Assembly: GCA_963751345.1 (NCBI GenBank)
Contig: CAVVUS010000046.1
Location: forward strand, 1 to 26,678
DNA length: 26,678 bases
From: an uncultured Chloroflexia bacterium
GTDB lineage: Bacteria > Chloroflexota > Anaerolineae > B4-G1 > SLSP01
Direction of reading: 5' to 3'
Of this stretch, positions 1-26,678 are shown piece by piece. Each line of letters begins with the position of its first letter. The first letter of the stretch is position 1. The position numbers and the translations under genes are program-made. A model generated the notes under the pieces. That model did no database searches and had not been told where the DNA came from. It worked only from the letters and a program-made list of their open reading frames with translations.

Positions 1-16
1 CGCCGACCTTCCGCTG

Positions 17-982
17 GTGAAAACCTGGGCCGAGTGGGGCGAGGTATTCACAGACGTCGATGTGTGGGAGGAGGCTGTCCGTGAGATCGGCCGTCGCGTC
101 GGACTGCCCGTGCGTTCCATCAAGGCAGGCTACCCGGGCTCCAACGCCGTCTTCATCGTCAACCGCGGGACGCCGGACGCCGCCGCCGTCAAGATCTACG
201 CGCCGCTTTGCCCGGAGGACTACGACCTGGAGCGGGTTCTCCATCCCGTGCTGAGCCGCTGGCCCGAGATCGGTGCTCCGCGGCTGATGGCTGAAGGGAT
301 CCTCGGCGAGGGAGGCGCGTGGCCCTATGTCGTCCTGAGCCTGGTGCCCGGTGAGCCCATCCGCGAGGTGCGCGAGGACCTGCCGGACCGCGATCTCCTC
401 GCCGTTTCCCGCGATCTTGGCCACCGCCTTCGCGTGCTGCACGGGATCCCAATCGCTTCGTTGAGCTCGTTTGGGCCCGGCGCGTCAGATTGGCCGCGCG
501 TGGCCGAACGTCACCTGGCACAGACCATTGAGAAACTTCGGAACCGGAAAACGCTCCCGCGGGTTGTGCTTGACGCCGTCCCAGGCTTTGTGCACGCCGC
601 ACTGGAGGCCTCGGAAAACGCGGATCTGGTGTTGGTCAGCGGGGACGTCACCGAGGACCACGTGCTGCTGGTGCAACAGGATGGGCGGTGGTCGATCTCG
701 GGGCTGATCGACTTTGCCGACGCCATGATCGCACCGCGGGCCTATGAGTGGGTCGCGCTTTGGTTCGGGGCTCTTGATCGCGACGCCACGTGCCTCAACG
801 CCTTCCTGGAGGGCTACGGCACGGTGTCGTCGCAGACTCCTGCCTTCTACCGCAACGCGATGGCCTTTACCTTCCTGCACGAGTTCGGCGCAGAGATCAT
901 CACCGATGAGCTACGCCGGCTGGGTCAGCCCCCCCTGACTAATCTCTCAGCCCTACAAGCGGCTCTCTGGGAGCCCGACTGA
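17..982 (+). CDS. Aminoglycoside phosphotransferase (APH)/choline-kinase-like family protein; true start may lie upstream of the window
   Basis: GSNAVF Gly-loop-like segment, AVKIY lysine motif, WPYVV hinge, variant Brenner motif SGDVTEDH and GLIDFADA metal-binding motif. Confidence 0.8.
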   Translation: MKTWAEWGEVFTDVDVWEEAVREIGRRVGLPVRSIKAGYPGSNAVFIVNRGTPDAAAVKIYAPLCPEDYDLERVLHPVLSRWPEIGAPRLMAEGILGEGGAWPYVVLSLVPGEPIREVREDLPDRDLLAVSRDLGHRLRVLHGIPIASLSSFGPGASDWPRVAERHLAQTIEKLRNRKTLPRVVLDAVPGFVHAALEASENADLVLVSGDVTEDHVLLVQQDGRWSISGLIDFADAMIAPRAYEWVALWFGALDRDATCLNAFLEGYGTVSSQTPAFYRNAMAFTFLHEFGAEIITDELRRLGQPPLTNLSALQAALWEPD

Positions 983-1010
983 CCCTTCCTCCATTCACAA
1001 AGGAGACATC

Positions 1011-2257
1011 ATGAAGATCAGCATCCCCTGGCACGCGTGGTATGGCGATCACGACCTCGATCTGACCTTTCCCGAAGGCTGGCAGGCACAGGCCTATTGG
1101 CCGGACGACGGAGAGGACATCGGTGACGAAGGCATCGCAGCAGCCTTTGATCACCCTATCGGGAGCCCCACAATTGAGGCCCTGGCCCGGCAGACGGTCG
1201 CCAGGGGCGGACGGACTGTGGCTATCGCGGTAGACGATATCTCCCGCCCCACCCCGGCGGCGCGTATCATGCCCTTCCTCCTGCAGCAACTGGAGACAGG
1301 TGGCATCAACCTCGACGACGTCCGGGTGGTTCTCGGCGTCGGCATGCACCGCCTGATGGTCAAAGAGGAGATGCTGAAGAAACTGGGGCAGGCGACCCTG
1401 GACAGGGTCGACGTACACAACAGCTTCCCCTTCGAGAACCTTATGGACTTCGGGATTTCGGATCGTGGGACCCCGATCAAGATCAGCCGCCACTTTGGTG
1501 AAGCCGACCTCAAGATCGGCGTTGGGTTGATCACGCCTCACGGCGGCCCCGGGTTCGGCGGCGGCGCCAAGATCGTCTTCCCCGGTGTGGCAAGCTTCGA
1601 GACGGTTGCTTCAATGCACCAGCCCGACCGGCTGAAGACCGGGATCCTGAACGTCGACCACAACGAGCTTCGGGCCGACATCGAGGACATGGCGGGCAAG
1701 GTGGGGCTGGACGCGATTGCGCACGTCGTCATCACGTCACGCCGGGGCGTCGCGGGAGCGTTTGTCGGGCACTTCGTCGCCGCGCATCGCGCCGGGGTAG
1801 AACTCGCGCGAAAGGTCTACGCCACCGAGATGCCCACGGCACCGGTCGACGTCGCGATCTGCAATGCCTACCCGAAGGACACCGACTTTCTGCAGGCGGG
1901 CCTGGCACTCAATCCCCTCGTCACCGCCGCGCTGCTCCCGGGCCGCCCGCCGGTGGTCAAGAAAGATGGGACGGTCGTCATTGTTACCGCCAGCCCGGAA
2001 GGACGCGGGCATCACGCCCTTTACAGCCCGGGCATGATCTACGGACGCCGAGACGGCGACTGGCGCAGCGACCAGCCGGCCTTCGATGGGCGCCCCATCG
2101 TGCACTTCTCGCCCCACGTGACGCCACAGGACGCGCGGAATGCCGCGACCTTCCGGACGTGGGATCAGGTCATCGCGTACCTCGAGGCACGCTATCAGCA
2201 TCCATCCGTCGCCGTCTTCCCCTGCGGCGCGCTGCAGATTGCGGCTTCAGGGAATAG
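1011..2257 (+). CDS. Lactate racemase (LarA)-family nickel-pincer racemase/epimerase; 3' end approximate (ORF track runs to 2552, probably via an indel)
   Basis: SD AAGGAG before ATG 1011. LarA motifs DDISRPTP, GMHR, PHGGPGFGGGAKIVFPG, NAYPKD..LQ and terminal VAVFPCG. An out-of-frame TAG lies at 2255-2257 just after the domain ends, and the extension would overlap the next promoter and gene. Confidence 0.85.
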
Positions 2258-2362
2258 GGCGAAGGGTCAGCGACCCGGGAGTCTACCGGAGGTGAGAGAC
2301 GAGGCGGCGCCCGTCATCTATGTCAGCGGTAAACTGAGGAGCGCCCGCCACCGTGTTCCTTG

Positions 2363-2391
2363 TTGTCCCAGTCACCGTACCGTGCTACAAT
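2363..2391 (+). promoter_or_regulatory. Sigma70-type promoter for the DUF488-DUF488-OB-RecQ unit
   Basis: TTGTCC (2363-2368), 17-nt spacer, extended -10 TG-c-TACAAT (2383-2391), then SD GGAGG and ATG 2431. Confidence 0.7.
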
Positions 2392-2430
2392 CCGGGACAT
2401 GTGCCGCCGAGATGTGCAAGTGGAGGTCAG

Positions 2431-2928
2431 ATGACGCTGCCAGTGCAGGTATTCACCGTGGGCCACAGCAACCACGAGATCGAGCACTTCGTCGAGCTAC
2501 TCAAGCAGCACAGGATCGCCCTCGTCGTCGACGTCCGCAGCCAGCCCTATAGCCAGTGGGCTACACAGTTCAACCGGGAGCTGCTCCAGCACGACCTGGA
2601 GACAGCCGGACTTCATTACGCCTATCTTGGCGACCTCCTCGGAGGACGTCCGGGAGATCGGGATCTCTACGACCCCGGACAGGAGCGTCCCAACTACAAG
2701 CGAATGGCGGACAGCCCTTCCTATCTGGAGGGCATCGAGCGGCTTCTGGACCTTGCGGAAAGCCGGCACCTCGCAGTGATGTGCAGCGAGGGCGACTTCC
2801 ATCACTGCCACCGACATCTCCTCATCACACAGACGCTGGTCGAACGCGGGGTAGACGTTCATCACATCCAGCCGGACGGGTCACTGGCCGAGGGCACGCT
2901 CGAACCGGAACAGCTTTCGTTCTTCTGA
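2431..2928 (+). CDS. DUF488 family protein (canonical type) with C-terminal QLSFF
   Basis: TVGHSN, VDVRSQPYS, LGGRP and MCSEGDFHHCHR motifs; SD GGAGG just upstream of ATG 2431. Confidence 0.88.
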   Translation: MTLPVQVFTVGHSNHEIEHFVELLKQHRIALVVDVRSQPYSQWATQFNRELLQHDLETAGLHYAYLGDLLGGRPGDRDLYDPGQERPNYKRMADSPSYLEGIERLLDLAESRHLAVMCSEGDFHHCHRHLLITQTLVERGVDVHHIQPDGSLAEGTLEPEQLSFF

Positions 2929-2942
2929 AAGGGAACCTACCG

Positions 2943-3389
2943 ATGCCAATCGTCTACACCATCGGGTATGAGAGGAAACCGCTGTCGGTGCTCATCGCCG
3001 AGCTTCGTGGCGCAGGTGTCGATGCCATCATCGATGTCCGGCTGCGCAACACGTCGCATCTGGCGGGGTATACCAAGAAGGAGACGTTGGCGTTCCTGCT
3101 CCCGGAGGGATTCGGCATCGCCTACGAGCATCACCCGGAACTGGCCCCTTCCGGCGAACTGCTGGACACCTTCAGGGCGAAGGGTGGCGGGGATTGGTCG
3201 AAGTACGAGGATCGGTTTCTGCCCTTGCTTGCGGCGCGCGGCAGCGAGGCCGTCGGAGTAGCTCTCGTCGCACGCTACCGCGCGCCCTGTCTCCTCTGTA
3301 AGGAAGCCACCGCCGATCGGTGTCACCGGCGGCTCGTAGCCGAGTTCTGGGTCCATCACATCCCCGACCTCTCCGTCATCCACCTGTGA
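2943..3389 (+). CDS. Second, divergent DUF488 family protein
   Basis: YTIGYE, IDVRLRNTSHLAGYTK, HPELAPS and CLLCKEATADRCHRRLVAE motifs; ATG 2943 lies 14 nt after the previous stop. Confidence 0.85.
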   Translation: MPIVYTIGYERKPLSVLIAELRGAGVDAIIDVRLRNTSHLAGYTKKETLAFLLPEGFGIAYEHHPELAPSGELLDTFRAKGGGDWSKYEDRFLPLLAARGSEAVGVALVARYRAPCLLCKEATADRCHRRLVAEFWVHHIPDLSVIHL

Positions 3390-3431
3390 GCCCACCGAAT
3401 GTCTGCTTCTGCACCTACCAGGAGGCGCGCT

Positions 3432-4161
3432 ATGCCAACCCAGGAAGTGTTGATCCTCGCGATGACCAAGATGCTCAGTGGGATATGTACGGCGGGCTTT
3501 TCATGCGATCCGGCGCCGACGACCGGGCTGTGTTGGGTCCGGCCAACGCGTGAGTTCGATACCGTGCTGCCCGGAGACATGGCGGACGACGACGGCCGGC
3601 TGTTTGGGTGCGGCGATGTTGTCGAGATGTGCCTATTGGAGCCGCAGCCGCGAACCACCCCACGTGGAGGATTGGGTCACCGACTTCGTCTACCATCGCC
3701 CGAAGCTGCTTCGTCGATTGGAGGGCAAAAGGAGAGCCGAGTTCCTGGCCGGGTATCTGGATGAGGCGCCCGAAGAGGTTCTCTGCCTTCATACGCGCTC
3801 GCTCTGCCTGGTCCGGCCCCGCGATCTGTGGGCGCGCTTCTCGCTGGATCCCTATTCCGGCCGATACCGGGCCCGTATGGGCTTCACACTCGACTGCGAG
3901 CACCAACATCCTCGCGCGCAGAGCTCCCAAGGGTGTTCCGTGACCGATCTGAAGTGGCGAGCGCTGGGCCGAGAGTGGCTTGGCCCAACAGGTGGCGAGA
4001 TCGAGCTCCACGCCGACGACCTGGCAACCCGCCTGGGTGCCGAGGCGATCTATCTCACCGTAGGCTTGAGCCGGAAGTACAAGGGCGAGTACTGGCCTCT
4101 CGTCCACGCTGTCCACGTCGTACCCGACTACGCGGCCACCATCGACATGAGCTGCCTGTGA
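3432..4161 (+). CDS. Dual OB-fold-like nucleic-acid-binding protein (one +1 indel near 3651)
   Basis: SD AGGAGG before ATG 3432. Motifs LILAMTKM..G.CTAG...WVRP, then (after removing one C near 3651) PHVEDW, SLCLVRP, YRARMGF, SVTDLKW and YLTVGLSR, as recalled for DUF488-associated dual-OB proteins. Confidence 0.7.
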
Positions 4162-4170
4162 GGTGCCGAC

Positions 4171-5016
4171 ATGACTGAAAGCCTCCTCTCCGAGCTTGAC
4201 CTGACTCCCGATATCGTGCCCAACCTTCCGGGCCAATCGCGCACCCGTCTTCTGAACTTCCTTCTGAGATGGCACGCGACCGCTGAGCTGATTGCCTGTC
4301 TGGACATCCTTCTCGAGGAACGGCCCGATATGGTCTCGCTCTTGGATCTCGAGGCCAGGGCACTGGCTGCCGACGGTCGCTACGACGAGGCGTTGCAGAC
4401 GATGGGAGACCGTCTGCGGCTGAGATCAAGCGTAACTGCCCAGGGCTTGTTGGCCGACATTCACATGGCCAAGGGCGACGTCGGCACCGCGGAGGCCATC
4501 GGGCAGTCCCTGATCGACGAGGACGACAAGAGCTACACCGGATGGCGGCTGAAGGCCGAGGCGGCGCTCGCCCGCAACGACCTCGAAGCGGCAGCCGTTG
4601 CCAACCACCGGCTGGGAGAGCTGCGCCCCAACGGCATGCGCTACTTGCTCGACATGATGGACTTCTATCAGGCACGGCAGGATTGGGTGACGGCGAGCGG
4701 CTACGCCGTGCGCCTGCTCAACACCGTGGAGACACCCGAAGAGCTGCCGCCGGTCTACCTGGAGAAGCTCCTTGCCTACTTCAAGGCAAGCGGCGAGGAG
4801 ACGCGCGTTGTCGAGATCGGCGAGGCGCTTGACGCACGCTATGAGACGGAGCTTGCAGAGCTCAAAGAGGGGCTCGGGGCCTCGGGGGCGTCGCGAACGC
4901 CGCGCCTCCAGAGCGAAAGCAACACTCCCCTCCGCTCCGCAGGAGGGCTCTGCAAGTGTGCTGGCGCTGGGAGGGAGTGTCGCCGTTTCCGACGACGAGC
5001 GCGTCAGCATCAGTGA
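4171..5016 (+). CDS. Alpha-helical TPR-like protein/domain, probably the N-terminal part of the RecQ gene
   Basis: SD GAGGTG overlapping the previous stop; helical repeats ARALAADGRYDEAL, LADIHMAKGDVGTA and AEAALARNDLEAA; coding quality collapses after ~4930, where the RecQ frame becomes sensible. Confidence 0.65.
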   Translation: MTESLLSELDLTPDIVPNLPGQSRTRLLNFLLRWHATAELIACLDILLEERPDMVSLLDLEARALAADGRYDEALQTMGDRLRLRSSVTAQGLLADIHMAKGDVGTAEAIGQSLIDEDDKSYTGWRLKAEAALARNDLEAAAVANHRLGELRPNGMRYLLDMMDFYQARQDWVTASGYAVRLLNTVETPEELPPVYLEKLLAYFKASGEETRVVEIGEALDARYETELAELKEGLGASGASRTPRLQSESNTPLRSAGGLCKCAGAGRECRRFRRRARQHQ

Positions 5017-7286
5017 CGCAGTCCGCCAGACATTCGGGTTCACGCAGCTACTGCCAGGGCAGTTGGAAACGCTGGCCTGCGTCCTCCGCGGCGAGAACGC
5101 CCTCACGATCCTGCCTACGGGAGGAGGCAAGTCACTGTGCTACCAGGTGCCGGCGTTTGTGGCCAAGGAAGGCCTCACCGTGGTGATCTCGCCGCTGATC
5201 GCGCTGATGAAAGATCAGGTGGATTCACTGCCGGCTCATCTTCGCCCGCTGGCGACAACCATCAACAGCAGCCTGGAGGGCGACGAGCTGGCACGACGCC
5301 TCACGAACGTCGTGCATGGTGAGTACAGGCTGCTCTACGCTGCGCCGGAACGCCTCCGGCAGCCGGCCTTCTTGCACACGCTGCGCAGTGCCAACGTGAC
5401 AAGGCTGGTCGTCGACGAGGCGCATTGTGTCAGCGTCTGGGGCCACGACTTCCGGCCTGACTACCTCAAAATAACGGAGGCGTGGCGCGCATTGGGAGAG
5501 CCACCAATTCTCGCCCTTACGGCGACTGCCCCGCCCCGCGTGCGACGGGACATCATCCAGCATCTAAGCCCGGATCGGCCGATGGCTATGGTAACGGGCG
5601 ACAGCTTCCGGCCCAACCTGCGCCTGGAGGTCTTCTTCGCCGACAATCAGGATGGGAAGATCCGCCATCTGCTCGGCTTCTGCGAGGCCGCCGAGGGCCA
5701 GGGCATCGTTTACGCGGATACCCGGGCCAGGTGCGAGGAGCTGTCCAGGCTGCTGCGCGATCGAGGTATCAACGCCGAGCATTACCATGCCGGCATCGAT
5801 AACCGCAGCGACGTTCAGGAGCGTTTTATGGACGGGCGGACCCGGGTCATCGTGGCGACGATTGCCTTCGGGATGGGCATCGACAAAGCAGATATTCGGT
5901 TCATCGTCCACTACATCCCGCCACATTCCCTGGAGTCGTACTATCAAGAGGCCGGCCGTGCAGGCCGTGACGGTCAGCCCGCGCGCTGCCTGCTGCTATA
6001 CAGCAGCAGCGACCGCGGTCTGCTCACCCGGCGGATGCACAGCAGCATGCCCACCGTCGAGTTCCTCCGCGACGTCTACGCGACGGTCCAGCGGTACATG
6101 GGTACCAACGGCGTCGCGCGCGTCGCGGTGGGCGACCTGGAGCGTACGTTGCAGACCGACGATACGCGCGTTCGGGTCGCGCTAAGCATCCTGGAGGAGA
6201 ACGAGCTGCTCACCCGGGGGCCGGACATGCCCCGTAACACCTTGGTTCTGCTTCGACCGAAGCCAGATACGCCGGCAGGGGGCGATGGCTCGGATCGGAA
6301 CACGTTCGGCGCCTTCTGTGAGGCCGCAAGGCTCAGGCCCAACCAGTGGCTGCAGGTCGACCTTCTTACGATTGCCGAGCAGACGGCGATCGCGCCTGAA
6401 GAAATCGAGGAGCAGATCCTTTCGTGGGCCGACCAGGATTTGGCACTGTACCGGTTCTCGGGGCGCGACATGCTGCTCAAGCGAAGGACGGCGCCCGATG
6501 ACGTGGCACGGCGCATCCACCTGTGGCTCGATCGCTTCGCGACGATTCAGGAACAGCGCATCGACGAGATCTCGGCATACGCGCAGACAGGCCACTGCAG
6601 GCACGGGCACCTCAGCGCCTACCTCGGCGGGCGCGCAATCGATCAATGCGGTGCCTGCGACAACTGCATGGTCCTGGGCGAGACCCCGCAGGCCGACCTC
6701 CCCACCGAGCGGGAGCAACTGCTGGTGATCCTCGGCTGCCTGGACGAGACCGGGCATGGATGGGGCAAGTGGAGCCTGATACGCATCCTCAGGGCTTCCG
6801 ATCGGGCACCTGACAAGGGAAGGGGCCTTGACGCCTATGGCGCGCTTCGCTTCCGGTCGCAGGCCGCCGTGGAGGCACTACTTGAGCGTCTTCTGCACCG
6901 CGGCCTGCTCTCCACCCGCACGCTGGACAACGGCGGGGTCGTGCTCGAGTTGACACCCTCGGGCCGTGCAGCCATCAAGAACCCCGGCGTCCTCGACGCG
7001 CTGATTCCGAGGCCGCGCTCGCGAGTTGCGGAGACGCGGGTGCCCTACGGCGATGACGCTCTCTTCGAACGATTGCGCGCTTGGCGGCTTGAAGAAGCCA
7101 AGACCCGCGGCGTGCCGCCCTACACGATCTTCCACGATGCCCATCTCCGCGCGATCTCGGCTATGAAACCGGCCCTTCCGGATGCCCTACTGGAGATCAA
7201 GCGGCGTGGGCTCCCGCAAAGTGGGTGCCTATGGAGAAGCGATCATCGTCATCGTACAGGAATACCTCGACAACGCCCAGGACTGA
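4958..7286 (+). CDS. recQ: RecQ-family ATP-dependent DNA helicase with Zn-binding, winged-helix (RQC-like) and HRDC domains (+1 indel near 7202)
   Basis: LPTGGGKSLCYQ, SPLIALMKDQ, APERL, DEAHCVSVWGHDFRPDY, LTATA, ATIAFGMGIDK, QEAGRAGRDG, CRH..CGACDNC and HRDC LFERLRAWR..GVPPYTIFHD. The corrected C-terminus reads EIKGVGSRKVGAYGEAII..QD*. Start is either fused to 4171 or GTG 4958 after AGGAGG. Confidence 0.92.
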
Positions 7287-7358
7287 CCCGGCATGCAGGC
7301 TGATACCGGGTCCAATGGGCTCCTCAGTCCGGCGCCGTCTATTGGGAGGAAACGTACA

Positions 7359-8123
7359 ATGAAGCTCAACTCAGCCGCGGTCTTCGAACTCGCCGTCCTC
7401 CAGAACTGGGCCACACGCTTCAACTGCACGGTCGATGATTTTCGGCTGCCCGGCACGGTACTGATGCCGGAGGTGGAGTTCGCAGGATCTGGCGCCATTC
7501 ACATCTGGACCATCGGCGCTCGGGCCTTTGCTCGAATGGATCCAGCCGTGACATCCGTCGTCGATCAGGCGCTGGGGAGACGAAGGGAGACAGTGGCGTT
7601 GAACAAGGCGCTAATGCAGGCAGCCCTGGGTCCGGAGTCTGTCCTTCGTTCCGAGGAGAGCGTCCTCCGCTATCTGTACCCCCCGGATTTCAGGCGGACC
7701 GAGCCGCCCGATCCGTACGTCATCCGGACCCTCACGATTGATGACGCGGATGCGCTTGCCGCCATGAAGAGCACCTGTACCCCTGGCGAGGTCGACATGG
7801 GGGAGGTCTCTGTCGACGATGAGATCGGTTTCGGCTGTTTTGACGGGGACCGGCTCGCAGCCGTGGCGACCGGGTTCCGGCTGACGGGGTTCATGGACAT
7901 TGGTGTCTTGACGGATCCGGCCTACCGGCGCCAGGGGCTGGGCAAAGCCGTGGTCAGCGCGCTCTGTGCCTGGTGCATCAACCTGCCGGTGATCCCACAG
8001 TACCGCTGCCTGACCACGAATGTCGGTTCGTATGCTATCTCGCAGTCGCTTGGGTTCGAACTGACGTTGGGTCAGCAGAGCATCTATCTGAAGGCTCCTC
8101 AACGTAAATCTGGATCTCCGTAG
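7359..8123 (+). CDS. GNAT-family N-acetyltransferase
   Basis: SD GGAGG before ATG 7359; motif A IGVLTDPAYRRQGLGKAVV and motif B NVGSYAISQSLGF. Confidence 0.88.
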   Translation: MKLNSAAVFELAVLQNWATRFNCTVDDFRLPGTVLMPEVEFAGSGAIHIWTIGARAFARMDPAVTSVVDQALGRRRETVALNKALMQAALGPESVLRSEESVLRYLYPPDFRRTEPPDPYVIRTLTIDDADALAAMKSTCTPGEVDMGEVSVDDEIGFGCFDGDRLAAVATGFRLTGFMDIGVLTDPAYRRQGLGKAVVSALCAWCINLPVIPQYRCLTTNVGSYAISQSLGFELTLGQQSIYLKAPQRKSGSP

Positions 8124-8584
8124 TCCAATCCTCCAGCGGCGTTCTGGCGTCCGAGTGATAAATCTCGCGCCGCTCCCCAGTGACCCGATATCCCTGGGCT
8201 GCGCCCCACGTGCGGAGCGCCTCTGCCGTGGCATGGAGTGTCGTCGCATCTCCACGGTGATAGGCGACCAGCATCGGCGCGGGCTTCCAGCCACCGCACG
8301 CCTATCTCCCCTTCGATGGGGCCGGGAGCTTCCGCAATGGCCCATTGGACCTCGCACTGCGTCTCACCGGGATTCCCGTTAGGGCTGACGAAAAGGCAGC
8401 TGGGGGCTCCCTCCAGATGGTAGCCGTTCCGCTTTGCCCAATCGCGCACCATCCAGATGCGCGAGGCTGTATTGACGACGCCTCGGAACCGCGTATAGGC
8501 GACAAACCGTGCCTCAGACGTCTTGCCGACGAAAGGGATAATGCCCCCGTTGAACGATCTTGCCTGGCCCACCACTTGCTCCAT
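8035..8584 (-). CDS. GyrI-like small-molecule-binding domain protein (indel near 8280)
   Basis: Two GyrI-like halves: W..NGYHLEGAP..CEVQWAI, and AYHRG..LRTW...GYRVTGERREIYHSD..W.TEIQIYV; start abuts the stop of the upstream GyrI gene. Confidence 0.75.
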
Positions 8585-8586
8585 CA

Positions 8587-9070
8587 CTAGGCCCGGATCC
8601 CGTGGAGGAGCCACGTGACGTTGTTGGCTGAGGTGCCGTCCTCGAAATACAGATACCACTCCCACATTTCGTCGCCCTGCTCCAGACCCAACGCCTTCAT
8701 TCCCGAGGAAAGCGCCGCATAGGCCTCACTGAGGTGCCCGAGATCGCCACCGTAAATCAGCGAGGCGCACGCAAAGGGCGCCAACTCGGTCACCTGCGCA
8801 TCCCCAACCGGCGCCGTCCCCGGCGCGACAGGAAAGCCGATCTGGAGCGTGAAAGGCTCTGTCGTCCCAAGATAGCGGAAGAGGATGGGGCCTGCCGCGC
8901 GCACCTGTCCCGCCACCTCAGCCTGGGCGAGGCTGTCCATCGAGGTATCGATGGTCGAGCGCAGTTCAGCCATCGTCGTTTGGGCCTCAACGAAGAAATA
9001 GCTCATCTCTCGGACTGGACTGCGTGCGGACCTCTCCAAAGGTGACTTCCGGGTTCGCCATCGACGCCAT
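8587..9070 (-). CDS. GyrI-like domain protein (indel near 9010)
   Basis: SD AAGGAGG before ATG 9070; motifs GPILFRY, LQIGFPV, ASLIYGG..L.EAY.AL and WEWYLY are typical of the GyrI/AraC effector-binding fold. Confidence 0.8.
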
Positions 9071-9106
9071 AGCCGCCCCCTCCTTGTTGTAGTGTTGAAT
9101 TTGATC

Positions 9107-9141
9107 CCATCATAGCGCCGGCGCGTCTTCGGAGCGTCTTT
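9107..9141 (-). promoter_or_regulatory. Promoter of the GyrI-like genes with SARP-type direct repeats
   Basis: Minus strand reads AAAGACG-ctcc-GAAGACG-cgccggcgc-TATGATGG; AGACG repeats are 11 nt apart and the last lies 9 nt before the -10-like TATGAT. Confidence 0.7.
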
Positions 9142-9219
9142 TCGGCACGAGCACCGGGCCACTGTGGCGATCTCAGCCGTCTCGCGCTCTGCCATCGCGG
9201 CTCGTCGCGGTTGAAGGAG

Positions 9220-9277
9220 GCAGACGAACCGTAAACGCCAAAGTAGACGTGATATAGACGGGCGACGGCTATGATGG
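9220..9277 (+). promoter_or_regulatory. Promoter of the small ORF with four phased SARP-type direct repeats
   Basis: GCAGACG (9220), GTAAACG (9231), GTAGACG (9243), ATAGACG (9254) with spacing 11/12/11, then 9 nt and TATGATGG (9270-9277). Confidence 0.72.
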
Positions 9278-9313
9278 AGCTAGATTCTAACAGAAGGGAA
9301 GAGGAGGCGAGCG

Positions 9314-9511
9314 ATGTACCACTTTATGGATTCGCAGTTGGCGATGATGATGTACAAGGAACGCATCGAAGGACGACGGGAGCAGCCCATCGTCTTCGGA
9401 CGGTACGGACGCCCGCGACGGATGCGCCGCCGGCAGGCGCAGGGCCACGCCATCCGGATACCGCAGTTCGTCCAGACCGCCGCGCGGGCCGTGGCAAGCT
9501 GGCTGATGTAA
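9314..9511 (+). CDS. Small (65 aa) Arg-rich hypothetical protein, positionally AfsS-like
   Basis: Strong SD GAGGAGG (9301-9307), a dedicated promoter upstream and a hairpin downstream. Confidence 0.65.
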   Translation: MYHFMDSQLAMMMYKERIEGRREQPIVFGRYGRPRRMRRRQAQGHAIRIPQFVQTAARAVASWLM

Positions 9512-9538
9512 GCAGATCATTCGGCTATCAGCAGATTA

Positions 9539-9575
9539 GCAGAAGACGGGGCGCCTCGAGTGGCCCGTCTTCTGC
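9539..9575 (+). terminator. Stem-loop downstream of the small ORF (possible terminator or RNA stabiliser)
   Basis: Perfect 12-bp inverted repeat GCAGAAGACGGG / CCCGTCTTCTGC with a 13-nt loop; no U-tract. Confidence 0.45.
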
Positions 9576-9659
9576 ATAACGGGCCATCAGCGGACCCACA
9601 AATCAACCAATCCGCAGCACTTATCGCACATCCACGAAAACCGCTGTACACTATAGGCG

Positions 9660-12600
9660 ATGCAGAGGGATACACCGAACTTGCCTGAAGGTCGGCTCGT
9701 TCTCCTCGGGAGTCCACACGCCGAACTCGATGGCCAGGTGGTCACGATCGCACATCGCAAACCCCTGGCACTACTCGCCTATCTGGCTGTGATCAGGTGT
9801 GTTCAGAGCCGTGAAGACACTGGCGTCCCTGTTCTGGCCGGAACAGGAAACGTCGCGCGCGTATGCCTATCTGCGCAACGCCCTGTGGCAACTGGGCCAG
9901 ACCCCCTTTGGCCCTTGGCTGATCGTCGACCGGGATTCGGTCTCAGTCGCCGACGACCTATGGGTCGACGTGTCGCAGCTGGAGGCTGATCTTGCGGCTG
10001 CCCGTGCGCACAGTCATAACCCCGAGACTCTGTGCCCGGAATGTGTGGCCCATCTGGTCCATGCGCTCTCGCTCTACCAGGGCGACTTCATGACCGGATT
10101 TGCGCTGAACGACAGCCCCGAGTTCGAGGAATGGCAGTTCTTCCAGAGCGAGCACTTGCGCCAAGGGTCCGCCTACGCACTGGAAACCCTCACCCGCTAC
10201 TATGGCGCGACGGGTGATCTCGACGCGGCCCTGTCGACCGCGAGGAAATGGGCAGCCCAGGATCTGCTCAACGAGCCGGCACAGCGGGCACTGATGACGC
10301 TCTACGCGCAAGGCGGGCAGCGGACGGCGGCACTCCACCAGTACGATACACTCTTGCGCAACCTGAGGGCCGCCCGCCTCGGACCCTCAACCGAGACCGT
10401 TGACCTGTACAGGCGCATTCGAGGCGGGGAAATCGAGGTAGAGACGGCGGAGGTCGTGCCGAAGGCGCCGCAATCTCACGAGGCGTTTAGGGCCCATCAC
10501 AATCTCCCTGTGCAGACCACGACCTTCGTTGGGCGGGATGATGAACTTGCGGAGCTCTACGATCTTCTGGGCCTGCCCGAATGCCGCCTCGTGACCCTGA
10601 CAGGACCCGGAGGTATCGGCAAGACGCGCCTCGCGCTGCAGGCTGCGCAGGAGCAAATGAGTACTTTCTCAGATGGGGTTGTCTTCGTGCCTCTGGCCTC
10701 GGTCACGACGCTGGAGTCGATGATCCTGGCCATTGCCGATGCCCTCGGGACGGTGTTCTACCCGCAGAACTCGGCCGGTCCCTCCGAGCAGTTGCTGGCC
10801 TATCTTGATAGCCGGAAGATGCTACTGGTACTGGACAATTTCGAGCACCTCCTCGATCACGCCCAGCTCCTGGTGCAGATCATCGAGCACACGCCGGCGA
10901 CGAAACTCATCGCGACCTCGCGCGAGCGACTCAACATCCGTGGCGAATGGGTTCAGGAACTGCACGGCCTCACCTACACGGAGGGGAGCAGCCCGGAGAC
11001 CGCAGCGTCTGATGCGACCGAGCTGTTCATCGATACCGCCGAGCGCATCACAGCCACCTTCGCGCCGGACGACATCGAGTTGGAGGCGATCGGTCGAATC
11101 TGTAGGCTTGTCGAGGGCATGCCACTCGGCATCGAGCTGGCTGCGGCCTGGACGAAGATGCTCTCTTGCACTGAGATCGCGGAGGAGGTCGAGGCCAGTT
11201 TGGACTTCCTGACGGTCACGTTGCGCGATCTGCCGGAGCGCCACCAGAGCCTCAGAGCTGTATTCGCGCGTTCGTGGGGACTGCTCTCCGATGGAGAACG
11301 GCGTACCTTCCGCGCACTCTCTGTGTTCCGTGGCGGCTTCACACGCGAGGCCGCCCAGGCTGTCGCTGGCGCTACCCTTCCTGCGCTTTCGAGCCTCATC
11401 GACAAGTCCTTGCTCCAGCACAAGCCCGGCGGACGCTTCGAGATCCTGGAAGTCCTGCGCCAGTACGCAGAGGAACAGCTCTATGCGGTGGCGGGTGAGG
11501 CTGGCGAGGTCAGGAATCGGCACGCTTCGTACTATCTGAGCATGCTGCAGCGGATGGAGAGCTCCCTCAAAGGAGTCCCCGAACCGGGACGCACCGAGAG
11601 ATCACAGGGCCGGCCGAACTCCGTCAGCCAACTAGACGCCTTGGACCTGCTGCACCGCGACGTCGGCAATATCCGTGCCGGATGGTACTGGGCGCTTGAC
11701 AGCGCGGATTTCGGGGCAATCCAGAGGGCCGCCATGGGGCTCGGGCTGTTCTGCGAAATACGGAGCCGCTATCGAGAGGGTGAGCGCTTGCTCCGCGATG
11801 CAGTGGCGGCACTCTCTGCCTGCGAGCAGGAAGCACGCCCCGCACTCCTCGGCCTCCTTCTGGGCATCCAGGGTCAGTACCTATGCCGGTTCGGCAACGT
11901 CGAGGAAGGGTGCGCGATAATGGAGCGAGCTCGCGCTCTGCTCTTGCCGGAGAGCGATAGCTTTGCTTTTGCACTCGTCCAGGTACTCAGCGCATACATC
12001 GGCCTGGGGCTCTCATCCGAGCAACGCCAACAGCGACTGGAGGACAGCTTGCGCACCTTCCGTGAGTTGGGCGATATCTGGGGTGCCGCGCTGTCCTATG
12101 AGACCCTTGGCGAGCTATTCACGCAATTCGGCGACTACGCCGCTGCCGAGCCCTTGTTGCGAGAGAGCCTGGCGCTGCGACGCAGTACGGCAGACGAATG
12201 GGGCACGGCCATGTCCCTACACGCCCTGGGGACAAACGACCTCATCCAGGGAAAAGGGACGGAGGCGATGGAACACTACCTGGAGAGCCTATCTCTGCGC
12301 GAGCATCTCGGCAACCTCCACGGCGTCACTTCTCTGCAGACGCTGATAGGAGATTACCTCGCGCAGAGTGGTGATCTCGCCGCCGCGGAAGAGAACTATC
12401 GGCAGAGCATTGCCGGTTACCAGGAGATCGGCGATCCCCGGGGGGCCGCCCGGGCCTATGCAGCGGTGGGCAGCGTAGCCTACAGGCGCGGTGACCTCGA
12501 GGGCGCTCGAACGGCCCTGCTCTCAGCCGTGGAGCGCCTGCGACCGATGGGTTCGAGCCGGGAGCTATCGCAGGCCCTGCGGACGCTTGCAGAGATTGCG

Positions 12601-12762
12601 ATGGACTTGGATGAAGGCCCACGTGCCCACGCCTATCTCGATGAGAGCCTGGCCGTCTTGGAACAGCTCGGCGATCACGAGGGCATTGCGAACCTACAAC
12701 ACGATCTCGCGCGACTGCGAACGCTTACTGCGCCCGGAGACGAGACGGTCTCGCTGCTGTAA
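9660..12762 (+). CDS. AfsR/SARP-family transcriptional regulator: OmpR-type wHTH + BTAD + STAND (NB-ARC-like) ATPase + TPR repeats (+1 indel near 9815)
   Basis: LLGSP..RKPLALLAYLA..SRE.LA.LFWPE; BTAD LYQGDF..FEEW..DLLNE.AQRALM; NLP...TTFVGR; Walker A GPGGIGKT; Walker B LLVLDNFEH; TSRERL; EGMPLGIELAA; C-terminal TPRs. Confidence 0.92.
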
Positions 12763-13340
12763 TCAGAACCACGTCGTGACCTCATCGACGGACTTCCGGG
12801 GCCGCGGTCCGGGCGCCTCGTCGGGATAACCAAGCGAGACAGCGGCGACCAGCAGATGGCGCTCGCCCAGCCATTCGCACAGTTCCTCCTGTGCGTAGAA
12901 GACGTCGCAGATCCATAGCGTGCCCAGTCCACGATCGAGCGCAGCCAGCAGCATGTTCTGGATAGCAGCACCGATGGATTGTATGTCCACGATATCCATC
13001 AGGTCTCCGATCGACGCATGCCCGTCCCCGTCCACCGAAACCTGGCCGTCGAAGACGAAAATCGTCACGGGTGCCCGTGCCATAATGCCGGCCGTCCGGC
13101 GGCTGCTGCCGGGGTCGACGCCCTGGGCGACCCGCTCTCGATCCCCTGCCGCATCAGGTCGACCATCTCGGCCCGCTTCTCATCGCCCTGAACGACGACG
13201 AAACGCCACGGCTGGGTGTTCTTCCCGGAGGGCGCCAACGTGGCAGCCCGCAGGATGGCCCTGATATCGTCCTCGGACACCGCTCGATCCTGGTACCTGC
13301 GAATGCTTCGTCGCTGCTCGATTGCGTCGTGTGTCTCCAT
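12763..13340 (-). CDS. Nitroreductase-family protein (indel near 13138)
   Basis: AIEQRRSIRRY, APSGKNTQPWRFVVV, SIGAAIQNMLLAALDRGLGTLW and LGYPDE..PRPRK; SD GGAGAGG before ATG 13340. Confidence 0.9.
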
Positions 13341-13410
13341 TGACCTCTCCCTTCTCAGCATCCCGCCGCCGGCGGGTCCTCCTGACCGGTCTAGCGTGCT
13401 CGTCTCAGGG

Positions 13411-14269
13411 CTACAATGTCGCGACCGCGTCCACAATCGAGCGGAAGCCCGGATCGGTGTCGCAGAGTGTCCGCATCTCGGCGAACGCCGCATCGCCCTG
13501 GAGCGTCAGATCGGCGATGCGATCCATCATGGCCATCGCAGCATCACGATCCTCCACCTGCCCAAGATAACCCCAGCCGTGATCCCAGGGCAGGAGCTCC
13601 ACCTTGCTGAACGCCAGGAAGTCTCGGATGAGGTCGCCGTGCACGAAGTGAAGCCCGCCCTGCCCGAAGATGCCAAAGGTATCGGGTTCTGCCTGACCAG
13701 CCCGGCAGAGCTGCCAGGCCTGTCCGCCGACGATGAAGCGGTCGCGCGGCACATCCAGCGGGCTGAAATCGGGCTTAAGCACGTCCAGCATCAGTTCGTC
13801 GAGCTGGGCGTCGACCAGGACCCAGCGCTCCTTCGCCCGCATCCCAGACCTCCACGACCCAGTGGTCCTCGTAGTGGTCCGGCAGGAAGTAGGTTCCGAA
13901 CCCGCACCGGGCTCTGGCGGGCACGCCCTGGTGACGCAGGATGGCGGCCATCAGCACGGAGAAGTCCCTGCAGTTGCCGACCAGCTTACGCTCGTAGGGG
14001 CGAGCTTCGGCGAAAGGCCGATCATCCAGCGCAAAGAGGCGCGGCAATTGTGCCTCCACGCGACGCAACTGCACCTCGGCCTGCCTTTCGTCCGAGAGCT
14101 TCACACCGTGGCGCTCAGCCCAGAAGATATGCAGCATCACGCCCTGGACGACCCGGCAGAGGTCGCCGATATCTCGCGGCAGGCCATCGAACGCATCGGC
14201 GTATCTGCCCGGATCCGTGACGGGACCCTGCGTCGCATAGTAGCCCAACACATCCAGTTGATCTGACAT
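13411..14269 (-). CDS. Transglutaminase-like (Cys-His-Asp) domain protein (indel near 13836)
   Basis: GNCRDF (Cys), GVPARARCGF, DHWVVEVW (His) and WVLVDAQ (Asp); SD GAGGAGG before ATG 14269. Confidence 0.85.
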
Positions 14270-14386
14270 CGCTGCAAACCTCCTCTGTGGACACACACGT
14301 CCGACGGCAGACAGAAGACTCATCCTTACCAGTGTACCACGATTGCCCAAAGCTCATCCTAGCCACAAAACCTGCCAGACAGTGAC

Positions 14387-14411
14387 ATATTCTCGTCTGA
14401 AATGAGAATAT
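14387..14411. promoter_or_regulatory. Palindromic operator candidate in the divergent intergenic region
   Basis: ATATTCTC-N9-GAGAATAT perfect 8-bp inverted repeat in an AT-rich patch, lying between an extended -10 (TGgTACACT, minus strand, 14331-14339) and TAGAAT (plus strand, 14472-14477). Confidence 0.5.
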
Positions 14412-14518
14412 CTGTTCTAGCCACATCGGGATGCCCGCTTGAACTCATTCGACGAAATCGGCGGAGTGCCGTAGAATAGCCGCGGCAAGGAAATGCAGAA
14501 AACGATCGGGGAGATAGT

Positions 14519-15155
14519 ATGACGCCTGCCGAACAGATCGCCCTGTGGGCCGACCAACTGCGTGACATCTCGGCTATGGGACTGCACTACACCGACGGCC
14601 CCTATGACCGGCCGCGCTACGAGGCCATACAGAATGTGGCGATGGCGATGTCCGCTATGGCAACGGGGACCTCGCTCGACGCGCTGGAGCCCCTGCGAGC
14701 ACCGATCTTCTCGCGACCGACGCCCTTGACCACCGGTGACGCCGCCGTCATCGATCCGGCAGACGGCCGCATCCTGATGATTCGGCGCGCCGACAGCGGC
14801 CAATGGGCTATGCCGGGTGGCGGGCTACGAGGTCGGCGAGACGCCCGCTGAGGGCGTCGTGCGCGAGGTCCTGGAGGAGACCGGCATCCGGTGTGAGGCC
14901 ACAGACCTCGTGGGCATCTTCGATCGCGCCTCTGCGGCACCGTCAGCTCACACCACCTGTATCACTTCGTCTTCATGTGCCGCCCGCTGAACCGGGAGGC
15001 CCCCGTGCCCTCGCTGCACGCCGCAGGAGGTGCTGGAGGTCGCGTGGTTTGATGAACGCGAGGTGCCCCAGGACCTTTTCCCGGGCCACGCGGTCCGGCT
15101 GGCGGAGGTCTTCCGCTTCCTGCACGAGCAGGGACCGACCTACTTCGACAGGTGA
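14519..15155 (+). CDS. NUDIX hydrolase with N-terminal Nudix_N-like helical domain (about 3 indels)
   Basis: N-terminus WADQLRDISAMGLHY...YDRPRY; reconstructed Nudix box GG.EVGETPAEGVVREVLEETG; C-terminus EVAWF..PTYFDR*. Confidence 0.82.
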
Positions 15156-15164
15156 TCTCTCCCA

Positions 15165-16103
15165 ATGACATCATCTTCAATCCCCGAGACCGCTTCCGTG
15201 CCCGCACTACGCGCCACCGAGGGCTCGGCTACGGCCACCAACGTGGGTCTGGTCGCGATCCTCCTGATCTTCGACAGCCTTCACTTTGTCTTTGCCCGGC
15301 TGCTGCTGCCCCTCGTCGCCCCCACGATCTCAGCGACGTTGGTCCTCGCCGTTGGTACGGTTGAGGTGGGGATCTTCGGCATCGCCACCCGGCGAATACA
15401 CTGGAAGGTAGCACGGGACCATCTATGGCTCTTTGGGGCCATCGGTCTGCTGATCGCGGTCAGCACGGCTATCCAGTACGAAGCGGTGGCCTTCATCGAC
15501 GCGGGGACGGCCTCGCTGCTCAGCCAGACGACGGCGCTCTTCAGCCTCGGCTTTGGCCTCTTCTGGCTTCACGACCGGCTGACACCGCTCCAGATCGCGG
15601 GGGCCGGGCTGGCACTCGTCGGTCTCTTCGTGACTGCGTTTCAGCCGGGCGACTACCTGCGTCTGGGTGCCCTGCTCGTCGTCTCCTCGTCATTCATGTA
15701 CGCCCTCCACGCGGCCCTGTCGAAACGCTACGCCGGGGCGATCGGGCTGACCGATTTCTTCTTCTTCCGCCTCTTCTTTACCACCGCCGTCCTCGTCCCC
15801 ATTGCCGCGAGCCGGGGCATCCTGGCGTGGCCGACCCCGAAGGCGTGGGCACTGCTCGCGTTGGTCGGCACGGTGGACGTCGCGCTAAGCCGCACGCTCT
15901 ACTACTTGGCACTCCGCAGGCTGACGATGAGCATGCACACGATCGCGTTGACCCTGAGCCCGATCGCTGCCGTCCTGTGGGCGTTGCTGATCTTCGGCAC
16001 GCTGCCGACCGGCCGGCAGCTGCTGGGCGGCGCGGGGATCCTGGCCGGCGTGCTCATCGTGACCATCGGTCGATCCAAGACCACAGGAGTGAGTGAACTA
16101 TGA
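15165..16103 (+). CDS. DMT/EamA-family transporter
   Basis: About 10 hydrophobic segments in two EamA-like repeats (AVAFIDAGTASLL..L.DRLT; LYYLALRR..LSPI.A.LWA..G.LP). Confidence 0.88.
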   Translation: MTSSSIPETASVPALRATEGSATATNVGLVAILLIFDSLHFVFARLLLPLVAPTISATLVLAVGTVEVGIFGIATRRIHWKVARDHLWLFGAIGLLIAVSTAIQYEAVAFIDAGTASLLSQTTALFSLGFGLFWLHDRLTPLQIAGAGLALVGLFVTAFQPGDYLRLGALLVVSSSFMYALHAALSKRYAGAIGLTDFFFFRLFFTTAVLVPIAASRGILAWPTPKAWALLALVGTVDVALSRTLYYLALRRLTMSMHTIALTLSPIAAVLWALLIFGTLPTGRQLLGGAGILAGVLIVTIGRSKTTGVSEL

Positions 16104-17218
16104 GTCGTAACTTCGCAGAACTGCATCGACAGGTCGTCTTCGGCCAGTCAGAAGGCCGTATCATATGGCAGCCGCGGATCCTCGCGTGGATCACGGATCG
16201 GGAGTTTGCGGGCGAGGCCTTCCCCGCGCCCTTCACCGGGATGGACGTCTACCAGATCTACCGCAACCTCGACTGCTCGGCGCGCCTCTACGAGTACAAC
16301 GCGTGCTTCCGGCGGATCGAGCACCCGGCGGTAAGGTTCACCCACGAGAAACTCAGCGAGACAGACACCAAGACCACAATCCACACCCCCGTGGGTGACC
16401 AGATTATGGTGCTGCGAACCACCACCAGCAACTGGTACAACATCACCGTCAAGTGGGAGGTGGAGACCGAGGAGGAACTCAAGGTCGCCACATGGCGTGA
16501 GGAGAACGCAGATTGGGCCTGGGATCAGGCCACGTACGATCAGCTTCAGGCCACGGTTGGAGATCTGGGGGCCCCCACGATGTTCATGCCCCGGATGAAC
16601 GTCCAGAGCCTCTACATCGAGAAGATGGGAAGCCAGAACGGGATCTACGCGATCTATGACTGGCCCGATACCGTGGAGGGCTACTTCCAGGCGCTCGAAG
16701 AGAATCACGATCGCCTGATCGATATCATCAACGACTCGCCGGTTGACATCATCAACTATGGCGAGAACATCCACGCGGGCACACTGCCGCCCGCGTGGTT
16801 CGTGAAATACCACCTCCCTGCATGCCAGCGACGCTCCGACAAGCTGCACGCGGCGGGGAAGTGGGTCTGCTCGCACTGGGATGGGGACGTCAAGGCGCTG
16901 CTGCCCTACGCGAAGGAGACCGGGCTGGACGGCATCGAGGCCATCACCCCCTACCCTCAGGGTGACGTGACCCTGGAGGAGGTCAAAGAGGCCCTCGGCG
17001 ACGAGCTCTTCCTGTTGGACGGGATCCCCGCGATCTTCTTCGACAAGACCTTCTCGGTCGAGACGCTCGTGGCGTGCGCGGAGCGCGTCATCGAGCTCTT
17101 CGCGCCCAAGCTGGTCCTGGGCATCTCCGATGAGATCTCCTCGACCGGCGACCTGGAGCGCGTCCGCCTCGTGGGCGAGATCGTCGACGCATACAATGCA
17201 AGCATCGGCAATTCATAA
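16100..17218 (+). CDS. Uroporphyrinogen decarboxylase/MtaA-CmuA-like (URO-D superfamily) protein
   Basis: INYGEN..P.WF.KY.LP, CSHWDG..LLP, GLDGIEAITP.PQGD.TLEE.K.ALG and LVLG.SDE; ATGA overlap with the EamA stop. Confidence 0.75.
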   Translation: MSRNFAELHRQVVFGQSEGRIIWQPRILAWITDREFAGEAFPAPFTGMDVYQIYRNLDCSARLYEYNACFRRIEHPAVRFTHEKLSETDTKTTIHTPVGDQIMVLRTTTSNWYNITVKWEVETEEELKVATWREENADWAWDQATYDQLQATVGDLGAPTMFMPRMNVQSLYIEKMGSQNGIYAIYDWPDTVEGYFQALEENHDRLIDIINDSPVDIINYGENIHAGTLPPAWFVKYHLPACQRRSDKLHAAGKWVCSHWDGDVKALLPYAKETGLDGIEAITPYPQGDVTLEEVKEALGDELFLLDGIPAIFFDKTFSVETLVACAERVIELFAPKLVLGISDEISSTGDLERVRLVGEIVDAYNASIGNS

Positions 17219-17226
17219 CGGTTGTG

Positions 17227-17320
17227 GTAGAGACGTGCCGGTGGCACGTCTCGCGGACGCGACATCACACCGCTTCCGTGAAACTGCACCGCAGAAGGCG
17301 GGGCATCGCCTCGTCTATAC
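17227..17320. repeat. GTAG-type REP element plus a degenerate second copy
   Basis: GTAGAGACGTGCC-GGT-GGCACGTCTC (17227-17252) and a degenerate GCAGAAGGCGGGGCATCGCCTCGTCTATAC (17291-17320). Confidence 0.6.
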
Positions 17321-17344
17321 AACACTATCTCAGAGGAGAAACCA

Positions 17345-17929
17345 ATGGGTACCGTAACATTCAAGGACACATTTCGAGGCACGATGGATCAGGACTGGAC
17401 GTGGCTGCACGAGGCGTCCGAGGCGTGGCACGTCGGGTCGCGGGCGCTCCATATACGCGCGCTGCCGGGCACGCTGTGGGGCGACCGCGACGACGCGCGC
17501 AACATCCTGCTGCGCCCCGCGCAGCCCGTCGAGAACGGACTCGCCAGCGAGGTCACGATCCGAAATAGGCCGCAGATCCAGGGCGAGCAGGGCGGCCTGA
17601 TCTGGTACGTCGACGATGCGAACTACGTCAAGCTCGTCAAGGAGTGCCTGGACGGCAGCACGTGGATCGTGCTGGCCCGCGAGGAGGACGACAAGGGCAC
17701 GCTCGTGAACAGAATCCCCTACCCCGGAGACAGCGCTCACCTCAGGCTGTCGCTTTCCGAGGGCAAGATGGTGGGCCAGGTGCAGGCGGATAAGGGTGGC
17801 GAGTGGCAGACCGTTGGGTCGTGCGCGCCCTCAGAGACCGCCGAGGTCCGGCTGGGGATCTGCGTCCACGGTGGGTCGGAGGATGAGCCGCGGTGGGCCG
17901 AGCTCTCGACCTTCAAGGTTCGGAGCTGA
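17345..17929 (+). CDS. DUF1349/concanavalin A-like beta-sandwich protein
   Basis: W.WL.E...W, LHI.ALPGTLW..A.NILLR and EQGGLIWY.DD.NYVKL..E; beta-rich; SD GAGGAG. Confidence 0.7.
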   Translation: MGTVTFKDTFRGTMDQDWTWLHEASEAWHVGSRALHIRALPGTLWGDRDDARNILLRPAQPVENGLASEVTIRNRPQIQGEQGGLIWYVDDANYVKLVKECLDGSTWIVLAREEDDKGTLVNRIPYPGDSAHLRLSLSEGKMVGQVQADKGGEWQTVGSCAPSETAEVRLGICVHGGSEDEPRWAELSTFKVRS

Positions 17930-17939
17930 GGGTCATGCC

Positions 17940-20845
17940 ATGACGGACCAGGTGCCGTGGACAGCTAGTTGGATCTGGAAAGCGCAGAGGCGATGCGCCA
18001 GCAGCCTGGCGGGAACCCTACAACCAGACGATCGTCGCGCGCAAGACCTTCACCCTGGAGAACGTGGGGACGGCCCGTCCTCCGCATCACGGCGGACAGC
18101 TTCTACCGGCTCTTGATCAACGGCGTCTGGGTCAACGACGGCCCCTGCCGCGCGTGGCCCGAGCACTATCAATACGACGTGATCGATGTGGCGGCCCACC
18201 TGAGGCCGGGGGAGAACGAGCTCCGCGTGATCGCCAAGTACTGGGGCACCGGCACGTTCCACCAGGTACCCCAGCAGGCGGGCCTCCTGGTTCAGTTGGA
18301 CCTAGACCATGGTACGGCATCAGCTCGGACGATCGCGAGCGACGGCACGTGGTCCGTCGCCGAGGCGAAAGCGTGGCGCCGCGATACACCCAAGGTCAGC
18401 ATCCAGATGGAGCCCCAGGAGCTCTACGATGCTCAGCTCGAGGACGATCTCGACTTTGTCCCGGCGGCTGTGCTCTTCGGCGCGACTGAGGGTCCCTGGC
18501 AGCGACCTGCACCCACGCGACGTCCCGCTTCTGACCAAGGAGCCGTTTCACCTGCGTGCCTTCCGTGAGGCTACCATCGTGCGCCGGTCGCAGGATCTGG
18601 AGCTATGTCTGCCGGCGGCACGTCTCTCGCATCCCGGCCTCGTCGAGGCCAACCACAACCTGCTGCAGGCCGGGGGGATCGGCACCGTCCTGGCTATTGT
18701 CGGAAGACACCACGCTCACGGTCGCCTCCCGCGGCCTGAGTTGCTACGCCGACGGCGAAATCATGGTGACAGACCGGATCGCCCTGGCGGCGGGGGAGCA
18801 CGTGTTCCTGGCCTTCGTGACGCAGATCGTCGGACACGAAAAGGAGAAGAGCCTGCGCATCGTGGATCCACCGGCGGGGCTGACCCTCCGCAATCCCGAG
18901 GACCCCGGACACGCCAATCCGTGGTGCTGGATCGCATTCCCTGAGGCCGACTATGCGGGCGACGATCTGTACTGGTACGAGCTTGGACGTCCCGAGGCCC
19001 TTGCCGACCAGGCCGAGGCCTATCTAGCGCTTGTCGACCAGCTTGGCCGCGACGTGAAGGACCCGGCGGCCTTCGGCACCTTCCTTGCCGGGCGCACGCG
19101 GTGCATGCCGCAGGACGAGATGTTCGTCGTCGACTCGCACGCAGCCTTCCTGCATCGCGACCCGGTCGCGCGCGATCCCGTCGCCGGCGCGGACGATCTG
19201 GTGCAGAACCCCGCCGGCCTGATCTACGATAATGACGAGGTCACGGTCGTGCTGCCCTCGGCGAAGGGCGACGTGGAACTCGTCTACGATCTGGGTGAGC
19301 AGAACGTCGGCTATTACGACCTGGAGGTGCTTGCAGAGGCCGGCGTGGTGATCGACATCTTCGGCGTCGAGTACATCGCCCCGATGGCACCATCCAGCAC
19401 ACCTACGGCAATCGCAACGGCGTGCGCTACATCACGCGGGACGGAGCCAACCGGTTCACATCGACGAAACGCCGCTCGGGACGCTACCTCTTCATCACGC
19501 TCCGCAACCAACACGCGCCCGTTCGGATTCGCAAGCTGCGCCTGATCGAGTCCACCTATCCCGTGAACGCAGTGGGCGGGTTCCGGTGCAGCGACGAGCG
19601 CCTGACCAAGATCTGGGAGATCGCCGCGCGGACGCTCAAGCTTTGTATGGAGGACACCTTCACCGACTGCCCCCTCTACGAGCAGACGCTCTGGGTAGGC
19701 GATGCCCGCAATGAGTCGGTCTTCGCCTATCCCGTCTTCGGCGCCGACGACATCGCCCGGCGCTGCGCCCGGCTGGCGGCCCAGTCGCTGGAGCGCTATC
19801 CGATCGTCGGCTCGCAGGTGCCGACGACGTGGGACATCCTGCTCCCGGCCTGGAGTTTTCTGTGGGGCATCTCAATCTGGGACCAGTACGCGTACACCGG
19901 CGACACCGAGTTCCTGCGCGAGATGTGGCCCTCGGTGATCCGTAACTTGGAGGGCGCGGCAGATCTGCTCGACGCCGACTCGGGTGTATTCCGGGGCCCC
20001 TTCTGGAATATGTTCGACTGGTCGGGCATCGACGACCGCAACGAGATCGTGCTGCACAATAGCATGCTCCTTGTCGGCGCCATCAATGCTGCGCAGGCCT
20101 GCGCCGACGTCCTGAAGGACACCGGCCGGCGGGCGTGGCTCGACGCGCTGCGCCAAAGCCTGACCGAGAGCATCAACCGGCTCTGGGATCCGGAGCGCCA
20201 CGCCTATCCCGACGCCATCCACGCAGGACGGGACGCCGCAGCCCCTCCATCTCCCAACACACGAGCTTCCTGGCCCTCCTCTACGACGTCATCCCCGAAG
20301 CCCATCGAGAGGAGGCGCTGCGAAACACCTTGACCCCGCCTGAGGGCATGGTCCGGGTGGGATCGCCGTTTGCGATGATGTACTACTATGAAGCGCTGGA
20401 GCGCTGCGGCAGACCCGATGAGATCATCCGGTCGATCTACGACGCCTACCTCCCGATGCTGGAGGAAGATGCCACCACCGTGTGGGAGGTCTTCTCCACC
20501 AGCGCCGATCGCCCCGGCGGGTTTCCGACCCGCAGTCACTGTCACGCGTGGTCGTCGGCCCCCGTCTACTTCCTTAACCGCATCATCCTGGGCATCCGCC
20601 CAACCGCACCCGGCGGGCGCACCGCCCCCGGGGTGCGCCAGATCGAGGTAAGCCCACGCCTCGAGGGCCTGGCGTGGGCCGAGGGCACGGTGGCGACCAT
20701 CAGTGGGCCGGTGCACGTAGCGTGGCGCGCGGACGAAACGACACTGCAGATCAATGTGACGGCGCCGAAGGGCGTCGAGATCAAGCTCGTGGAGAATGAC
20801 ACACACCAAGGGCGTCTGACAACCTTCAGCGTGGTAGAGGGCTAG
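17940..20845 (+). CDS. GH78 alpha-L-rhamnosidase-family glycoside hydrolase (at least 4 indels)
   Basis: N-terminus WTASWIW..ARKTF..ITADSFYRL.ING..GP; VYDLGEQNVG; catalytic region DTFTDCPLYEQTLWVGDA; C-terminal ATTVWE and SHCHAWSSAP. Confidence 0.88.
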
Positions 20846-20857
20846 GCAGACGAGAGC

Positions 20858-20985
20858 CCGCCCAGCGATGAAGCCGCCGGGCTTGGTGGTGGCGCCCTAT
20901 GAACGGGGCTGGACCGGTTGTGGAGTGTATGAAGCCCGATTGATCGGGCGCAGTCTGATAGCACGGGGACTTCATCCCCGTGCGG
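20858..20985. repeat. Inverted REP-like doublet (two double-hairpin units)
   Basis: Left unit CCGCCCAGCGATGAAGCCGCCGGGCT-N8-GCGCCCTATGAACGGGGCT is an imperfect reverse complement of the right unit AGCCCGATTGATCGGGCGC-N8-AGCACGGGGACTTCATCCCCGTGCGG. Confidence 0.6.
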
Positions 20986-21013
20986 CTCTGAGCACCAGAG
21001 AAGGAGAGATCGT

Positions 21014-21964
21014 ATGAAGACCGTTGTGATTGGCGGCACAGGACACGTAGGCACCTACCTGGTACCGAGACTGGTCGAGGCCGGACACGATGTGACCGTG
21101 GTGAGTCGCGGGCAGCGGGAGCCCTACACGCCCCACGGCGCGTGGCAGGTCGTGCAGCGCATCGCCCTCGACCGGGCCGAGGAAGAGGCCAGGGGCACCT
21201 TTGGCCCCAAGATCCGGGAGCTCAACCCGGACATCGTCATCGATATGATCTGCTTCACCCCGGAGAGCGCCCGGCACCTGGTCGAGTCGCTCAGGGGACA
21301 GGTTCAGGCCTTCCTCCACTGCAGCACCTGCTGGGTGCACGGCGTGACGCGGGAAGTGCCCGTGACCGAGGATCAGCCGCGGCGGCCCATCGGTGACTAC
21401 GGGATCAAGAAGGCGGCCATCGAAGCCTACCTCCACGGCGAGGCGCGGCGTGCCGGGTTCCCCGAGACCTGCATCCTGCCGGGCCACATCGTTGGCGAGG
21501 GCTGGATTCCCCTCAACCCCCAGGCGAACTTCAACCCGGACGTCTACCGGACGCTTGCCCAGGGCGAGCCGCTCACGCTCCCCAACCAGGGTCTGGAGAT
21601 CGTCCATCACGTTCACGCCGACGACGTGGCACAGCTCTTTATGAAGGCGCTGGCCAACTGGAATCTCGCGGTCGGCGAGAGCTTCAATGCCGTCTCCCCG
21701 GCAGCCCTCAGCCTCCGTGGCTACGCAATGGCGGTCGCGGGGTGGTTTGGGCGCGAGGCGGACCTCAGCTACAAGCCGTTCGAAGCATGGAGCAAGGACG
21801 TCTCGGAGCGGGACGCGAACGCCACGCAGGGCCACCTGGAGCACAGCCCCAACTGCTACAGCATCGCCAAGGCCCAGCGGCTGCTCGACTACCAACCGCG
21901 CTACACATCGCTCCAGGGGGTCCGCGAATCCGTGACCTGGTTGATGGAACACGGGATGGTCTGA
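21014..21964 (+). CDS. NAD-dependent epimerase/dehydratase (extended SDR)
   Basis: VIGGTGHVG Rossmann motif, HCST.WVHG, YGIKK (YxxxK) and HHVHADDVA; SD AAGGAG. Confidence 0.9.
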   Translation: MKTVVIGGTGHVGTYLVPRLVEAGHDVTVVSRGQREPYTPHGAWQVVQRIALDRAEEEARGTFGPKIRELNPDIVIDMICFTPESARHLVESLRGQVQAFLHCSTCWVHGVTREVPVTEDQPRRPIGDYGIKKAAIEAYLHGEARRAGFPETCILPGHIVGEGWIPLNPQANFNPDVYRTLAQGEPLTLPNQGLEIVHHVHADDVAQLFMKALANWNLAVGESFNAVSPAALSLRGYAMAVAGWFGREADLSYKPFEAWSKDVSERDANATQGHLEHSPNCYSIAKAQRLLDYQPRYTSLQGVRESVTWLMEHGMV

Positions 21965-22060
21965 ATCACGGATTCGTGGGATTGCACGGATTACACGGAT
22001 GCATCTGTGTAATCCGTGCAATCGCGCCCGCTTCCGAGCGGCTTAATCCGTGATTCAGAC
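21959..22060. repeat. Nested palindromic element built from CACGGATT units
   Basis: Outer 16-bp perfect inverted repeat (21959-21974 / 22045-22060), inner 44-nt near-perfect palindrome (21980-22023) and small CCGCT-TCCG-AGCGG hairpin (22028-22041). Confidence 0.8.
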
Positions 22061-22107
22061 AGAGCCGTGCAGACGTGGTGGAGCAGAGCAGCAACCAAGG
22101 AGCGATA

Positions 22108-22902
22108 ATGACAACAGATCACCTGATGCTGTGGGAGGGGCAGCCACCTGCCTCCTCCCCCGACGACGACTTTCAACCCTATCTCGAACTCTATCTGGCA
22201 GACAGCGCCGCACCACGAGGTGCCGTGCTCGTCTGCCCCGGCGGCGGGTACACCAACCGCGCACCCCACGAGCAGGCGCCGATCGCCCTGAAGTACCGGG
22301 AGGCCGGCTTTCACGCCTTTGTGGTCCAGTACCGCGTGAGCCCCAACTACCATCCCGCGCCCCTCCTGGACGTCTCCCGCGCAGTCCGCCTGATCCGGCA
22401 GAACGCGGATGCGTGGGGTGTCGATCCGGGGCACATCGCCGTCTGCGGTTTTTCGGCGGGAGGGCACCTGACCGCGAGCATCGGCGTTCACTACGGGATG
22501 GAGGTCCTGGCCACCGGCGACAGCCTCGACGCCATTTCCTGCCGGCCCGATGCTCTGATCCTCTGCTATGCCGTGATCTCGGCCAAATCCTTCGGACATG
22601 CGGGCTCTTTCTCCAACCTCCTCGGGCCCAACCCGTCCGCCGCATCGCTCGCCCTGATGTCGCTGGAGGACCACGTCACGCCCGACACGCCGCCCGCCTT
22701 TCTCTGGCACACGGCGGATGACGCCGTCGTGCCGGTCGCCAACAGCTTCTGCTTCGCCGAGGCACTTGGCGCCGCCGGCGTGCCCTTCGAACTCCACGTC
22801 TACCCCAGTGGCGTACACGGCCTTGGCCTGGCGGAGGCCACGCCCCACATCGCCTCGTGGATGGGGCTAAGCACCGACTGGCTCCGCGAGATGGGCTGGT
22901 GA
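22108..22902 (+). CDS. Alpha/beta hydrolase, carbohydrate (acetyl/feruloyl) esterase-like
   Basis: PGGGY oxyanion motif, GFSAGG nucleophile elbow, DDAVVP (Asp) and GVHGLG (His); SD AAGGAG before ATG 22108. Confidence 0.9.
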   Translation: MTTDHLMLWEGQPPASSPDDDFQPYLELYLADSAAPRGAVLVCPGGGYTNRAPHEQAPIALKYREAGFHAFVVQYRVSPNYHPAPLLDVSRAVRLIRQNADAWGVDPGHIAVCGFSAGGHLTASIGVHYGMEVLATGDSLDAISCRPDALILCYAVISAKSFGHAGSFSNLLGPNPSAASLALMSLEDHVTPDTPPAFLWHTADDAVVPVANSFCFAEALGAAGVPFELHVYPSGVHGLGLAEATPHIASWMGLSTDWLREMGW

Positions 22903-22911
22903 GCACACATG

Positions 22912-22962
22912 AACCTTGCGAAGGTGGCCCGAGCAGACTCGGGCTTGGACCTTCGCAAGGTT
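22912..22962. repeat. REP-like inverted pair ACCTTGCGAAGGT / ACCTTCGCAAGGT
   Basis: 14-bp inverted repeat (22912-22925 / 22949-22962), each arm a mini-hairpin, enclosing GCCCGAG-caga-CTCGGGC. Confidence 0.7.
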
Positions 22963-22985
22963 TCGGAGTCCCAGGAGGAATAGAC

Positions 22986-24154
22986 ATGGGTATTAGCTTA
23001 GGTCTCGTTGGCCTTGGTTCCTTTGGGCGAGCCTTCGCCGATCTTTTCATGAACCATCCGCTCGTGGACCGCATCGCGCTCTGCGACCGCGAGCCCGAGC
23101 GGATGCAGGTCTTCGCCGAGAAGCCGTCGTGGCAGGCAAAGCTGAGCAAGGATGACCTCTACCCTTCGCTCGACGCCATCTGCAAGAGCGACCTCGACGC
23201 GCTCGTGATCATCACGCAGCCGTGGCTCCACGCGCCCCAGGCGATCCAGGCGCTGGAGTCCGGCAAACACGTCTACAGCGCCGTCCCGGTCATCAGCATC
23301 CCCGACGCCGACGAGATCCTCGAGTGGTGCGACCGCCTGGTCTCCACCGTCGAAACCACGGGCCTGCATTACATGCTTGGCGAGACGACCTACTACCGCC
23401 CGGAGGCGATGTACTGCCGGCGTCGCGCGCGACGCCGGCGACTTCGGCGAGTTCGTCTATGCCGAGGGAGAGTACATTCACGACCGGGATTCGCACAGCA
23501 ATCTACGCGAGGTGCGACGGCTGCGCCTGGCCAGCGCGGCGGGGAATGAGTGGCTGGCGATGGAGGCAAAGTACCGCGAGCGGGGCGTGAAGAACGGCCC
23601 GATGCACTACCCCACCCACTCCACCAGCGGCCCGATCAGCGTGATGAAGGCGCACCCCGTCAAGGTCTGCGCCTGGGGCTACGCCAACCGGGACGAAGAC
23701 CCATACTTCGACGATTACGCCTTCAGCAACGAGACCGCGCTCTTCACCATGAGCAACGGCGCTACCCTGCGCATCTGTGAGTGCCCGCGAGATCGGCCAC
23801 CCCGAAAGGGAGACCTTCCGCGTCTACGGCACCAAGGGCAGCTTCGAGAATGAGACGTGGACCACCAACAAGACCGTCGAGCAGCTAACCGTCGAAGAGA
23901 TGCGCAATCCGCTGCCCGAGGACGTCGCGGCGGCCTTCGAAAGGGCGGCGGGGCCAAGCTTCTACGGCGGGCACGGTGGATCCCACGCCTACCTCGTTCA
24001 CGAGTTCGTCGACGCGATTGCCCACGATCGAACGCCCGCGGTCAACGTCTGGGAGGCCGTACGCTACATGGCCGCCGGGGCGACGGCGCACAAGTCGGCG
24101 ATGCGCGATGGCGAGATCCTCGCCGTGCCTGACTGGGGCGACGCACCTGCATGA
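22986..24154 (+). CDS. Gfo/Idh/MocA-family oxidoreductase (indels near 23430 and 23786)
   Basis: GLVGLGSFG, HAPQAIQALESGKHVYSAVP, YMLGET, YAEGEYIH, YPTHS and GGHGGSH; SD AGGAGG. Confidence 0.88.
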
Positions 24155-24163
24155 CTGACCCTG

Positions 24164-24197
24164 ACCTTCCGGGAAGCTCTGAAGCTTCCCGGAAGGT
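24164..24197. repeat. REP-like/terminator-like hairpin
   Basis: Perfect 15-bp inverted repeat ACCTTCCGGGAAGCT-ctga-AGCTTCCCGGAAGGT. Confidence 0.7.
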
Positions 24198-24234
24198 GTC
24201 CGAAGAGATGTCCGCAATCCAAGGAGAACATCCT

Positions 24235-25873
24235 ATGACCGAAATTCAACGCGTCTTCACCGTCAACGGAAAGCCCTTCTTCCCCATCGGGGGACAGACC
24301 CGGAACTCCAGCGGGTACAATGAAGGCGAATGGAGCATGGCATTTCAGGCCCTGAAGCTCCTCCACGGCAATACGCTGGAGATCCCCGTCTATTGGGAGC
24401 AGATCGAACCCGCCGAGGGCGAGTACGACTTCAGCGCGCTCGACGACCTTCTGGCAGCGGCTCGGCAGCACGCCGTCCGGCTCGTCCTGCTCTGGTTCGG
24501 CACCTGGAAGAACGGCAACATGGAGTACGTCCCCGATTGGGTCAAGGCCGACCCGGCACGCTTCCGGCGTGTGATCTCGCCGACCGGGCACGACGTCTGG
24601 GTGCTCTCATCCCACTGTGAAGCCAACTTCGAGGCCGACCGGCGCGCTTTCACGACGCTCTGCGCTCACCTTGCCGAGGTCGACGGCGAGACGAGGACCG
24701 TCATAGGGCTGCAGATTGAGAACGAACCCGGCATCCTCGGATCGGATCGTGATTACGGGCCCGAGGCCCAAGCCGATCTGGAGAGCCCGGTCCCCGCCGA
24801 GATGATGGCTTGGCTGGCGAATGGCGAGGGCGGCGCGGTGCACGACCTTTGGCAGGCCGCCGGAGCGAAACCGTCGGGGACGTGGACCGAGGTGTTCGGT
24901 GCATCGCCGGCGAGAGCGACCGCGGTGAGTGCTCACCGCCGGCGAGCTGCTCACCGCATGGTCCATCGCCCTGTACATTGATCGGCTGGCCGAGGCGGGC
25001 AAGGCCGTCGTCGACCTGCCGATGTATCTCAACGTCTGGCTGGGCGAGAACGGCTGGCAGATTCCCGGCGAGAGCTACCCCTCGGGCGGCGCCGTGACCA
25101 AGATGCTCGACCTCTACAAATGGGCGACGCCTCACGTGGACCTGATCGCGCCGGACATTTACCTTGGCGACGCCGTGGGCTACCAGGCGATCTGCCGGGC
25201 CTATGGGCGCCCGGACAACCCACTCTTCATCCCCGAATCGGCAGCGGGCGGGTCGAACCCGCTGCGCATCTTCCAGGCCGTGGGCACCTACGACGCCGTC
25301 GGCTACGCCTTTTTCGGGATCGAGCACATCGTCGCCGAGGACGGCAGCGTGCGCCCCGAACTCGCGCCGCTGGTCGACAGCTTCCGCTGTGTCGCCGCGG
25401 CAGCGCCGCTCCTGCTGGAGTATCAGGGCACCGGGTGCATCCACACGATCGCCCAGGAGGCCGACCTCGGCACCCAGCGTCTGGACCTGGACGGGTATCT
25501 CGGGCTCGTGGAGTTCGGCGGTCGCTACACCAAGGACTGGCGCCACGCGGACCGGTTCCGAGCGGAGCACGAGGTGACGCCGGGGCCGGGGCGAGGGTTG
25601 GTCGTGCAGACGGACGAGCACGAGTTCTTCCTCGTGGGCGCCGGCTACCGGCTGAACCTGAGACCCAAGAGCGCCCCCGCAGATCACGCACAGGCGGCAC
25701 AGATCAGCACGCACCTGCTGACCCGGCTGGCCCACCTCATCCGCGTCGACGAGGGGCATTTCGACGAGGCCGGGTACTTCATCGTGGACAGGCGCCGCAA
25801 CGGGGACGAGACCGACAGCGGGATCTGGGTTGAGCCCGATGTGGGCGTCGTCCACGTCGTGTTGTGTGAGTAA
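24235..25873 (+). CDS. GH35-like beta-galactosidase with DUF5597-like C-terminus (indel near 24930)
   Basis: VNGKPF..GG...NSS, PVYWEQIEP.EG.YDF, LWFGTWKNG, QIENEPG (acid/base), YPSGG, APDIY and LFIPES (nucleophile); SD AAGGAG before ATG 24235. Confidence 0.85.
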
Positions 25874-25892
25874 GGAGACAAGAGGGGAGAAC

Positions 25893-26678
25893 ATGGCCGA
25901 CATCGAACAGGACTACAGCAGGATTCCCGCCCGGTATCCCGAGCTGAGCGGCAAGGTCGCGATTGTCACCGGCTCAAGCCGGGGCATCGGCAAGGGCATC
26001 GCCCTCAGGCTGGCCAAGGAGGGCATGAAGGTCGTCATCAACAGCCGCACCCCCGAGGCGGTCGAGGCGACGAGGGCGGAGATCGAGGGATACGGCGCCG
26101 ACGTGATCGGCGTTCCGGCAGACCAGAGCGAGACCGCCGGCGTGGTAACGATCATCGAGGCGACGCTGGCTGCGTTCGGGACGATCGATCTTGTGGTCAA
26201 CAACGCCGCCAACCTCAGGCGCAACCACATCTTCGAGGTGGACGAGGCGCTGCTCGACAACGAACTCGCCACCAACATCCGCGGGCCTTATCTCTGCGCG
26301 CTCTACGCCGCGCGGCACATGCGGGACGCGGGCCACGGCGGGAACATCGTCCACATCAGCTCCGTGGGCGGGCTGCGGGCCCACTGGCGTGGGCTGCCCT
26401 ACGACGTCACCAAGGGAGCGCTGGATTCAATGACCCAGGCGATGGCGCTCGAACTCGCCCAGTACGACATCCGCGTCAACGGCGTCGCGCCGGGCGCGAC
26501 GCTGACCGAGCGCTGGCCCGATCCCACCGAGCCGCGGATGATAGCGGTCGCCGACCGCATCCCGATGAAGCGCTTTGGGACCGGGCTGGAGATCGGTGCC
26601 GCCGTCGCCTTCCTCGCCTCGGACGACGCAGGCTACATCACGGGACAGACGATCTACGTGGACGGCGGGATCACGGCG
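25893..26678 (+). CDS. Classical short-chain dehydrogenase/reductase (FabG-like), truncated by the window end; absent from the ORF track
   Basis: Read from sequence: MADIEQ..GKVAIVTGSSRGIG, LVVNNAA, ISSVGG, YDVTK (YxxxK), IRVNGVAPG and YITGQTIYVDGG. Confidence 0.92.
   Translation, partial: MADIEQDYSRIPARYPELSGKVAIVTGSSRGIGKGIALRLAKEGMKVVINSRTPEAVEATRAEIEGYGADVIGVPADQSETAGVVTIIEATLAAFGTIDLVVNNAANLRRNHIFEVDEALLDNELATNIRGPYLCALYAARHMRDAGHGGNIVHISSVGGLRAHWRGLPYDVTKGALDSMTQAMALELAQYDIRVNGVAPGATLTERWPDPTEPRMIAVADRIPMKRFGTGLEIGAAVAFLASDDAGYITGQTIYVDGGITA

Follow-up and report, generated by a model that had tools for sequence, protein, structure and literature searches.

The closest described counterpart of the locus reported here is PDC-M45 of PADLOC-DB v2.0.0, a set of three adjacent genes on one strand in which gene A corresponds to DuOB, gene B to DUF488a and gene C to DUF488b. 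PDC-M45 is a guilt-by-embedding candidate, and most such candidates are described as awaiting validation (PMC12988326). It was not named in the main texts covered by our literature search. Matches here also extend to the DUF488-N3/DuOB families of the rhodanese-phosphatase superfamily, namely PF22557 (DuOB), PF22751 (DUF488-N3a) and PF22752 (DUF488-N3i), and Burroughs and Aravind reportedly predicted in 2023 that DUF488-clade enzymes in conflict systems process DNA ends. RecQ helicases with OB-fold partners, for their part, occur in bacteria as RecQ-SSB and in eukaryotes as BLM-RMI1/RMI2-RPA.

Positions 2363-7286 on the + strand of the window, i.e. the whole stretch of 26,678 nucleotides that was analysed, hold a probable chromosomal four-gene operon of an uncultured Chloroflexota genome, in the order DUF488a, DUF488b, DuOB and TPR-RecQ. 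Judged from sequence, the locus is a RecQ-coupled form of the DUF488a-DUF488b-DuOB triad, the PADLOC candidate PDC-M45. It differs from PDC-M45 in its fourth gene, TPR-RecQ, which is covered by no PDC-M45 model, in the weak match of its DuOB to gene A (1.1e-8, N-terminal part only), and in lying outside a defence island, the flanks in the window being metabolic and regulatory genes. The initial annotation had called the unit a candidate undescribed system, which is too strong given that all three triad genes match PDC-M45, DuOB weakly, and that dedicated Pfam families exist; since the core triad is already a PADLOC candidate, we regard the locus as a helicase-bearing variant and not as a wholly new system. 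The reported gene content itself was borne out, as Pfam profile searches located genes for two DUF488 proteins and one dual OB (DuOB) protein, together with a TPR-like domain and the RecQ helicase, within 2431-7286, where the initial annotation had placed them, and the gaps of 14 nt (2928/2943), about 42 nt (3389/3432) and 9 nt (4161/4171) are correct. We give slightly better than even chances to the proposal as a whole, namely that this operon is intact but for assembly indels, encodes the RecQ-coupled PDC-M45 form and works in the way suggested further below.

DUF488a (2431-2928, +; 165 aa) is an intact frame with the motif MCSEGD...CHRHL and matches Pfam PF04343 (E 7.1e-25) as well as PDC-M45B (3.8e-52, 174.9 bits), while in contrast to DUF488-N3a members it scores 22.4 bits against that family, under the 27-bit cut-off. 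It is 94% identical to its orthologue in the related genome G002. DUF488b (2943-3389, +; 148 aa), likewise intact and with the motif LLCKE...CHRRL, matches PF04343 (E 4.4e-18) and PDC-M45C (5.5e-38, 128 bits) and exceeds the DUF488-N3a cut-off with 37.1 bits. Alignment of the a-type against the b-type sequences by hhalign (probability 99.2, 18% identity) identifies DUF488b as a distant paralogue of DUF488a. The C-x-E...C-H-R motif previously noted in both proteins is indeed retained by 95% or more of the orthologues of each (72 and 73, respectively), the residues in DUF488a being C118, E120, C126, H127 and R128.

Upstream of DUF488a, a motif scan places a promoter-like site, TTGTCC-17 nt-TACAAT with a TG, at 2363-2391 (+), followed by a GGAGG Shine-Dalgarno sequence before the ATG at 2431. 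Of 19 sequences, namely the window and 18 loci, 16 have a TTGnnn-N16-18-TAnnnT motif ahead of DUF488a, 13 of them at an identical offset; the window site taken alone, the sole one within 2100-7600, is not above chance (1 found, 0.7 expected). With this conserved motif and with genes that are tightly packed or overlapping in relatives, the module genes are probably transcribed together.

The DuOB gene (3432-4161, +) is read in two frames in the window, an N-terminal part at 3432-3650 and a C-terminal part at 3655-4161, which share one frame in all 18 relatives. In the window PF22557 is matched by the N-terminal piece alone (25.3 bits, profile positions 2-67); the orthologue of G002, which is intact, reaches 58 bits across its full length. 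Six residues, E79, D80, S123, C19, R37 and D172, are invariant or nearly so among 64 diverse members, which suggests that DuOB may have a catalytic role and not be a passive binder.

The split in DuOB, caused by an additional nucleotide at approximately 3652, is one of three frame breaks inside 3.9 kb, the others being a stretch within 4894-4990, in a linker of the helicase gene, whose length differs by a net 5 nt from that in G002, and an additional nucleotide at approximately 7202, in its HRDC domain. Such a cluster might mean that the breaks in DuOB and TPR-RecQ are real and that the genes are chance neighbours or a decayed, dead remnant, and true erosion of DuOB and DUF488a is seen in G015 and G019. 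However, similar breaks occur along the whole contig, in glycosidase and oxidoreductase genes too, and on another contig, so that they are not specific to the locus; of 49 frames of G002, 19 are broken up in the window, in one case into seven pieces. Amino-acid identity with G002 moreover stays at 81-94% on either side of each break, and the conservation counts given below (18/18, 68/71 and 70/70) exclude linkage by chance. We found no reads or contigs bridging 3652, and 7202 was without decisive coverage. Because such breaks are found all along the contig, they are most likely assembly errors, and we consider decay or chance proximity very improbable.

The initial annotation counted four to five genes and gave the TPR region a sensing or scaffolding role. 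Its gene content holds, but one open frame runs through both TPR and RecQ in all 14 relatives and in 65 of 66 additional loci, so that the TPR is no separate sensor gene but makes up the N-terminal domain of RecQ, and the genes number four. This TPR-like domain (4171-4890, end approximate; +) matches TPR_16 under the cut-off (E 1.2e-5) in the window, and TPR_16 and TPR_19 are found in 12 and 9 of 14 orthologues, respectively. It leads into a variable Pro/Ser-rich linker (4891-5053, +), the least conserved stretch of the TPR-RecQ alignment A2 and the one containing the second break. The helicase core (5054-5974, +), with a DEAD/DEAH lobe (DEAD, 6.8e-26) and Helicase_C (4.8e-17), carries both the Walker A motif TGGGKS and a DEAH box. 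An insertion of about 190 aa without a Pfam match (5975-6538, +), conserved in alignment A2, present in the fusion protein P0005 and missing from the archaeal fusion P0104, separates lobe 2 from the zinc-binding motif CRHG...C..CDNC, which together with the RQC winged helix spans 6539-6985 (+; RecQ_Zn_bind 2.1e-7, RQC 1.5e-6). The HRDC domain and C-terminus follow at 7055-7286 (+; HRDC 4.6e-14), with the true stop at 7284-7286; in the window HRDC is truncated (at profile position 51 of 68), whereas it is complete in G002, and it is absent from 4 of 14 orthologues.

In its DEAH core, zinc Cys motif, RQC and HRDC the protein resembles bacterial RecQ of the E. coli type (TIGR00614 / TIGR01389), and it exceeds the TIGR00614 cut-off (354 versus 219.8 bits). 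In contrast to bacterial RecQ, it carries the TPR-like domain (about 240 aa) at its N-terminus and the insertion before the zinc motif, falls under the RecQ equivalog cut-off (500.7 versus 640.2 bits), and sits behind DUF488a, DUF488b and DuOB in nearly every locus. The core also strongly matches the PADLOC models for DpdF (Dpd system) and PsyrT (PsyrTA). These matches are confined to the generic RecQ core, and the DpdF score is 199 bits against an NCBIfam cut-off of 550; no Dpd or PsyrA partner genes were present in the window frames scanned.

The gene arrangement is conserved far beyond chance. The order DUF488a, DUF488b, DuOB, TPR is kept in all 18 relatives' loci, RecQ being seen in 16 of them and the other two (L017 and L023) stopping at a contig end. 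In a further set of 80 loci, 68 of the 71 that extend far enough upstream have both DUF488 genes, all 70 that extend far enough downstream have the TPR domain, and 65 of 66 show no stop between TPR and RecQ. A Ktedonobacterales MAG likewise has all four genes, and conservation of the module is strong in both Anaerolineae and Ktedonobacterales. The suspected conserved unit is therefore real, and linkage of the RecQ homologues to DUF488/DuOB genes, by which the initial annotation had proposed to judge it, was found in nearly every locus.

DuOB and RecQ are also joined covalently. Fusion proteins of the two (P0005, P0104 and P0075) were found, with archaea and other Chloroflexota among the hosts of such fusions; the archaeal locus L112 reads DUF488, DUF488, DuOB::RecQ with overlapping stops and starts, and the Chloroflexota fusions L232 and L236 come after DUF488a and DUF488b. 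These fusions indicate that DuOB is functionally tied to RecQ. In a quick RecQ-core tree the DuOB-linked RecQs fall in three separate places, and neither DuOB nor DUF488 genes lie near the RecQ gene in 77 of 80 ordinary RecQ loci. By pairing alone, the combination of a RecQ-family helicase with a dedicated multi-OB protein can be likened to RecQ-SSB and BLM-RMI1/RMI2-RPA, and recurrent fusion and linkage support the pairing; unlike in those complexes, DuOB is accompanied by two DUF488 enzymes.

We propose that the module, most likely an accessory and helicase-assisted one, serves defence or repair by processing single-stranded DNA or the ends of DNA. RecQ, by family a 3'-5' DNA helicase, would open DNA ends, forks or gaps, and DuOB would act as an adaptor on the helicase that binds the exposed strand or end, possibly docking here on the TPR domain; archaeal and some Chloroflexota versions are covalently fused to RecQ. 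The two DUF488 enzymes, probably paired, would next work on a terminal phosphate or sugar-phosphate group of that nucleic acid, by removing, adding or transferring it, with the outcome that foreign or damaged DNA is restricted or processed. The initial annotation had the DUF488 pair act on modified or abasic nucleotides, which stays a hypothesis. Gene content and order, conservation, the DuOB-RecQ fusions and the match to PDC-M45 are observed, while each biochemical step and our choice of defence over repair are inferred.

The module could instead be an ordinary host DNA-repair or recombination operon with no role in phage or plasmid conflict, in which TPR-RecQ is the housekeeping RecQ, DuOB an SSB-like or RMI-like accessory and the DUF488 pair a means of cleaning damaged ends. 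The module RecQ is the sole RecQ-family match above cut-off in the window genome, so that an ordinary repair role fits too, and among 41 relatives all strong RecQ matches are the long TPR-RecQ frame, leaving no separate housekeeping RecQ. The metabolic flanks, the synteny with LarA and GNAT and the similar divergence of module genes (81-94%) and LarA and GNAT (87-88%) between the window and G002 point the same way, as do the single DUF488a-like gene in 50,697 phage records and one plasmid locus in which a solo DUF488 gene adjoins a uracil-DNA glycosylase family gene. The distribution argues otherwise, however. RecQ-family matches occur in 25 and DuOB in 21 of the 41 relatives; within one genus (g1) RecQ is found in 15 of 21 genomes, and one family (f3; eight genomes, 93-100% complete) has neither RecQ nor DuOB (0/8 each). 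Eroded forms occur in G015, G019 and G007, many loci have small selfish genes lodged between those of the module, and the flanks are not conserved outside close kin (LarA in 3 and GNAT in 8 of 80 loci). The module is thus an accessory one, whose genes are acquired, lost and eroded together, and its triad core lies elsewhere in CRISPR, CBASS and restriction-modification neighbourhoods; accordingly, we rate a pure repair operon as possible but rather unlikely.

Of ten plasmid loci, four carry the full triad. Two of these lie inside type III CRISPR loci: on pRMAR01 of Rhodothermus marinus the triad directly precedes a Cas4/Cas1 fusion and cas2, and on Allochromatium pAt1 it stands between csx16/cas1 and csm6; the others adjoin CBASS (pAt1D1108a) or an SNF2 giant protein. 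The two CRISPR settings would suit a role of the triad, with RecQ assisting, either in type III signalling or in the making or trimming of prespacers for Cas1-Cas2, as would results on the E. coli solo DUF488 protein YeaO, which was a hit in a CRISPR-adaptation screen and altered spacer sources when deleted (bioRxiv 10.1101/2024.05.24.595836). Among the 41 relatives, however, module and Cas1 are unlinked (Cas1 in 9 of the 21 genomes with the module and in 9 of the 20 without it), G002 (96% complete) and G011 (94% complete) have the module and no Cas1 match, the Cas1 of the window genome lies on a different contig, and no cas gene was found in the part of the window frames scanned. A CRISPR accessory role consequently appears improbable to us.

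The association with DarT/DarG named in the initial annotation did not reappear: DarT had no match in the window's own genome in a search without a positive control, and no DarT/DarG-type gene was found in nine annotated plasmid loci (the tenth being unannotated) or among the Pfam-scanned neighbours of Chloroflexota triads. In Chloroflexota, 15 of 20 DuOB loci combine a-type and b-type DUF488 genes with DuOB, and two triads adjoin type IIG restriction-modification (Eco57I) and DUF4928 genes.

Pfam HMM searches bear out the gene set that the initial annotation had placed on the + strand at 2363–7286 of the window, and the gaps of 14, ~42 and 9 nt between the genes had been described correctly. 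The window is contig C46 in its full length (26,678 bases), and the source MAG comprises 5.4 Mb in 49 contigs and is 93% complete with 5.6% contamination. The proteins encoded by DUF488a (2431–2928) and DUF488b (2943–3389) both exceed the PF04343 gathering cut-off of 22.2 bits, with 88.4 bits (E = 7.1e-25) and 66.5 bits (E = 4.4e-18), respectively, while the 27-bit cut-off of DUF488-N3a (PF22751) is passed by DUF488b (37.1 bits) and failed by DUF488a (22.4 bits). They are distant paralogues (18% identity, hhalign probability 99.2), and the C-x-E...C-H-R motif previously read in both is genuine, its residues being kept in ≥95% of the orthologues compared (72 and 73, respectively). The families DuOB, DUF488-N3a and DUF488-N3i reportedly stem from the work of Burroughs and Aravind in 2023. 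In the DuOB gene (dual OB; 3432–4161, +), the N-terminal piece by itself scores 25.3 bits, below the 27-bit cut-off of Pfam DuOB (PF22557), because a frame break interrupts it; the DuOB of G002, a related genome with an intact copy of the module, is 87–90% identical to that of the window and reaches 58 bits over profile positions 2–207 of 210. The TPR-like region, starting at 4171 (+), likewise falls under the cut-off for TPR_16 (26.1 against 32.7 bits), and its orthologues were matched at E up to 0.01 by TPR_16 in 12/14 and by TPR_19 in 9/14 cases.

The RecQ helicase, ending at 7286 (+), carries all five Pfam domains (DEAD, Helicase_C, RecQ_Zn_bind, RQC and HRDC) and scores 354.3 bits on TIGR00614, above the subfamily cut-off of 219.8. 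The match is one at family level, as the G002 orthologue misses the equivalog cut-offs of both TIGR01389 (500.7 vs 640.2 bits) and PRK11057 (399.1 vs 1015 bits). Alignment A2 of the TPR-RecQ proteins revealed a conserved insertion of ~190 residues with no Pfam match, which separates helicase lobe 2 from the zinc-binding motif (5975–6538); it is also present in P0005, a protein in which DuOB is fused to RecQ, and is missing from the archaeal fusions of this kind. Searches of PDB sequences gave no significant match for DUF488a (queried as a single sequence and as profile A5) and none for DuOB (profile A1), and an Rfam scan of the window found no family.

The TPR region had been proposed to be a gene separate from recQ, and this did not hold. 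Loci of relatives carry TPR and RecQ in one open frame of 947–1207 residues (14/14), which rules out two genes, and among 80 additional loci the two were in-frame in 66/66 and free of stops in between in 65/66. DuOB of relatives is similarly a single frame of ~242–260 residues. The window, when compared with these, has three frame breaks within the module: one extra base in DuOB at ~3652, a net length difference of 5 nt within 4894–4990, in a variable linker, and one extra base in HRDC at ~7202, all on the + strand. After the last of these, the true frame of TPR-RecQ stops at 7284–7286, in agreement with the end coordinate of 7286 originally assigned to RecQ.

The entire window is colinear with one G002 contig at ~92% identity, and when G002 frames of at least 150 residues were run against the window, a comparison made in this one direction, 19 of the 49 that matched were split across several window frames. 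These include a 970-residue rhamnosidase-like gene in seven pieces, an oxidoreductase in three and a glycosidase in two. Examples of break positions are 8278, 9015, 9769–9815, 13101–13134, 13833, 14425, ~17100, 17931–20839, 23414–23784 and 24900–24929. As breaks run all along the contig and also occur on another contig, we read those in the module, from sequence comparison, as very probably uncorrected indel errors of the assembly. Pseudogenisation specific to the module locus was rejected, the breaks being spread over the whole contig. Four public DNA runs yielded short low-depth contigs, none of which spans 3652 and one of which begins at 7200, with no indel entries; the public DNA datasets containing window sequence came from four studies at shares of at most 0.16, and no RNA dataset was listed among them. 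The LarA-like gene at 1011–2552 (Lar_N, 1.9e-41) has a counterpart in G002 that ends at the equivalent of ~2294, and its long Arg-rich tail in the window is probably an artefact since four small indels lie at 2252–2310. In practical terms, the many frame breaks of this contig can make one gene pass for two.

The order DUF488a, DUF488b, DuOB and TPR is kept in all 18 loci fetched from relatives, at 43–94% amino acid identity, with RecQ next in 16 of them and the contigs of the remaining two ending first; the DuOB gene was found in 21/41 relatives. A pattern search with one genome per species retrieved 80 loci, 79 labelled Chloroflexota and one Poribacteria, in which both DUF488 genes were present in 68/71 with upstream room and TPR in 70/70 with downstream room. 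The titles of related-locus records point to Chloroflexota, mainly Anaerolineae, and all four module genes also occur in a Ktedonobacterales MAG. The relatives are kin and not independent, and these counts therefore overstate the number of independent events. The flanks of the module are variable, with LarA in 3/80 and GNAT in 8/80 loci. In G021, a genome of the same genus that lacks the module, the LarA neighbourhood is devoid of GNAT as well, and so it offers no clean presence/absence junction.

A promoter-like site had been assigned to 2363–2391 (+), upstream of DUF488a. Taken by itself the window sequence gives little reason to accept it, as a promoter scan found one site where 0.7 were expected. 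A motif of the type TTGnnn-N16-18-TAnnnT does, however, recur upstream of DUF488a in 16/19 sequences, 13 of them at an identical offset and in surroundings that are otherwise unconserved, and this recurrence supports a putative promoter better than the single-sequence scan. GGAGG stands before the start codon of DUF488a.

Comparison with PADLOC-DB suggested that the triad of DUF488a, DUF488b and DuOB has been catalogued, as the candidate defence system PDC-M45. DUF488a matches the PDC-M45B model at 3.8e-52 (174.9 bits, profile positions 4–151 of 204) and DUF488b matches PDC-M45C at 5.5e-38 (128 bits, positions 3–143 of 145), while PDC-M45A is matched weakly, at 1.5e-4 by the N-terminal DuOB piece of the window and at 1.1e-8 by the intact DuOB of G002 (positions 4–88 of 230); these are matches to the individual HMMs of the system. 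PMC12988326 presents PDC systems as guilt-by-embedding candidates, with validation pending for most. The main texts of the literature searched make no mention of PDC-M45, and that literature, which did not include Burroughs and Aravind 2023, contained no paper on this system under DUF488 and none joining DUF488 with RecQ. The module thus appears to be a RecQ-coupled variant of a catalogued but uncharacterised triad. What had been observed at this locus is confirmed; the interpretation of the unit as an undescribed system is supported in part only.

Two known helicases of defence systems were considered as identities for the module RecQ and rejected, their matches being restricted to the generic helicase core and below cut-off. 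On the DpdF model (NF041063) it scores 199.2 bits against a cut-off of 550, and no Dpd-type gene is among the scanned window frames. The PsyrT model of PsyrTA (RqlHI), a system in which PsyrA adjoins the helicase, is matched over the helicase core only (positions 9–408 of 689); the neighbours of the module helicase are the two DUF488 genes, DuOB and GNAT. DarT (PF14487) had no match in the window's genome, at 93% completeness, in a search that was also silent in control genomes.

DuOB is a rare domain: a profile search of 1.84 billion cluster representatives gave 373 hits (E ≤ 0.001), and the domain was detected in 46/401 sampled Chloroflexota genomes and in 0/14 control genomes. Fifteen of 20 Chloroflexota DuOB loci have one DUF488 gene of type a and one of type b beside it, in the order a-b-DuOB or DuOB-a-b, the type assignments outside Anaerolineae resting on HMMs built from our own alignments with E-values relative to small ORF sets. 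Of these 15 triads, 13 lack an adjacent RecQ, and in the other two (L232 and L236) DuOB is fused to RecQ. Fusion proteins include P0005 (1047 residues) and P0104 (900 residues), and P0075 consists of DuOB with RQC and HRDC. A Methanobacteriota MAG encodes two DUF488 proteins and then a DuOB::RecQ fusion, in genes whose stops and starts overlap, and two ANME-2/Methanosarcinales contigs carry a DuOB-RecQ fusion with no DUF488 gene in view. Among ordinary RecQs close to P0104, 77/80 loci are without DuOB or DUF488. In a quick tree of the RecQ core, with SH-aLRT support only and an open backbone, the RecQs linked to DuOB occupy three separate positions: TPR-RecQ groups with P0005, L232 groups with L236, and the archaeal fusions are nested within a set of ordinary RecQs. 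This recurrent fusion is the strongest evidence for the proposal that DuOB works with RecQ.

Two DuOB residues, E79 and S123, do not vary across 64 diverse members, and four more (C19, R37, D80 and D172) are almost invariant; for this reason DuOB could itself be catalytic. Other proteins join it to HEAT repeats, a Swt1-like HEPN domain or an NHL/beta-propeller (P0082, P0107 and L228:7440-9023), in each case with DuOB N-terminal to the partner domain and, in P0082 and P0107, with extra residues ahead of DuOB; such an arrangement would fit a role in recognition or as an adaptor. In one locus (L222:8041-10385, genome G323) the region directly upstream of DuOB-DUF488a-DUF488b encodes a DEAD/DEAH helicase and, after it, an MrfA zinc-binding (MZB) domain protein, and this helicase may be an alternative partner that replaces RecQ. 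Two tandem DuOB genes stand ahead of DUF488a-DUF488b in L223 (genome G278) and in five other genomes of the same genus.

A working model can be sketched from these domain architectures. RecQ would open DNA ends, gaps or forks, and DuOB would hold the exposed strand or end while on the helicase, to which it is covalently fused in some lineages; the DuOB of the module may dock on the TPR domain, which takes the N-terminal place that DuOB has in the fusions. The DUF488a/b pair would then act on a terminal phosphate or sugar-phosphate group. On balance, we lean towards reading the module as a genuine operon that represents the PDC-M45 triad in RecQ-coupled form and serves helicase-assisted nucleic acid processing in an accessory role. 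A bolder proposal, which we advance only tentatively and consider rather unlikely, is that DuOB is a dedicated RecQ partner, recruited several times independently in fused or TPR-docked form, that feeds unwound ends to a DUF488 heterodimer with new end-modifying chemistry, within a hitherto uncharacterized pathway of immunity or repair that depends on RecQ.

DUF488 is a widespread family for which, to our knowledge, no activity has been demonstrated. Delivery of DNA by DuOB and RecQ to a DUF488 heterodimer would, if true, provide the first function for the family, YeaO of E. coli included. The interest of the module lies in its coupling to RecQ, because this makes the function testable: a RecQ invariably accompanies this version of the triad and independent archaeal and bacterial DuOB-RecQ fusions exist, which together constitute a concrete handle, and the expected substrate would be DNA opened by a 3'-5' helicase. 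Should the module act against phages or plasmids, helicase-coupled end processing would be added to the known defence repertoire, whereas a role in DNA repair would make this a case of a prokaryotic RecQ that has an OB-fold partner of its own, parallel to eukaryotic BLM-RMI.

Between these two roles we favour conflict, that is defence, only slightly. That the module repairs DNA is in keeping with its surroundings in the window, which are metabolic and regulatory (LarA, GNAT, a BTAD-NB-ARC-TPR regulator, a nitroreductase and glycosidases), and with its RecQ being the one RecQ-family gene of the window's genome to pass the cut-off, a separate housekeeping RecQ having been found in no relative; genes resembling DUF488a are, moreover, nearly absent from phages (1/50,697 records). 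Elsewhere, however, triads keep company that argues for defence. The full triad was present in 4/10 plasmid loci found with DUF488a. On pAt1 of Allochromatium tepidum (L250) it lies between csx16/cas1 and csm6, and on pRMAR01 of Rhodothermus marinus (L251) it immediately precedes a Cas4/Cas1 fusion and cas2, both at type III CRISPR-Cas loci; on an Agrobacterium plasmid it adjoins CBASS and on a Rhodovastum plasmid an SNF2 giant protein. Of the Chloroflexota triads, two adjoin a gene for an Eco57I-type enzyme or DUF4928 and one an MrfA-like helicase. Patchy presence was likewise counted for defence: RecQ was found in 25/41 relatives, in 15/21 genomes of the window's genus and in 0/8 of one family. 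The same applies to eroded forms of the module, such as those in G015 (L249) and G019 (L244), where DuOB is deleted and DUF488a degraded while DUF488b and TPR-RecQ are still open; in G007 (L243), a solitary TPR-RecQ has no DUF488 or DuOB gene within 6.4 kb upstream. Against a CRISPR-dependent role in this lineage we counted the occurrence of Cas1 in genomes with the module (9/21) and in others (9/20), and the location of the Cas1 of the window's genome on another contig.

Loci in which the module genes are spaced out hold small inserts that resemble selfish genes, namely DUF559, GxxExxY-type, nucleotidyltransferase/HEPN, PIN, DUF3800, HNH and methyltransferase genes, according to a by-eye reading of translations. 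In L053, L057, L065, L068, L070 and L083, a gene for a small DUF559-like endonuclease, also recognized by eye, is inserted between DuOB and TPR-RecQ; it is flanked by 'SPSPxP...GEGWGEG' repeats, and its stop-free frame is continuous with TPR-RecQ. Downstream of the module and on the same strand, 9799–12762 encodes a 987-residue BTAD-AAA/NB-ARC-TPR protein, a regulator of the SARP/STAND type, whose frame, compared with G002, is broken close to the start. A third DUF488 gene of the window's genome (G000), of the 'inactive' DUF488-N3i type (PF22752, 99 bits), is located on contig C21 at ~34200–34524 (L262:4200-4525), where it is frame-split and shortly precedes a gene for a PAS-histidine kinase.
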